Counted from the first letter of the stretch, positions 1 to 64,000 are shown. The stretch: DNA of 64,000 nt from Alphaproteobacteria bacterium (GCA_013289265.1 JABDAH010000005.1:6392-70391); one strand, 5' to 3'. Made by a program: numbers and translations. Notes: generated from the letters alone by a model not told the origin.

Positions 1-77
1 TGCGCTCCGCAGGAATCATGGTTGCTGACAGCCCTTCAGCGCTTGGCACCACTATGGTTAAAGCGATGGCGGCTTAA
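1..77 (+). CDS. sucD: 3' end of succinyl-CoA synthetase alpha subunit (partial)
   Basis: Frame from base 3 reads RSAGIMVADSPSALGTTMVKAMAA*, resembling the SucD C-terminus; lies upstream of sucA as in the alphaproteobacterial sucCDAB operon. Confidence 0.75.
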   Translation, partial: RSAGIMVADSPSALGTTMVKAMAA

Positions 78-269
78 GATAAGCGGCTAACCCCTTAAAA
101 ACAAACGAACTTCACTTATTCGCTAACCTTTATGGTTACTGAACTATTCCGTATGCGCTTTTCAAAATTAATTTTTTGAAAGTATTTATTGTGCTATGGT
201 GTTTGAGACAAACGTTTTTAAATTTTTATACAAATTGATTTTATTCGCATTTAAACAAAAGGGATAACC

Positions 270-1283
270 ATGACCCAGATCGCCTCAGTCGCTCAGTATC
301 AATCAAACGAAATTCAGCAACTTGCGCTGCGCGAATTGAACTTCATGGACCTTTATGTCTGTCTGGAAGGTCCGGGCATCGCCCATTACCGTCAAGGTGT
401 CGTCAATGGCCTGATGTCGGAAGTGGATCTGGACGTTCCTGCCGAGTTCCAGAATGATGTCGAAGAACTGGCCGAATATCTGCGTGGTAATTTTAAAGGT
501 GTCGAAAAAGGTTTTAATTTTGGTGGCGTTCGTCTACGTGCCTCCAAGCTGGAAACATCAAATGGCGAAGTATGGGCTGCTATGCGCCGTATCGCCGATC
601 TGCCCCCTGCTCTTAACAAACTTGGCTTTATCCCTCAATTCGTACCGCTTCTGCGCGACTTCGGTAAACGCAGCGGTTTGATCCTGCTTTGCGGTGCAAC
701 GGGTCAAGGTAAAACAACAACAGCTTCGTCGCTACTGCTGGATTATCTGGAAAATTACGGCGGTGTTGCCTTCACAATCGAAGATCCGGTTGAATATAAT
801 CTCGAAGGCCGCCGCGGCGGCGCTGGTTTCTGCTACCAGTCCGAAATCAATAACGAAGACGAATGGGGTAAAATGCTGAAACGCTCGCTGCGTTGGCATC
901 CGCGCTATATCGTCGTCGGCGAAGTACGTACACCAGACGCGGCCAACCAGTTGCTCCGCGCTGCGACATCTGGTCATACCGTCATCACCACAATGCATGC
1001 CGGCAGCATGGAAGAAGCTTTGGAAGGTTTGCTGCAGTTGGCCGAAATGGAATTGGGCGCCCGCGCGTCCTTGCTGTTGGCAGCCGGTTTAACCGCCGTC
1101 GTTCATCAGTCCTTCGGACCTACTGGACTGAACGCCACCTTTATGGCGACAGAACAGAATAACCCGGGTTCGCCTATCCGCGCCCTGATCCGTGACAAGC
1201 GTATTGGTCAGTCGCGCACCTTCTCCGACCAACAGATGGCGCTGCTGATGCAGAATGGCAAACTGTTTGGCGGTAGAGGCTAA
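270..1283 (+). CDS. PilT/DotB-like secretion or pilus ATPase
   Basis: Walker A GATGQGKTT, Asp box TIEDPVE, Walker B region IVVGEVR, His box GHTVITTMHA. Confidence 0.85.
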   Translation: MTQIASVAQYQSNEIQQLALRELNFMDLYVCLEGPGIAHYRQGVVNGLMSEVDLDVPAEFQNDVEELAEYLRGNFKGVEKGFNFGGVRLRASKLETSNGEVWAAMRRIADLPPALNKLGFIPQFVPLLRDFGKRSGLILLCGATGQGKTTTASSLLLDYLENYGGVAFTIEDPVEYNLEGRRGGAGFCYQSEINNEDEWGKMLKRSLRWHPRYIVVGEVRTPDAANQLLRAATSGHTVITTMHAGSMEEALEGLLQLAEMELGARASLLLAAGLTAVVHQSFGPTGLNATFMATEQNNPGSPIRALIRDKRIGQSRTFSDQQMALLMQNGKLFGGRG

Positions 1284-1313
1284 TTTTTGATAATTGATTG
1301 ATTTGATACCGTT

Positions 1314-1931
1314 ATGGATATCGTAGGTCATATTCGTCGCGTGGTTCGTGAAATCACAGGCGCTCGCGATGATGCAGCCTTTGATAGAGATAGATGGCAG
1401 CAACTCTATGATGGTGTGATCCATACGCTTAACGAGGTGAAGAAGGGTTCTGCCCTCGATTTCAGAGGCTACCTTATTTGTGGTCAATCCACCGTAAGTT
1501 TAAAAACCATATATCCTTATGGCGAAAACACTTTGTGGGAAAGCCTTGCGGCTTTGCGAAGCGTTTATACAGAAGAGCTGAACCGCAATTGGCGAAAACC
1601 TAGCTTTTGGGCAATAAATCAGCTGCTCGCCATAACTGATCAATTAATCGATGTAACTTGCGCCGAAAATAACCAATTTTCGAGTGAAAAACTAAAAAAC
1701 GAATTTCTAATCAAATGCGCAAAGGAAGCTTGTCTAACAGCTGCTCTAGCAGTGAAGATTGAAAATACCGGAAAAAAACCCAGGAAAACCGGGATCGTCG
1801 AAGATGAAATGAGCAAAGCAACAGCTGTCCTGGGTCTAAGTGAAAATTCGCTGAAAAACCTTAGACGGCATGCGACCCGCCCAGCAGAGTCAATCAAGCA
1901 AGCATTGATATCAGATCAAGAAGTAGCCTGA
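1314..1931 (+). CDS. hypothetical protein
   Basis: 205-aa ORF filling the gap before sucA, AT-richer than neighbours, no motif recognised. Confidence 0.6.
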   Translation: MDIVGHIRRVVREITGARDDAAFDRDRWQQLYDGVIHTLNEVKKGSALDFRGYLICGQSTVSLKTIYPYGENTLWESLAALRSVYTEELNRNWRKPSFWAINQLLAITDQLIDVTCAENNQFSSEKLKNEFLIKCAKEACLTAALAVKIENTGKKPRKTGIVEDEMSKATAVLGLSENSLKNLRRHATRPAESIKQALISDQEVA

Positions 1932-2015
1932 TCTCCCCTTTTGATTTTTGCGCGGAAGTTGTTATGATGCGGCATCGCAACAATTTCCAAGGGGCGGTTC
2001 ATCCCGCGCGCGTTC

Positions 2016-4910
2016 ATGACAACCGAACAATCTTCCTTTCTTTACAGCGCCAATGCCGACTTTATCGCGGAACTTTTCCAGCGCTATGCCGCCAATCCGG
2101 CCTCCGTCGACCCTAGCTGGCGCGGTTTTTTCGATGGTCTGGACGAGGATGGCCGATCCATCCTGAATGAGACGCGCGGCGCCAGTTGGGCACCCGCCAG
2201 CTCACAAAAAATTATCGGCAACGAAAATGGCATGGCCACACCCGCAGCCAAAGCTGGTAATAGCAAAGCTGTCGCCCCAGCGAGCATAACCAATGGCATC
2301 GCTGGTGATACCGCCCTGCTCGACAGTCTGCGCGCGATCTGGCTGATCCGCCTCTACCGCATGCGTGGGCATTTACTGGCGAACCTTGACCCGCTGGGCC
2401 TGACACCTGCGGCCTATCATGCAGATCTCGATCCCAAGACTTACGGTTTTACGGATGCCGATTATGACCGCCCTATTTTTATCGACGGCACGCTCGGTAT
2501 GCAGAATGCGACCTTGCGTCAAATTTTGGATAAATTGCGCAAAACATATTGCGGATCTGTCGGTGTTGAATTTGTTCACATTCAGGATCAAGAACAAGCC
2601 GACTGGCTCAAGCGCCGTATCGAGGAAACTGAAAATACGCCCAAATACAACAAGAACGCCAAGCTGCATATTCTGGAACGCATCACGGCGGGCGAGTCTT
2701 TCGAGAAATTTCTGGCCACCAAATTTGTTGGCGTCAAGCGCTTCGGCCTCGAAGGCGGCGAAAGCACTATTCCGGCACTAGATGCCGCTATTGCCCGCGG
2801 CGCGCAGCTCGGTTTGCGTGAAGTCGTTATTGGTATGGCCCATCGCGGCCGCTTAAATATGCTTACCAATATTCTTGGCAAACCTTTCACGGCGATTTTC
2901 TCGGAATTTCAAGGAACATCTGCGTACCCCGACAGCGTTCAGGGTTCCGGCGATGTGAAGTATCACCTCGGCACCTCGATCGACCGCGATTTCAATGGTC
3001 AAATGGTGCATCTGACGATGAATGCCAACCCATCGCATCTTGAATGGGTCAATCCTGTCGTTACAGGCCGCGTACGGGCCAAGCAGCAACAACGCGCCGA
3101 AAACACCAGCATTACCGAAGAATCCTGCGCTCAAGTCATGCCTTTGCTTATTCATGGCGATGCCGCTTTCGCTGGCCAAGGCATTGTTGCCGAAACATTG
3201 ATGCTATCGGAACTGAAGGGTTACCGCACCGGCGGCACGATGCATTTCGTCATCAACAATCAGGTTGGCTTCACCACTAGCCCGCAATATTCGCGCTCCG
3301 GCGTTTATTGCACCGACGTCGCCAAGATGATCCAGGCGCCGATTTTCCACGTTAACGGTGATGATGTTGAAGCTGTGGTTCATGTAGCAGAAATCGCCGC
3401 GGAGTTCCGTCAAAAATTCCTGAAGGATGTTGTGATCGATATGGTGTGCTACCGCCGCCACGGCCATAACGAAGGGGATGAACCTGCGTTCACCCAGCCG
3501 ATCATGTACCGCAAGATCAAGGAACAACCGACTACGCGCACCGTTTATGTGGGCAAGTTGGTTGCCGAGAATTCCCTGACGCAAGTCGAAACTGATAAAG
3601 TTCAGAGTGATTTTATCGCCAAGCTCGAAAAAGATTTCACAGCTTCGACCAGCTATAAACCCAACAAAGCTGACTGGCTGGAAGGACGCTGGCAGGGCCT
3701 CGAAGTCGCCAACGGCGACGATAAAGCCGATAGCACCGGCGTCGACCTCAATACACTAAAAGATATCGGCAACAAGATTTCCAATGTGCCGCAAGGCTTT
3801 AACGTTAATCCAAAGATCGCAAAGCAACTTGAAGCCAAGCGCGAGATGATGACGTCTGGCGAAGGTATTGATTGGGCCACCGCTGAAGCTTTGGCATTCG
3901 GCTCGCTTCTTACCGAGGGCACCCATGTTCGCTTATCGGGTCAGGATTGTGGTCGCGGCACATTCTCGCAACGCCATTCTGTATTGTACGATCAACAGGA
4001 TGAAAGCCGTTATATTCCACTGAATACACTAAGCTCCAAGCTCGCGAGCTACGAAGTGCATGATAGCCCCCTGTCCGAAGCCGCCGTTATGGGCTTTGAC
4101 TATGGTTTCTCGCTGGCAGAGCCCAAGGCTTTAGTCTGCTGGGAAGGCCAGTTCGGCGATTTTGCCAATACTGCGCAGGTGTTCTTCGATCAATTTATCT
4201 CGTCAGCAGAGTCAAAGTGGCTGCGCATGTCGGGCTTTACGCTGTTGCTGCCACACGGCTATGAAGGTCAGGGGCCAGAGCATTCCTCAGCGCGTCTGGA
4301 ACGCTTCCTGATTATGTGTGCCGAAGACAATATGCAGGTCGCCAATTGCACAACGCCTGCGAATTACTTCCATATTCTGCGACGTCAGGTACGGCGTAAT
4401 TTCCGTAAGCCATTGATCCTTATGACGCCGAAGTCACTGTTGCGTCATAAGCTCTGCGTCTCCAAGCTTGCGGATATGGCTGCAAACACATCCTTCAAGC
4501 GGATTATTCCGGAAACGGCGACCAATCTTGTCGATGACAAAAAAATCCGCCGCGTCGTTATCTGCAGCGGCAAGGTTTACTATGATTTGCTGGCGGCCCG
4601 CGAAGAACGCAAAATCACGGATGTCGTCCTTATTCGTCTGGAACAATTCTATCCCTTCCCGGATAAATTGCTGGCTCTGGAACTGGGGCGCTACGCCAAG
4701 GCAGATGTCATCTGGTGTCAGGAAGAACCCCAGAATATGGGCGGCTGGAACTTTGTTGATCGTCGTATCGAAGCGGCCCTCGTCAGCGTTAGCCACAGGA
4801 CACAGCGCCCCACTTATGTCGGCCGTTTGCCAAGCGCCGCAACGGCAACCGGTTCCCTGAAGCGCCACAACAAAGAACAGGCTGAGCTCATTGATAAAGC
4901 TTTGAATTAA
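2016..4910 (+). CDS. sucA: 2-oxoglutarate dehydrogenase E1
   Basis: KRFGLEGGES, GMAHRGRLN, GDVKYHLG, HGDAAFAGQG, GQGPEHSSAR motifs. Confidence 0.98.
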   Translation: MTTEQSSFLYSANADFIAELFQRYAANPASVDPSWRGFFDGLDEDGRSILNETRGASWAPASSQKIIGNENGMATPAAKAGNSKAVAPASITNGIAGDTALLDSLRAIWLIRLYRMRGHLLANLDPLGLTPAAYHADLDPKTYGFTDADYDRPIFIDGTLGMQNATLRQILDKLRKTYCGSVGVEFVHIQDQEQADWLKRRIEETENTPKYNKNAKLHILERITAGESFEKFLATKFVGVKRFGLEGGESTIPALDAAIARGAQLGLREVVIGMAHRGRLNMLTNILGKPFTAIFSEFQGTSAYPDSVQGSGDVKYHLGTSIDRDFNGQMVHLTMNANPSHLEWVNPVVTGRVRAKQQQRAENTSITEESCAQVMPLLIHGDAAFAGQGIVAETLMLSELKGYRTGGTMHFVINNQVGFTTSPQYSRSGVYCTDVAKMIQAPIFHVNGDDVEAVVHVAEIAAEFRQKFLKDVVIDMVCYRRHGHNEGDEPAFTQPIMYRKIKEQPTTRTVYVGKLVAENSLTQVETDKVQSDFIAKLEKDFTASTSYKPNKADWLEGRWQGLEVANGDDKADSTGVDLNTLKDIGNKISNVPQGFNVNPKIAKQLEAKREMMTSGEGIDWATAEALAFGSLLTEGTHVRLSGQDCGRGTFSQRHSVLYDQQDESRYIPLNTLSSKLASYEVHDSPLSEAAVMGFDYGFSLAEPKALVCWEGQFGDFANTAQVFFDQFISSAESKWLRMSGFTLLLPHGYEGQGPEHSSARLERFLIMCAEDNMQVANCTTPANYFHILRRQVRRNFRKPLILMTPKSLLRHKLCVSKLADMAANTSFKRIIPETATNLVDDKKIRRVVICSGKVYYDLLAAREERKITDVVLIRLEQFYPFPDKLLALELGRYAKADVIWCQEEPQNMGGWNFVDRRIEAALVSVSHRTQRPTYVGRLPSAATATGSLKRHNKEQAELIDKALN

Positions 4911-4917
4911 GGCGATA

Positions 4918-4965
4918 AAGCTAATAGCTTAATTTATTGACAAAATTAAGCTATTAGCTTACAAT
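4918..4965 (+). promoter_or_regulatory. sigma70 promoter inside a perfect 18-bp inverted repeat (probable antitoxin operator)
   Basis: TTGACA (4937-4942), 17 bp, TACAAT (4960-4965); arms 4918-4935 and 4943-4960 are exact reverse complements. Confidence 0.85.
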
Positions 4966-4970
4966 AGTTC

Positions 4971-5222
4971 ATGCGTTTAATTACCTATACACCTCTGGCT
5001 TTGAAGCAACTAGAGAAGCTAGATCGTATGTGGGCCATGCGAATTCGAGAAAAAATCAGGCAGTACGCAGATGATCCAGTCGGCCTCGCCAATCAAGTAA
5101 AGGCTTTAAAAGGAAGCAAAGGTTTACGGCTGCATGTTGGCGACTATAGAGTTATTTTTACGGCAGATGCCAAAGTTTTATTCATTATTAAAGTTGGCCA
5201 TCGTCGGGATATTTATGAATAG
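4971..5222 (+). CDS. RelE/ParE family toxin
   Basis: 83 aa basic protein; ALKQLEKL, LRLHVGDYRVIF, IIKVGHRRDIY. Confidence 0.9.
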   Translation: MRLITYTPLALKQLEKLDRMWAMRIREKIRQYADDPVGLANQVKALKGSKGLRLHVGDYRVIFTADAKVLFIIKVGHRRDIYE

Positions 5223-5233
5223 AGGAACGACAA

Positions 5234-5605
5234 ATGCATGAAGGAGTTCAAATTATTAAAGGCGATTACGTGCTGGTGCCCCGCGCCCAATACGAGCAAT
5301 TGCTCAAACGGCGCCAACCGTCCGATGCCCATCTAGTCAATGATATTCTTGAATCTGCTCGTCACGGAACAACATCCATGATTCCCTCTGAAGTCGTAGA
5401 TATGGTGCTCGATAAAGGCTATAGCCGCATTCGTGCCTGGCGTTTACACCGCGGCCTAAAGCTTGTGGAACTCGGCAAGAAGACAGGCCTGACCGGCTCA
5501 TATATCAGTCAGATAGAGCTTGGGAAACGTACGGCAAGCGTGAGCGTCCTTAGAAAACTAGCCCTTGCCTTTGGCACTGGCATTGATGCTTTGCTGGTGG
5601 ATTAA
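5234..5605 (+). CDS. XRE-family HTH antitoxin (HigA-like)
   Basis: C-terminal HTH IRAWRLHRGLKLVELGKKTGLTGSYISQIELGKR; follows the toxin gene. Confidence 0.88.
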   Translation: MHEGVQIIKGDYVLVPRAQYEQLLKRRQPSDAHLVNDILESARHGTTSMIPSEVVDMVLDKGYSRIRAWRLHRGLKLVELGKKTGLTGSYISQIELGKRTASVSVLRKLALAFGTGIDALLVD

Positions 5606-5925
5606 TGCTGATCCGATTTTTGAATATTCTTATTTTAATCGAACTGCTGGCTGCTCCTCAGCCCGCATTCGCCCAAATGATGCTGGATTCAGCATTGGGG
5701 GCGCTCGGCGCAGGCGCGAATGAGATGAGCAGTATTCGCAAACCGCTAACAGCAGGCGAAATTATCAACAACCTGTCGCAACAAGGATATACGCAGATTA
5801 CTATTGCCGATGCCCCCACCAAAGGCGTGCCTTTACATGCAACAGCAGTCAGCCCCGCCAATATACCAGTTGATCTAGGCATTGAGCCTACAACCGGCGC
5901 CATCATCACTGCAGTGCCACACTAG
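5605..5925 (+). CDS. secreted protein, possible PepSY-like domain
   Basis: Signal peptide ending AFA; LTAGEIINNLSQQGYTQI...IEPTTGAII pattern; TAATG overlap with upstream gene. Confidence 0.55.
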   Translation: MLIRFLNILILIELLAAPQPAFAQMMLDSALGALGAGANEMSSIRKPLTAGEIINNLSQQGYTQITIADAPTKGVPLHATAVSPANIPVDLGIEPTTGAIITAVPH

Positions 5926-6040
5926 GCAAAATCTTTCGGCAAATGCCCTTCTCAGGCCACTTTCTAGGCTTTAACTTTTCGCCAATTCACGCTATTAAGC
6001 TTTAGAAAGCATTCCTTCCCAACCATCAATTGAGTTTACT

Positions 6041-7273
6041 ATGACCACGCAAATCGTAGTGCCCCCAATGGGCGAATCCGTTTCCGAAGCAACTGTCGCC
6101 AAATGGCTGAAAAAAGTCGGGGATGCGGTACGTATGGATGAACCTCTGGTTGAGCTTGAAACTGATAAGGTTACTCTCGAAGTTAACGCTACCAGCGCAG
6201 GCGTGATCAGCGAAATTAAAGTGCCGCAGGGCGGGAATGTCGGCGTAGGTGCTGTTCTGGGCCTGATTTCAGAAGGTGGCGCAGCCGTAGCCTCGCCGTC
6301 AGCTAGCGCAACAACTTCCGCGCCACCGCAAACACAACCTCCTGTAACGGCCAATACATCTGTTGCGCCAGCACAACAAACCCAGACCGGCGCAGCAGTT
6401 ATGCCCGCTGCCCGCAAGCAAGCGGAAGATCGTGGCCTAAACCCTTACGAAATTTCCGGCACTGGCAAAGGCGGCCGCGTGACCAAGGAAGATGTCGTTA
6501 ATTACGCAGCGCCTGCAGCAAAGCCGGCACCCGCTGCTAAAGCGCCTCAGCCAACGGGCCCCCGCAGCCGCGCAAATGAAGAAGAACGCGTGCGCATGAC
6601 CCGTCTGCGCCAACGCATCGCCGAACGCCTGAAAGAGGCACAAAATACGGCAGCTATGCTGACCACTTTCAATGAAGTGGATATGACCAATGTTATGGCT
6701 TTGCGCACTTTGCATAAAGATAATTTTGAGAAAAAATACGGCACAAAGCTAGGCTTCATGTCTTTCTTCGTCAAAGCGGTTATCCAGGCGCTGAAGGAAA
6801 TCCCAAGCGTAAATGCCGAGATTGAAGGCGAAGACCTCGTTTACAAGAATTACTATGATATCGGCGTTGCAGTCGGCACACCACAAGGGCTCGTCGTACC
6901 AGTTGTGCGCGATGCCGATAAACTAAACTTCGCCGAAGTTGAAAAAACTATCGGCGATCTTGGCAAGCGTGCGCGCGATGGCAAACTGGCAATGGCGGAC
7001 CTCACCGGCGGCACCTTCACCATTACTAATGGCGGTACTTACGGCTCCCTCATGTCGACGCCAATTCTGAACCCGCCGCAATCCGGCATTCTCGGCATGC
7101 ATGCGATCAAGGAACGCGCGGTTGTCGTGAACGGTAAAGTCGAAGCGCGTCCGATGATGTACCTTGCGCTCAGCTACGATCACCGCATCATTGATGGACG
7201 TGAAGCCGTAACATTTCTCGTTCGCGTCAAGGAATGCATCGAAAATCCGGAACGGTTGCTACTCGGCGTTTGA
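6041..7273 (+). CDS. sucB: dihydrolipoamide succinyltransferase (E2)
   Basis: Lipoyl motif [17 protein letters not shown], catalytic SYDHRIIDG. Confidence 0.98.
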
Positions 7274-7308
7274 TTCTTACGCTTTTTGCATTTTTCTGAA
7301 GGCATCTT

Positions 7309-8715
7309 ATGTCAACAACATCCTACGACCTGATTGTTATTGGTTCCGGCCCGGGCGGCTATGTCGCCGCTATCCGTGCAGCGCAATTGGGCATGAAAAC
7401 GGCCTGCGTCGAGATGAGCCCGACACTGGGCGGTACTTGTCTCAATGTCGGCTGCATTCCGTCTAAAGCTCTGTTGACCAGTTCGGAAAAATACACCGAA
7501 GCGCGCCAGCATTTTGCCGTTCACGGCATTAAAACCGGCGATGTCAGCTTTGACCTGCCGACGATGATGGCTCACAAAAATAAAGTGGTGAAAGACAACA
7601 CCGCTGGCATTGAGTATCTGTTCAAGAAGAACAAAATTGACTGGATCAAGGGCAAAGGCTCCATCGCCGCTATTGGTCAGGTCAAAGTCGAAGGCGCATC
7701 CGGCACACAAACTTACGCAACGAAAAATATCCTGATCGCAACCGGTTCAGAGAGCATGCCGCTTCCCGGCATTACAGTTGATGAAAAGCGCATTGTCACA
7801 TCGACCGGCGCTTTGTCTTTGTCGCCTGTGCCAAAGAGCATGGTCGTTATTGGCGGCGGCGTGATCGGTCTTGAACTCGGCTCCGTCTGGCAACGCCTCG
7901 GCACCGAAGTCACTGTCGTGGAATTCCTGGACCGCATTCTGCCTACGATGGACGGCGAACTGTCGAAGACCGCGCAAAAAATCCTCGGCAAGCAAGGTAT
8001 GCAGTTTAAACTGAGTACCAAGGTGACTTCCGCTAAAGTCGAAGGTGAAAAAGTCAATCTGACATTAGAAGCCGCAGCTGGCGGATCGCCTGAAAAAATG
8101 CAGGCTGATGTTGTGTTGCTGGCAATTGGCCGCCGCCCTTATAGCGAAGGGCTGGGGCTTGAGAAAATTGGTGTTAAACTGGACGAACGCAAGCGCGTTG
8201 CCGTTGATCACCATTTCCAGACCAACGTCAAAGGTATCTACGCCATCGGCGATGTGATCGCCGGCGCAATGCTGGCGCATAAAGCCGAAGAAGAAGGCGT
8301 TGTTGCCGTAGAAATGATGGCGGGACAATCAGGCCACATTAACTATGATGCTATTCCTGGCGTAGTCTACACGTGGCCCGAAATTGCCTCCGTCGGCAAA
8401 ACCGAAGAAGAACTGAAGAAGGCTGGTATAGCATATAAAGTCGGCAAATTCCCTTTCTCCGCCAATGGTCGCGCACGCGCGATGGCCGACACCGAAGGTT
8501 TTGCCAAAATTTTGGCCGACGCGAAAACAGATCGCGTACTCGGTGCGCATATCATTGGGCCTGACGCAGGTACGATGATTGCTGAATTGGCGCTGGCAAT
8601 TGAATTCAGCGCAAGCTCTGAAGACATTGCCCGTACCAGCCATGCTCACCCAACGCTCAACGAAGTTGTGAAGGAAGCGGCGCTTGCTGTTGATGGGCGA
8701 CAGATACATATCTAA
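7309..8715 (+). CDS. lpdA: dihydrolipoamide dehydrogenase (OGDH-linked)
   Basis: GSGPGG, GGTCLNVGCIPSK, HAHPTLNE. Confidence 0.97.
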   Translation: MSTTSYDLIVIGSGPGGYVAAIRAAQLGMKTACVEMSPTLGGTCLNVGCIPSKALLTSSEKYTEARQHFAVHGIKTGDVSFDLPTMMAHKNKVVKDNTAGIEYLFKKNKIDWIKGKGSIAAIGQVKVEGASGTQTYATKNILIATGSESMPLPGITVDEKRIVTSTGALSLSPVPKSMVVIGGGVIGLELGSVWQRLGTEVTVVEFLDRILPTMDGELSKTAQKILGKQGMQFKLSTKVTSAKVEGEKVNLTLEAAAGGSPEKMQADVVLLAIGRRPYSEGLGLEKIGVKLDERKRVAVDHHFQTNVKGIYAIGDVIAGAMLAHKAEEEGVVAVEMMAGQSGHINYDAIPGVVYTWPEIASVGKTEEELKKAGIAYKVGKFPFSANGRARAMADTEGFAKILADAKTDRVLGAHIIGPDAGTMIAELALAIEFSASSEDIARTSHAHPTLNEVVKEAALAVDGRQIHI

Positions 8716-8724
8716 TAACAAGAT

Positions 8725-8795
8725 GCGTATGCCCGCGTAAGCGGGCATCCAGCTTCTGATTATTAAACAGATACCCGTCTTCGCGGGTATGACGC
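8725..8795. repeat. RPE/dRS3-like palindromic element, copy 1 (intergenic)
   Basis: Two hairpins atgcccgc-gtaa-gcgggcat and atacccg-tcttcg-cgggtat; similar to 37129-37233 and 61943-62009. Confidence 0.8.
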
Positions 8796-8812
8796 CAGAA
8801 AGAGAAAAACTC

Positions 8813-9868
8813 ATGCTGAAAGCCCTTGGTTACGCAGCGCAGTCCGCTACCTCACCCATAGCGCCAATGGATTTTCAGCGCCGCGATCCCGGCCCCAAAG
8901 ATGTCCAGATTGATATCCTGTTCTGCGGCATTTGCCATTCAGACTTGCATACGGCTCGCAACGAATGGGGCGGCTCCACCGTTTACCCCTGCATTCCTGG
9001 GCACGAAATTGTCGGGCGGGTTGCCGAAGTCGGCAAAGATGTCAAAAAATTCAAGGAAGGCGATGTCGTAGGCGTCGGCTGTATGGTCGATAGCTGCCGT
9101 ACCTGCCCCAGCTGCAAAGAAGGGCTGGAACAATATTGTGACACCGGCGGTACTATCTTTACCTATAACAGCGCCGATCCAATTTCAGGCGGCATGACAT
9201 ACGGCGGCTATTCCAACATCATTGTCGTTGATCAGGATTTCGTCCTGAAAGTACCGAAGAATTTGGACCTCGCTGGTGTTGCGCCGCTTTTATGCGCAGG
9301 CATCACAACTTATTCGCCGCTGCGCCATTGGAAAATCGGTAAGGGTAGCAAGGTCGGCATTGTTGGTCTCGGCGGCCTCGGTCATATGGGCGTTAAAATC
9401 GCGCATGCCATGGGCGCACATGTTGTTATGTTCACAACATCGCCCGGCAAAACAGCCGATGCTAAAAAACTGGGTGCCGATGAAGTTGTGGTTTCCAAAA
9501 ACCCGGATGAAATGAAAAAGCATCTCGGCAGCTTTGACTTTATACTTAACACCGTTGCCGCGCCGCATAATCTGGATGCCTATCTGGAGCTTTTGAAACG
9601 CGATGGCACTATGTGCGTGGTCGGCGTCCCGGCTTCGCCGCATCCTTCGCCCAGCGTTGGCAATCTGATTTTCCGTCGCCGTTCGCTGGCCGGTTCGCTT
9701 ATTGGCGGAGTCAAGGAAACGCAGGAAATGCTTGATTTCTGCGCTGAACACAATATTACCGCCGATATCGAGGTGATCCCGCCCCAGAAAATCAATAAAG
9801 CTTATGAGCGCATGCTTAAAAGCGATGTGAAATATCGATTTGTGATCGATATGGGATCAGCAGCTTAA
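8813..9868 (+). CDS. NADPH-dependent zinc alcohol dehydrogenase (cinnamyl-ADH/YahK-like)
   Basis: CGICHSD, PGHE, structural Zn CxxCxxC, PLLCAGIT, GLGGLGH; start taken at ATG 8813, outside the repeat. Confidence 0.93.
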   Translation: MLKALGYAAQSATSPIAPMDFQRRDPGPKDVQIDILFCGICHSDLHTARNEWGGSTVYPCIPGHEIVGRVAEVGKDVKKFKEGDVVGVGCMVDSCRTCPSCKEGLEQYCDTGGTIFTYNSADPISGGMTYGGYSNIIVVDQDFVLKVPKNLDLAGVAPLLCAGITTYSPLRHWKIGKGSKVGIVGLGGLGHMGVKIAHAMGAHVVMFTTSPGKTADAKKLGADEVVVSKNPDEMKKHLGSFDFILNTVAAPHNLDAYLELLKRDGTMCVVGVPASPHPSPSVGNLIFRRRSLAGSLIGGVKETQEMLDFCAEHNITADIEVIPPQKINKAYERMLKSDVKYRFVIDMGSAA

Positions 9869-9876
9869 TATAGGAG

Positions 9877-10815
9877 TTACTTCGCCCGTGGGTGTGCGGC
9901 TTTATAGGCTTTTTGAAGTTGCTGCGCATCGACCTGCGTATAGAGTTGCGTGGTCGAGAGTGAGCTATGGCCGAGCAATTCCTGCAAACTGCGCAAATCG
10001 GCACCCGATGCCAGCAAATGCGTTGCAAAGCTGTGGCGCAAAGCATGAGGCGTAACATTATCTGGCAAATTCAGCTGACGACGAAGCTGCCGCAGATGTC
10101 GCTGCGCTACCGCAGGGTTTAATTTCTCACCGCGCACACCCACGAAAACCACATCCTCATTGTCTTTGGCGAAGGGGCAAGCTGCAAAATATTTCTCCAA
10201 AGCTTCGCGTACGACTGGCAACAGCGGCACATTACGCTGCTTATTGCCCTTACCTGTCACCGTAATGCGCTCACCCTGAGCAAGATCGGCGCGCGTCAGG
10301 TTCAGCGCCTCACTGATACGCAAACCCGCACCGTAAAGTAATGTGAACAACGCTTCGTCGCGCAGACCGACCCAACTCTCATTCGGCACATTTTTGGAGA
10401 GAGCAACAATATCCTGCGCCTGAATTTCCGTGACGGGGCGCGGCAGGCGTTTGCCGGTTTTAGGCAGCTTCAACAAATCGATAGCATTGTTATGCAACTG
10501 TCCCGATTTATCCAGCCAGCGGAAAAAGTTGCGCACCCCTGCAACAGCCCGCGCGCGGCTGGAGGCCTGCCGGTTTTCGGCGGCATTGTTCGCCAGCCAA
10601 CTGCGAAAATCGCTAAGTGTCAGCGCCGAGAGCATACCCAGATTGATCTGCCTACCGCGATGCTGATTAAGAAAATCAAAGAGATTATGGAGATCGAACT
10701 GATAAGACTCGACAGTATTATCTGACGCACGTTTTTCGTAACGCAACCAGCTTTGCCATTTGACTACGGCATCAATAACATCGTCGGCCCAAGCAAGCTG
10801 ACTATTATCAGGCAC
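9877..10815 (-). CDS. xerC: tyrosine recombinase XerC
   Basis: [43 protein letters not shown]; usual position between lpdA and fsa/priA. Confidence 0.9.
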
Positions 10816-11500
10816 GGGTCTTCAGCGGCTGAACGCCATCCGGAAGAATTTTCTGCCCGGTCTTGGCCCAATCAGTCACGAACTGCGCCAAACCTTTATC
10901 CGTCAAAGGATGCGTGAACAACTGACGAATAACATTGGGTGGAATGGTCGCAACATGAGCGCCCAACTGCGCCGCTTCGACGACATGCATAGGGCTACGA
11001 ACCGAGGCCACAAGAACCTCAGTCTTAAAGTTCGGATAGGCGCGGTAGATTTCACAGATATCGGCGATCAGCTGCATACCGCTTTCACCAATATCATCCA
11101 GACGACCAACAAAGGGTGATACGAATGTCGCACCTGCTTTGGCTGCCAGAATAGCCTGTGCTGCCGAGAAGCATAGCGTCACATTCACTTGCGTTCCCTG
11201 ATCAGATAGAACCTTACAAACTTTCAGGCCTGCGGGGGTCAGCGGCACTTTAACGGCAATATTCTTCGCAATCTTCGACAAATAAAGCCCTTCAGCCATC
11301 ATTGTATCGAAATCGGTAGCAGCAACTTCAGCACTGACCGGGCCGCTGACAATCGCGCAAATATCCTTGATCAGGTCGATAAAGTTGCTGTGGCCAGATT
11401 TTGCGACCAGCGATGGGTTCGTGGTTACCCCGTCCAACAGGCCGGTAGCGGCCAGATCTTTAATCTCGTTCAAATCGGCAGTATCGACAAAGAATTTCAC
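10808..11500 (-). CDS. fsa: fructose-6-phosphate aldolase / small transaldolase
   Basis: [24 protein letters not shown]; GTG start with AGGAG RBS. Confidence 0.93.
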
Positions 11501-11551
11501 TTGTATATCTCCTGTGTAGCGTGAATCGAGTTTTCCGGGCTACTCTAGCGC

Positions 11552-13618
11552 ATGACTTCAGGTCCCGCTACCCCTCCGCCCATCGTTCCGCCCACAGTGC
11601 GCGTGTTATTGCCTCTGCCATTGGCGGATGCGTATGACTACCTGCCTATACCGGGTAACACTTTGGAATCCGGGACAATTGTCAGCGTGCCGTTTGGCCC
11701 CAGGCAAATGATTGGCGTGGTATGGGGTGTTGGATCGGGGGGTGTGCCCACAGCCAAGCTTAAATCCATCACCGCGCCTGTCGATTTGCCAGCCTTACCC
11801 GATGCCAGCCGCGCCTTTGTTGATTGGGTGGCTAATTATACAGTTACACCGCCCGGTGCTGTCCTCAAAATGACATTTGGCAGCATGAAGTTGTTGAAGC
11901 CCAAGAAGAATGACGTTTTTTCTTTACCGCAGCCAAAGCCTGATTTTCACCAACCTAAACTGAGTGAAGACCAGAGAAAAGCGGCAGACATTTTAATCGA
12001 AAAATGTGGTGGTCAGAGGTCGGTGGTCAGAGAAAAAAACAGTGCTTCTCTGACCACGGACCACCGACCACTTACTTTCTCTGTCACCCTGCTCGACGGC
12101 GTAACAGGCTCGGGTAAAACTGAGGTTTTCTGCGAGGCGATTGCCGAATGCCTGCGCCAGGGCAAACAGGCTTTAGTCCTACTGCCTGAAATCGCGATGA
12201 CGGCGGCGCTGATTGACCGCTTTGCTGCGCGTTTTGGCGTGCAGCCGACGCAGTGGCATTCTGAACTTGGTGAAAAGCAGCGGCGCATCAATTGGCATGC
12301 CATTATGCGCGGCGAGGCCAAGTTTATTGTTGGTGCACGTTCGGCCTTGTTTTTGGCCTATCCCGACCTCGGCCTGATTGTTGTCGATGAAGAGCATGAG
12401 GCGGCTTATAAACAGGAAGAAGGCGTGATCTATCACGGCCGCGATATGGCCGTGGTGCGCGCGCATCTGGGCCAAATTCCTGTTATCCTGTCCAGCGCGA
12501 CACCGTCGCTGGAAACCATGTTTAATGTTCAGCACAAAAAATACGACCATGTTGTGCTGCATGAGCGCTTTGGTAAAGCCTCGATGCCGAAGATTGAGTT
12601 GGTCGATCTACGCAAATACAAAATGACGGCGCAGAACTTCATCAGCCCGCCTCTGTTTGAAGCTTTACAAAAAACAATTGCTGACAAGCAGCAGGCTATG
12701 CTGTTTCTCAATCGCCGCGGTTATGCGCCGCTGACTTTATGCCGCGCCTGCGGTCACCGGCTGCAATGCCCCAATTGCACCAGCTGGATGATCGAGCATA
12801 AAAGCTCGCACCGGCTGCAATGCCATCATTGCGATTATTCGATGAAGCTGCCCGATAAATGCCCGACTTGTAGCGCCGAAGGCCGCTTTGCCGCCTGTGG
12901 TCCTGGTGTGGAACGTGTCGCGGAAGAAATTAAAACCCGCCTGCCTAATGCGCGTTTTGCGATTATGGCGAGCGATACGCTGGATGGTCCCAAGGCGGCG
13001 CAGGATCTGGTCAACCAGATGGCTAATCAGGAACTCGACCTTCTGATCGGCACGCAGATTATGGCCAAAGGCTATCACTTCCCGCGACTTACTTTAGTAG
13101 GTGTGGTGGATGCCGATCTCGGCCTTGCAGGCGGCGATCCCCGCGCGGCTGAGCGTACTTTTCAGTTGCTGCAACAGGTTGCAGGACGTAGCGGCCGAGC
13201 CGAAGACGCTGGGCGTGTTTTACTCCAAACAACAGCGCCGGATCACCCCGTTATGAAGGCTTTGCTGAAAGGTGACCGCGATGCCTTTATGGCTGCAGAA
13301 CTGCACGAACGCGAAGCCTATCACCTGCCCCCAGCATGGCGACTCGCCAGCATTACGGTGTCAGGCGCCGATGCTCGGCAGGTCATTGCGCTAGCGGATC
13401 AACTAGCTGCCGCAGCCCCGCAGGATCAAAAACTACGCGTTTTGGGCCCAGCCCCTGCCCCTTTTGCTATGCTGCGTGGGCGCTATCGCCACCGGCTTTT
13501 GATACAGGCACCACGGAATATCAACCTGTCGCTATGCGTGCGGCAATGGCTGGCATTAGTCAAAACGCCAAGAAATTTGCGCATTTTGGTTGATATCGAC
13601 CCGTATAGTTTTCTTTAA
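11552..13618 (+). CDS. priA: primosomal protein N'
   Basis: GVTGSGKT, DEEH, LNRRGY, four CxxC pairs, QVAGRSGR. Confidence 0.97.
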   Translation: MTSGPATPPPIVPPTVRVLLPLPLADAYDYLPIPGNTLESGTIVSVPFGPRQMIGVVWGVGSGGVPTAKLKSITAPVDLPALPDASRAFVDWVANYTVTPPGAVLKMTFGSMKLLKPKKNDVFSLPQPKPDFHQPKLSEDQRKAADILIEKCGGQRSVVREKNSASLTTDHRPLTFSVTLLDGVTGSGKTEVFCEAIAECLRQGKQALVLLPEIAMTAALIDRFAARFGVQPTQWHSELGEKQRRINWHAIMRGEAKFIVGARSALFLAYPDLGLIVVDEEHEAAYKQEEGVIYHGRDMAVVRAHLGQIPVILSSATPSLETMFNVQHKKYDHVVLHERFGKASMPKIELVDLRKYKMTAQNFISPPLFEALQKTIADKQQAMLFLNRRGYAPLTLCRACGHRLQCPNCTSWMIEHKSSHRLQCHHCDYSMKLPDKCPTCSAEGRFAACGPGVERVAEEIKTRLPNARFAIMASDTLDGPKAAQDLVNQMANQELDLLIGTQIMAKGYHFPRLTLVGVVDADLGLAGGDPRAAERTFQLLQQVAGRSGRAEDAGRVLLQTTAPDHPVMKALLKGDRDAFMAAELHEREAYHLPPAWRLASITVSGADARQVIALADQLAAAAPQDQKLRVLGPAPAPFAMLRGRYRHRLLIQAPRNINLSLCVRQWLALVKTPRNLRILVDIDPYSFL
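12009..12071. repeat. inverted heptamer-repeat hairpin inserted in frame in priA
   Basis: Arms 12009-12034 and 12046-12071 match at 23/26 positions; built from GWGGTCR units. Confidence 0.8.
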
Positions 13619-13855
13619 CCATAAAATTTTGGCCCTTCACACGCAAAGGTTGTGGGAAATTTCCTATGGTTAAAAATTCTTGTTATCCAATAAAGGCTAG
13701 TACTTACCCCTGACGTGTAGGTTGAATTACTTTCATGATTTTTCAGGGAAATTTCTGCTGATTTGTTTTTTTGCTTTCATGTTTTGCGGTTAAGGTGGCT
13801 TTAGGAAATTGAGATTAAACAAAAAGAAATTGAACGAGAAAAAAGGAATCGAGTC

Positions 13856-14065
13856 GTGTTGGTAGAACTTTCACCTGTAGCATATCTGGCGCTTTGTGGT
13901 TTGGTGCGTGACGCATTGATCAACCCCAATGATGCTACCCCGTTGCTGAACCGCGTTGCCAATGAACTGGCGAGCGCGACCGCAGGTGGCATGATCCCGT
14001 CGGAACTGGTGGAACAGCCTGATCGTCTCGAAGCTCTTCGCCGCGCCGGTTTTGTCGGGAATTAA
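13856..14065 (+). CDS. small hypothetical protein (possibly the 3' remnant of a longer gene)
   Basis: 69-aa ORF with genome-like codon usage; TAATG overlap with next ORF. Confidence 0.45.
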   Translation: MLVELSPVAYLALCGLVRDALINPNDATPLLNRVANELASATAGGMIPSELVEQPDRLEALRRAGFVGN

Positions 14066-14280
14066 TGCGCGTCAGTACATCAAGCAAAAATTTTCAAACT
14101 ATATACGGAATTCTGAACTCTATTGTTCTGACGCTTGCTGCTCTTTGCCTAATGGCTGGTATTACCAGTAAATACCATTGGTTAGTATTGGGCATGAAAG
14201 CGCTTATCTTTTTTGGCATAATTAGTTTGTTCGTAAAAGGTAGCGAATACCTCATAACGCGCAAAAATCGTAAAATATAA
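14065..14280 (+). CDS. small two-TM membrane protein
   Basis: Two hydrophobic stretches, basic C-terminus, AT-rich. Confidence 0.5.
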   Translation: MRVSTSSKNFQTIYGILNSIVLTLAALCLMAGITSKYHWLVLGMKALIFFGIISLFVKGSEYLITRKNRKI

Positions 14281-14283
14281 TTC

Positions 14284-15138
14284 CTAAGCCTCGAAATGCC
14301 GGAACGGGAAATACCGTGCCCGGACACTGCCATGGCGCCCCAACAGCCCTGAGCCCATATAAATCGCGCCAATAAACAGAACAATCGCTGGGCCTGACGG
14401 CACTTTATAGGTTTCGGCTAATATGATGCCGGCGACAGACGATATAATCGCGATCAAAACCGAAATTGAAATGAGGCCTGACAACTTGCGGCTCCAGAAC
14501 TGCGCCGCGACTGCAGGTATCAGCAACAAGCCCGATGCCATAAGTGTGCCGAGCGTTCGATAGCCCTCAACCATATTCAGCACGACGAGTAGCATAAAGA
14601 TAACGTGATAGAGGCCACCCTTGCCACGAACTGCCCGCATAAAATGCGGATCGAATGATTCCACAACCAAAGGTCGGTAGATCACTGCCAACGCCAGCAA
14701 CGTAAAAGAGGTCACGCCCGCCATGTAAACCAGCATCTGGTTGTCGACAGATTGCGCATCTCCAAAGAGAATGTCTTCCAGATCCTGTGCCGTACCGTGT
14801 AGCGATAACATCAGAATGCCAGCTGCGACGGCAAGCAAATAGAAAGTTGCAAGGCTGGCATCTTCCCGAATGGCCGTAAACCGCGTGGCAAGACCAGCGA
14901 TGAGAGCAACAATCAGCCCAGCTATCAGACCACCAAGACTCATCGCAGGGATGGAAAGCCCCGCCAGAATAAATCCTGCCGCCGTTCCCGGTAAAATCGC
15001 ATGCGCTATGACATCGCCCATCAGGCTCATACGGCGCAGCACCAGCATCACGCCAAGCGGCGCACCGCTGCAGGATACTAAAACAGCACTAACTAAGGCG
15101 CGCTTCAAGGCTGGGTCAGTGAGGAAAGGGCAGAGCAT
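14284..15138 (-). CDS. Zn/Mn ABC transporter permease (AztB/ZnuB-like)
   Basis: LRRMSLMGDVIAHAILPG, DILFGD, ESFDP, multiple TM segments. Confidence 0.92.
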   Translation of the reverse strand: MLCPFLTDPALKRALVSAVLVSCSGAPLGVMLVLRRMSLMGDVIAHAILPGTAAGFILAGLSIPAMSLGGLIAGLIVALIAGLATRFTAIREDASLATFYLLAVAAGILMLSLHGTAQDLEDILFGDAQSVDNQMLVYMAGVTSFTLLALAVIYRPLVVESFDPHFMRAVRGKGGLYHVIFMLLVVLNMVEGYRTLGTLMASGLLLIPAVAAQFWSRKLSGLISISVLIAIISSVAGIILAETYKVPSGPAIVLFIGAIYMGSGLLGRHGSVRARYFPFRHFEA

Positions 15139-15872
15139 CAGGCGACCTTCTTACATTCAGCAGCATGTTCAACCCAGTTTCCGGCGAGTTGCGTTGCACG
15201 AGCCAGATTTTCATCACAAAGCACTTCTGCAGTTGAACCCCACCCTATCAATTCGCGCGCCAACATAAGCGACTGCGGGAAATGTTCACGCACCAAAGGC
15301 AGATCATGCATGACGGCGATAATGGTGCAGCCTTCTTCCTGCATATGTTGCAAAACATGCATCAAGTCATGCGTCGTGCGATTATCGATGGCGGCGAAAG
15401 GTTCATCCAACAATAATACACGCGCTTTTTGCACCAGTAACCGCGCAAACAGGACCCGCTGCCATTGCCCGGTTGAGAGAGCCTCGATTGGTCGTTCGGC
15501 AAATGCGCCCATGCCGGTTTTTTCTAATGCCTCCTGCGCTGCGCCGCGTTGTTCTGATGACACGGCAGAAAAAGCGCCGATCTTTGGCCAGAACCCAAGC
15601 AGGACAACATCCAACACACTGAGAGGAAAACTGCGGTCAACTTCACTCTGTTGCGGCAGATAGGCTATCTGTTGTGGGGTGATGCCACCAAAATCAATAT
15701 GGCCGGACATAGGTCGCAGAAAGCCGATCAGGGCTTTTAATAACGTACTCTTGCCACCGCCGTTCGGCCCCACGATTGCGGTCAGAGAACCTGCCGCAAA
15801 AACGCCACTAATGTGATGCACTGCGGGATGACGGTCATAACCGACAGAAAGGTTACTTAGCGTAATGGTCAT
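15138..15872 (-). CDS. Zn/Mn ABC transporter ATPase (AztA/ZnuC-like)
   Basis: GPNGGGKST, LSTGQWQR, LLLDEP, HD switch; start taken at ATG 15872. Confidence 0.92.
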   Translation of the reverse strand: MTITLSNLSVGYDRHPAVHHISGVFAAGSLTAIVGPNGGGKSTLLKALIGFLRPMSGHIDFGGITPQQIAYLPQQSEVDRSFPLSVLDVVLLGFWPKIGAFSAVSSEQRGAAQEALEKTGMGAFAERPIEALSTGQWQRVLFARLLVQKARVLLLDEPFAAIDNRTTHDLMHVLQHMQEEGCTIIAVMHDLPLVREHFPQSLMLARELIGWGSTAEVLCDENLARATQLAGNWVEHAAECKKVA

Positions 15873-15970
15873 TGCAGCGCCCATAGAGTCAGAATCAATA
15901 GGCATGCAACGATACCGGCCGCAAAAGATAATCGCGCCATTATGCCCATACCCATCAAACTTTGCCGCAT
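15869..15970 (-). CDS. 33-aa single-TM small protein (not in ORF track)
   Basis: MRQSLMGMGIMARLSFAAGIVACLLILTLWALQ; GAGAGGG upstream; ATGA overlap with the ABC ATPase start. Confidence 0.7.
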   Translation of the reverse strand: MRQSLMGMGIMARLSFAAGIVACLLILTLWALQ

Positions 15971-16042
15971 GCTACCCTCTCGCCATCACCCGCCCGAGCC
16001 GTTATAACAAACAGCATTATCTGACCCGGAACCTGTCTGATA

Positions 16043-16057
16043 GGATATAACATAACA
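16043..16057. promoter_or_regulatory. putative Zur box
   Basis: GGATAT-AAC-ATAACA matches TGTTAT-N3-ATAACA at 10/12 positions, upstream of the metal ABC genes. Confidence 0.6.
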
Positions 16058-16371
16058 TGCCGCCCGTACTACTGAATTTTGCTGACTGGTTTATGAGCCA
16101 ATTGACCCTGTGGGCCATGATCGGCCTTATCGGCCAAGGCATGTTTTTCATGCGTTTTTTCGTGCAATGGATTGCCAGCGAGCGCGAGAAAAAAAGCGTC
16201 GTGCCGGAAATGTTCTGGTATTTCAGCCTATGCGGTGGCCTGATTGTTCTGACTTATGCTATCCATAAAAAAGATCTGGTCTTTATCCTCGGCCAGCTCC
16301 CCGGTGTCTTTATCTATTTGCGCAACATCTACTTCATACGGAACCATCGCCGTGTCAACCAAGGCATCTAA
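16057..16371 (+). CDS. lipid A biosynthesis N-terminal domain (LAB_N) membrane protein
   Basis: IGLIGQGMFFMRFFVQWIASE...FWYFSL..G...YAI...DLVFILGQ...IYLRN. Confidence 0.88.
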   Translation: MPPVLLNFADWFMSQLTLWAMIGLIGQGMFFMRFFVQWIASEREKKSVVPEMFWYFSLCGGLIVLTYAIHKKDLVFILGQLPGVFIYLRNIYFIRNHRRVNQGI

Positions 16372-18058
16372 AATTCCTCTGCTATCGCCCGCCAGTTTTG
16401 CATCTCGTGATGGCAAGCGGTTGACACCGTCAGCCTATGTCTTTCTTATTTTACTCTGCATCGCCTTTTTTATTCCTGGCTTTGCCACGCTGCCGCCGAC
16501 CGACCGCGATGAGTCATCCTTTGCACAAGCCAGCAAGCAGATGATCGAGACCGGCAATTACGTCGATATTCGACTGAAGGACAAACCGCGCTACAAGAAA
16601 CCCATCGGCATCTACTGGTTGCAATCCGCAAGCGTTCAGCTTTTTAATTCGCAGCATTTGAACGAAATCTGGGCATATCGCATTCCGTCATTTGTGGGCG
16701 CAACTGTTGCTGTCGTTATGACCGCCGCTTTGGGCAGTCTTTTGTTCGGCCCGATGGCTGGATTGCTGGCGGCCATGATGATGGCGGGCTGCGCTGTTCT
16801 AAATGTCGAAGCTCGGTTGGCAAAAACAGACGCAGCCCTGCTCGGCAGCATTATGGTTATGCAATATGCATTGGCACGGGCCTATCTGAACAAAGATATG
16901 AAGTGGACGGTTGCAGCTGCTTTCTGGACTGCGCTTGCCGTAGGTATTCTGCTTAAAGGCCCCATCATACTACTTGTGCTATTTTCGACTTTGGCGTGGT
17001 TACGATTAAGTCATAAAAACATCAAATGGTTTAAGTCACTCATGCCACTGGTTGGCATTCCTTATCTGCTGATTTTAGTAATGCCGTGGTTCATTGCCAT
17101 TGCCCTGCAAAGCCAAGGCGCTTTTATCGAGCAATCTGCCGGACAAGATATGCTCGCGAAAATTTGGCACGGTCAAAATCGCGGCATTCTGTTGCCGGGA
17201 CTTCACCTGCTGGCTTTTCTGGCAGTATTTTTTCCTTTCTCTCTTTTTGCTCTGCTAGCCATTCCAGATACACTCAAGAATTATAAAAAACCGGCGGTGC
17301 AGTTCTGCCTCGGCTGGATTGTTCCAACATGGATCATCTTCGAACTGTCTTTGACGAAATTGCCGCATTACACAATGCCGCTTTACCCAGCTATCGCCCT
17401 GCTATCAGCCAAGGCGTTGTTGGACGGATATCCCGTTCTGGCCGAAAAAGACCGCCGCTGGTGGGTGGCACTTGTAATAGGTTTGTGGACTATGCTGGGC
17501 ACTGCGGGCACTTTAGGTTTTATCCTGTTGCCCTTACTGACCGAGCAAGTTTGGAATATTCCGCAAATTATTGCTGGCGCCATTCTTATTCTGACGCAAG
17601 GCGCGTGCCTGTTCCTGTTATTCCAACGCAAGACCAGCAGTGTTGTGGTTATGACGTTGGGTAGCCTGATTTTCATAACATGCACAATCGGCATTACGCT
17701 CCCCAATCTCGATCACTTATGGATTTCCCGTCAGGCCGTGCAAATGGCCGAAAAACTTAGCCCCTGCGACGATCTGCATATTGTCTCTGCGGCTTATAAT
17801 GAGCCCAGTCTGATCTTTTTGGCTGGCACTGATACGGTGATAACTGTGGACGGCGCAACGGCAGCGGATGAGTTAAAACAAAATCCCTGCGCGGTTGCAC
17901 TCATTGACGCTGAGCGAAAACCAACTTTCCTTAGCGCTTTCTCTATAGCCGAAGCACATCCCGTACCGATGGGTAAAATAGAAGGGTTGAATAGTGGCCA
18001 TGGCAAATCCAGTGAGCTGACGGTTTACTTATTGCCCCACAAACCTATGCAGCCATGA
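16352..18058 (+). CDS. ArnT/RgtA-D-like GT-C glycosyltransferase
   Basis: DRDE..FAQASKQM, KKPIGIYWLQ, EARLAKTD, KGP, TKLPHY; start uncertain (in-frame GTG 16352). Confidence 0.88.
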   Translation: MSTKASKIPLLSPASFASRDGKRLTPSAYVFLILLCIAFFIPGFATLPPTDRDESSFAQASKQMIETGNYVDIRLKDKPRYKKPIGIYWLQSASVQLFNSQHLNEIWAYRIPSFVGATVAVVMTAALGSLLFGPMAGLLAAMMMAGCAVLNVEARLAKTDAALLGSIMVMQYALARAYLNKDMKWTVAAAFWTALAVGILLKGPIILLVLFSTLAWLRLSHKNIKWFKSLMPLVGIPYLLILVMPWFIAIALQSQGAFIEQSAGQDMLAKIWHGQNRGILLPGLHLLAFLAVFFPFSLFALLAIPDTLKNYKKPAVQFCLGWIVPTWIIFELSLTKLPHYTMPLYPAIALLSAKALLDGYPVLAEKDRRWWVALVIGLWTMLGTAGTLGFILLPLLTEQVWNIPQIIAGAILILTQGACLFLLFQRKTSSVVVMTLGSLIFITCTIGITLPNLDHLWISRQAVQMAEKLSPCDDLHIVSAAYNEPSLIFLAGTDTVITVDGATAADELKQNPCAVALIDAERKPTFLSAFSIAEAHPVPMGKIEGLNSGHGKSSELTVYLLPHKPMQP

Positions 18059-18735
18059 CGCGCAACTATCCACTACTTCTGGTCTTGTGCTTTCTGACCC
18101 TTGAAATCGTTCTGATTAATTTTGTTGATCTGCCTTTGTCGGAATTTCTCCGAAATGTGGATCAGCAACATCCCGATTATATTGATATATTCCGCGCCTA
18201 TACTGATATTGGCAAATCCAAATATTATTTGATTATATCGGGAATAAGCATTCTGCTATGCGCCTGCGCGGTACGGATGCCTTCCATTCAAAAAGAACTG
18301 CGCATCAAAATGGGCCACGTCGGAAAGGTGCTCTCCTTCTTTTTCGCCTGCGTCGCCGTTTCCGGAATTGTTGCCGATATTATCAAACCGATTTTAGGAC
18401 GCGCGCGACCAGTGACCTTTGTACGGGAAGGTATTTATGGCTTTCACCCCTTCACTTTTCATGCTGCATGGAATTCGATGCCGTCAGGGCACGCGACCAC
18501 GGCTTTTACGATCGCCACTATCCTGACTTTCTTCCGGCCGAGACATCAGGTGCTGTGGTTTGTTGGTGCAGCAATTATTGCCGTCAGTCGCGTTATGGTT
18601 AATGCCCATTATCTGTCCGATATCTTTGCGGGCGCCGCCGTCGGTATTTTAACCGTGTTGTTGATACGGCGCCTTGTTAACCATAATGTGATAAATCACA
18701 TGTCATGTGTTATTTTTCCCATTGACTCGCGATAG
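18055..18735 (+). CDS. PAP2 phosphatase (LpxE/LpxF-like)
   Basis: K-x6-RP (KPILGRARP), PSGH, SRVMVNAHYLSD. Confidence 0.88.
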   Translation: MTRNYPLLLVLCFLTLEIVLINFVDLPLSEFLRNVDQQHPDYIDIFRAYTDIGKSKYYLIISGISILLCACAVRMPSIQKELRIKMGHVGKVLSFFFACVAVSGIVADIIKPILGRARPVTFVREGIYGFHPFTFHAAWNSMPSGHATTAFTIATILTFFRPRHQVLWFVGAAIIAVSRVMVNAHYLSDIFAGAAVGILTVLLIRRLVNHNVINHMSCVIFPIDSR

Positions 18736-18756
18736 CGCTCCAAACTACAAATAGGT

Positions 18757-19245
18757 ATGGTGAAATCTAAAACTCCTGCATTACCGCATTGGGTAAACAA
18801 TTTGCGTCGCATGATGGACGCGCAAGGTTTTAATCCGCGCAGTCTGTCATTGAAAGCAGGCCTTAACGCCACCGCTGTGCGTGACATGCTGGAAGGACGC
18901 TCGCGCTTCCCCCGTTACGATACGACCTTGGCGCTTGCTGAAGCACTTAACACAACACCAGCTCTGCTCATGAGCGACCCAAAAAACGCTGGCGAGGAAG
19001 AAACCAGCAACACTATGTCGGGTGGCGATCTGGAACTGCTGACAGAAATTATCGCCCGTCTTCAGGAAACGACAGAAGAACTCAATCGCAAATTGTCGCC
19101 GCGCGATTTTGCCGCCATGACTGCTGCCATTTACCGCCGTATTCAGGAAAGCGAGGAACGAAAAACATCGAGCGGCTTTGTTCGTTCGCAAGTACATGAT
19201 TTGCTGAATTACGAATTACTGAAGCAAAAACGCGCACGTCGCTGA
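18757..19245 (+). CDS. XRE-family HTH regulator (phage-repressor-like N-terminus)
   Basis: LRRMMDAQGFNPRSLSLKAGLNATAVRDMLEGRSRFPRYDTTLALAEAL. Confidence 0.8.
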   Translation: MVKSKTPALPHWVNNLRRMMDAQGFNPRSLSLKAGLNATAVRDMLEGRSRFPRYDTTLALAEALNTTPALLMSDPKNAGEEETSNTMSGGDLELLTEIIARLQETTEELNRKLSPRDFAAMTAAIYRRIQESEERKTSSGFVRSQVHDLLNYELLKQKRARR

Positions 19246-19395
19246 GCAAGGTTAATATTTCGCCCGTATTCTTAACCATAATCCAGCTACCCATTTTGGT
19301 TATTACCTTTTTTAGTTTCATGTTTTTGTGATACAACTAATGCATACAACGAATGATTTTTTGACAACTTTATATTGCAATTCATGGATTGCCCT

Positions 19396-19764
19396 ATGAA
19401 CGATCGCGGCGAAAAAATTATTAACCTTGCGCGTGAAATGTTGCGCTCCGACATGGTGTTTGAACAGCCAGCCCCACCGCCTAAAGTCACCATCTCATTT
19501 AAAATTCTATGTCTGGTTACCGTTCTGACCGCAGTGGCAAGTAGCGCCGTCACCGAATGGTCAGCCGAAAACCACCGCCCCCTCAATCACTATGAAAAAA
19601 CCGAGCTTAATGCGCTGATTTTTTATACCGCCCGGGTCAAAGGAATTGGTGAGGATATATTGCGCCGCGAAGTTATAGAAAAAACGGGCATTACTGATTT
19701 AGACGACATGACGGCCCATGAGTTTCTGATCGCCCGGCGCCTCTTGCAGGAGAAGGCGCAATAG
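19396..19764 (+). CDS. hypothetical single-TM protein
   Basis: Hydrophobic segment ILCLVTVLTAVASSAV then a helical domain; start at ATG 19396 or 19384. Confidence 0.6.
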   Translation: MNDRGEKIINLAREMLRSDMVFEQPAPPPKVTISFKILCLVTVLTAVASSAVTEWSAENHRPLNHYEKTELNALIFYTARVKGIGEDILRREVIEKTGITDLDDMTAHEFLIARRLLQEKAQ

Positions 19765-19815
19765 CTGCCCCGACCCCGTATAAAAAAGCCATAATATTTC
19801 TTCATAAAAAGTTGA

Positions 19816-19833
19816 TATGGGATTAATCCCATA
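19816..19833. promoter_or_regulatory. perfect 18-bp palindrome, putative operator
   Basis: TATGGGATTAATCCCATA overlapping a TTGATA -35-like hexamer upstream of a small ORF. Confidence 0.65.
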
Positions 19834-19869
19834 GTATGACCGTTTACTCAGTCTTGTTCGTGAGTGGTT

Positions 19870-20064
19870 ATGCTTTCCCAGACATCTGAACGTAATACCC
19901 GCAAAATCCGACAAATTCGGTTACATCACCGGCAACTACCGGTGACGATCGATGATCTGGCGAATATGCTGGAGATTGATCTGGAAGTATTTGGTGATCG
20001 CAACGGCTTCCGCCGCCGCCTGAAACGCGCGCTGGAAAACGCCTTTAAACAAGGGAGGGGTTAG
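19870..20064 (+). CDS. small basic hypothetical protein
   Basis: About 64 aa, genome-like codon usage, stop overlaps the argC stop. Confidence 0.55.
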   Translation: MLSQTSERNTRKIRQIRLHHRQLPVTIDDLANMLEIDLEVFGDRNGFRRRLKRALENAFKQGRG

Positions 20065-21023
20065 GAAAGACCGAGCATGATTTCCAAATTCTGTACCGCA
20101 GCACCCGATGCGCCCTTACCCAGATTATCAAGGCAAGCGGTTAAAATAACCGTTTCCTTTGCCGCATTCCAGAATATGCGCAGCTGAAGATTATTAGTTT
20201 CATTCTGCGCTTCAGGTGAAAGCACATAGGTTTTCTCAACCTCGGTTTGCAACGCCTCAACCTTTACATATTTTTGTCCGGCATATCGGGCTACGATCGC
20301 GTCGTAAATTTCTTGGCCATGGCGTTTTTTGCCCATCCCAGACAACAAACTATTTGTCTTAAAGGCGATGTGTACCAGCATGCCGCGGTAAAAAGCATTA
20401 CTATAGGAAGGCAGAAAAATCGGCTCCACGCTCAAGCCAGCATGCAGCTTCATTTCCGGCAGATGCTTATGCTTCTGATCGAGGCCGTAGAGGGCAAAAG
20501 CGCCGCCGCGAATATTGCCCTGCGGATTGGTGCGTTCAGCCTCGCAAAGAGCGATTAATTCCTTGCCACCACCTGAGTAGCCGGAGATTGCATTAACGGT
20601 AACGGGATGATCACACGGTAAAATCCCAGCATCGACCAGCGGGCGCAAAAGCGCCACGGCGCCCGTTGGATAACAGCCTGGATTACTGACCCGTTTGGCG
20701 TTACGGATTTTATTTTCCTGATCGCGTGTCAATTCCGGAAAGCCATAAGTCCAGTCAGGCGCGACGCGAAATGCCGTACTGGCATCGATAATGCGAGCCT
20801 TAGGATTATCGACCAGAGCAACGGCTTCACGAGCGGCGTCATCCGGGAGGCACAAAATTGACAACGTGCATTCATTCAACAGGCGTTTGCGCTCAGTAAC
20901 ATCCTTGCGCTTGGCGGGATCGATGCTGACGATCTCGATATCTGAGCGGCCTTCCAGCCGCTTGCGGATTTCGAGGCCCGTGGTTCCCGCTTCGCCGTCG
21001 ATAAAAATAGTCGGTTTGCTCAT
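20061..21023 (-). CDS. argC: N-acetyl-gamma-glutamyl-phosphate reductase
   Basis: IFIDGEAGTTGL, SNPGCYPTG, DNLGKGASGAAVQN. Confidence 0.96.
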   Translation of the reverse strand: MSKPTIFIDGEAGTTGLEIRKRLEGRSDIEIVSIDPAKRKDVTERKRLLNECTLSILCLPDDAAREAVALVDNPKARIIDASTAFRVAPDWTYGFPELTRDQENKIRNAKRVSNPGCYPTGAVALLRPLVDAGILPCDHPVTVNAISGYSGGGKELIALCEAERTNPQGNIRGGAFALYGLDQKHKHLPEMKLHAGLSVEPIFLPSYSNAFYRGMLVHIAFKTNSLLSGMGKKRHGQEIYDAIVARYAGQKYVKVEALQTEVEKTYVLSPEAQNETNNLQLRIFWNAAKETVILTACLDNLGKGASGAAVQNLEIMLGLS

Positions 21024-21874
21024 GCAGCACTTTCCGTTGGTAATTCACAAAAACTCTGCACCCAGTTGCGCAGCTCGAACCAACTGTCTTTATTCGGGGC
21101 CAAGGCGATACCACGGTCCATAAGTGACGGCCTGTAGGCCTCGCCATTCCAGTATGCCGAATAACCGCCCGCTTCCTGATGCATCAATACGCCTGCCGCT
21201 TCATCCCACGGTGTCGCATACATATAACTGGCGCGGAAATGGATTTGCGGCGCTTCTTTGCCAAAATGCGGCTGATTCAGCAAAAGCCGGGGATATTCGT
21301 GCGACCCGGCCCGCATCACTTCAAAAACGGGTTCAATCTTATTGATTACACTCGATTTATTTTTAAAATCTAACAAACGGTCACCAAGAAAACCGCGCAT
21401 TTCCGGCAATTCCACTGGCGGTAAAACACGCAGTCGCTGGCCATTAAACCAGGTACCAGCCCCTTTTTCGACGGTTACAACGTCTTTTGAGGTTGGATCA
21501 TAGATCCATCCGGCAAGAGTTTGATTTTGTTCTGCTAATGCAACGATAACTCCGAATTCACTTGAACCACGTACAAAGTTGCGGGTTCCGTCTACCGGAT
21601 CGATGATCCAGACAGGTGATTCGCCTAAAAACAGCTCCAAAAGTGACCGATTCGATGCAAAAGCCTCCTCACCAACTACTTTTGACCCGGGTAGCAGGTC
21701 CAAAAGCCGGGCTGACAGAGCTGATTCGGCATTCTTGTCGGCGATAGTGACCGGGTCATCGCCGATTTTATAGGCGATGTCGCCAGCCTTCAAATTCCGG
21801 AAATGGGGCAGAATATGTTCTTCTGCAACCTCCTGGATGATCTTGCTAACCCTATTGATGTCTACGCGCGTCAT
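21020..21874 (-). CDS. inositol monophosphatase family protein
   Basis: VTIADK, VGEE, WIIDPVDGT, WDEAAG; start ATG 21874 overlaps upstream stop. Confidence 0.92.
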   Translation of the reverse strand: MTRVDINRVSKIIQEVAEEHILPHFRNLKAGDIAYKIGDDPVTIADKNAESALSARLLDLLPGSKVVGEEAFASNRSLLELFLGESPVWIIDPVDGTRNFVRGSSEFGVIVALAEQNQTLAGWIYDPTSKDVVTVEKGAGTWFNGQRLRVLPPVELPEMRGFLGDRLLDFKNKSSVINKIEPVFEVMRAGSHEYPRLLLNQPHFGKEAPQIHFRASYMYATPWDEAAGVLMHQEAGGYSAYWNGEAYRPSLMDRGIALAPNKDSWFELRNWVQSFCELPTESAA

Positions 21875-22749
21875 GGAGCCTTCTGTGCTGCATGGGCCAT
21901 CAGAGGCTGGAAATAGGCGAATAGCTTGTTCCATGCCGCTTTGTCAGGGGCGTAGAGCAGACCGGCGCGCGGCAGGTTCATATTATAGGGCTGGCCCTGC
22001 CAGTCGGCGTTATACCCGCCCGCTTCCTGATGCAGGAACATCCCCGGCGCGTGATCCCATGCATTGGTATGGCGGTATAGCAGAAAGCTGGCGCGGGATG
22101 TCGGTGCATTAGCAAAAGTCAAAGCCTGACCGTCCTGCGTTACGAACAGACGCGGATAATCGAACCCGGCGCATGAACCGATTTCGATCTTCGGCATATC
22201 GGGTGATTGTGGCATCACAGAAGGATCGGAAATCAATTTCTTCACGCGTGACCCAACCAGCCCAACGGTGTTCGGCGAAATATCAGTGGCGGCCAGTTTC
22301 AGCTTCTTGCCCCGCAACCAGACACCTGCGCCCTGCTCCGCCATTATGGTGTCGCCGGAATTGGGGTCATGTATCCACGAGGCCACGGCCTTGCGGCGAT
22401 CAACCAATGCGATCATCACCGCGAATTCGGGCACGCCCGCGACGAAATTGCGCGTGCCGTCGATAGGGTCGATGATCCAGACAGGATGCTCGTTATCCAA
22501 ATGCGACATGATGGCCTGATCGGCAGCAAAAGACTCTTCGCCCACAACGACCGAATTCGGCAGATAGGCCGTAAGGCGTTCAGTCAGATGCCGCTCAGAC
22601 TCCTTGTCGGCAACAGTCACGGGATCGTTAATTCCTTTCATCTCCACATCGCCTTCGGCCAGCTTGCGGAAACGCGGCATGATTTCAGATACCGCAACTT
22701 CGCGGATGATTTTATCTACGGTAGAGATGTCAATTTTGGTCATGGCCAA
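21871..22749 (-). CDS. inositol monophosphatase family protein
   Basis: VTVADK, VGEE, WIIDPIDGT, WDHAPG. Confidence 0.92.
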   Translation of the reverse strand: MAMTKIDISTVDKIIREVAVSEIMPRFRKLAEGDVEMKGINDPVTVADKESERHLTERLTAYLPNSVVVGEESFAADQAIMSHLDNEHPVWIIDPIDGTRNFVAGVPEFAVMIALVDRRKAVASWIHDPNSGDTIMAEQGAGVWLRGKKLKLAATDISPNTVGLVGSRVKKLISDPSVMPQSPDMPKIEIGSCAGFDYPRLFVTQDGQALTFANAPTSRASFLLYRHTNAWDHAPGMFLHQEAGGYNADWQGQPYNMNLPRAGLLYAPDKAAWNKLFAYFQPLMAHAAQKAP

Positions 22750-22910
22750 GCTTCTAATTTAGACGTTAAAACATTGGTTAATGCTTTCATAGACCATATT
22801 TTAGGGCAGTTTGAAAGTAATAATGAGGCTGTTTTTTATTTCAATTCGTTGCTAGCCTACTCATGAATTTTATAAACAGGACAATGCTTTTTAAACTGAT
22901 CTGAGGAATT

Positions 22911-24284
22911 ATGCTCGGCGGCGAATTTTTTAAATATTTCACGGAAAACTTCGGTCATTATCCTGATGACCGAACTGTACTGAGCCCACAATCACTCCAC
23001 GAAGATGCGGTGCGCCCCGGTATGTCGCCGGGCAATCAGGATACAATTGTGATCCTGTACACAGGCGGCACGATTGGAGCAAAACAAACTGCGGACGGTT
23101 ACGCACCAACAGTCATTGATACTTTAGAGGATTTTGCAGCGTTGCATCCCGAGCTTGCAGCCCAGCTTCTCGTACTAAAAACCCGTTATCCCAATACAAA
23201 ATTTGCCTTCGAATCTATTCCTCCGCTTGATAGTGGCGCCATGACCGATGCCAACAGATTCAATGTGATCGAGGCGATTTCCAATCTTTCCCAAAAGTAT
23301 GGGACTAAAATGTTGTCGCTTATCGCCCTTCACGGCACCGACAGTGCCGTGGAAACGGCGTGTCTATTGGACAATTTTGTTGGCGATGGCGGTGTTCCAC
23401 TTTTTGTTGTTTCATCACAATATGCGCCGGGACGTTTAGGTGGCGACGGAGCTGCAAATTTTCTGCATGCTGTATCGATGTCACACTGCAATATTTCGGG
23501 CACTTATCTGGTTGCCGCTGGTAAAATCTATCATCCCGCCGATTGCCGGAAAAAGAGCGATAGTGGCGTGCACATATTCGGCACCGAAGATTATGGCTTT
23601 GGGGAAGCCGGCGAAGTTTTTGATGGCGGCGTCAAAATGCGTGTTCCCTTCACCGCCCGTGGTTATGACGCCTTAAGCCTTCCTTACGCGCCCAAGGAAG
23701 TTATAGAACTGGGACGCAATATGGATACTAAAGGCCGCTTCGTCTATATCGCCAATAGCCTGACAACCCATGATATTCAGGCGAAAGCAGATTCTCTGAA
23801 CGAACTTCATCACGATCTTGTTTTTATCGAAGCGCGCGGCGCGTCAAGTGTTACTGAATCTGCCTTAAAAGCGGCAACCGACGCAGCTAGTGTAGGAATA
23901 CCTGCAATTGTTGCCAGCACCGTCCCCCAATCCTCCGGTGATATTCATTATGCGATTGCTGCAGATTTAAATAAACCCGGCATATTGAGGGCGCCCGGCA
24001 TCGCCTCTATATTACATAGACGTTATGCGGCCTTATCCGCAATTGCTTACAGTAAATATCTCGTCAATCGCATAGACATTGCTCAAATGTCTCGCACAAC
24101 CGATCCTCTTCGCCCCTATCTAAGCAAAGAAAATACTAGCGGCCCTTATATTGGCAATGAAGTTTCTGCGCTCTACGCCATATTCGCGGGGGTTTTTACT
24201 CGCGGACAGAGAAAAGGTATCGACTATGCAAAAGCACCTGCGTTGCATCAAGCGGGGTTTCAACGCCTCATTCGTAGCCTATAG
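22911..24284 (+). CDS. divergent asparaginase-family protein
   Basis: ILYTGGTIG, LDSGAM, HGTDS, VVSSQ motifs; long unrecognised extensions. Confidence 0.75.
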   Translation: MLGGEFFKYFTENFGHYPDDRTVLSPQSLHEDAVRPGMSPGNQDTIVILYTGGTIGAKQTADGYAPTVIDTLEDFAALHPELAAQLLVLKTRYPNTKFAFESIPPLDSGAMTDANRFNVIEAISNLSQKYGTKMLSLIALHGTDSAVETACLLDNFVGDGGVPLFVVSSQYAPGRLGGDGAANFLHAVSMSHCNISGTYLVAAGKIYHPADCRKKSDSGVHIFGTEDYGFGEAGEVFDGGVKMRVPFTARGYDALSLPYAPKEVIELGRNMDTKGRFVYIANSLTTHDIQAKADSLNELHHDLVFIEARGASSVTESALKAATDAASVGIPAIVASTVPQSSGDIHYAIAADLNKPGILRAPGIASILHRRYAALSAIAYSKYLVNRIDIAQMSRTTDPLRPYLSKENTSGPYIGNEVSALYAIFAGVFTRGQRKGIDYAKAPALHQAGFQRLIRSL

Positions 24285-24301
24285 ACGCAACTACTTAATT
24301 T

Positions 24302-25660
24302 TTATTTCCCGAACCGGCTTTGATAGCGGCCATAGTCAGCGGCGGCCAGTTCAATGCGGATATGGGATTTGGTTTTGGTATCGCGCTTTTCGACGATTTT
24401 ACCGTGCCCATAGAGCCACGATAGAGCCGCGCCGTTTGTCAGCGGCACATCAATTTCATAGATCTTGGCTTTGGCGGTAAGGCGATCATCCAGCAGCTGG
24501 AGCAGGTCTGATACGCCTTCGCCGGTCAGGGCCGATATGCCGATGGTGCCGCCTGCCGCTTCTGGTCGGATGCCCTGTAGATCACTCGGCACATGCGTGG
24601 TGTCCCATGTTGTGCGCTGCGCATAATCTTTTAAATTATCGCGTTCTTCGTCGGGCAGCAGGTCGATCTTGTTCAGGACTTCTATCAGGCGCGTATCATC
24701 CTGACCGATACCCAGTTCGGCCAAGATATCCATCACCGACTCTTTCTGCGACCGTGTTTCCGGGTGCGACACATCGCGCACATGTAAAATAATATCAGCC
24801 AGCTGCACTTCTTCCAGCGTTGCGCGGAAAGCTTCCACCAGATGCGTCGGCAGGTCGGAAATAAATCCAACCGTGTCGGACAGAATAATCTCCCGTCCGC
24901 TCGGTAATTTCAGACCGCGCATGGTTGGGTCTAGCGTCGCGAACAACATGTTCTTTGCCAGAACATCGGCACCCGTCATACGGTTAAACAGGCTGGATTT
25001 CCCGGCGTTCGTATAACCTACCAGCGCCACGGTTGGATGTTCGGCCCTTACCCGTGCTTCACGTTGCAGGCCACGCGTACGCCGCACCTGCGCTAGATCT
25101 TCTTTTAGCCGTGAAATGCGTCCGGTGATAAGTCGTCTATCGATTTCCAATTGCGATTCACCGGGACCACCAAGAAATCCGAAGCCACCGCGCTGACGTT
25201 CCAAATGGGTCCATGATTTGACGAGGCGAGATTTTTGATAATCCAGCGCTGCCAGCTCAACCTGCAGTTGGCCTTCACGCGTGCGGGCCCGTTCGCCGAA
25301 GATTTCGAGAATAAGTCCGGTGCGGTCGATGACCTTGCACTTCCATTGTTCTTCTAGGTTACGCTGCTGAACCGGTGAGATTAAATGATCGACAATCGCA
25401 ACGACAATTTCTTGATCTATAATCAGCTGCTTAAAATTTTCTACCTGCCCCTTGCCAAGCAAAGTACCCGGCGCCGGTGTCGCGATATTCACAACCGTCG
25501 ATACAATCACATTCAGGTCGATCGCCTGCGCCAGGCTGACAGCTTCGGCCAGCATTGCATCAGAGTCGCGTTTGTCGCGTGCCGATTTTAAAATAGGCTT
25601 GATAACAATGGCGCTGTCGCCACGACGAATGCCGTCAATATCAGTATGAGCTGTTGTCAC
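24302..25660 (-). CDS. hflX: GTPase HflX
   Basis: GFLGGPGESQLE, GYTNAGKS, LFATLDPT, DTVGF, NKID. Confidence 0.97.
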   Translation of the reverse strand: MTTAHTDIDGIRRGDSAIVIKPILKSARDKRDSDAMLAEAVSLAQAIDLNVIVSTVVNIATPAPGTLLGKGQVENFKQLIIDQEIVVAIVDHLISPVQQRNLEEQWKCKVIDRTGLILEIFGERARTREGQLQVELAALDYQKSRLVKSWTHLERQRGGFGFLGGPGESQLEIDRRLITGRISRLKEDLAQVRRTRGLQREARVRAEHPTVALVGYTNAGKSSLFNRMTGADVLAKNMLFATLDPTMRGLKLPSGREIILSDTVGFISDLPTHLVEAFRATLEEVQLADIILHVRDVSHPETRSQKESVMDILAELGIGQDDTRLIEVLNKIDLLPDEERDNLKDYAQRTTWDTTHVPSDLQGIRPEAAGGTIGISALTGEGVSDLLQLLDDRLTAKAKIYEIDVPLTNGAALSWLYGHGKIVEKRDTKTKSHIRIELAAADYGRYQSRFGK

Positions 25661-25663
25661 GCG

Positions 25664-25912
25664 CTAGGCCTGCCCTGTGGGGGCTTCGAGGCCTTCGAAC
25701 ACCTGTACGGGATCGTTCGGCATAATTGTTGAGACAGCGTGCTTATAAATCAACTGCGAATGTGCGTCACGCCGTAACAGTAAGGAGAAAGCATCGAACC
25801 ATGTGACAATGCCTTGCAGCTTTACACCGTTCATCAGAAATACAGTTGTCGGCGTTTTATTGCTGCGCAAATAATTTAAAAATACATCCTGCAGGTTTTG
25901 CTTGTCGGTCAT
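25664..25912 (-). CDS. hfq: RNA chaperone Hfq
   Basis: [25 protein letters not shown]. Confidence 0.98.
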
Positions 25913-25954
25913 AGTTACTTATCCCCTTCCCGCTGTTTCCGGCGGCGGTAGTTA

Positions 25955-26605
25955 TTATTGTTGATAGCGATTATAAAGCAGCGTTTGCAGAGCCTTGCAA
26001 TCAGGAAAAAACAGCTCTACCCCCAGCATCTGGGCCATTTCCGGCTCGCCGATAAGCACCGGCGTACAGCCTGAATTACGGGCGCACTGGATATCAACCT
26101 CGCTGTCACCCACGAACCAAACGGATTTATCAGCTTTCATACCACCCAAATCGAGGGCGTAATCTGCGTGATCTTTGGCCGGTTTGTCGCGCGGCGCATC
26201 CTGGGCACCCGCTATACCCGCAAACAAATCCAGCCATTTCATTTTCTCAACTTCGATGCGCAGAAGATCGCCGCGCAAGTTACTGACGATAAAGAAGGGT
26301 ATCTTTTGCAGCTTCAGCCATTGCAGCAATTCACCGGCACCGTTGGTAGGGCCAATACGTTGTGACCGGACAAGGCCTACATTGCTGTAATAGTAATTGT
26401 AAGCTTCTTTCCAGCGGCTGCCGAACCATTCAGGAAAACTCTCGCGGGCGGCACGGGTGCAATGGATTTTAATGTCGTCCATTGACCATGCAGACAGGCC
26501 GAACTGCACTCTTGTCTGATTAATAGCGGCGGCAATCGCCGACCAGCCATCTACGAGCGTATTGTCCCAGTCAAAGATGACGGCTTTCGGAAAAGGCAGG
26601 CTCAC
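25955..26605 (-). CDS. HAD-family phosphatase (phosphoglycolate phosphatase-like)
   Basis: FDWDNTLVD, VSN, KP, VGDSEVD. Confidence 0.9.
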   Translation of the reverse strand: MSLPFPKAVIFDWDNTLVDGWSAIAAAINQTRVQFGLSAWSMDDIKIHCTRAARESFPEWFGSRWKEAYNYYYSNVGLVRSQRIGPTNGAGELLQWLKLQKIPFFIVSNLRGDLLRIEVEKMKWLDLFAGIAGAQDAPRDKPAKDHADYALDLGGMKADKSVWFVGDSEVDIQCARNSGCTPVLIGEPEMAQMLGVELFFPDCKALQTLLYNRYQQ

Positions 26606-26608
26606 AGC

Positions 26609-28051
26609 TTAATTGATTTTCTCGGAAACCACGGCGTGGTTTTCGTTGCTGCTGCCATGCACGCCAAGCAATTTCAGCTTGCGATGGAGCGCCGAGCGTT
26701 CCATGCCGATGAAATTGGCGGTGCGTGAAATATTACCACCAAAGCGTGTGACTTGCGCCAGAAGATATTCGCGTTCGAACATCTCACGCGCGTCGCGCAG
26801 CGGCAGGCCCATAATCTCGCCGCCCTTTTCCCAACGTAGAACGCTAGGTGTTGAGGACGTAATTTCCGGCGGCAGCATATCAGCGCGGATCGGATCCGTC
26901 GCCTCGCCCGTCGCCATGATCACGACCCACTCCATCGCATTGCGCAACTGACGCACATTGCCGGGCCATGCATAGGCTTGTAGCGCAGCCATGGCATCAT
27001 CGCCCAGACGACGCACAGCAATGCCCGAAACCTCAGAAGCGCGCGCAAGGAAATGTTCAACCAGCAAAGGAATATCTTCGCGACGGTCACAGAGAGCCGG
27101 GATTTTGATCGGCACGACACTGAGGCGATAATAGAGGTCCTGCCTTACGCGGCCAATCTGCACTTCGGCCTGCAGGTCACTGCTGCTGGAGGCAATAACA
27201 CGGACATCAACCTCAACCCGGGTATTACCACCGACGCGGGTGAAGACCTGTTCCTGCAAGACGCGGACGATTTTGCCCTGGGTTTCATTCGGCATATCGC
27301 TGATTTCGTCGAGATAGAGCGTGCCACCGTGAGCCTGTTCAAACACACCGACTTTGCGCGCACCGCCATTGATGCCGTATTCGGTGCCGAAGAGTTCAAT
27401 CTCCAGCTGTTCCGGCTGCATCGTCGCGCAGTTAATTGCAACGAACGAGCCATTGGCGCGGCGCGAATTTTTATGCAGAACGCGAGCGACGATTTCCTTG
27501 CCGACACCGGAAGGGCCTGAAATCATCACGCGGCTACCTGTCGGCGCGACGCGTTCGATGATCTGGCGGATCTGATTAATCTCCGGTGACTTGCCGATAA
27601 GATCATTTTCACCGCCGACGCGGGTTTTTAGTTCCAGATTTTCTCGCCTAAGACGGGCCGCATCCAGCGCATGCTGGACCTGCAGAATAAGACGGTCGGA
27701 CTTAAATGGTTTTTCTATGAAATCGTAAGCACCGATTTTAATCGCCTCTACGGCCGTCTGGATATTACCGTGACCACTGATCATGATCACCGGCGTGTCG
27801 GGATATTCCTTCCGGATATGTTTCAGGATTTCCATCCCGTCCATCGTACTGTTGTTCAGCCAGATGTCGAGAATAACTAAATTGGGTTTACGCAGCGCAA
27901 TAGCTTTAAGCGTTTCATCGGAATTACCGGCTTCGCGGACCATCAGGCCTTCGTCATTCAGGATACCTTTGATCAAAAGGCGGATATCCGTTTCATCATC
28001 GACAACGAGAATATCGTTGCTGAGACTTTTATCTTTGATTGATGACGCCAT
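26609..28051 (-). CDS. ntrX: response regulator NtrX
   Basis: Receiver (DD, LDIWL, ISGHG, KP), AAA+ domain lacking GAFTGA, HTH MERSALHRKLK; follows ntrY. Confidence 0.95.
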   Translation of the reverse strand: MASSIKDKSLSNDILVVDDETDIRLLIKGILNDEGLMVREAGNSDETLKAIALRKPNLVILDIWLNNSTMDGMEILKHIRKEYPDTPVIMISGHGNIQTAVEAIKIGAYDFIEKPFKSDRLILQVQHALDAARLRRENLELKTRVGGENDLIGKSPEINQIRQIIERVAPTGSRVMISGPSGVGKEIVARVLHKNSRRANGSFVAINCATMQPEQLEIELFGTEYGINGGARKVGVFEQAHGGTLYLDEISDMPNETQGKIVRVLQEQVFTRVGGNTRVEVDVRVIASSSSDLQAEVQIGRVRQDLYYRLSVVPIKIPALCDRREDIPLLVEHFLARASEVSGIAVRRLGDDAMAALQAYAWPGNVRQLRNAMEWVVIMATGEATDPIRADMLPPEITSSTPSVLRWEKGGEIMGLPLRDAREMFEREYLLAQVTRFGGNISRTANFIGMERSALHRKLKLLGVHGSSNENHAVVSEKIN

Positions 28052-28083
28052 GTAAAATTACATCCTTATTTTTATGATACCTG

Positions 28084-30387
28084 TCAGGCTGTTTTTACAG
28101 CACTTACGGGAATCGACGGAACCGTTTTATCTTTAGCAGATTCGCTGCCTTCTAACAAAACATCTTCCGATGGAATATTGCTTTTCGGCTGCTTGGCCGG
28201 CCAGATCAAACTGACCACTGCGCCGCCGCCGGGCCCGTCAGCAAGTACCAATTCGCCGTGATGGTCTTCCATGATTTTCTTAACAATGGCAAGCCCTAAG
28301 CCGGTTCCCTTCATCCGGGTTGTAACATAGGGTTCTGTGAGGTTGTGACGGTCTTCTATCGGCAATCCCTTGCCGTTATCAGCAACGGACAGAGTTATAC
28401 GGCCATTCGCTACACTGAGACTAAGCTTAATCTCGCCCTGCAAGAGGTTGCCAGTAGCAGGAAGCGTACGTGCATCAATGGCTTCGGCTGCGTTCTTCAG
28501 AAGGTTAGTGAGCGCCTGCGCAACCTGCCGTCCGTCACATTCAGCAATACAGGGCTGATCCGGATAAATTTGCGTATAACGGATGTCACCGCGACTGGTG
28601 CCTTGCAGGAACTGGGTCTGGCGGCAAAGTTCGCGGAGCTCATGTTCCTTCATCACTGGCGTCGGCATACGCGCGAAGGCGGAGAATTCATCGACCATGC
28701 GGCCAATATCTTCGACATGTTTGACGATCGTATCGGTGCAGGTCGTGAATACTTCGGGGTCCGTGATAATTTCTTTTGCATATTTGCGCCGCAAGCGTTC
28801 CGCCGACAATTGGATTGGTGTGAGTGGATTTTTAATTTCATGAGCGATACGCCGCGCGACGTCAGCCCATGCGGCTTTACGTTGCGCCGATACAAGGTCG
28901 GTTACATCATCGAACGTCACGACATAGCCGCGAATTTCGGCACCAGTGGATTCCGACGATATACGCACCAGCAGAGTTCGCGCCGGTTGACCAGGACGGC
29001 GAATTTCGACCTGCCCATCGCTGAGTTTCGCTCCGCGTGGCATGGCATCCAGCACCGCCTGAATTTCGGGCGCTAAACTTGCCATCGACTGACCGTTCAT
29101 TTCGTCCGGTCTTTCAATATTAAAAAACCATGCAGCGGAAGCGTTCATCAGATTGATGCGGAATTCGGGATCTAGACCGATCACACCAGCCGATACCCCT
29201 GATAGAACCGCTTCGGTAAAACGGCGACGGAAATCCAGCTGTCGATTGGCCTCAACTAATTCGCTGCGCTGCCCTTCCAACTGGCTGGTCATACGGTTGA
29301 AGGCGCGGCTGAGGATATCCAGCTCGTCATCGCTCGCCTTATCCATTTCCGCCACGCGCGCGCTAAGATCACCGCCACGCACCCTGTCTGTAGCGCCGAT
29401 AAGTTCACTGATAGGACGCACCAGCCGCGTCGCAAAATTAAGGCCGAACCATACTGCGGCCAGCAGCAACAGCAACGCAACGACAATGAAGATGAGCGAG
29501 ATCGTCACCTGCAATCCAAATCGCCTGCCCTCCAATTGCTTATACTCATTGGCCGCTTTTTGGGTCGTGGCCATATGCGCCAGAACTTTGGGCTCGACAG
29601 GTCGCCCTACGAACAAATAGGTATCGACAAAATTATCGAGCCGCAGCAACGCACGTACACGGTCATCATTATCACTGACAATCAATACAACATCACCCTG
29701 CGCAGCATGCTGACGCATTTCATCGGTAATGGGCTCAAAGGTTAGCGCGAAAGTAAGACCTGACCGCGCCAGAATTTTGCCCGAACCATCGAACACAATA
29801 ACTTCCGTCAAATTACGCAAATATGCTTGTGCCGAGACGATCTGTGCAAAGCGGATAGGATCGCTAGAGAGAGTGCTGGCCTGCCGATTGAGGTCATTCG
29901 CCATTGCCAATGCGTCAGCGCGGAGCACCTGCTTATGCTCCTCCAAATATGCCTGCGCTACTTCCAGCGACTCATTTAGTGATGTGCGCACATGTTTTGA
30001 AAACCAGGCTTCGACGCCGAAATAGAAAAAGATCGCTGCAAACATCGCCACTAGCAAGGCGGGCGCCACGGCCAGCAGCGTAAAAACGCTGATGATACGT
30101 ACATGAAGACGGGACCCCGCCTGATTACGCCTTCGCCGAACCCAGATGGACAGAATGCGCTGCGCTACAATGGTTCCGAGCAGTACCAGAAATGTCAGAT
30201 CGAGCGATGATAAAATCATCACCGTCGTTGGGTCGTTGCCGAAAAACGGCGCGCGCGTTAGCGCAGCATACGTGGCAATGCCGGACATGATGGATGCCAC
30301 CACAAGCATAATAACCAGCTTGTGGCGCAGGCGCACCTTCGTTGCCCAAACAGTAAAGTAACGCCATAAATTGATTTTTCTAATCAT
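28084..30387 (-). CDS. ntrY: sensor histidine kinase NtrY
   Basis: TM segments, HAMP, PAS, AWADVARRIAHEIKNPLTPIQLSAERL, GTGLGL; start ATG 30387. Confidence 0.95.
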   Translation of the reverse strand: MIRKINLWRYFTVWATKVRLRHKLVIMLVVASIMSGIATYAALTRAPFFGNDPTTVMILSSLDLTFLVLLGTIVAQRILSIWVRRRRNQAGSRLHVRIISVFTLLAVAPALLVAMFAAIFFYFGVEAWFSKHVRTSLNESLEVAQAYLEEHKQVLRADALAMANDLNRQASTLSSDPIRFAQIVSAQAYLRNLTEVIVFDGSGKILARSGLTFALTFEPITDEMRQHAAQGDVVLIVSDNDDRVRALLRLDNFVDTYLFVGRPVEPKVLAHMATTQKAANEYKQLEGRRFGLQVTISLIFIVVALLLLLAAVWFGLNFATRLVRPISELIGATDRVRGGDLSARVAEMDKASDDELDILSRAFNRMTSQLEGQRSELVEANRQLDFRRRFTEAVLSGVSAGVIGLDPEFRINLMNASAAWFFNIERPDEMNGQSMASLAPEIQAVLDAMPRGAKLSDGQVEIRRPGQPARTLLVRISSESTGAEIRGYVVTFDDVTDLVSAQRKAAWADVARRIAHEIKNPLTPIQLSAERLRRKYAKEIITDPEVFTTCTDTIVKHVEDIGRMVDEFSAFARMPTPVMKEHELRELCRQTQFLQGTSRGDIRYTQIYPDQPCIAECDGRQVAQALTNLLKNAAEAIDARTLPATGNLLQGEIKLSLSVANGRITLSVADNGKGLPIEDRHNLTEPYVTTRMKGTGLGLAIVKKIMEDHHGELVLADGPGGGAVVSLIWPAKQPKSNIPSEDVLLEGSESAKDKTVPSIPVSAVKTA

Positions 30388-30667
30388 AGCGCGCACCTTT
30401 GTGGCGGGCGCTACGTCCGGCCGGCAAACCAAGTTCGCGGATTTTCTTACGTAAGGTGTTGCGGTTTAAGCCTAGCAGCGCTGCCGCGCGGAGTTGATTA
30501 CCGCGACATTCGTCCAAAGTTATCGTCAGCAAAGGCCGTTCAATTTCCTGCAGCACACGGTCATAAAGGCCGGAGGCTGGCAAGTCGCTTTCATGCGCCG
30601 CAAAATAATCACGCAAATGGCGTTCGATGGTGGCGGCAAGACCTGCGCCGTTTTGGCGCTCGCTCAC
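30380..30667 (-). CDS. stand-alone Fis-like protein (equivalent to the NtrC C-terminal domain)
   Basis: LYDRVLQEIERPLL...RGNQLRAAALLGLNRNTLRKK; GTG start overlaps the dusB stop (GTGA) with GGAG upstream; 3' end overlaps the ntrY start. Confidence 0.88.
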   Translation of the reverse strand: MSERQNGAGLAATIERHLRDYFAAHESDLPASGLYDRVLQEIERPLLTITLDECRGNQLRAAALLGLNRNTLRKKIRELGLPAGRSARHKGARYD

Positions 30668-31698
30668 GCAGCTTTCTCCAGCAGTGGGAAGAAGAAGCCG
30701 TTGATCAGTTCACGTACCTTTGAGGCGTCATCGACATTATTCACAGCATCGCGGAACTCGGAAGATTTTGGCAGACCCTTGCTGTACCAGCCGATATGTT
30801 TGCGGGCAATGCGCAGGCCTGCATGCGATCCGTAATGTTCCAGCATGGATTCCAGATGCTCAATCACCGTCTCGACCTGATGCTGCAAACTCGGCGCTTT
30901 CGGAATAACACCCGTGCGCAGGTAGTCCATCACCTGCTGAATGAACCAGGGTCGGCCATAAGCACCGCGGCCAATCATCACGCCGTCGGCGCCTGACATT
31001 TCCAGCGCCTTGATGACATCGGGGAAATCATTGATATCGCCGTTTGCGATTACCGGAATAGTTACGGCATTTTTCACGTTGCGGATAAAGGACCAATCCG
31101 CCTGCCCTTCATAAAACTGGCAGCGCGTGCGACCATGAACGGTAACCATTTTGATGCCGCATTCTTCGGCAATTTTTGCAAGGCGCGGGGCATTCAAATT
31201 TTCATGGTTCCATCCCATGCGCATTTTCAGCGTCACCGGAACCTTCACCGCCTTAACGGTGGCTTCCAGAATTTTTGCGGCATGAACCTCATCACGCATA
31301 AGGCTGGAGCCCGCATGGCCGTTGACCACCTTCTTCACTGGGCAACCGAAATTGATATCGATAATATGCGCGCCGCGATCTTCGTTCAGCTTGGCCGCTT
31401 CACCCATGACTTCAGGCTCACACCCCGCTAACTGCACTGCCATCGGGTTCTCGGCTTCGGAACGCTGGATCATCTGCATCGTCTTCCGGCATTCGCGCAC
31501 CATCGCCTGGCTGGCGATCATCTCCGACACCACAAGGCTCGCGCCGTGCTTCTTCACAAGACGGCGGAACGGCATATCCGTCACGCCAGACATAGGCGCA
31601 AGAATAACAGGAGCCTCAATCGTAATCGGGCCGATCTGGATCGGTTTAAGCGGCCTTACCGCAGGCGGCTGCGCTGATGGTTCTTCAAAATCAAGCAT
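30664..31698 (-). CDS. dusB: tRNA-dihydrouridine synthase B (NifR3)
   Basis: LAPMSGVTD, DINFGCP, TVHGRTR, ANGDI, GVMIGR, RKHIGWY. Confidence 0.97.
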   Translation of the reverse strand: MLDFEEPSAQPPAVRPLKPIQIGPITIEAPVILAPMSGVTDMPFRRLVKKHGASLVVSEMIASQAMVRECRKTMQMIQRSEAENPMAVQLAGCEPEVMGEAAKLNEDRGAHIIDINFGCPVKKVVNGHAGSSLMRDEVHAAKILEATVKAVKVPVTLKMRMGWNHENLNAPRLAKIAEECGIKMVTVHGRTRCQFYEGQADWSFIRNVKNAVTIPVIANGDINDFPDVIKALEMSGADGVMIGRGAYGRPWFIQQVMDYLRTGVIPKAPSLQHQVETVIEHLESMLEHYGSHAGLRIARKHIGWYSKGLPKSSEFRDAVNNVDDASKVRELINGFFFPLLEKAA

Positions 31699-31711
31699 GC
31701 TGAGCTTTTAG

Positions 31712-31736
31712 CATTTGCCTAAAAAATAGGCAAATG
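31712..31736. promoter_or_regulatory. Fis/NtrC-type binding palindrome in the dusB/ispDF divergent promoter
   Basis: CATTTGCCTA-AAAAA-TAGGCAAATG; core 31717-31731 fits GNNYRNNWNNYRNNC. Confidence 0.7.
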
Positions 31737-31811
31737 TGAAAATATGAAGCTAAAGGCTTGCTTTGTTTACCTTGGACGTTAGGTTCAGCACCCTAAAGCT
31801 AAGGATAACTG

Positions 31812-32969
31812 ATGACCCAATGCACAGCCCTGATCGTCGCCGCTGGTTCTGGCCAGCGTTTTGGCGGAACGATCCCAAAACAGTATCACGAGCTTGGCGG
31901 GATGCCGATCCTGCGCCGTAGCGTTCTGGCTTTCCTGAACCACCCGCATATTGACGCGGTGCAAGTGGTTATCAGCCCGGCACATCGCGATATGTATGAC
32001 AAAGCCACAGCCGACCTTGGGCTGCCGGAACCTATCATCGGCGGCGCGACACGGCAGGATTCCGTACGGTTGGGTCTGGAAGCGCTGGAGAAAACCAATA
32101 AGCCAAAACTTGTGATGATCCATGACGCGGCGCGGCCTCTGATCGACGCCGCCACCATCACCAACGTGCGCAAAGCCTTGGACAAGGATGTCGGCGCGAT
32201 TGCGGCGAAGCCTCTGGTCGATACGTTGAAGCGCGGCAATGGCATCAATATCGAAACCACCATTGACCGCAATAATCTTTGGCAAGCGCATACGCCACAG
32301 GCCTTCCATTTTGATGCTATTCTGGCGGCGCACCGCGCTACTATAGGCGCGCAGATGACGGATGATGCCGCCGTCGCCGAAAAAGCAGGCATGAATGTAA
32401 CTTTGGTACTCTCAAACCCGGACAATATGAAAATCACCAATCCTGACGATCTTGACCGCGCTGCGCGGTTGCTTGGCCACAATTTTAGCGATATTCGGAC
32501 CGGCATGGGCTTTGATGTGCATCGCCTGATCCCCGGCGATAAAATCTTTTTATGCGGCGTGTCCATTCCGCACAACCGCATGCTGGAAGGTCATTCCGAC
32601 GCCGATGTCGGCCTGCATGCCTTATGCGATGCAATTTTGGGCGCGATGAGCGAAGGCGATATTGGCAAGCATTTCCCACCGTCAGACCCCCAATGGAAGG
32701 GTAAGGACAGCGCCCATTTTGTCCGGCATATCGTCGGCATGGTGTCGGAGCGCGGCGGTTTTATCTCCCACGTCGATATTACAATGATGTGTGAAAATCC
32801 GCGTATCGGCCCGCATCGCGATGCCATGGTCGCCCGCGTCGCCGAACTTCTGGAAGTCACCCCTGACCGCGTTAGCGTGAAGGCTACAACTACTGAGCGC
32901 CTTGGCTTCACCGGTCGCGAAGAAGGCATCGCCGCGCAGGCGGTGGCTACGTTGCGGTTTCCGGGATAA
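31812..32969 (+). CDS. ispDF: bifunctional IspD/IspF
   Basis: AAGSGQRFG, PKQY, IHDAARP, GFDVH, GHSDADV, KATTTE. Confidence 0.97.
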   Translation: MTQCTALIVAAGSGQRFGGTIPKQYHELGGMPILRRSVLAFLNHPHIDAVQVVISPAHRDMYDKATADLGLPEPIIGGATRQDSVRLGLEALEKTNKPKLVMIHDAARPLIDAATITNVRKALDKDVGAIAAKPLVDTLKRGNGINIETTIDRNNLWQAHTPQAFHFDAILAAHRATIGAQMTDDAAVAEKAGMNVTLVLSNPDNMKITNPDDLDRAARLLGHNFSDIRTGMGFDVHRLIPGDKIFLCGVSIPHNRMLEGHSDADVGLHALCDAILGAMSEGDIGKHFPPSDPQWKGKDSAHFVRHIVGMVSERGGFISHVDITMMCENPRIGPHRDAMVARVAELLEVTPDRVSVKATTTERLGFTGREEGIAAQAVATLRFPG

Positions 32970-32974
32970 CTGAA

Positions 32975-33466
32975 ATGTTTCCTCCCGACATTCATGACCT
33001 CGCATGGAAAGTCGTGGATGAGTACACCACGCAGCGGCTGAAAATCGTCACGGCGGAGTCATGCACTGGCGGGCTGGTGGCAGGCGCTTTGACAGAAATT
33101 TCCGGATCATCGGCAATTGTTGAGCGCGGTTTTGTGACCTATAGCAACGACGCCAAAGTTGAAGTGCTTGGTGTAATGCCTGATTTTATCAAAGAATATG
33201 GCGCAGTCAGCGAACAGGTGGCGACCGCGATGGCGCAAGGCGCACTGGAATTTTCTCTCGCCGACGTAGCGGTTTCAGTAACCGGTATCGCAGGCCCCTT
33301 GGGAGGATCGGTAACCAAACCAGTTGGCCTCGTTTATTTTGGCATCGCTACCCGTACCGGCACTCTGTTCCACTACAAATCACAATTCAACGGCGACCGC
33401 GACGATATCCGCCAACAAGCAGTGCGCGAGGCGCTGCGGTTATTACTGTCGGTTGTTGGGGATTAA
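32975..33466 (+). CDS. CinA C-terminal / NMN deamidase (PncC-like)
   Basis: TAESCTGG, GFVTYSN, VTGIAGP, KPVGLV. Confidence 0.93.
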   Translation: MFPPDIHDLAWKVVDEYTTQRLKIVTAESCTGGLVAGALTEISGSSAIVERGFVTYSNDAKVEVLGVMPDFIKEYGAVSEQVATAMAQGALEFSLADVAVSVTGIAGPLGGSVTKPVGLVYFGIATRTGTLFHYKSQFNGDRDDIRQQAVREALRLLLSVVGD

Positions 33467-35022
33467 ATCGGAATAACCTTCGGCTTTGCCGTACGCAACC
33501 ACCAGACCACGATCAGGCGCGTGACCATCAGCGCCGAGAATATCGACGTGATAATGCCTATGGTTAATGTCACCGCGAAACCCTTCACGGGGCCTGAGCC
33601 AAAAATGAATAGCAACACGGCTGCAATAAGGGTTGTCATATTAGCATCGATAATTGCCGATAATGCGCGGCTGTATCCAGAATCAATGGCCGAGATAGGA
33701 CTGCGCCCAAGACGTAGTTCCTCACGAATACGTTCAAACACCAGAACGTTGGCATCTAATGCCGTGCCGATAGTCAGCACAATGCCCGCAATGCCTGGCA
33801 GTGTCAGTGTCGCTTGCAGGATAGACAGCACCGCAAAGATCAGCGCGATATTGAATAGCAGCGCGATATTAGCAAACACACCGAACAACCCGTAAGACAG
33901 AATGATAAAGACTACCACGAGCGCCAAACCCACAAGGCTGGCTGTGGCGCCCGCTTTGATAGAATCTGCACCGAGACCCGGGCCAACGGTACGCTCTTCC
34001 AGAATTTTAATCGGTGCTGGCAAAGCACCTGCCCGCAGTAACAAAGCCAGATCCTGTGCCGATTGCGTCGTGAAATGACCTGAAATTTGTCCACTGCCAC
34101 CCAGGATAGGTTCGCGAATAACAGGCGCGCTAATCACTTTGTTATCAAGGACAATGGCAAACAAATGCCCCGTATTTTCGCGTGTTGCTTCACCAAAGCG
34201 GCGACCGCCGACTGAGTCAAACTTGAAACTGACAACAGGCTCGCCATTCGAAAATGATGGTTGCGCGTCTGTCAGTGTATCACCTGAAACCATAACACGT
34301 TTTTGAATGACATAAGATTGCCCCGCGCGTTCGGTCGAGGGTAGGACTTCTTCACCTGGTGGCGCGATGCTGGCCGGATTCGCTGTTTCATCGACCAAAC
34401 GGAAAGTCAGTTTTGCAGTTTGGCCGAGCAGGTTTTTAATACGTTCCGGATCATCCACCCCCGGTAATTGCACCAAAATACGGTTATCGCCCTGACGCTG
34501 GATGGAAGGCTCGCGCGTGCCACTTTCGTCAATACGGCGGCGCACGATTTCAATCGATTGATCCATCGCCGCGCGCTTGCGTTCAACAATCTTGGCTTCG
34601 GTCATATGCAAAGTAAATTCGCCGTTAGCCTCGACTATGCCAAGGTCATGATCCATTTCATTGATCGTGTCTTTAGCTTTTTCTATCTGCGACGCATCTG
34701 TCAGTTTAAAATGGATAGAACCAGCGGCTAAGCCCAAGTCGGTGTAGCCAACTTTGGATTTACGCAATTCGGAACGCGTTTGATCAACCAGAGCCTGCAT
34801 GCGTTCTTCGATCACAGTATCCGTCGCCACTTCCAGCAACAGATGCGAACCGCCGCGCAAGTCGAGCCCTAAATTAACACCCTGATTGGGAAAAAAGGAC
34901 GGTGTATGTTCGCGCAGCCAAGCTACACTATCGCGGCTCATCACATTTGGCGCGGCATAGAGCACACCCAGCAAACATACGGCTGTAATAAGGATTATTT
35001 TCCAGCGTTCGATATAGATCAT
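33463..35022 (-). CDS. secD: protein translocase subunit SecD
   Basis: NLGLDLRGG, RILVQLPG, LLRAGALPA, DANVLVFERIREE; 519 aa, not fused to SecF. Confidence 0.96.
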   Translation of the reverse strand: MIYIERWKIILITAVCLLGVLYAAPNVMSRDSVAWLREHTPSFFPNQGVNLGLDLRGGSHLLLEVATDTVIEERMQALVDQTRSELRKSKVGYTDLGLAAGSIHFKLTDASQIEKAKDTINEMDHDLGIVEANGEFTLHMTEAKIVERKRAAMDQSIEIVRRRIDESGTREPSIQRQGDNRILVQLPGVDDPERIKNLLGQTAKLTFRLVDETANPASIAPPGEEVLPSTERAGQSYVIQKRVMVSGDTLTDAQPSFSNGEPVVSFKFDSVGGRRFGEATRENTGHLFAIVLDNKVISAPVIREPILGGSGQISGHFTTQSAQDLALLLRAGALPAPIKILEERTVGPGLGADSIKAGATASLVGLALVVVFIILSYGLFGVFANIALLFNIALIFAVLSILQATLTLPGIAGIVLTIGTALDANVLVFERIREELRLGRSPISAIDSGYSRALSAIIDANMTTLIAAVLLFIFGSGPVKGFAVTLTIGIITSIFSALMVTRLIVVWWLRTAKPKVIPI

Positions 35023-35028
35023 CGCGAA

Positions 35029-35412
35029 TTACTTTTTCTTTTCGGCTTCGTCGGCCGCAATGACAGGCTGTGTTTTAGCAGCGAGGCCACTAATTTGCGC
35101 GCGGGCCACCTTGACCTGCACGCCGTCAGCGATTTCGACTGTCAACAAATCGTCACCGTCCACTTTGGTAACTTTGCCGTAGATACCTCCACTAGTGATA
35201 ACGCGGTCGCCTTTCTGCAGGGCTTTGATCATCTTATTCTGTTCGTCCATTTTCTTTTGTTGTGGACGGATGATCAGCACATAAAAAACTCCAAAGATCA
35301 AAATGATCGGCAAGAAATTCATCAGCATGGATGTATTCGCGCCGCCGGGGGGCGAACTTACGGCATCCTGCGCATGGGCAGTAGCGATGAAAAACTGCGT
35401 AATATCCAGCAT
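35029..35412 (-). CDS. yajC: preprotein translocase subunit YajC
   Basis: FYVLIIRPQQK, KGDRVITSGGIYG. Confidence 0.95.
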   Translation of the reverse strand: MLDITQFFIATAHAQDAVSSPPGGANTSMLMNFLPIILIFGVFYVLIIRPQQKKMDEQNKMIKALQKGDRVITSGGIYGKVTKVDGDDLLTVEIADGVQVKVARAQISGLAAKTQPVIAADEAEKKK

Positions 35413-35500
35413 ATGATCCTCGAGGGCAAAAAAGACAGAGCCAGACTATAGCCGGAGAATCTTTCCGCGCAACAGGGACGTTAATATAAGAAATTCAGGC

Positions 35501-35866
35501 TTATTGCTGGCTTTCAATCACGGTTTCGTGATAGGCCCGCGCCGTCAGCGGATAGCGGTTCGGCGGATCGACATTAATCAGGCGGCTATTCGCATCCTTT
35601 ACAGGATAGGCATAGCATTGCGGCTCACCCGCTGTTTCATAACACCAGGTTTCATGCTGCGGCATCTGGGCGGACAGATCGGCAGGCGGTTCGTCGCCCG
35701 GCCTGGTTCCTATGATTCCTCCGGCGGCAGCCCCTAAACCAATAACGGTGCCGTTGCAGCCGGCGAGCGCCAGCATCGCCAGCCCAAACAATATGAAGGG
35801 CAACGTTTTCAAGGCGGCTTTACGACCGGCTGATTGCAGGGCTGGGGATGAAACTGAATCTTGCAT
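35501..35866 (-). CDS. putative lipoprotein
   Basis: Hydrophobic stretch ending in lipobox LAGC; WCYETAGEPQCY Cys pair. Confidence 0.7.
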   Translation of the reverse strand: MQDSVSSPALQSAGRKAALKTLPFILFGLAMLALAGCNGTVIGLGAAAGGIIGTRPGDEPPADLSAQMPQHETWCYETAGEPQCYAYPVKDANSRLINVDPPNRYPLTARAYHETVIESQQ

Positions 35867-35920
35867 GACGCGCTCTTTCAGGCGATGTATTGCGCCTGCC
35901 TGAATGGTAGAACCACGGGG

Positions 35921-35935
35921 TTAAAGAAGATTTAA
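35921..35935. promoter_or_regulatory. putative CtrA box
   Basis: TTAA-agaagat-TTAA (TTAA-N7-TTAAC on the minus strand) in a divergent intergenic gap. Confidence 0.55.
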
Positions 35936-35958
35936 GAGCTGATTTCACGAGATTTTCT

Positions 35959-36792
35959 ATGCAATTGACCATACCAGACACATCGCCCATGGGCCTGAAA
36001 CAGTGCCGTGACGGCCTGTTTATGTATAACAAACATGACACCCTTATTGGTAAATCACTGGAAGCCTATGGCGAGTTTTCAGGAATGGAGGCGGACCTTT
36101 TCCGGCAAATCGTCAAGCCGGGCATGGTGGCTTTCGACATCGGCGCAAATATCGGGGTTCAAACCGTCGGCCTTGCCAAGGCTGTGGGCGCGCAGGGACA
36201 AGTCGTTGCTTTTGAACCGCAACGAATTCTCCACCAAATGCTATGCGGTAATCTGGCGCTCAATGGGCTGACAAATGTCATGGCCTTAATGGCGGCGCTG
36301 GGCAGCAAGGTTGGCTCTATCGCTGTGCCGCCTGTTGATTACGCCAAAGACGGTGATTTTGGTGGTGTCGCTTTATCGCCGGACAGCGCAGGTGATGCCA
36401 AAAGCGAAGTTGTGCCTCTCCTCACTATCGACTCGTTCAATTTTCCACGCTGCGATTTCATGAAGATCGATGTCGAGGGGATGGAGCTTGATGTGCTGCA
36501 AGGTGCCGCGCAAACATTGGCACGCTGCAAACCTGCGCTTTACATAGATAATGACCTCGAATCTCAATCACTGCCTATAATTAGCTTCCTATTCAAACAG
36601 GATTATCGCCTTTATTGGCATTTACCCACTTTGTTCAATCCGAATAATTTTGCAGGTAATACCGAGAATATTTTCCCGGATCTGGCGTCTATCAACCTGT
36701 TGTGCATTCACAGTTCAGTTCCAGCAACAATGACCGGCTTTGTTGAGATAACACGCGAAAACGCGGCACAGTATGTAGGGGCTTTGGGATGA
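35959..36792 (+). CDS. FkbM family methyltransferase
   Basis: DIGANIG, AFEPQ, MKIDVEGME. Confidence 0.92.
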   Translation: MQLTIPDTSPMGLKQCRDGLFMYNKHDTLIGKSLEAYGEFSGMEADLFRQIVKPGMVAFDIGANIGVQTVGLAKAVGAQGQVVAFEPQRILHQMLCGNLALNGLTNVMALMAALGSKVGSIAVPPVDYAKDGDFGGVALSPDSAGDAKSEVVPLLTIDSFNFPRCDFMKIDVEGMELDVLQGAAQTLARCKPALYIDNDLESQSLPIISFLFKQDYRLYWHLPTLFNPNNFAGNTENIFPDLASINLLCIHSSVPATMTGFVEITRENAAQYVGALG

Positions 36793-37721
36793 CAGACCTT
36801 ATCTGCCATCTGACAAATCGCAGTATTCTGCAGGTCGGTGGTGATGACCGGCGAAATTTCCTGCAGGGCCTCATCAGCAATGACATCCATTTATGCCAGC
36901 CCGGCAAACCCATATATGCCGCCCTGCTCACGCCGCAGGGAAAATTTCTGCATGATATGTTTGTTATCGACGCAGGTGATATTTTTCTGATCGACTGCGA
37001 AGCCGCCCGCGCTGACGATCTATTACAGCGGCTTAGCCGTTATAAATTGCGTGCCAAGGTGATGCTGGAGAATATAGGCGGGCAGTTTGACGTGTGGGCA
37101 CATTGGATCCAAGAGCCCAACTCTCAGCTGTCATTCCCGCGAAAGCGGGAATCCAGCACCAGCGATAGCGAGCATATAAGTCTTCGCCCCGCAGACGCGC
37201 GGCACTGGATCCCCGGTCACGCCGGGGATGACAATCTGGTTTTACTGGATCCACGCCTCCCAGAACTAGGCATCCGTATCATTTTGAAAAAAGGTGAAAA
37301 ACCTGCCGGAGCAATTACTGATTTCTCTGCCTACGACAAGCATCGCCTCAAACTAGGCGTACCGGATGGCAGCCGCGATATGATCGTCGAGAAATCGACT
37401 TTGTTAGAAGGAAATTTTGACCTGCTGAACGGCATCAGCTGGACCAAGGGTTGTTACATGGGCCAGGAACTGACTGCACGCATGCATTACCGCGCCCTCG
37501 TCAAAAAACGCATGTTCCCTGTAGGAATAGATGGTGCCGCCCCATCCCCCGGCACTCCTATTCAAATGAACGAAGAAGAAATCGGCGAGATGCGCAGTAG
37601 CTGTGATGATGTGGGGCTGGCGCTTTTGAATGTAGAGAAAGCGCACATTTCTTTAAGTGAATCCCTATTACTGACTTGTGCCGAAAGTCGGGTACACATA
37701 ATTAAATCACCTCTGCTGTGA
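36789..37721 (+). CDS. ygfZ: folate-binding Fe-S cluster repair protein YgfZ
   Basis: FLQGLISND, LLTPQGK, signature KGCYMGQE; carries an in-frame repeat. Confidence 0.94.
   Translation: MTDLICHLTNRSILQVGGDDRRNFLQGLISNDIHLCQPGKPIYAALLTPQGKFLHDMFVIDAGDIFLIDCEAARADDLLQRLSRYKLRAKVMLENIGGQFDVWAHWIQEPNSQLSFPRKRESSTSDSEHISLRPADARHWIPGHAGDDNLVLLDPRLPELGIRIILKKGEKPAGAITDFSAYDKHRLKLGVPDGSRDMIVEKSTLLEGNFDLLNGISWTKGCYMGQELTARMHYRALVKKRMFPVGIDGAAPSPGTPIQMNEEEIGEMRSSCDDVGLALLNVEKAHISLSESLLLTCAESRVHIIKSPLL
37129..37233. repeat. RPE/dRS3-like palindromic element, copy 2 (in frame in ygfZ)
   Basis: tgtcattcccgcgaaagcgggaatccag...ctggatccccggtcacgccggggatgaca; 105 bp. Confidence 0.85.
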
Positions 37722-37789
37722 ATTAGATCATAACCCTCCCGAAATTCCGCACTTACATTATTGATAACAATAATGAAGGAGGAGGTTTT

Positions 37790-38368
37790 ATGGAATTGGT
37801 ATCTGCCACAACTCAACCTGCACAACTGCAAGCACCTGCGATTGAAGCCGATAACCCTCAGATCCCTGTCAGACCCCTAACCAGCGCGGATGCCTCAGCC
37901 TTCCGTTCCCTGCGGCTTGAATCTCTGGAAAAAGATGGACGCTTTTTTAAGAAGCCTGACGATGACGAAACCCGATTTACACTTGCACAATGGCAGGAAC
38001 GCGCCAAAGAGACTCCCGATCAATGCTGGTTCGGTATGTTTGCCCATAATGACATGGTTGGTATCGCGCGTATTTACAAAACGGCGGATGACACAGCCGA
38101 AGGCGGCTCACTCTATGTAATACCGGATCAACGTCAACATGGGGTCGCTGACCAGTTTGTTCATGCCGCCTTAGACTGGCTTAAACCTAAAACGGAGATC
38201 AAGTTTCTCGAATTCCACGCCCGCGAAGACAATATGCCTTCCCGGCATCTTTGCGAGGTTCATCTGAAAGGAGAAAAAATAGAAACGGTCGATGCTACAT
38301 ATGGCGATGGCAGCTCCGGCCCGGCGTTTTTATATCGCATCCCTGTTGAACATCTTCGACACGGCTAA
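37790..38368 (+). CDS. GNAT family N-acetyltransferase
   Basis: VRPLTSADASAFRSLRLESL, LYVIPDQRQHGVA (acetyl-CoA motif A), DNMPSRHL; strong GGAGG RBS. Confidence 0.82.
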   Translation: MELVSATTQPAQLQAPAIEADNPQIPVRPLTSADASAFRSLRLESLEKDGRFFKKPDDDETRFTLAQWQERAKETPDQCWFGMFAHNDMVGIARIYKTADDTAEGGSLYVIPDQRQHGVADQFVHAALDWLKPKTEIKFLEFHAREDNMPSRHLCEVHLKGEKIETVDATYGDGSSGPAFLYRIPVEHLRHG

Positions 38369-38374
38369 CAACTG

Positions 38375-39388
38375 CTAGTCGCCTGTTGGAATCTCATCGA
38401 GCCGCTTTGTCCGTTCTTCTGTCAGCATCGCATTGAGTGTACCGGGTGCGACTTTAGGATAATGCAAAGCTGCAAATTCAATCCAGGCATCCCGGTACGC
38501 TAGCCACAATCTTTGGGTTTGCTGAATATCCTTGCGAGTAATACCTGAAGCATCTTCAGACGGATCAACCGATATTTTTTTGTGGTAGGATTTATTTAGT
38601 TGTTTGTCTGCCTTGGCAAAATCAACGGGCATCTGTGGCAAATCCCCAGCTTCCAGTTGAACAACTTCCCTAATGAATGAATCTTTCAACATATTTTCGG
38701 CGTCAAGGATCATGGCGCCGCTAGACAGTCCTGCATGATAGGTTTCATTTTCTGCGCTTGCCTTGAAATAAGCGAAGGCCGCGGCTTGCAAGCGCTTGAA
38801 TTCTTCCTGATGCCGCGGCGGCCATGAGGCAATGAGGGAATCTATTTTTGACTTTCGTTCCCTCTCGTATTTCTCGAAATGAATATTCATACAAATAGTC
38901 ATCATTAACGAACTGAGTTGGTCGTCGCACACGCTCAGTTCACCCGGATCTTTCTCAGCCATCATTTTCTGGATATGCCTAACACTGCGCGCAAAATCAT
39001 CGCTCTTAGCCCCGTCACCTTCACAGGCAAATTTAAGAGCCAGGTTCAGGTTTTTCGCAACACCATAACCATTGGCATAAATCATCTCCAATATATCGGA
39101 GCCCTGAAGAACAGCGGCAGAAAGGCGTTTCTCTCTTTCCCAAAAGGCGCATTGCCGCGCCAGGACATAGTCGGGCGGATCATTGTAATACACGCCGTTG
39201 CCATTTGGGCCCTCGCATGCTTTACCGGCATAGGCCACAGCGGGATAATCCTGCGATGGAATTTGAGCATCTTTGACTTTTTCACAAGCGGCTTTCACAT
39301 CAGCCGGTGCGCCGTCGAGCATTTGCGGCTGGTCAGTCCAAGCCCCGAGAAGAAAGAATGCTGCCGCGATGAGGAGACTATGCCGCAT
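38375..39388 (-). CDS. secreted LprI/DUF1311-like protein with a Sel1-like segment
   Basis: Signal peptide from ATG 39388; YANGYGVAKNLNLA; ADKQLNKSY...TQRLWLAYRD...LTEERTKRL. Confidence 0.75.
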   Translation of the reverse strand: MRHSLLIAAAFFLLGAWTDQPQMLDGAPADVKAACEKVKDAQIPSQDYPAVAYAGKACEGPNGNGVYYNDPPDYVLARQCAFWEREKRLSAAVLQGSDILEMIYANGYGVAKNLNLALKFACEGDGAKSDDFARSVRHIQKMMAEKDPGELSVCDDQLSSLMMTICMNIHFEKYERERKSKIDSLIASWPPRHQEEFKRLQAAAFAYFKASAENETYHAGLSSGAMILDAENMLKDSFIREVVQLEAGDLPQMPVDFAKADKQLNKSYHKKISVDPSEDASGITRKDIQQTQRLWLAYRDAWIEFAALHYPKVAPGTLNAMLTEERTKRLDEIPTGD

Positions 39389-42074
39389 TCCGCCGCGCAT
39401 CGATATCTTTTTGGCCTTCAATCGCAGCTTGTGCCGCGGCCAAACGCGCGATGGGGATGCGGTACGGCGAGCATGAGACGTAATCAAGCCCAACACGGTT
39501 ACAGAATTTGACCGAGTTTGGATCACCGCCATGTTCACCGCAAATTCCAAGTTTGATATCGGCTCGAGTCTTGCGGCCACGCTCGACGGCTATCTTGATC
39601 AATTCACCAACACCGTCCTGGTCTAATGTCGCAAACGGATCGTGCTCGAACACGCCCGCCCGGTAATAATCAGGCAGGAAGCTGGCAGCATCATCGCGGC
39701 TGAGGCCGAATGTCGTCTGCGTCAAATCATTGGTGCCGAAGCTAAAGAATTGCGCACTCTCGGCAATTTGCCCGGCCTGCAGCGCCGCGCGTGGCAACTC
39801 GATCATCGTACCAACCAGATATTTCAACGGCGAACCGGATGATTTTGTAACTTCACCAGCGACGCGGTCGATCATTTCCTTCAGAATATCCAGTTCTTTC
39901 TTAGTTGCGACCAAAGGGATCATGATTTCCGGCAGGATGCTTTTGCCCAGCTTGTGCAGATCAGCAACGGCGGTGAAAATCGCCCGCGCCTGCATCTCGT
40001 AAATTTCCGGATAGGAAATACCAAGGCGACAGCCGCGGTGTCCCAGCATCGGATTAGCTTCGTGCAACTGATGCGCACGTTTTTTTACTTTTTCCGCATC
40101 TATGCCCGCGCCCTTCGCCACTTCGGCAATTTCGGCGTCCGTATGCGGCAAAAATTCATGCAGCGGCGGGTCGAGTAAACGAATTGTTACTGGCAGGCCG
40201 TCCATAATAGTGAACAGTTCCATAAAGTCTTTTTTCTGCATCGGTTCCAGCTTGGCCAGAGCCGCGCGACGGCCTTTTTCATCGTCGGCAATGATCATTT
40301 CACGCATCGCGGTGATACGGTCAGTATCGAAGAACATATGTTCTGTGCGGCACAGGCCGATACCTTCAGCGCCGAACTTAACAGCCGTGCGGGCATCCAA
40401 TGGCGTTTCGGCATTGGCACGTACTTTCATGCGGCGCATGCTGTCGGCCCACGCCATAAGTGTGCCGAAGTCGCCCGAGAGTTCTGGCTGAATCGTCGGC
40501 ACAGCGCCCAGCATAACTTCACCGGTTGAGCCGTTGATGGTGATAACATCCCCCGCTTTGATGGTCGTTCCCTTTACCACCATCTGCTGCTTGGCATAAT
40601 CCATATGGATATCGCCCGCACCTGCAACGCAGGCTCGGCCCATGCCACGCGCAACGACTGCAGCGTGACTGGTCATGCCGCCGCGGCTGGTGACAATGCC
40701 CTTGGCCGCATGCATGCCGTGAATGTCTTCAGGGCTGGTTTCAATACGGCAGAGAATAACTTTCTGCCCTGCATTGGTCAGATGCTCCGCATCGTCGGCG
40801 CTGAATACAACTTTGCCTGATGCAGCGCCCGGCGATGCCGGCAGGCCCTTGGCCACAATTTGCGTAACAGCTTTTGGATCGAGCGTTGGATGCAGCAACT
40901 GATCAAGCGAGCTTGGGTCGATGCGTTTGACCGCTTCCTTCTTATCAATCACGCCTTCATTGACCATATCAACGGCGATTTTCAGAGCGGCGGGTGCCGT
41001 CCGTTTGCCGGTACGCGTCTGCAGCATATACAGTTTGCCCTGTTGCACCGTGAATTCGATATCCTGCATATCGCGGTAATGTTTTTCCAGTTTCAGACGC
41101 ACATCGTCAAGCTGTTTAAATACCGACGGCATCACTTCTTCCATCGCAGGGAGATCAGACTGGTTGTCTTTCTTACCTTTGACGGTCAGATGCTGCGGCG
41201 TGCGAATGCCGGCGACGACATCCTCGCCCTGCGCGTTGACAAGATACTCGCCGTAAAACGCATTCTCACCTGTGGAAGGATTGCGCGTAAAGGCAACACC
41301 GGTGCAACAATCTTCACCCATATTGCCAAATACCATTGCCTGCACATTAACCGCTGTGCCCCAATCATGCGGAATGTCATTCAGCTTGCGGTAGGTAATG
41401 GCGCGCTGGTTCATCCATGAACTAAACACGGCGCCGATGGCACCCCATAGCTGCTCATTCACATCTTGCGGGAATGGTTTTTTCTGTTTTTTCTCGACGA
41501 TTACCAGAGAAGCCTCGACGACTTCTTTCCAATCGCCTGCTGTCATCTGGGTGTCGAGGCGATAATTCTTGGCGCGTTTGATATCGTCGATCACTTCTTC
41601 AAAATTGTGATGCGGAATGTCCAGAACCACATTGCTGTACATCTGAATAAAGCGGCGATAGCTGTCATAAGCGAAACGGGCATCGCCACTGCGGGCCTTG
41701 AGACCTTCGACAGTCTGTGTGTTGAGGCCAAGATTAAGGACGGTATCCATCATGCCCGGCATGGAAGCACGAGCGCCGGAACGCACCGAAACTAGCAGCG
41801 GATTTTTTGCATCACCAAATTTTGCACCGACGGATTGTTCAATCTGCGCGAGGGCAGCCGCCACTTGGTGCTTTAGGTCGGTGGGATAGGAATTACCGTT
41901 GCCATAATAGTAAGTACACACTTCTGTCGTAATGGTCAGGCCCGGCGGCACAGGCAAACCCAGATTGCACATTTCTGCAAGACCAGCGCCCTTGCCGCCC
42001 AGCAAGTTGCGCATATCCGCCTTGCCCTCTGCCTTGCCATTGCCGAATGCGTAAACCCATTTTGAACTGGTCAT
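39378..42074 (-). CDS. ppdK: pyruvate phosphate dikinase
   Basis: LLGGKGA, SMPGMMDT, GGMTSHAAVVAR, GLCRTEHMF, FGTNDLTQ, GICGEHGG. Confidence 0.98.
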   Translation of the reverse strand: MTSSKWVYAFGNGKAEGKADMRNLLGGKGAGLAEMCNLGLPVPPGLTITTEVCTYYYGNGNSYPTDLKHQVAAALAQIEQSVGAKFGDAKNPLLVSVRSGARASMPGMMDTVLNLGLNTQTVEGLKARSGDARFAYDSYRRFIQMYSNVVLDIPHHNFEEVIDDIKRAKNYRLDTQMTAGDWKEVVEASLVIVEKKQKKPFPQDVNEQLWGAIGAVFSSWMNQRAITYRKLNDIPHDWGTAVNVQAMVFGNMGEDCCTGVAFTRNPSTGENAFYGEYLVNAQGEDVVAGIRTPQHLTVKGKKDNQSDLPAMEEVMPSVFKQLDDVRLKLEKHYRDMQDIEFTVQQGKLYMLQTRTGKRTAPAALKIAVDMVNEGVIDKKEAVKRIDPSSLDQLLHPTLDPKAVTQIVAKGLPASPGAASGKVVFSADDAEHLTNAGQKVILCRIETSPEDIHGMHAAKGIVTSRGGMTSHAAVVARGMGRACVAGAGDIHMDYAKQQMVVKGTTIKAGDVITINGSTGEVMLGAVPTIQPELSGDFGTLMAWADSMRRMKVRANAETPLDARTAVKFGAEGIGLCRTEHMFFDTDRITAMREMIIADDEKGRRAALAKLEPMQKKDFMELFTIMDGLPVTIRLLDPPLHEFLPHTDAEIAEVAKGAGIDAEKVKKRAHQLHEANPMLGHRGCRLGISYPEIYEMQARAIFTAVADLHKLGKSILPEIMIPLVATKKELDILKEMIDRVAGEVTKSSGSPLKYLVGTMIELPRAALQAGQIAESAQFFSFGTNDLTQTTFGLSRDDAASFLPDYYRAGVFEHDPFATLDQDGVGELIKIAVERGRKTRADIKLGICGEHGGDPNSVKFCNRVGLDYVSCSPYRIPIARLAAAQAAIEGQKDIDARRNAA

Positions 42075-42142
42075 GATATATTACCTAAAAAGTCTGTGAA
42101 CGAAGTGAAAAATAACGAGTGTTTAACGGTGAGGCAACGCGT

Positions 42143-42568
42143 TTATTCTGCGGCTTCCAGCACAACATTAACCCGCAGACCGAGCGCCGCATAGGCGGCT
42201 TCTAACTGCTCAATACGCGAAGAATGGGTAAGGTCGAGCAACCGGTCAATCTGCATCAAATGGCATTTTAAGCGGCGGGCTAAATCGGTCTTACGTACCT
42301 TGCCATCGCGCATGGCCTGATAGATACCGAGTTTCATTGTGCCGATCAGTGAAGGCCCAACGACAGCAGAATTGCGTTTGGCTGAGGATTTAGGCAATGG
42401 CTTTCCTTCATCGATATAAAAAGACAGCGCCGTTTCCAATGCTTCTACCGCATGCATCAGGGCTTCGTCACGCGTATCGCCCAGAGTATGTGCTTCGGGG
42501 ATATCGGGAAACCCAACAGTATATGTACCGTTGCTTTCCTTGGTAATTTCGACAGGATAATCAAACAT
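42143..42568 (-). CDS. hicB: HicB family antitoxin
   Basis: YTVGFPDIPEAHTLGDTRDEAL plus C-terminal HTH; GAGG RBS before ATG 42568. Confidence 0.9.
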   Translation of the reverse strand: MFDYPVEITKESNGTYTVGFPDIPEAHTLGDTRDEALMHAVEALETALSFYIDEGKPLPKSSAKRNSAVVGPSLIGTMKLGIYQAMRDGKVRKTDLARRLKCHLMQIDRLLDLTHSSRIEQLEAAYAALGLRVNVVLEAAE

Positions 42569-42755
42569 CTTCAACCTCGTTTAAACCGAGTTGCTTTTTG
42601 ATCGCCGCGACCAAGCCTTTACCGAGTTCTTTCTTACCATGCATCGGGATAATCGATTGCCGTCCCTCATAATAGACCTTCAAATGGCTGCCTTTTTGTG
42701 AACCAAAGGTGCAGCCCTGTTTGCTTAACCACCTTTTTAGCTCATTGCTATTCAT
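42561..42755 (-). CDS. hicA: HicA family toxin
   Basis: ELKRWLSKQG...KGSHLK...IPMHGKKELGKGL..IKKQLG. Confidence 0.92.
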   Translation of the reverse strand: MNSNELKRWLSKQGCTFGSQKGSHLKVYYEGRQSIIPMHGKKELGKGLVAAIKKQLGLNEVEDV

Positions 42756-42766
42756 CCCGCACCTCA

Positions 42767-42795
42767 AACATAACACTTATGTTAAGTAAAGTCAA
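42767..42795 (-). promoter_or_regulatory. hicAB promoter with palindromic operator
   Basis: Minus strand TTGACT-17bp-TATGTT; AACATAA-cac-TTATGTT palindrome at 42767-42783. Confidence 0.7.
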
Positions 42796-42803
42796 CAGAT
42801 ATG

Positions 42804-44339
42804 TTATGCCGATAATCTCTCCGCCAAATAGGCTCGCACCTTATCCAGCGCAACTTTTTCCTGCTGCGCGGTGTCGCGGTTACGGATGGTGACAGTCTGG
42901 TTGGTTAGCGTATCGCCATCGATCGTGATGCAGAACGGCGTTCCGGCTTCATCCATACGGGCGTAGCGTTTACCGATGCTTTGCTTCGCGTCATATTGGC
43001 ACGTGTATGTGCGGCGCAAATCCATATAAAGTTTTTCTGCAACTTCCGGCATGCCGTCTTTATTCATTAACGGAAAGATACCGACTTTGATCGGCGCAAG
43101 GCTCGGCTTCAGTTTCAGCCATTCCGGCGAGGCGCGGCTTTCGTCATATTGATAAGCCTCGCATAGCAGGACCAGAACGCCGCGCGTGAGGCCGCTGGCA
43201 GGTTCCACCACATGCGGGACATAGCGACGGTTATTTTCCTGATCGATATATTCGAGATTGGTTTTGCTGTGTTCCTGATGTTGCTTCAGGTCGTAGTCGG
43301 TACGGTAGGCCACACCTTCCAGTTCCCCAAAACCCGGTGCGGTAAAAGGATAGCGATATTCAATATCCGACGTGCCTTTGGAGTAATGCGACAGATCGGC
43401 ATCAGCGATGACATGGCGGAACAGGTTGTCTTTGCTGACGCCTTGGGCTTCCCACCAACGTAAGCGCTCACCCACCCAGAATTCGTACCACATCATGCCG
43501 TCTTCAGGCGCACAGAAGAATTCCATTTCCATCTGCTCAAACTCGCGGCTGCGGAAAATGAAATTGCGCGGCGTTACCTCGTTACGGAATGACTTCCCGA
43601 CCTGCGCAATACCAAAGGGTGGCTTGACGCGCGTGCTATCCAGCACATTCTTATATTGCAGGAATATCCCCTGCGCCGTTTCTGGACGGAGGTAGACTTT
43701 CGAATCCTCATTCTGAAATACGCCCGAATAAGAATGGAACATCAGGTTGAAGGCGCGAGGTTCTGTTAATGTCCCAGGGTTTTCTGCATCGGGGCCATAT
43801 ATATCTTCATGGCGTTCCCATATGTCGGTTAGAGTATCTGGCTTTGATGAATCTATTCTGACATCTCCACCACCTTGTTTTTGAACAAGCTTCTTTGCTC
43901 TCTTTAAAACCTGCAGCTCAGCATCATCTCCTTCTAGAACACCTAACGACCAAGCACCTACTCCCTTTGGCGTACTATATCCTACTGTGTAAACTTTAAT
44001 ATGATCTGCGCGGTACCGTTTTTTCGATTCACGGCAATCGACCATAAGATCAGCAAATCCAGCCACGTGACCGGATGCAATCCATGTTTTGGGATGCTGA
44101 ATAATCGATGTATCGATACCGACGATCGAAAGTGGCTTGCCATCCGGCCCCAGCGGCGGGCAATCGACCATGTCATGCCACCATGCATCGCGCAGATTGT
44201 TTTTGAGCTGCACACCGAGGGGCCCAAAATCCCAAAAACCATTCAGGCCACCGTAAATCTCGGAAGCCTGGAAAATAAAACCGCGCCTTTTGCAAAGGGC
44301 AGTCAGACGGTCCATCAGGGAAGTTTCAGGTTTAGACAT
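42804..44339 (-). CDS. glyQS: glycine--tRNA ligase, homodimeric alpha2 type
   Basis: KRRGF, EIYGG, YLRPETAQGIF, GKSFRNE, REFEQME, ELEG, HVVEP, C-terminal anticodon domain IGKRYARMDEAGTP. Confidence 0.95.
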   Translation of the reverse strand: MSKPETSLMDRLTALCKRRGFIFQASEIYGGLNGFWDFGPLGVQLKNNLRDAWWHDMVDCPPLGPDGKPLSIVGIDTSIIQHPKTWIASGHVAGFADLMVDCRESKKRYRADHIKVYTVGYSTPKGVGAWSLGVLEGDDAELQVLKRAKKLVQKQGGGDVRIDSSKPDTLTDIWERHEDIYGPDAENPGTLTEPRAFNLMFHSYSGVFQNEDSKVYLRPETAQGIFLQYKNVLDSTRVKPPFGIAQVGKSFRNEVTPRNFIFRSREFEQMEMEFFCAPEDGMMWYEFWVGERLRWWEAQGVSKDNLFRHVIADADLSHYSKGTSDIEYRYPFTAPGFGELEGVAYRTDYDLKQHQEHSKTNLEYIDQENNRRYVPHVVEPASGLTRGVLVLLCEAYQYDESRASPEWLKLKPSLAPIKVGIFPLMNKDGMPEVAEKLYMDLRRTYTCQYDAKQSIGKRYARMDEAGTPFCITIDGDTLTNQTVTIRNRDTAQQEKVALDKVRAYLAERLSA

Positions 44340-44420
44340 AGGATATCGCACATAATCAAGGGGTTATTGGAACAACTTACCCTTTGATGTTATTGCAGCG
44401 CAAGTAGGAAGAAAGAGGGC

Positions 44421-45731
44421 TTAGCGAGCGCCAATAGTGCCACGCATATCAGCTTTATCGAGTTTGGCGCCGCGCAGGTCAGCCCCTGTCATATTGGCAT
44501 CCGTCAGGTCCGCGCCGGTTAGGTCGCAGCCCCTTAAATCGGCCCCCGCCAGCATGGCATTCTCAAAACGTGCCTCGCTTAGATTGGCATTGCGTAGATT
44601 GGCTTCCTGTAAGTTCGCCCCGACAAAGTTCGACCGCCAAGAAATGGGGTGCAGGCTGCCGGAAATCATCATGGGGGAAAAGTCGCTCCCCTCAAGATTG
44701 GCCTGATCAAGCCGCGCTAGTGAGAGATTAACGCCGCGACAATCCGCCTTGGCAAAACAGGTCGCCCTGGCGTTGCATCCCGTCAAGTCCGACATCGTGA
44801 AAGTCGCGCCACAGAATGAAGCGCCCGAGAGCAAAGCTCGTTGTAAACTGGCGGCCTGAAACTGGACACCGTCCAGCATGACATTGGCCAGATTGATGCC
44901 CACCAGATCGGCGCGCTTGCCTTCTCTGCCCAGCGTGTTTACCCATACACGGTGATTGGCGATAATTTCCTTGATGCTGTATTCGAGGCTTTCCAGCGAC
45001 TTCGTCATTTTCGCTTTGCTGAAAGTCTGGGTGTCGCCTTCGACAAGATGCACGAGGCTTGCAGTCAGATCCGCCCCTTCAAACACCGCCCCGTCCATAT
45101 TGGCATGCAACAGAATAACCGAATTCATATTGGTATTCGTGAAGTTACAACCGCGCAAATCGGCATTTTCGAAACTAACGCCGCGTAAATTGCTGCCCGT
45201 AAAGTTGACACCCTGTAACTTGGCGCCTTTAAAATTCGCCAAACTTAAATCTGTTGATAGCGCTATAGCGCTCGAGAAACGCGCTTTTTGCGCCGTCGTA
45301 TTTTTGAAAACGGCATTATAAAGACGCAACTTAGAGTCACTGGTGTGAACAGGACCTATCTCACCGCTTTGCTGGCGGCGCAGCAAGGCGCCGTCCGCCA
45401 GATTGGCCTCGTTCAAAACCGCGTTTGTGAAATTGACGCCCTGCAACTGCGCACCGCGCAAATCAGCCTGCGTTAGGTCAGATTCGATGAAGTTGCTGTT
45501 ATTAAGGGTTGCGCCGAAAAAATTGCTCTGGCGCAGTTGCGTGTAAGAAAAATTACTATGGTTCAGGAATGAACCTACGAATTCCGCCGATGATAAGTTC
45601 TGATGCGAGAAATCGAGGTCATGGCCGCTGTGGGTAGAAATGTCCAACCGCTTGCCGCCCGACATGCCCTGAACATATTTTTCATGCAGGGCGAAATAGC
45701 CGGCGAGTTCATTCTGTAAAATAACTGGCAT
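44421..45731 (-). CDS. pentapeptide repeat protein
   Basis: Dozens of A(D/N)LXX repeats in two blocks, each preceded by an H...G.R..(L/I) cap. Confidence 0.93.
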   Translation of the reverse strand: MPVILQNELAGYFALHEKYVQGMSGGKRLDISTHSGHDLDFSHQNLSSAEFVGSFLNHSNFSYTQLRQSNFFGATLNNSNFIESDLTQADLRGAQLQGVNFTNAVLNEANLADGALLRRQQSGEIGPVHTSDSKLRLYNAVFKNTTAQKARFSSAIALSTDLSLANFKGAKLQGVNFTGSNLRGVSFENADLRGCNFTNTNMNSVILLHANMDGAVFEGADLTASLVHLVEGDTQTFSKAKMTKSLESLEYSIKEIIANHRVWVNTLGREGKRADLVGINLANVMLDGVQFQAASLQRALLSGASFCGATFTMSDLTGCNARATCFAKADCRGVNLSLARLDQANLEGSDFSPMMISGSLHPISWRSNFVGANLQEANLRNANLSEARFENAMLAGADLRGCDLTGADLTDANMTGADLRGAKLDKADMRGTIGAR

Positions 45732-45825
45732 TAATGTTCACAGCGGTTGAATAGCGTGTATTCAGTGCCGGTCATTATTAACACAGGATGATTAAAATCT
45801 CATTTTTTCGTTAAGTATCAAATGG

Positions 45826-46650
45826 TTATGCAGCCTGACGAATAGCCTTTTTAGTCTTGGTCTGCATCAGCCACCAAGCCACACGGTTGGCCATCCCCTG
45901 CCACATTGTGTTTGGTTTAAACCCGCAGGTTTTAAATACCATTGTCACTACCCGCTCTACATGCTTTTGCTGATAAAAAGGATAGGCTCGGATCATATAA
46001 GCCGATGTGTAGGCTGGCCTGTCATAAACGGCATCCGAAGCAGCATTGGCCGCAAAGTAAGCATAGGCCAACTCATCATCCTCAGACTCCTGCATTCTGC
46101 CGAGGCTTATTTTTAAACGCTCTAGGCGGCTAAGGCCCTCTTTTTGCAGATAGCCCTTCAGATGATTTTGGAACAGCTTGTAGTGGCTGATCTCATCGGC
46201 GGCAATATGGCGACAGATTGCCTTCAGCACCGGTTCTTCCGTCGCATCGGCAAGGGCAGTGTAATAGGAGCTGGTCCCCGTTTCGACGATACAGCGGGCA
46301 ATCAGCTCACCCGTTTGCGATCCGCGAATGGATTGGTTGGCATTAACATTAACGCGGTAACCCGCGGTATAACGCGCAACAGCATTTTTGAAATTGAAAG
46401 TGGGGTCAGCTTTTTCTGCCCATTGGCCCAAAGCTACGCCGTGTTGAACTTCTTCTGCAGACCAATTTTTCGTGGCCTCCCGAAAAACCGGGTCGTTGGG
46501 GAATACGTTGCAAAGATATGTCGCATAATCATCCGCATTAAACTCCACCAAAGCCGCCGCCTTGACGATTTTTAAAATTTCAGGATTAACCTTGCCTGCG
46601 TCGAATTGATCCCAAGGCAAATCAGCAATTTTCCAATGTTCCCTATGCAT
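45826..46650 (-). CDS. ferritin-like di-iron protein
   Basis: Two ExxH motifs (EEVQH, DEISH) plus bridging Glu (LVE, IVE). Confidence 0.85.
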   Translation of the reverse strand: MHREHWKIADLPWDQFDAGKVNPEILKIVKAAALVEFNADDYATYLCNVFPNDPVFREATKNWSAEEVQHGVALGQWAEKADPTFNFKNAVARYTAGYRVNVNANQSIRGSQTGELIARCIVETGTSSYYTALADATEEPVLKAICRHIAADEISHYKLFQNHLKGYLQKEGLSRLERLKISLGRMQESEDDELAYAYFAANAASDAVYDRPAYTSAYMIRAYPFYQQKHVERVVTMVFKTCGFKPNTMWQGMANRVAWWLMQTKTKKAIRQAA

Positions 46651-46718
46651 ATTGTCCTACCCGTTTGTCCAAGCCTTTAATGCTTGTCTGAAAATTTGTC
46701 ATATTCATGACGCACAAA

Positions 46719-46738
46719 AGCCCCCACATCAAGGGGCT
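46719..46738 (-). terminator. possible intrinsic terminator downstream of popZ
   Basis: agcccc-N8-ggggct stem with adjacent A run (T run on the minus strand). Confidence 0.4.
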
Positions 46739-46769
46739 AATAAATACCAAAAAAGCGGATAAAAAAGCC

Positions 46770-47289
46770 CTAGTCCTTGGCGCGGCGGGCAATGCGTTCG
46801 ATCTCTTTTTGCACCAGGCGATCGACCACGGCGGGCAGGTTTTGATCCAGCCACTGCTTGAGCAAAGGACGCATTAATTCAATTGCCATGTCTTCCAGCG
46901 TACGCGTGCCGTTGCCAATGGGGGTACCATTCATGGGGGCAGAAGACAGACGTTCAATTTCCAAGGTGCTTGCTAAAGCAGACAAAGCCGAGCCGGCGGC
47001 AGAAGCCACGGGTTCAGAAATCAGGACATCCCCTACAGGCGGGAGAACCGGAGCAACAACTGGCGGCGGTGGAGGGGGGGGGGTAGACAGGCGCCGGGGC
47101 AGGTTCAGGAGCCGCGGCGACGACCGAGCCATCATCCTCGATCACTTGAGTCAGCTCGACAGGCTCTTCCGCTGCTGGAGCTGCAGTTTCAGCAGGTGCG
47201 TCATCAGAAATAATCTTACGGATGGAGGCAAGGATTTCCTCCATTGATGGTTCTGATGCAGCCTGCGAAGGATCTTGAACTTCAGCCAT
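46770..47289 (-). pseudogene. popZ: polar organizing protein PopZ (DUF2497), frameshifted at a C10 tract
   Basis: N-terminal EPSMEEILASIRKIISDD in one frame, C-terminal TLEDMAIELMRPLLKQWLDQNLP...KEIERIAR in another; junction at G run 47074-47083. Confidence 0.88.
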
Positions 47290-47409
47290 GACGAATCGCA
47301 CTAAGGAGAGAAGATGGATAGTAAGTCTATCGCTTTTTCAAACTGTTGCAAGGCAGAAACAAGGCTTTTCACTAACCCCGGGCTGCGGGCCTCATCAAAC
47401 AGGCCGCCT

Positions 47410-49170
47410 CTACGAGGTCAAATCAAATATATAAGGGATACGAATATCGAAGCGGGTGCCGCGGTAAAGCTCGGAGTATACCTTGATGGTGCCGCCCAAA
47501 ATCTTGACCTCTCGCTCCACCGCTTCCATCCCTACCCCGTGACCAGAAAGATCGGTGACGTTCTCGCGGGTCGAGAATCCCCAAGAGAAAATATACTGGA
47601 TAACGGCTTGGTCGTCTTCATGACGCCATGCCCCCTGAGGGTCAATGGTTGCCAGCTTGGCCCTTACCCGCAACGGATCAATACCATTGCCGTCGTCACT
47701 GATAATGATCTGCAACCATTCTTTTTGGGTAGCGCCGTCAAGAACGATGTCGCAGTGAATAGAAATTTGCCCAGCCGGATCTTTGCCACGCGCCAGCCGC
47801 GTAACAGGAGGCTCGATACCGTGATCCATAATATTGCGGCAGATATGCGTAAGCGAAAACAAGAATTCGTGAATAGGCTGCGTCAATACGCGCGGATTAG
47901 ATCCTGTATAACGAACCGGCTTGACCTGTTTACCCATTATCTCGCCAAGGTCGTGCAGTTCGCGGTCAAACTGACGAAAACATTCGTTAGCGGGGATAGC
48001 CGCAATCTTGCTCAGGAAATGCCTAACAAGAACAGGGTCTGCATTTCGCCCCCGCATTTCACGCGCAAAATCATAAAGCGCCGATTCCTCAACTTCATGC
48101 ATATTACCACGGCCTTCGTAATCCTGGCCGATAAGGTCATGCACCTGATCAAGAACACCCTGTAATCCGGCCTCGATTTCTTTCCGCGCAACATCAAGTC
48201 TCACCTGAAAATCATGATCTGTCGTGATTGATTCATCGCGTAAAGCCGCTTCATGCTTGTGAACAATTTCTCCAAGTTCTTCCAGATGGAAGTGCTTGAC
48301 CGCGGCTTTTAAGGTATGGAGCAAGCGTAGCAAAGGAGCACTGTCCGTACGACGCGTTGGCTGTTCGGCCACTTCGATAAATTTGCGCAAGTGAGTGATG
48401 GTTGCCAGGAACTGATTGCGCTCCTTAAAGATGCGGCAAATCATCTCGGCATAGCTTTGCTGATGCTGGGCCAATTTTTGCGCTTCGAATTCTTCGGTCT
48501 GGTCGGTAGCAATAACAACTACGTTAGTTAAAGATTCGTCCTTGCCGCGAATGGGGCGATATACCAGACTAATGCGACGCCCCTGACTATGCGGAAAGAA
48601 TTGCGGCAGGAACTTTACGACGTCATCGAAACCTAACGCATGATTGGGCATGAAGAGAATTTCCATCCAATCCTTAAAATCCGCATGTTCGGCTTCTGGA
48701 ATATGCAAAACCTCTTTGATGTTTTTAGACGAAGGAACGGTTTCCAGAAGATCCAGGCAAGCCTGCGAGTAAACGCGGCCACACAAACCTTCGGCATTAA
48801 AAGAGAGAAAGCCCTGCCCCAGGCTGTTGACCAAAACTTCGGTGAGGCGGGCCTGATTACTGACATGCTGATGCACGCGGTAATTCATATAATAGAGATA
48901 ACCAATGCCTGCCATCGAGGCAAAAACCATAATACCGAAAGCGGCCTTATGAGTAACAGGTGACATATGAAATACAGGCAAGGCAACAGCAAACAACAAC
49001 ACCAGAACAATGGCTGTCATGCCGACGAGCGATATATGGATAATATCTACCTGACGCGTAGCTTCGGAACGCGCGTCCTGCCCCGCTATCATGGGACGGC
49101 TAGCTACTCCGGAAACTCCGGGCAGTTCAATTGATGTTTCACCTATTTCGGACATAGCCGCCCGCTCCAT
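47410..49170 (-). CDS. membrane-bound CheA-like (class III-type) histidine kinase: 2TM-PAS-like-Hpt-HATPase
   Basis: Hpt LHTLK; CheA-type RNIMDHGIE, DDGNG, GFST, SGHGVGM; ends without a CheW domain. Confidence 0.88.
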   Translation of the reverse strand: MERAAMSEIGETSIELPGVSGVASRPMIAGQDARSEATRQVDIIHISLVGMTAIVLVLLFAVALPVFHMSPVTHKAAFGIMVFASMAGIGYLYYMNYRVHQHVSNQARLTEVLVNSLGQGFLSFNAEGLCGRVYSQACLDLLETVPSSKNIKEVLHIPEAEHADFKDWMEILFMPNHALGFDDVVKFLPQFFPHSQGRRISLVYRPIRGKDESLTNVVVIATDQTEEFEAQKLAQHQQSYAEMICRIFKERNQFLATITHLRKFIEVAEQPTRRTDSAPLLRLLHTLKAAVKHFHLEELGEIVHKHEAALRDESITTDHDFQVRLDVARKEIEAGLQGVLDQVHDLIGQDYEGRGNMHEVEESALYDFAREMRGRNADPVLVRHFLSKIAAIPANECFRQFDRELHDLGEIMGKQVKPVRYTGSNPRVLTQPIHEFLFSLTHICRNIMDHGIEPPVTRLARGKDPAGQISIHCDIVLDGATQKEWLQIIISDDGNGIDPLRVRAKLATIDPQGAWRHEDDQAVIQYIFSWGFSTRENVTDLSGHGVGMEAVEREVKILGGTIKVYSELYRGTRFDIRIPYIFDLTS

Positions 49171-49175
49171 CCGCC

Positions 49176-49709
49176 TTAGATGGCTTTACTGGCTTCAGCA
49201 TGCAAAGCGACATAAACCTGGAACAATTGGCCGTCCAGATGGAAGGGCACAATCATGTAGCGCCCACGATGGAATTGGCTAACAAAATGCCCCTTCCCTG
49301 AGACGACACAGGGAATACCGAGCTTCATATGATAACCACGTTGCGCCAAGCTTGATTTGATCTGGCCAAAAATCATGTTGGTAATTTCGCCTACGGCGTC
49401 AACCGCCATTTCGTGGGTAATCGAAACGGACTTTCCTACAACTTGTGGCAAAATATTACGCACGGTTTCATAGGTCAGACAAAGCGTCAGCGTGCCTTCG
49501 AGATGAGATTGAACCATACCGATAACGCCGGAGACATCGCCCACCAGCGACACCATACCTTCGCCGACTTCAAAAGTACCGGGAACAACTGCGACACCAA
49601 AAGTGCTACGCATGGCATTAACGACAGCGGCCGATATATCCTGAGCAAGCGCTTCGTCGAGAGACAGCGATGCTTGTGTAGCGGTTTCTTTTTCCATGAC
49701 CTTACCCAT
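49176..49709 (-). CDS. cheX: CheX-family phosphatase
   Basis: DVSGVIG, DAVGEITNMIFG (ExxN), LGIPCVVSG; start at 49709 or 49697. Confidence 0.88.
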   Translation of the reverse strand: MGKVMEKETATQASLSLDEALAQDISAAVVNAMRSTFGVAVVPGTFEVGEGMVSLVGDVSGVIGMVQSHLEGTLTLCLTYETVRNILPQVVGKSVSITHEMAVDAVGEITNMIFGQIKSSLAQRGYHMKLGIPCVVSGKGHFVSQFHRGRYMIVPFHLDGQLFQVYVALHAEASKAI

Positions 49710-50136
49710 GAGCCTGAGCATTTTGACGCTTGCGCTTGATCCATTCGTGAATTTCGACAAGCTTCTTGCTGAGATCGGAGGGTGAAACAGGCTTGATGAT
49801 ATAAGATGTTGCGCCAGCCTTGATCGCTTTCATGATGTTTTGCTGTTCGGATTCCGCCGTTAGCATTACAAAGGCCGTATTGGCATATTCTGGCTTGGCG
49901 CGGAAATAACTCAGCACCTCCAGCCCCGATATGGTCGGCATGTTCCAGTCAAGAAACACAACATCATAGGGTTGTGTTACATCAAAGGCTTTTTGAATCA
50001 GGTCAATGGCTTCGTTTCCGTCAGCCGCCGTCTGAACATTGTTAATTTTTGAATCTTGCAGCGTGTTACGCACAAACTGTCGGATCAAAAAATGATCGTC
50101 CGCGATCAAAACTTTAAGATTGGCCAGCTGACTCAC
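49702..50136 (-). CDS. CheY-like single-domain response regulator
   Basis: ADD, LDWNMP, MLTAE, YIIKP; GTG start with AAGGAG RBS. Confidence 0.9.
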   Translation of the reverse strand: MSQLANLKVLIADDHFLIRQFVRNTLQDSKINNVQTAADGNEAIDLIQKAFDVTQPYDVVFLDWNMPTISGLEVLSYFRAKPEYANTAFVMLTAESEQQNIMKAIKAGATSYIIKPVSPSDLSKKLVEIHEWIKRKRQNAQAHG

Positions 50137-50406
50137 TGTTTTTCTCCTTTAAGGCGTAGGCAGATAAGTGGTTGAAATATCTGGATTGCAGAAGCACCTT
50201 CCAGAACAAGGACTTACTCAGATTCGATACCGCACGGCACAATATTTGCCATAAAAACATTGCCGTATGGTTAAGGAGTAATCACTAAGAAACTGCGGGG
50301 TTGCATTCAACAGTAGGGAGGAAGGCCATATTAATCGAAATTTATCTATTAAACACATATTATTTTAATAGAAAAAACAAAGCCTAAGCTCACCTGGCGC
50401 TGAAGT

Positions 50407-51066
50407 TCAGCCTTTACGCAAGGACTTAAGTACGGCTTCGATCGATTGCTGCACATTTACCATGGAAGCCATACCATCAACCGACTTCAACAAACCCTTT
50501 TCACGGTAATAGGGCAGGATCGGCGCCGTTTGTTCATGGAAAGCCTTGAGGCGGGTTTTCATCGTTTCTGGATTGTCATCTGGGCGGCAGACAAATTCCG
50601 CACTGCCGCAGTTATCACAAATGCCCTCTACTTTGGTGGGCTTGAAGTTACTGTGGTAACCCGCGCCGCATTTAGCACAGGTAAAGCGACCAGTTACACG
50701 CTCAACCAGCGCATCTTCATCAACTTTCAATTCGACAACGGCATCAAGATTTTTGTGATGGCGATCCAGCATCGCATCCAGCGCTTCGGCCTGTTTAACA
50801 GTCCGCGGAAATCCGTCGAGAATAAAGCCCTTCTGGCAATCAGCTTGTTGAATACGATCCTCAATCATACGGATCATGAGGTCGTCAGGCACCAGCCTAC
50901 CTTCATCCATCAGCTTCTTGGCTTCAAGCCCCAGAGGCTCGCCACGCTTGATCGACGCGCGCAGCATGTCGCCGGTGGATAATTGCACCATCCCATATTT
51001 TTCTTCCAGCAAGCGCGCCTGCGTTCCCTTCCCCGCTCCGGGTGGGCCTAGGAGAATGATATTCAT
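50407..51066 (-). CDS. adk: adenylate kinase (zinc-binding LID)
   Basis: GPPGAGKGTQA, STGDMLR, LDGFPRT, CxxC...CxxC. Confidence 0.98.
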   Translation of the reverse strand: MNIILLGPPGAGKGTQARLLEEKYGMVQLSTGDMLRASIKRGEPLGLEAKKLMDEGRLVPDDLMIRMIEDRIQQADCQKGFILDGFPRTVKQAEALDAMLDRHHKNLDAVVELKVDEDALVERVTGRFTCAKCGAGYHSNFKPTKVEGICDNCGSAEFVCRPDDNPETMKTRLKAFHEQTAPILPYYREKGLLKSVDGMASMVNVQQSIEAVLKSLRKG

Positions 51067-51084
51067 GAAATAGCAGCTCCCGGT

Positions 51085-52419
51085 TTATTTCTTGCGCAAC
51101 TTGGATTTTTTGATCAGGCCTTCATATTGATGCGCAATAAGGTGCGACTGAATGCGCGAGATCGTATCAATGGTGACACTGACAACGATCAAAAGCGACG
51201 TGCCGCCGAGATAAAACGGTACCGCTCCTTTACTCATCAAGAATTCAGGCAGCAAACAAATGGCCACCAGATAGGCCGCACCCAAAACGGTAAGACGCGT
51301 TAGCACCGCGTCAAAATAATCAGCCGTATTTTTGCCGGGGCGAATGCCTGGAACAAAACCACCATATTTTTTCAAATTATCCGCCGTTTCCACCGGATTA
51401 AAAACAACAGCTGTATAAAAGAATGCAAAAAAGATGATCATTGCAGCGTACAGAACCATGAATAACGGTTTGCCATGGCCAAGCTCTGTAACCAGATCAG
51501 TGAGCCAACCACCTTTTTGGCTCATGCTGGTAAAGCTAAGAGCCGTAATTGGGAACAATAACAGCGAACTTGCGAAAATCGGCGGAATAACGCCGGATGT
51601 ATTGATCTTCAGCGGCAGATGCGAGGCCTCGCCGCCATACATCTTATTGCCAACCTGACGCTTTGGGTACTGAATGAGAATACGACGTTGAGCACGTTCG
51701 CAGAAGACGCAGACAGCCAATACGCCAAAAATCAAAACAATGATCAGAAGAATAAACCATGCTGACAATGCTCCGGTGCGGCCTAGTTCCAGGGTTTGCG
51801 CCATCGCATGCGGCAGGTTGGCGACGATACCTGAGTAAATAATCAGCGATGTGCCATTGCCGATACCACGGGCAGTAATCTGCTCGCCCAGCCACATCAA
51901 AAATACCGTACCGCCGGTCAGTGTGACCATCGTGCTGATGCGGAAGAAGCTGGGGTTAATCACTACGGCGCTGCCGCCCATCATGTTTTGAAGACCCACA
52001 GCCAGCGCATAAGACTGAACAATGGCAAACAAAACCGTCAGATAACGTGAATATTGGTTCAAACGAACGCGACCGCTTTCGCCTTCTTTCTTTAAAGCTT
52101 CGAAGCTCGGAATAATCGCCGACAGTAATTGCACGATAATAGATGCCGTAATGTAAGGCATAACGCTGAGAGCAAAAATCGTCATACGCTTCAGAGCGCC
52201 ACCCGAAAACATGTCGAACATGCCGAGAATGCCGCCGCCATGCTGCTTGAACAGCTCACCCAAAGTTACAGGGTCGATACCTGGAATGGGCACATAGGTG
52301 CCGAGACGATAGACGATCAACGCCAGAACAGTGAAAATAATACGGCTTTTCAGCTCTGTCGCTTTCGAGAAAACCGACAGGTTCATATTGGCAGCCATAG
52401 TTTCAGCGGAAGTAGCCAT
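51085..52419 (-). CDS. secY: preprotein translocase subunit SecY
   Basis: MPYITASII, GIGNGTSL, GVIPPIFASS, PGIRPG, GGTSLLIVV. Confidence 0.98.
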   Translation of the reverse strand: MATSAETMAANMNLSVFSKATELKSRIIFTVLALIVYRLGTYVPIPGIDPVTLGELFKQHGGGILGMFDMFSGGALKRMTIFALSVMPYITASIIVQLLSAIIPSFEALKKEGESGRVRLNQYSRYLTVLFAIVQSYALAVGLQNMMGGSAVVINPSFFRISTMVTLTGGTVFLMWLGEQITARGIGNGTSLIIYSGIVANLPHAMAQTLELGRTGALSAWFILLIIVLIFGVLAVCVFCERAQRRILIQYPKRQVGNKMYGGEASHLPLKINTSGVIPPIFASSLLLFPITALSFTSMSQKGGWLTDLVTELGHGKPLFMVLYAAMIIFFAFFYTAVVFNPVETADNLKKYGGFVPGIRPGKNTADYFDAVLTRLTVLGAAYLVAICLLPEFLMSKGAVPFYLGGTSLLIVVSVTIDTISRIQSHLIAHQYEGLIKKSKLRKK

Positions 52420-52532
52420 AAGGAGAATTCGGGGTCAGGGGTCAAAGATTGACCTAGGATATAAGGGTTAACGCCCCATAAAACAAGCAGATGATGTGGT
52501 GCAGTGCGGGAAGCGGTAAAGTCGCTATTTTC

Positions 52533-52964
52533 CTAGTCATACAAAGCCTTAGCACGATCTTCGAAAGCGGCCACCATTTTCAGCAAGGCCTTGTCAAAAA
52601 ACATCTCCATGGCGCTACGCAGCAAGGAGGAACGGAAGTCAAAATTGACATGAAAGGATAATTCGCATTGCCCTGCCCCGGCAGGCTTAAATTCCCATTG
52701 ATTCGTCAGATGCGCCAGAGGGCCTGACTTATAATGTACCGTAATTGACCGGGGCCGGTCCAAAGTCACAACCGATGTAAATTTCTCCTGAAACATTTTA
52801 TAGCCGATAATCAGGTCAGCGGTCACCGTTTGCTCGTCCCGGCCCAGAATACGGGCTGCTTTGCACCAGGGCAGAAAAGCAGGGTAATGCTCAATACCCG
52901 CTACCAGGTCAAAAAGCTGTTCGGGTTTATAAGGCAACACTCTTACTTCTTTATGCTGCGGCAT
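52533..52964 (-). CDS. RatA/PasT/Coq10 START-domain protein
   Basis: LFDLVAGIEHYPAFLPWC, FTSVV, GPLAHLTNQWEF, MVAAFEDRA. Confidence 0.92.
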   Translation of the reverse strand: MPQHKEVRVLPYKPEQLFDLVAGIEHYPAFLPWCKAARILGRDEQTVTADLIIGYKMFQEKFTSVVTLDRPRSITVHYKSGPLAHLTNQWEFKPAGAGQCELSFHVNFDFRSSLLRSAMEMFFDKALLKMVAAFEDRAKALYD

Positions 52965-53042
52965 GTAATAAGTCCGTGGTCAGACGTTCAAAGTAGGGCT
53001 AAACATTATCAAGCGAAATCAGTTCTAGGAAGCTTCCGCGCG

Positions 53043-54695
53043 ATGCATCGCAGATTTTATTTAATTATTGGCTTTCTGACCCTTTTCACCCTCGGCAATA
53101 TGGCGCTGGCGCATGCTGACTGGTTTACAGGCATCGACGATCTGCAAAAAGTTCTCGCCGCACCAGACATTACTGTTGAAAATGAAGAACTCGCGAAAGA
53201 CGAGCTAAATAGCTTCTACGTTGCCCGCAATTATAAACCTGCATGGAATTTTTCTGGCGAGGCCAATAGCGAAACTTTCGCGGCATTCCTGACTTCGATC
53301 GAGCATCTGATCGACTATCATGGCTTGCAGCGCGAAGATTATGCCGTGGAACTGATGCGAAAGCTGGCAACGGCAACAGATACCGACAGCAAGACCAAAC
53401 TTGAACTACTGGTAACAGATACATTGTTGCGACTGGCGCATGATCTGCACGGGGATAGCTATGATCTGTCGGAACTCTATGTCGGCTGGAATTTTCACCG
53501 CGCACCTGTCGACATTCCTGTTGGACTGGAAGCCGCTGTGGCGAATAACACGCTCAGCGATTACATCAATAACCTTGCGCCCAAAAACCCTGCCTATACG
53601 CAACTGGCGCAAGCGCTGCAAAAATACCGGACGATAGAAACAAGTGGCATTTGGTCCAAAATCGACCTAGGCCCTACTCTTTTACCCAAGGATCATGGCC
53701 CACGCGTCGCGCAACTGCGCGCACGCCTGGCCGCCGAAGGTTACTTACCGCCCCTTTCCCTGCTTGTTGAACAGGCGGAAACATTTAATGATGAGTTATT
53801 TTATGCTGCGCAGAATTATCAAACTCGCAACGGCCTTGTCGCCGACGGACATATCGGAGCAAAGGCTTTAGAAGCTCTCAACACTCCACTTGCGGCGCGC
53901 ATTGATCAAATTCTGGCTAATATGGAACGCTGGCGGCATATGCCGGATGACTTTCCGCCCGACCGCTATGCGCTGGTCAATATTCCGGATGTATCGCTTG
54001 ATATTCACGAAGATGGTAAGCTTATCTATCGCGGGTTGGTCATTGTCGGGCGTGTTGATCGCAAAACGCCCTTTATCCAAAGCAATATACGCAGCATGAT
54101 TATCAATCCAGCGTGGCATGTGCCCACCAAAATCGCGCGTAAGGATATTCTACCCAAGCTGCGCAAAGACCCGCATTACCTTGAAAAACTCGGTTTTGTT
54201 ATCCGCAACAATGAAAATGATCCCCACGGCGATAATATCGACTGGAAATCCATGCCGGAGCGCGCATTTAATTTCCGCCTGCGTCAGTCACCTGGTGACC
54301 AGAACAGCCTAGGTCGCCTGAAATTTGATTTCGATAACGACTTTGCTGTTTACATGCACGGCACGCCACATCAGGAGCTTTTCAAGAAGAATGAGCGCAC
54401 GCTAAGCTCAGGCTGCGTAAGGCTGGCAGAACCAGAAGAAGTGGCGCAAATTTATTTGGCCTATAATAAAGAGCATTGGGATAAACAAAAACTTGAAGAT
54501 GAAATCAATGCCGGTAAAACGCATTGGGTTGGTCTGGCTAAGCAAATGCCCCTGTATGTTGTCTACTGGACGGTTTTCACAGACGATGTCGGAGAAATAA
54601 ATTTCCGCAAGGATGTCTATGATTACGACGGTTTCCTCATGCAAAACATGCGCGGAGAGGCAACGGCAAGCAAGTCAACACCCTCAGAGCATTAA
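53043..54695 (+). CDS. L,D-transpeptidase (YcbB/LdtD-like)
   Basis: Signal peptide from ATG 53043, PG-binding domain, NMERWR, VYMHGTP...SSGCVR. Confidence 0.92.
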   Translation: MHRRFYLIIGFLTLFTLGNMALAHADWFTGIDDLQKVLAAPDITVENEELAKDELNSFYVARNYKPAWNFSGEANSETFAAFLTSIEHLIDYHGLQREDYAVELMRKLATATDTDSKTKLELLVTDTLLRLAHDLHGDSYDLSELYVGWNFHRAPVDIPVGLEAAVANNTLSDYINNLAPKNPAYTQLAQALQKYRTIETSGIWSKIDLGPTLLPKDHGPRVAQLRARLAAEGYLPPLSLLVEQAETFNDELFYAAQNYQTRNGLVADGHIGAKALEALNTPLAARIDQILANMERWRHMPDDFPPDRYALVNIPDVSLDIHEDGKLIYRGLVIVGRVDRKTPFIQSNIRSMIINPAWHVPTKIARKDILPKLRKDPHYLEKLGFVIRNNENDPHGDNIDWKSMPERAFNFRLRQSPGDQNSLGRLKFDFDNDFAVYMHGTPHQELFKKNERTLSSGCVRLAEPEEVAQIYLAYNKEHWDKQKLEDEINAGKTHWVGLAKQMPLYVVYWTVFTDDVGEINFRKDVYDYDGFLMQNMRGEATASKSTPSEH

Positions 54696-54804
54696 CTTTT
54701 TAGAAATATATTGATTCTTAATATCGCTCAGGCTTGTCACGATGGGGAATTCCCTTTAAGTATTAGAGATTCGCGCTACCGATTGCGATCCTTACGGCAA
54801 AGCA

Positions 54805-55356
54805 ATGACGAAAATTTTTGATGGCACACGTCGCCGGTTTCTAGAACTCGGCATTACCGCAGCGGCTTGCAGCATGGCAACGCCTGCGCTTGCCGCTATT
54901 CCGCGTTTCAAGGGTGTGCGCGCTATATCGATGCACAATCTGCACACCGATGAAAAACTACATGTGACCTATTGGAAAGACGGCAAGTATGACCGCGCCG
55001 CCTGGGCCAAGATCAATCATATCCTGCGCGATCATTATTCCGGCGATAGCTGCGCGATGAATTTGCGCCTGATGGACTTGCTCTATGACTTGCAGCGTCA
55101 GGTTAATAACGACAAGCCGGTTGAGATTATCTCCGGCTACCGGTCGCCCAAGACTAATATGATGCTGGCACGCGCCTCCGACGGTGTTGCCAAAAATAGC
55201 TACCATACGCGCGGCATGGCGATGGATATCCGCATGAACGGTACGTCCCTGCCGAAAATCCATAATACCGCCCTCAAGATGCGTCGCGGCGGTGTCGGTT
55301 ACTACCCTGACTCGCAATTCGTCCATATCGATGTCGGCCCCATGCGGATGTGGTAA
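54805..55356 (+). CDS. YcbK/MepK-like peptidase M15 with Tat signal
   Basis: TRRRFL, ISGYRSPKTN, SYHTRGMAMD, FVHID. Confidence 0.92.
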   Translation: MTKIFDGTRRRFLELGITAAACSMATPALAAIPRFKGVRAISMHNLHTDEKLHVTYWKDGKYDRAAWAKINHILRDHYSGDSCAMNLRLMDLLYDLQRQVNNDKPVEIISGYRSPKTNMMLARASDGVAKNSYHTRGMAMDIRMNGTSLPKIHNTALKMRRGGVGYYPDSQFVHIDVGPMRMW

Positions 55357-55455
55357 GCCGCTAAAAAAGTTCCCACATTTATTGAAATGCGCCGCACTTG
55401 CTGCCCTGTTTTGCAGCGGCTAGTATAGTTTTCTCTTTTCTCCTGAAAGCTTACT

Positions 55456-56319
55456 ATGCATCGCAACCTCGTTATCACCCGCGCAGGCGATACCTCCCTG
55501 CATCCCGGATGGATGGCACCAAACAGTGAGCGCAATTGGGATATCGTCGTTAGCTATTACGGTAATAATCCGAACGCGTTTCAGGATGCCCCGTCATTTC
55601 CTCAGGAAGTGCGGCGCATGGATTTAAAGGGTCCAAAATGGCCCGCCCTGAAAGAAACTGTCGGCCAATTAATGCCGGAGATGGATAAATATGATTATAT
55701 CTGGTTTCCGGACGATGACCTTGTTACCGATGCTGCCACTATCAATAAATTCTTTGATATCTGCCGCGAATTTAAACTGAAACTGGCGCAGCCCTCTTTA
55801 ACGCCTGACAGCCTCGTCGGCTGCCCCATCACCCTGCGTAACCGCGCTTTTCGCCTGCGTTTTACGACCTTTGTGGAGATTATGGCGCCCTGCATGAGCC
55901 GCGAGTTTTTTGATCGCTGCTGGCCCAGTTTTGATACCAACATTAGTGGTCAGGGGCTGGATTTTTTATGGCCCAATTGGGTGGGTGATAGCAGCAAGTG
56001 CGCGATTATTGATGAGATCTCTGTCAGACACACGCGCGCACAAGGCGAACTCTATGATGTCTTCAGACAATTGGGTGCTGACCCGCGTGAGGAAATGACT
56101 GCCCTTGTTAACAAGGAGGGGCTTTATCCTGTGCCCATGACCCTGGGGGGCATTGCCCTGGATGGTCAATTACATTCCGTATGGAACAAAGGCCATGAAG
56201 AACTCATCCGGCATTTAATGATTGGCTGGCTACCAGAATATGCCGACAGGCCGGAACTTCTCTATAAACTGATCGCGCCTATTTTGATGTTTTTACAGGC
56301 GGAACAGAAGAAGCCATAG
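55456..56319 (+). CDS. DUF707-like putative glycosyltransferase
   Basis: [35 protein letters not shown]. Confidence 0.7.
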
Positions 56320-57247
56320 CATTCCTGGCTTCGCGCAGTTTCTTGAAATCGTCACCGGCATGATGCGAGGAGCGTGTCAGCGGCGAGGCAGATACCATTA
56401 AAAAGCCCTTTGCCCGTGCCAGTTTTGTGTAGCTCTCAAACTCATCCGGCGTTACGAAACGATCGACAGCGGCATGTTTTGGCGTCGGCTGCAGATATTG
56501 GCCAATGGTGATGAAATCGACATCGGCAGCGCGCATGTCGTCCATCACTTGCCCGACTTCTTCACGGGTTTCGCCGAGGCCGACCATAATGCCGGACTTC
56601 GTAAATATCGTGGGATCGATTTCCTTGACGCGCTTCAGCAGGCTAAGCGATGTAAAATACCGCGCGCCGGGACGAATGCCAGGATAAAGCCGCGGTACCG
56701 TTTCCAGATTGTGATTAAACACATCGGGCTTTGCCGCCACGACGGTTTCAATCGCGCCGTCTTTCTTCATGAAATCAGGCGTCAAAATTTCGATAGTGCA
56801 AGTCGGCGATGTTTCGCGCAACCGCGTAATGACGCGGGCGAAATGCGCGGCCCCGCCATCATCCAGATCATCGCGGTCAACGGATGTAATGACAACATGA
56901 TGCAGTCCAAGCTTGCCCACAGCTTCGGCCAGATGATCGGGCTCATGCGGGTCGAGCTGATCCGGCTTGCCGGTCGCGACGTTACAGAAAGCGCAGGCCC
57001 GCGTGCAGACAGACCCCAAAATCATAAAGGTCGCATGCTTTTGCTTCCAGCATTCGCCGATGTTAGGGCAAGACGCTTCCTCACACACCGTCACTAAATT
57101 CAGGCCGCGCATCAGCTCGCGCGTTTCGTTATATTCGCGGCTATTGGGAGCCTTCACGCGAATCCAGTCCGGCTTCGGCGGCGATAGATTATCGGGCCGA
57201 TGGGCTTTCTCCGGATGGCGGAGCTTGGCTGGTGTCTGGACGTCCAT
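56279..57247 (-). CDS. lipA: lipoyl synthase
   Basis: [31 protein letters not shown]. Confidence 0.98.
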
Positions 57248-57253
57248 GGTTTC

Positions 57254-58663
57254 CTAGATATGCACCGCGCGGCCATACGCGTCCAGTACCGCTTCGTGCA
57301 TGGTTTCCGAGATCGTGGGATGCGGGAAGATTGTGTGCATAAGCTCTTGTTCTGTCGTCTCTAATGTCCTTGCCACGACATAGCCCTGGATCATCTCGGT
57401 CACTTCGGGGCCGATCATATGGGCACCCAGAAGCTCACCGGTCTTGGCATCAAATATGGTTTTGACCATGCCTTCGGGCTCACCCATAGCAATGGCCTTA
57501 CCATTGCCAATGAAGGGAAAACGCCCAACTTTAACAGCGCGACCAGCGGCCTTTGCCTTGGCTTCGGTCATACCAACGCTGGCGACCTGCGGCGAGCAGT
57601 AGGTGCAGCCCGGAATATTATCGGCCTTCATTGGATGCACGCCTTTGACATTGGCGATGCGCTCGACGCACAACACACCTTCATGGCTGGCTTTGTGTGC
57701 AAGCCACGGTGGCCCCGCCACGTCGCCAATCGCAAACACATTCGGCTCGCCGGTTTCGCACCACTGGTTGATCGTGATATGCCCGCGATCCACTTTGACC
57801 TTGGTATTTTCAAGACCTAGGTTTTCGGTATTGCCGGTGATACCGACCGCCATAATCACGCGGTCGAAAGTTGAAATTGTGGACTGGCCGCCCTGCTCGA
57901 TCGTCGCTGCAACATTATCTTTGCCCTTATCGAGCTTTTTGACCGTGGCGCCAGTGATAATTTTCATGCCCTGTTTTTCGAACGCCTTGCGCGCGAAGGC
58001 GGAGATTTCTTCGTCTTCCACGGGCAAGATACGATCCATCACTTCCACAACCGTGACTTCGACACCGAGCGAGCGATAGAAACTGGCGAATTCGATGCCG
58101 ATAGCGCCTGAACCCACGACCAGCAACGACTTCGGCATCGCTTCCGGTACCATCGCTTCTTTATAGGTCCAGATCAGCTTACCATCAGGCTCCAGCCCCG
58201 ATAATGAACGCGCACGGGCACCTGTTGCAATGATGATATTCTTAGCTGTCAGGTCGGCTACCTGCTTGCCATCTTTAGTAACCTCCACCTTGCCTTTGCC
58301 CTGCAGCTTAGCCTGGCCTTCGACGACTGTGATCTTGTTCTTCTTCATCAGGAATTTGACGCCCGTCGAGAGCTGATTAGCCACTTTCCGTGAACGCTCA
58401 ACAATCTTTTTAATATCGAAGGAAAACTCCTTGATGGTAAAGCCAAAATCACCCGCATGTTTAAGGAGATTGTTAATCTCGGACGAGCGCAGTAGCGCCT
58501 TAGTAGGAATGCAACCCCAGTTCAGGCAGATGCCACCCATATGCTCCCGCTCTACCACGGTCACCTTCATGCCGAGCTGCGCCGCACGGATAGCCGCAAC
58601 ATAGCCACCGGGGCCACCACCGATGATGATAAGGTCGGTCACTGAATGGGTTGATTCAGACAT
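57254..58663 (-). CDS. lpdA: dihydrolipoamide dehydrogenase (PDH-linked)
   Basis: GGGPGG, GGICLNWGCIPTK, FPHPTISE. Confidence 0.97.
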   Translation of the reverse strand: MSESTHSVTDLIIIGGGPGGYVAAIRAAQLGMKVTVVEREHMGGICLNWGCIPTKALLRSSEINNLLKHAGDFGFTIKEFSFDIKKIVERSRKVANQLSTGVKFLMKKNKITVVEGQAKLQGKGKVEVTKDGKQVADLTAKNIIIATGARARSLSGLEPDGKLIWTYKEAMVPEAMPKSLLVVGSGAIGIEFASFYRSLGVEVTVVEVMDRILPVEDEEISAFARKAFEKQGMKIITGATVKKLDKGKDNVAATIEQGGQSTISTFDRVIMAVGITGNTENLGLENTKVKVDRGHITINQWCETGEPNVFAIGDVAGPPWLAHKASHEGVLCVERIANVKGVHPMKADNIPGCTYCSPQVASVGMTEAKAKAAGRAVKVGRFPFIGNGKAIAMGEPEGMVKTIFDAKTGELLGAHMIGPEVTEMIQGYVVARTLETTEQELMHTIFPHPTISETMHEAVLDAYGRAVHI

Positions 58664-58666
58664 TTG

Positions 58667-58918
58667 TTAAGTCTTTCGTTTGTAGATAGAATCGACCCAC
58701 ATTTTTTTAATTATGGGCATAGAAAAAGTTGACAAGAGATAGCCCAAAACAGCAACAGCCGTTTCCCATAAGTTGCCATGGAGAAGGACAAGAGCAGCAA
58801 TGCAGGTAACAACCGAAATCAGTATGCGACGGGTCCAACTTATTTCCCACGCTTTATCGGATTCAACTCGGTGATTACGCTCTTCGATAATACGAACTCT
58901 TTCTTCAAGATCACTCAT
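58667..58918 (-). CDS. small two-TM hypothetical protein
   Basis: 83 aa, TAATG coupling to pdhC, AT-richer. Confidence 0.7.
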   Translation of the reverse strand: MSDLEERVRIIEERNHRVESDKAWEISWTRRILISVVTCIAALVLLHGNLWETAVAVLGYLLSTFSMPIIKKMWVDSIYKRKT

Positions 58919-60195
58919 TAGACCACCAGACTATAAGGCTTTTCGATAAGCGGCTTGAACGCCTGCAGGAATTCGGCACCGACGGCACCGTCAACCGAAC
59001 GATGATCAACCGACAAAGTGCAGGTCATGACTGTAGCAATTGCCAACTGGCCATTCTTGACGACTGGGCGTTGTTCACCAGCGCCCACCGCAAGGATACA
59101 GGATTGCGGCGGGTTGATGATCGCGGAGAAATTCTTGATGCCATACATGCCAAGGTTGGAGATGGAGAAACCGCCGCCCTGGAATTCCTCCGGCCGTAAT
59201 TTGCCTTCGCGCGCGCGCAGTCCCAGATCTTTCATCTCGCTCGAAATCTGCGTCAACGTCTTGGTATCGGCCTGCTTGATAATTGGCGTTACCAGACCGT
59301 TAGGCGTTGCGACAGCGACAGAAATGTCGATATTTTTGTAACGCATGATGGCGTCATTGGTCCACGAGGCATTGGACGCAGGTACCTTCTTCATAGCCAA
59401 AGCAACGGCGCGGATAATGCAGTCATTGACGGAGACTTTGCCGCCAGCAGCTTCGTTAATTTGTTTGCGCAACTCCAACAGCCCGTCAATTTCACAATCA
59501 ATAGACAGATAGAAATGCGGCACCAATTGTTTCGATTCCGTCAGGCGCTTGGCGATAATTTTGCGCACACTGCTATTCGGTACAGCCTCATAGGCCATGC
59601 CAAGCTTATCAGCGTAGTCACGGGCATCTATACCCTGCGCAGCCGCAGCTGGCGCAGACATTATATGGGCACCGCCGCTTGCTTTTGCATTCTCAACGTC
59701 CGCTTTCACGATGCGGCCATTCGGGCCGGTACCACGCACATTCTTTAAATCGACGCCGGATTGTTCTGCCACACGCTTGGCAAGTGGGCTGGCCATAACG
59801 CGACTACCATTGGTGCTTGATGAAGGAGCAGACATCGAAGCCGGGGGCTTTGCCACTTCTGTCGAGCCGTTGGCTTTAGGCGCTGCTGCGGCTGGGGCTG
59901 TTGCCTTTTTATCCAGTTTCGCCATAGCAGCATCAGCGGTCATGCCTTCTTCGCCTTCTTCGGCAAGCACAGCGATAGGCGTATTGACTTTGATGCCCTG
60001 AGCGCCGCCCGGGATCAGGATTTTTAAAATCTTACCTTCATCGACAGCTTCGACTTCCATCGTCGCCTTGTCAGTTTCGATTTCAGCGATCACCTGCCCC
60101 GCCTTAACCGTATCACCCTCTTTCTTCAACCAACGCGCGAGATTTCCTTCGGTCATTGTCGGCGACAAAGCAGGCATAAGGATTTGAATGGGCAT
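58918..60195 (-). CDS. pdhC: pyruvate dehydrogenase E2
   Basis: [32 protein letters not shown]. Confidence 0.97.
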   Translation of the reverse strand: MPIQILMPALSPTMTEGNLARWLKKEGDTVKAGQVIAEIETDKATMEVEAVDEGKILKILIPGGAQGIKVNTPIAVLAEEGEEGMTADAAMAKLDKKATAPAAAAPKANGSTEVAKPPASMSAPSSSTNGSRVMASPLAKRVAEQSGVDLKNVRGTGPNGRIVKADVENAKASGGAHIMSAPAAAAQGIDARDYADKLGMAYEAVPNSSVRKIIAKRLTESKQLVPHFYLSIDCEIDGLLELRKQINEAAGGKVSVNDCIIRAVALAMKKVPASNASWTNDAIMRYKNIDISVAVATPNGLVTPIIKQADTKTLTQISSEMKDLGLRAREGKLRPEEFQGGGFSISNLGMYGIKNFSAIINPPQSCILAVGAGEQRPVVKNGQLAIATVMTCTLSVDHRSVDGAVGAEFLQAFKPLIEKPYSLVV

Positions 60196-60213
60196 GGTAT
60201 GATCTCGGTGAAC

Positions 60214-60516
60214 TTAAGGATTGGCGGGATTAAGCTGCGTATAATCGAAGTTGTTGAGTACCGTATCGTTGTCAAGTGAAGCGTCGGGTTCCAGCTTCAC
60301 GCGGAAGCCCTGTACGGCGGTGATTTCCTGAATGCCATCCGTATGCATTTTTTTATTTTTATACATCGGCATGGCTTTGGCGATCAGCTTGGCTTCTTGC
60401 GGCGTCGAAGCAGCGACAAAAACATTGGTATGGGATTCATAGACGCCAAAATTGGTTTCCTGATCGTAGAAACCCAGATGAACGATATAAAGTTTTTTAT
60501 CGTCGGCGTTGGCCAT
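60214..60516 (-). CDS. DUF1543-like protein
   Basis: LYIVHLG...ESH..FVAA...AK..AK...MHTD pattern. Confidence 0.65.
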   Translation of the reverse strand: MANADDKKLYIVHLGFYDQETNFGVYESHTNVFVAASTPQEAKLIAKAMPMYKNKKMHTDGIQEITAVQGFRVKLEPDASLDNDTVLNNFDYTQLNPANP

Positions 60517-60534
60517 TGCTATCCCCGCAACTTG

Positions 60535-61923
60535 TTAAGCTGCCTGACGATAGCAAACTTGTTTGACGGCATCGACAATGTTTTCAACCTGCGGTAGAGC
60601 CATTTTTTCTAGATTAGCGGCATAAGGCAGGGGCACATCGGCGCCGTGAACACGTGCCATCGGCGCATCCAGATAATCGAACGCATGTTCCATCATCTGC
60701 GCAGCGATTTCGGAACCGATGCCCGCGAACGGCCAGCTTTCTTCGACTGCCACCAGACGGTTGGTTTTTTTAACGCTTTCGACAATTGTTGCCGTATCCA
60801 GGGGACGAAGCGAACGCAGATTGATTACTTCGGCCTGAATGCCCTGCTCCGCCAGTTTTTCAGCAGCGACCAGAGCATGGCTGACCATGCGGGAGAAAGC
60901 GACGATAGTAACGTCACTACCTTTGCGCATAACTTTGGCCTTGCCAATCGGCAGCGTGAAATCTTCTTCATCTGGCACGTCAAATGATTGACCGTACATC
61001 ATTTCATGCTCAAGGAAGATAACAGGGTTGCGGTCGCGGATCGACGTTTTCAGCAGGCCTTTGGCATCGGCTGCGTCATAAGGCGCTACGACTTTCAGGC
61101 CCGGCACATGGGCGTACCAGCTGGCGTAGCACTGCGAATGCTGTGCGCCGACGCGGCTCGCCGCGCCGTTCGGGCCACGGAATACAATCGGGCAGCCCAT
61201 CTGTCCGCCGGACATATATAAAGTCTTGGCGGCAGAATTGATGATCTGGTCAATCGCCTGCATCGCGAAGTTCATTGTCATAAATTCAATGATAGGCGAC
61301 AAGCCGCCGAAAGCGGCGCCAACGCCGAGCCCCGCAAACCCCATTTCGGTGATAGGGCTGTCGACTACGCGCTTGTCACCAAATTCTTGCAGCAAACCCT
61401 GGCTGACTTTATAGGCGCCCTGATACTGCGCGACTTCTTCGCCGAGCAAGAAAATATTTGGGTCACGACGCATTTCTTCGGCCATCGCATCACGCAAAGC
61501 GTCGCGGACCGTAAGCTTCACATATTTGCTATATTCTTTTTCTTCAGGAATTTCGGCTGGCTGAGGCGCAGCAGGAACTACCGATAATGCCGGGCGTGCG
61601 TCAGCTTTAGGTTCTTCCTTCGAAGCCACAGCTTTGGTGATTGTGGGTAACGGCGCGTTCTTCAGTGCATCTGCTTTTTCACCCTCTTCCAGTAGCATGG
61701 CGATCGGCTCGTTTACTTTTACATTTTCGGTGCCGGCAGGAATAAGGATTTTGCCAAGCACGCCTTCGTCAACCGCTTCGACCTCCATCGTCGCCTTATC
61801 GGTTTCGATTTCCGCAATGACTTGCCCAGCCTTGACTGCATCGCCTTCTTTCTTGAGCCAGCGAGCAATTTTGCCTTCGGTCATTGTCGGCGACAGCGCC
61901 GGCATCAAAATTTGGATAGCCAT
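60535..61923 (-). CDS. pdhB: pyruvate dehydrogenase E1 beta with N-terminal lipoyl domain
   Basis: Lipoyl [33 protein letters not shown]. Confidence 0.97.
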
Positions 61924-61942
61924 CGATCAACTTCTCCCTCTT

Positions 61943-62009
61943 GCGTCATGCTCGCGAAAGCGGGCATCCATCTTATTAAAATGGATCCCCGCCTACGCGG
62001 GGATGACGC
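61943..62009. repeat. RPE/dRS3-like palindromic element, copy 3 (between pdhA and pdhB)
   Basis: gcgtcatgctcgcgaaagcgggcatcca...tggatccccgcctacgcggggatgacgc. Confidence 0.85.
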
Positions 62010-62018
62010 TCTGCTTGT

Positions 62019-63026
62019 TTACATTTCTATTAAGACGTCCGTCCATAATTCAGACGGATCCGGTTCCGGACTGGTTTGCGCGAACTCGACCGCATCAGCG
62101 ACAACATCTTTTATCTTACGTTCGATTTCTTTCAGGCTTTCTTCGGTGGCCACGCCTTCTTCCAATATGATAGCGCGCAAGGCATCGATCGGGTCATGCT
62201 TGCCGCGCCATTCTTCAACTTCTTCCTTGGTGCGATACTTCGCGGGGTCGGACATCGAATGGCCACGGTAACGATAGGTTTCCATTTCCAGAACCATAGG
62301 TCCCTTGCCGGAACGCGCATAGGCCAGAGCCTCCTCGGCGGCTTCGCGCACCTTGACGACATCCATGCCGTCAACTTTCTTACCGGGAATGCCGTAAGGC
62401 TCGCCGCGTTTATACAATTCACCCGCAGCGTGACGGGCTTGCGCCGTGCCCATGCTGTATTTGTTATTCTCGATAACATAAACAACAGGCAGCTTCCAAA
62501 GCGCGGCCATGTTGAAGCTTTCGTAAACCTGGCCCTGATTGACTGCGCCGTCACCAAAGTAAGTGAGGCATACGCCGCCATCATTTTTATATTTATGCGC
62601 GAAGCCGAGGCCGGTGCCGATGGGAACCTGCGCGCCGACAATACCGTGACCGCCGTAGAAATTTTTCTCACGGCTGAACATATGCATCGAACCACCCTTG
62701 CCGTGCGAGTAGCCGCCGATGCGTCCCGTAAGCTCCGCCATAACGCCGCGCGATTCCATGCCTGCGGCCAGCATATGGCCGTGATCACGGTAGGAGGTGA
62801 TAACGCTATCAACCGCTTTCTGCGCGGCTTGCATACCAACAACAACCGCTTCCTGCCCGATGTACAAATGACAGAAGCCGCCGATCAAACCCATTCCGTA
62901 AAGCTGGCCTGCTTTTTCCTCAAAGCGGCGAATGAGAAGCATGTCATGATAATAGCGCTGCAAATCTGTGCTGCGTGCCGGTGCCTGCTGATTAGCGGCA
63001 ACTGGTTGTAATTGTGGCTTGGCCAT
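62019..63026 (-). CDS. pdhA: pyruvate dehydrogenase E1 alpha
   Basis: GFCHLYIGQEA, GKGGSMH, GDGAVNQGQ, RYRGHSMSDP. Confidence 0.98.
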   Translation of the reverse strand: MAKPQLQPVAANQQAPARSTDLQRYYHDMLLIRRFEEKAGQLYGMGLIGGFCHLYIGQEAVVVGMQAAQKAVDSVITSYRDHGHMLAAGMESRGVMAELTGRIGGYSHGKGGSMHMFSREKNFYGGHGIVGAQVPIGTGLGFAHKYKNDGGVCLTYFGDGAVNQGQVYESFNMAALWKLPVVYVIENNKYSMGTAQARHAAGELYKRGEPYGIPGKKVDGMDVVKVREAAEEALAYARSGKGPMVLEMETYRYRGHSMSDPAKYRTKEEVEEWRGKHDPIDALRAIILEEGVATEESLKEIERKIKDVVADAVEFAQTSPEPDPSELWTDVLIEM

Positions 63027-63233
63027 AAATTTTTGTCCCCCTCGCGGCCAGAATCAATTCTGCCCTTGTGAACTTATCTGCGGGTCTTTTCTCGGTGGCA
63101 TCCAGTAGAACGAAAATAGCTTTGTTTCAAGCTCAACATGCAACCGTTCCGCATGCGGCTATGATACACTGTCATGGCTAAAGCTTCATTGCTTTCATTG
63201 CAAAAAAGATGCTGCGCCGCACCCAAGAATTAC

Positions 63234-63566
63234 CTATTTGTTGCGCTGCAACATATCCGGTTTTTTATCCGGCGGTGTGAGGACGATAATCTCGTTAGGC
63301 TTTGAATAATCAAGCATCTCTCGTGATTTTTCGTCGAGCAGATCCGGGTCCATGCTGCCTGGGCGCATCAATTTAACCCTATGGTCTAGTTCCTTATGCT
63401 CCTGCTGCAAACGCGAAAGAGTCTCCTGCGACTTGTTGACATCGCTCTGGAGCCGCAGCATCGCCAGCCAGCCACGGTCGCCCTGAATGGTATGGTAAAG
63501 AAAATAACTGACGATACAGGCCCCGATTACCGAAGCCACAGTCTGCCATGTGCGTTTGGGGATCAT
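63234..63566 (-). CDS. ftsB: septum formation initiator FtsB/DivIC
   Basis: N-terminal TM, GDRG, coiled coil, DPDLLDE..R; between eno and pdhA. Confidence 0.85.
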   Translation of the reverse strand: MIPKRTWQTVASVIGACIVSYFLYHTIQGDRGWLAMLRLQSDVNKSQETLSRLQQEHKELDHRVKLMRPGSMDPDLLDEKSREMLDYSKPNEIIVLTPPDKKPDMLQRNK

Positions 63567-63572
63567 ATCCCT

Positions 63573-64000
<428 letters not shown>

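Follow-up and report, generated by a model that had tools for sequence, protein, structure and literature searches.

The window, a stretch of 64,000 nucleotides from an alphaproteobacterium, carries between dusB and ntrY a single 95-codon open reading frame, which we call fisL, at the place where nearly all other alphaproteobacterial loci that we fetched have ntrB and ntrC (dusB-ntrB-ntrC-ntrY-ntrX). Fis ranks among the textbook global regulators, and the proposal that it arose from the C-terminus of NtrC reportedly rested on very few genomes. The locus raises the question of whether fisL is a piece of ntrC that still works, and how it relates to Fis of the Beta- and Gammaproteobacteria. The reading we prefer, with a probability of about 0.6, is that fisL is a functional deletion remnant of ntrBC, that its product is an autorepressor acting on an operator inherited from NtrC, and that its origin was separate from that of beta/gamma Fis.

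The reading frame between dusB and ntrY

The features of the locus are collected in Table 1. The initial annotation had described the loss of ntrB and of the receiver and AAA+ parts of ntrC between dusB and ntrY, and in their place a 95-aa frame with its own ribosome-binding site, coupled to dusB by GTGA and overlapping the ntrY start. Both descriptions were borne out. Pfam and NCBIfam searches detected no ntrB, receiver or AAA+ coding sequence between dusB and ntrY; the fisL GTG (30667-30665) and the dusB TGA (30666-30664) overlap as GTGA, and the fisL TAG (30382-30380) and the ntrY ATG overlap by 8 nt. The ntrY gene was listed as 28084-30432 from a TTG at 30432, and its likely start is the ATG at 30387; matches to the NtrY proteins of relatives begin at listed residues 5-24. 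Since the dusB stop overlaps the fisL start, there is no room for an adjacent gene for the cognate kinase NtrB, and no ntrB was found next to fisL in the loci of relatives either. With crude start calling, the 4-nt overlap of dusB stop and fisL start was seen in 11 of the 28 related loci in which a dusB stop was found.

Table 1. Features of the dusB-fisL-ntrY-ntrX locus and its surroundings (window coordinates)
Feature	Position	Strand	Basis or remark
hflX	24302-25660	-	recognised by eye only
hfq	25664-25912	-	recognised by eye only
HAD	25955-26605	-	
ntrX, response regulator (REC + AAA+ + HTH_8)	26609-28051	-	NF051870 NtrX, 700.4 bits (cut-off 600)
ntrY, sensor kinase	28084-30387	-	NtrY_N, HAMP, PAS, HisKA, HATPase_c (Pfam)
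fisL, 95-aa ORF, stand-alone NtrC C-terminal (HTH_8, Fis-like) predicted DNA-binding protein	30380-30667	-	
GGAG ribosome-binding site	30676-30679	-	8 nt 5' of fisL GTG, within dusB end; read from sequence
dusB (nifR3), tRNA dihydrouridine synthase B, first gene of the operon	30664-31698	-	TIGR00737, 425.6 bits (cut-off 293.3); Pfam Dus, 341 bits
25-bp perfect palindrome, candidate FisL (ex-NtrC) operator	31713-31737	n/a	read from sequence
ispDF, divergent neighbour	31812-32969	+	ORF call; orthologous ORF in L200 has IspD + YgbB domains

All of the first 12 loci fetched from relatives showed fisL adjoining ntrY with a DusB-coding sequence on the other flank, and 12 further loci showed the same arrangement except one (L197), which had no dusB match within its stretch; in L016, L192 and L194 dusB is interrupted by a contig end. 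A misassembly at the junction was ruled out by this recurrence of the fisL-ntrY arrangement. The window comes from a metagenome-assembled genome (1.49-Mb assembly) that is 63.6% complete, so the absence of ntrBC rests on near-complete relatives and not on its own assembly.

HTH_8 is the only Pfam domain in FisL (PF02954, 'Bacterial regulatory protein, Fis family'; 51 bits over residues 39-78, gathering threshold 22). FisL scored 68.6 bits against the short Fis family NF002517/PRK01905 (cut-off 122; residues 11-81 against model positions 7-76 of 77), 68.3 bits against the Fis equivalog NF001659/PRK00430 (cut-off 99; residues 8-81 against 25-97 of 98) and 57.7 bits against NtrC/NR(I) TIGR01818 (cut-off 558.6), of which only positions 394-463 of 463 were matched. 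A sequence search of the PDB returned Fis at E=1e-13. FisL residues 10-81 align with residues 27-97 of E. coli Fis at about 40% identity, and because the alignment begins at Fis residue 27, the N-terminal arm of Fis, which is needed for invertase activation, has no counterpart in FisL. Only about 9 variable residues stand ahead of helix A, and at the C-terminus there is a basic tail some 14 residues long. The AF2 model of FisL (pLDDT 80.1) has helices at residues 4-26, 34-53, 58-65 and 69-79, and the 31 best Foldseek matches listed were Fis chains from E. coli and P. aeruginosa (TMt 0.58-0.74), with E. coli Fis at the top (TM 0.57-0.74). FisL thus models as a Fis-type four-helix fold with a C-terminal helix-turn-helix, and the alignment and model agree with what had been seen by eye, namely the four Fis helices, the lack of a long N-terminal arm and the basic tail.

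Asn73, Gln74, Thr87, Arg89 and Lys90 of Fis are DNA-contact residues, and the DNA-binding domains of both Fis and NtrC have been solved as dimers; by homology to these, FisL would be a homodimer. Among 45 FisL homologues 32 columns are invariant, including N57, Q58, N68, R69, T71, R73 and K75, which align with Fis N73, Q74, N84, R85, T87, R89 and K91, and K74 is conserved in at least 90%. All the aligned Fis DNA-contact positions (Asn84, Arg85, Asn73, Gln74, Thr87, Arg89, Lys90) are kept in FisL. According to PMC4784862, Arg85 of Fis contacts the guanines at +/-7 and Asn84 the purine at +/-4.

Descent from NtrC and conservation of fisL

FisL is 52-70% identical to the last ~85 residues of the NtrC proteins encoded at the same position in alphaproteobacteria with dusB-ntrB-ntrC-ntrY-ntrX. 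Judged by its sequence, FisL is the C-terminal HTH_8 domain of NtrC by itself, and the proposal of the initial annotation that NtrBC shrank in situ to a free-standing Fis-like protein is well supported by synteny, identity and the purifying selection described below. FisL resembles alphaproteobacterial NtrC (e.g. that of Caulobacter) in this domain, in genomic position and in the class of dyad at the dusB promoter, but has no receiver, AAA+ domain or NtrB partner and hence neither an input by phosphorylation nor ATP-driven remodelling of sigma-54 or sigma-70 complexes. Another alphaproteobacterium, L077, offers a partly reduced form: its cluster, also without ntrB, consists of dusB, a gene for a 340-aa protein and then ntrY-ntrX. 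That protein is an N-terminally reduced NtrC which, unlike FisL, has lost only the receiver and keeps a weak AAA+ match (59 bits), the lid domain and HTH_8; its lineage differs from the FisL clade and is placed beside a Sphingomonadales row (support 98).

Of 40 related genomes surveyed, from three families of one order, 35 carry fisL, and the arrangement is common to these families and three sister lineages. The fisL clade is made up of small-genome relatives of the predatory Micavibrio, namely the order of the window, which includes Micavibrio, and the three sister lineages. Given that these lineages have the same arrangement, the deletion of ntrBC in the clade was probably old and single; in Haematospirillum a second, separate deletion of this kind was found. 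fisL was not found in five of the 40 relatives (G003, G010, G016, G023 and G030), four of which are 97-100% complete, so the gene appears dispensable in some lineages. We found no description of this alphaproteobacterial stand-alone protein in the literature searched.

The dN/dS of fisL, estimated from the 23 of 66 pairs that were unsaturated, was about 0.11, next to 0.13 for dusB and 0.14 for ntrY, and synonymous sites were close to saturation; fisL is a working gene under purifying selection. It is hardly credible that the frame is a decaying remnant, open by chance or only for translational coupling of dusB and ntrY. Its overlap with both neighbours and its absence from some relatives would fit such a remnant, but neutral evolution is contradicted by the dN/dS, and the 32 invariant columns, the 1296 clusters of 52-167 aa found in a protein collection and the conservation across three families and three sister lineages all argue against it.

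The reduction of NtrBC is further supported by the 40 relatives: no NtrC-type DNA-binding domain was found in another place in these genomes, which usually encode 2-3 enhancer-binding proteins (range 0-5), none with such a domain. PII was found in none of 24 genomes of the window's own family, in none of 8 from family f3 and in 7 of 8 from family f2.

Relation to Fis of Beta- and Gammaproteobacteria

Fis of E. coli and other Gammaproteobacteria (98 aa; PDB 1ETY, 3IV5) resembles FisL in being a small HTH_8 protein that stands alone and whose gene comes directly after dusB. The two share the four-helix fold (modelled for FisL) and the aligned DNA-contact residues, and the operon of FisL has a site that fits the high-affinity Fis description. 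FisL differs in lacking the first ~26 Fis residues, in its basic tail, in being followed by ntrY-ntrX, in falling below both NCBIfam Fis cut-offs and in grouping with alphaproteobacterial NtrC domains. The short betaproteobacteria-type Fis (PRK01905, 77 aa) is similar to FisL in length, has no long N-terminal arm either and is likewise found behind dusB; its identity to FisL is 36-45%, and it groups with gamma Fis and not with FisL.

The initial annotation had left two histories side by side, a relative of the donor lineage or an independent origin. In the first, the FisL clade is, or is near, the donor of beta/gamma dusB-fis, so that one deletion was followed by a later horizontal move and FisL and Fis are orthologues. 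The gene order is the same in the FisL clade and in beta/gamma dusB-fis, and Morett and Bork in 1998 are said to have proposed, in the title of their paper, a horizontal transfer from NtrC. AU tests on a joint clade of FisL and Fis are weak: with the DNA-binding domain (DBD) alone the constrained tree outscored the quick free tree by 15.6 lnL (p-AU 0.69), and with DusB alone p-AU was 0.156, so that neither rejects the grouping. Against this history, the joint clade cost 58.7 lnL on DusB+DBD (p-AU 0.025), where the alphaproteobacterial rows and the beta/gamma rows separate with support of 100 and 99. The DusB tree places all 38 alphaproteobacterial rows on one side of a branch (support 97), apart from beta/gamma DusB (99), which groups with DusB of non-alphaproteobacterial classes that retain dusB-ntrB-ntrC. 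The loop between helices A and B is one residue longer in alphaproteobacterial NtrC and FisL than in Fis, non-alphaproteobacterial NtrC and GlnG, and FisL is nearer to alphaproteobacterial NtrC domains than to Fis (36-56% identity). We regard the donor history as improbable. An independent origin is favoured by the DusB and DusB+DBD trees and by the indel, though not decisively, and FisL apparently represents a second, separate origin of a Fis-like protein. The occurrence of dusB-ntrB-ntrC outside the Alphaproteobacteria, together with the grouping of beta/gamma DusB and Fis with those forms, weakens the case for horizontal transfer from this class.

A separately formed FisL would have come from a deletion like the one proposed for Fis, amid the same neighbouring genes. 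The clade is then a natural replicate of the proposed NtrC-to-Fis event, still in the ancestral gene context, with close outgroups that retain the full operon and the partly reduced form in another lineage. It allows the fate of the DNA-binding domain of an enhancer-binding protein, freed from its signalling and ATPase parts, to be studied, be it attachment to an old operator, autorepression or a global role.

The dyad upstream of dusB and the function of FisL

The 113-bp intergenic region common to dusB and ispDF contains the palindrome CATTTGCCTA-AAAAA-TAGGCAAATG (31713-31737), whose core 17-mer TGCCTAAAAAATAGGCA (31716-31732) lies 17 nt 5' of the dusB ATG and adjoins the ribosome-binding site. 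The 17-bp dyad consensus is TGCCTA-W5-TAGGCA. Upstream of dusB in the window's own family the exact dyad TGCCTA-N5-TAGGCA was present in 9 of 12 regions, a degenerate form in two and none in one; exact copies also precede dusB in L154 and L156, and two other families have the variants TGCACA-AATTT-TGTGCA and TGCATA-AATTT-TATGCA. Family f2 and the loci L157, L061 and L024, the last from a Micavibrio aeruginosavorus MAG, lack the exact dyad upstream of dusB, and all of them keep fisL. Across 41 genomes we counted 25 exact sites in 22 genomes against one control match, and 17 of the 25 lie at the dusB-operon promoter. The other eight are found 5' of a PagL-like gene (three genomes of one genus), on a phage-like contig and elsewhere. 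The 400 bp upstream of glnA contained no site, and a simple scan of 31600-31900 gave no sigma-70 promoter.

Dyads of this type are not confined to the FisL clade. Of 57 alphaproteobacterial loci that retain full NtrBC, 13 have a GCCYAR-N3-YTRGGC-type dyad adjoining the dusB start, and the beta-type locus L150 has GCCTAAAAAATAGGC directly 5' of dusB. In its geometry, TGC-N11-GCA, the dyad of the FisL clade matches the consensus for enteric NtrC, TGCACCA-N3-TGGTGCA (PMC8743547). It also has the features of a high-affinity Fis site set out in PMC4784862, namely G/C at +/-7, T/A at +/-8, a Y-R step at +/-3-4 and an A/T centre. In Caulobacter, NtrC represses its own operon, with a ChIP peak at CCNA_01813-ntrB, and has a motif resembling that of Fis, according to PMC10274813.

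These observations are consistent with the mechanism we prefer. An ancestor of the clade lost ntrB together with the receiver and AAA+ portions of ntrC. The DNA-binding and dimerisation domain stayed behind and is translated from the second cistron of the operon dusB-fisL-ntrY-ntrX. FisL would form a Fis/NtrC-type dimer and bind the dyad just 5' of dusB, presumably the operator that serves full-length NtrC for autorepression in other alphaproteobacteria. Having no receiver and no ATPase, FisL cannot sense NtrB/PII or activate sigma-54 promoters, and would function instead as a signal-independent, constitutive and concentration-dependent autorepressor that sets the levels of DusB and NtrY/NtrX. 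Bending or occupation of a small number of further sites by FisL is also possible. Of the two roles named in the initial annotation, nucleoid protein or repressor, the second is indicated by the operator-like dyad conserved at the promoter of the operon itself.

The palindrome might also work without FisL, as an RNA hairpin in the dusB leader controlling stability or translation or as an operator for NtrX, with FisL acting elsewhere or pairing with the DNA-binding domain of NtrX. As RNA it folds into a 10-bp stem of -21.6 kcal/mol (z -3.7; 0 of 200 shuffles fold as well) beside the ribosome-binding site, and symmetric changes in its arms fit an RNA stem and a dimer site alike. NtrX, encoded in the same operon, has an HTH_8 domain that could bind the dyad, and it autoregulates ntrY promoters in Brucella and Sinorhizobium according to PMC9223101; the reported NtrX motifs, CAA-N3-5-TTG and GCA-N9-TGC, do not match TGC-N11-GCA. 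Conservation across the order and beyond extends to the half-site sequence and not only to pairing, the central 5 bp are without exception A/T, a requirement of Fis-type sites, eight of the exact copies are found at places other than dusB, and related dyads occur at dusB where NtrC is known or expected to autoregulate. We consider both alternatives unlikely.

A broader role is doubtful, though somewhat less so. FisL could chiefly be a global nucleoid-associated analogue of Fis, abundant and bound to many degenerate A/T-rich sites, affecting DNA topology and growth-phase expression, with the dusB dyad as its strongest site. E. coli Fis both autoregulates and acts globally, so such a role is compatible with autoregulation by FisL. 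The Fis-like fold model, the ~40% identity and the retention of all aligned DNA-contact residues agree with it, as do the fit of the dyad to a high-affinity Fis site, the Fis-like motif of Caulobacter NtrC and the position behind dusB, which fis shares in 50 of 56 beta/gamma loci (L098-L153). But the own 1.49-Mb assembly holds just two exact dyads (0.09 expected) and two with one mismatch, the latter at chance level (3.2 expected); five of 40 relatives appear to lack fisL, which is unusual for a central nucleoid protein; and the N-terminal arm of Fis is missing. Less probable than the autorepressor reading is a scenario in which Fis-like proteins arose at least two and perhaps at least three times by the same deletion in an ancestral proteobacterial dusB-ntrB-ntrC operon (in the beta/gamma ancestor, with vertical descent and no transfer from an alphaproteobacterium, in the Micavibrio clade and in Haematospirillum), and FisL has become in these predatory bacteria with small genomes a true architectural regulator of the Fis type, anchored to an old NtrC operator that phages carrying the site could exploit.

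Public records label the fisL product 'helix-turn-helix domain-containing protein' or 'GlnG', and the latter label misleads metabolic reconstruction of Micavibrio-type predators.

A stand-alone NtrC-type DNA-binding domain behind dusB

The initial annotation had described a 95-aa ORF, here named fisL, with its own RBS, coupled to dusB by GTGA and overlapping the ntrY start in a dusB-[95-aa ORF]-ntrY-ntrX order, and this description proved correct in every detail that could be checked. The GTG start codon of fisL overlaps the TGA of dusB, GGAG lies 8 nt upstream of this GTG, and at its other end the fisL TAG shares nucleotides with an ATG at 30387, in agreement with where ntrY begins in relatives. 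The fetched loci (L-numbers) showed that tight coupling of fisL to its neighbours is common, with 4-nt overlaps at the dusB stop in 11 of 28 loci and at the ntrY start in 12, the start codons being picked crudely. A dusB-fisL spacing of 137-293 nt instead of the 4-nt overlap was observed in seven loci (L007, L011, L016, L024, L195, L192 and L061), one of which belongs to the window's own genus; these spacers could contain remnants of ntrB/ntrC or an internal promoter.

Features of the fisL neighbourhood in the window
Feature	Position	Strand	Remark
hflX, hfq, HAD hydrolase	within 24.3-31.7 kb	-	
ntrX	26609-28051	-	NtrX model 700 bits (cut-off 600)
ntrY	28084-30432 as listed	-	NtrY domain set complete
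fisL, 95-aa ORF	30380-30667	-	Pfam HTH_8, 51 bits
dusB	30664-31698	-	DusB model 425.6 bits (cut-off 293)
perfect 25-bp palindrome CATTTGCCTA-AAAAA-TAGGCAAATG	31713-31737		17 nt upstream of dusB ATG
ispDF	31812-32969	+	divergent from dusB operon

The product of fisL is an NtrC C-terminal domain. When each species was represented by one genome, 80 loci were retrieved, nearly all from alphaproteobacteria with the order dusB-ntrB-ntrC-ntrY-ntrX, and in loci with full NtrC the fisL match was the C-terminal ~85 residues (52-70% identity) of an open frame of 480-600 aa. The match to the ntrC model likewise corresponded to the last 70 positions of the model. The NCBIfam Fis models gave 68.6 and 68.3 bits, both missing their cut-offs (122 and 99). 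Among solved structures, FisL matched Pseudomonas Fis (E=6.6e-15) and E. coli Fis (E=1e-13, FisL residues 10-81 aligned with Fis 27-97), and the DNA-binding domain (DBD) of Salmonella NtrC at E=3e-4 only. An AlphaFold2 model built with 45 homologues (pLDDT 80.1) contained four helices (4-26, 34-53, 58-65 and 69-79); only Fis chains stood at the top of its PDB matches (TM 0.57-0.74, ~40% identity), and the DBDs of NtrC4 and NtrC1 came next. In contrast to Fis, FisL has no counterpart of the N-terminal arm region, because about nine variable residues precede helix A, and its helix D is followed by a basic tail. Prediction of a homodimer from two FisL copies gave a score of 0.38 (mark 0.42), which counts neither for nor against a dimer.

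Across the 45 homologues 32 columns were invariant, including N57, Q58, N68, R69, N70, T71, L72, R73 and K75, which in the alignment with E. coli Fis correspond to Fis N73, Q74, N84, R85, G86, T87, L88, R89 and K91. In the published structural account, the conserved +/-7 guanines are contacted by Fis Arg85, and a +/-4 purine by Asn84 (PMC4784862). The proposed dN/dS check gave a median of 0.11 for fisL (pairwise, 12 own-order orthologues, 23 of 66 pairs with unsaturated synonymous sites), and the same measure gave 0.13 for dusB and 0.14 for ntrY; fisL is a working gene. A look-up of sequencing runs brought up two DNA runs, one of them possibly the source, and none of RNA.

Occurrence and origins of the reduced forms

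The window's own genome is a 1.49-Mb MAG of 61 contigs with an estimated completeness of 63.6%, so that absences in this assembly prove little. In a concatenated DusB+NtrY+NtrX tree (FastTree, 85 rows, 1483 columns) a Micavibrio aeruginosavorus MAG (L024) nested within the window's own family, which makes the organism a relative of this predatory alphaproteobacterium. We searched 40 relatives that belong to one order (three families) and have ~2-Mb genomes, and found a strong fisL match in a short open frame in 35 of them (E <= 1e-15, 50-86% identity). There was no match in G003 or in four genomes that are 97-100% complete (G010, G016, G023 and G030), which suggests a secondary loss of fisL in some lineages. 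NtrX-type genes are present in the latter four genomes.

In all of the first 12 relatives' loci fetched, fisL adjoined ntrY and a DusB-coding sequence lay on its other side. Twelve further loci, eight of them from the two other families, had the same arrangement except L197, where dusB was without a match within the fetched stretch; dusB was cut by a contig end in L016, L192 and L194. Since the relatives' loci repeat the dusB-fisL-ntrY arrangement, misassembly at the junction, which the initial annotation had named as a danger, is excluded, and fisL is a real, conserved gene family. As far as our searches reach, the family is undescribed: the literature searched on Fis, NtrC and dusB, and on binding sites of NtrC, Fis and NtrX, described no stand-alone Fis-like protein in Alphaproteobacteria, and no paper linked Micavibrio with Fis.

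In the protein collection 1296 clusters of 52-167 aa matched fisL at E<=1e-3, the named ones being labelled 'helix-turn-helix domain-containing protein' or 'GlnG'. A search of representative proteins returned 4730 matches at E<=0.001, many of which are contig-end fragments, and the lengths were therefore unusable for counting stand-alone forms. Three representatives of 196-199 aa (P0172, P0178 and P0228) matched the query in two separate stretches and may each contain Fis-like domains in tandem.

A survey of the class (401 genomes, 150 of 309 matching rows listed), taken with the species scan, brought out stand-alone forms in lineages beyond the order. The survey of genomes suggested at the outset showed that the arrangement recurs across the order, in L154, L156 and L157, and in L061. 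In the concatenated tree the 12 own-order rows formed a clade (support 100) that was joined by L154, L156 and L157 (support 99), so one old deletion is enough for all of these. Haematospirillum (L061) was sister to a genome with full NtrC (support 100); this is a second, separate deletion event. This locus, from Haematospirillum sp. H4485, contains a stand-alone NtrC C-terminal gene (match 5001-5219) in the order dusB-fisL-ntrY-ntrX.

Three further candidates were left out of the count of origins: L155 is a recent truncation whose sister genome has full NtrC, L042 is cut by a contig end and L158 is a frame-shifted NtrC. Genome G084 shows a recent truncation. A partly reduced form is found at L077:1975-2997, from a MAG labelled Proteobacteria bacterium B41T1L10, where dusB is followed by a 340-aa protein and then by ntrY-ntrX; this protein contains a lid domain and HTH_8 besides a weak match to sigma-54 AAA+, but no receiver, and the locus is without ntrB.

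Relation to beta/gamma Fis

Fis, the nucleoid protein of beta- and gammaproteobacteria, is encoded behind dusB in 50 of the 56 Fis loci fetched (L098-L153), and two origins had been offered for FisL: a relative of the lineage that donated dusB-fis, or an independent origin. Five fetched loci from non-alpha classes of the phylum have dusB-ntrB-ntrC. In these loci outside Alphaproteobacteria (L182-L186 with L159-L163) the DBDs and DusB group with beta/gamma Fis and its DusB, a finding relevant to the question whether Fis was transferred from an alphaproteobacterium in the first place. All 38 alphaproteobacterial rows of a DusB tree (70 rows) fell on one side of a branch (support 97), and beta/gamma DusB (support 99) grouped with the non-alpha classes; in a DusB+DBD tree the alpha and beta/gamma groups received 100 and 99, respectively.

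Forcing the FisL clade together with Fis, a group chosen once the first DBD tree was known and tested on 'quick' or FastTree searches, cost 36.3 lnL for DusB (p-AU 0.156) and 58.7 lnL for DusB+DBD (p-AU 0.025). With the DBD alone (91 columns) the quick free tree was outscored by the constrained one (p-AU 0.69), and this data set decides nothing. In the quick DBD tree, moreover, the remaining stand-alone lineages were dispersed and Fis grouped with non-alpha NtrC (support 97). Because the constrained tree scored better, this search was poor, and we therefore relied on DusB, the concatenations and an indel: the loop between helices A and B is one residue longer in alphaproteobacterial NtrC and FisL than in Fis, non-alpha NtrC and GlnG, which is evidence independent of likelihoods. 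The p-AU values of DusB and of the DBD do not reject a donor relationship; the DusB and DusB+DBD trees and the indel favour an independent origin, though not decisively. We conclude with moderate confidence that FisL and Fis arose in parallel through deletions of one kind, and also that the dusB-ntrBC linkage predates Alphaproteobacteria. Within Alphaproteobacteria, FisL would repeat the presumed route to Fis.

The remaining Ntr system and the dyad at the dusB promoter

The search for ntrB, ntrC and rpoN elsewhere found in the own assembly rpoN and two enhancer-binding proteins (EBPs), NtrX and FlbD, the latter in a flagellar cluster. The 40 relatives have two to three EBPs as a rule (range 0-5), and none of them has a second NtrC-like DBD, the next best matches being 23-33 bits. 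The third EBP of relatives was considered as a relocated NtrC and rejected: it is LuxO/PEP-CTERM-regulator-like, without an NtrC-type DBD motif and without an ntrB neighbour. PII was found in none of 24 genomes of the own family (own genome aside), in none of eight of family f3 and in seven of eight of family f2, the two other families of the order; GlnA was detected in 25 of the 27 genomes of high quality. A weak PII-family match (49 bits) at C1:18048-18356 of the own genome, outside the window, is the only one in the window's family. By these counts little is left of the signalling side of nitrogen control, and its DNA-binding module persists.

Upstream of dusB in the own family, the dyad core TGCCTA-N5-TAGGCA was exact in nine of 12 regions, degenerate in two and absent in one (L024). 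It is present in the sister lineages L154 and L156 and absent upstream of dusB in L157 and Haematospirillum (no exact dyad in the latter). Family f3 has the variants TGCACA-AATTT-TGTGCA, TGCATA-AATTT-TATGCA and one mixed form, and family f2 only a weak version at dusB. Genome-wide, the exact dyad with an A/T centre was counted 25 times, spread over 22 of the 41 genomes, against one match of a reversed control pattern, and 17 of the 25 lie at the dusB-operon promoter as judged by coordinates and flanking genes; the other eight, in relatives, have no gene in common. The own genome contains two exact copies (0.09 expected), with one-mismatch copies at chance level (two against 3.2 expected), and no TGC-N11-GCA dyad within 400 bp upstream of glnA. 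A simple scan of 31600-31900 detected no sigma-70 promoter or terminator, and the palindrome is predicted to form a stable RNA hairpin as well.

The dyad has the same TGC-N11-GCA geometry as the enteric NtrC consensus given in PMC8743547 (TGCACCA-N3-TGGTGCA). It also agrees with the high-affinity Fis site described in PMC4784862, in which G and C delimit a 15-bp core with an A/T centre, positions +/-8 are T/A, and a pyrimidine-purine step lies at +/-3-4. Members of this dyad class, e.g. GCCCAATAAATAGGC and GCCTAATTCATAGGC, adjoin the start of dusB in 13 of the 57 alphaproteobacterial loci with full NtrBC. In Azospirillum the nifR3-ntrBC operon is reportedly under negative regulation. Caulobacter NtrC represses its own operon, with a ChIP peak at CCNA_01813-ntrB, and its motif is 'significantly related' to the Fis motif (PMC10274813). 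The simplest reading of these sequence likenesses is that FisL would have kept the autoregulatory operator of NtrC. As a caveat, NtrX could be the binder of the dyad; however, the reported NtrX motifs differ from it. FisL is a signal-blind NtrC DNA-binding domain and would most likely act as an autorepressor at an inherited operator.

Further copies of the dyad were observed at other positions. In L150, a short beta-type Fis locus, GCCTAAAAAATAGGC, which is the window's 15-bp core, precedes the predicted start of dusB by 14 nt. In three loci of one genus of family f2 (L202, L203 and L204) an exact dyad occupies 1501-1517 of each locus, at the end of an aminopeptidase-N-like gene and 62-78 nt ahead of a gene for a PagL-like protein (lipid A deacylase family); the dusB promoter of these genomes is without an exact dyad. 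The second exact copy of the own genome, outside the window, lies at ~2752-2768 of C38, a 5.8-kb phage-like contig, where 21 bases are identical to the dusB site. It is located in the intergenic gap directly preceding a 101-aa ORF, which is followed by a 505-aa ORF with a match of its first 70 residues to the large subunit of a phage terminase (phrog_979, E=1.7e-10), and it could be a phage promoter using host FisL or the core of an attachment site.
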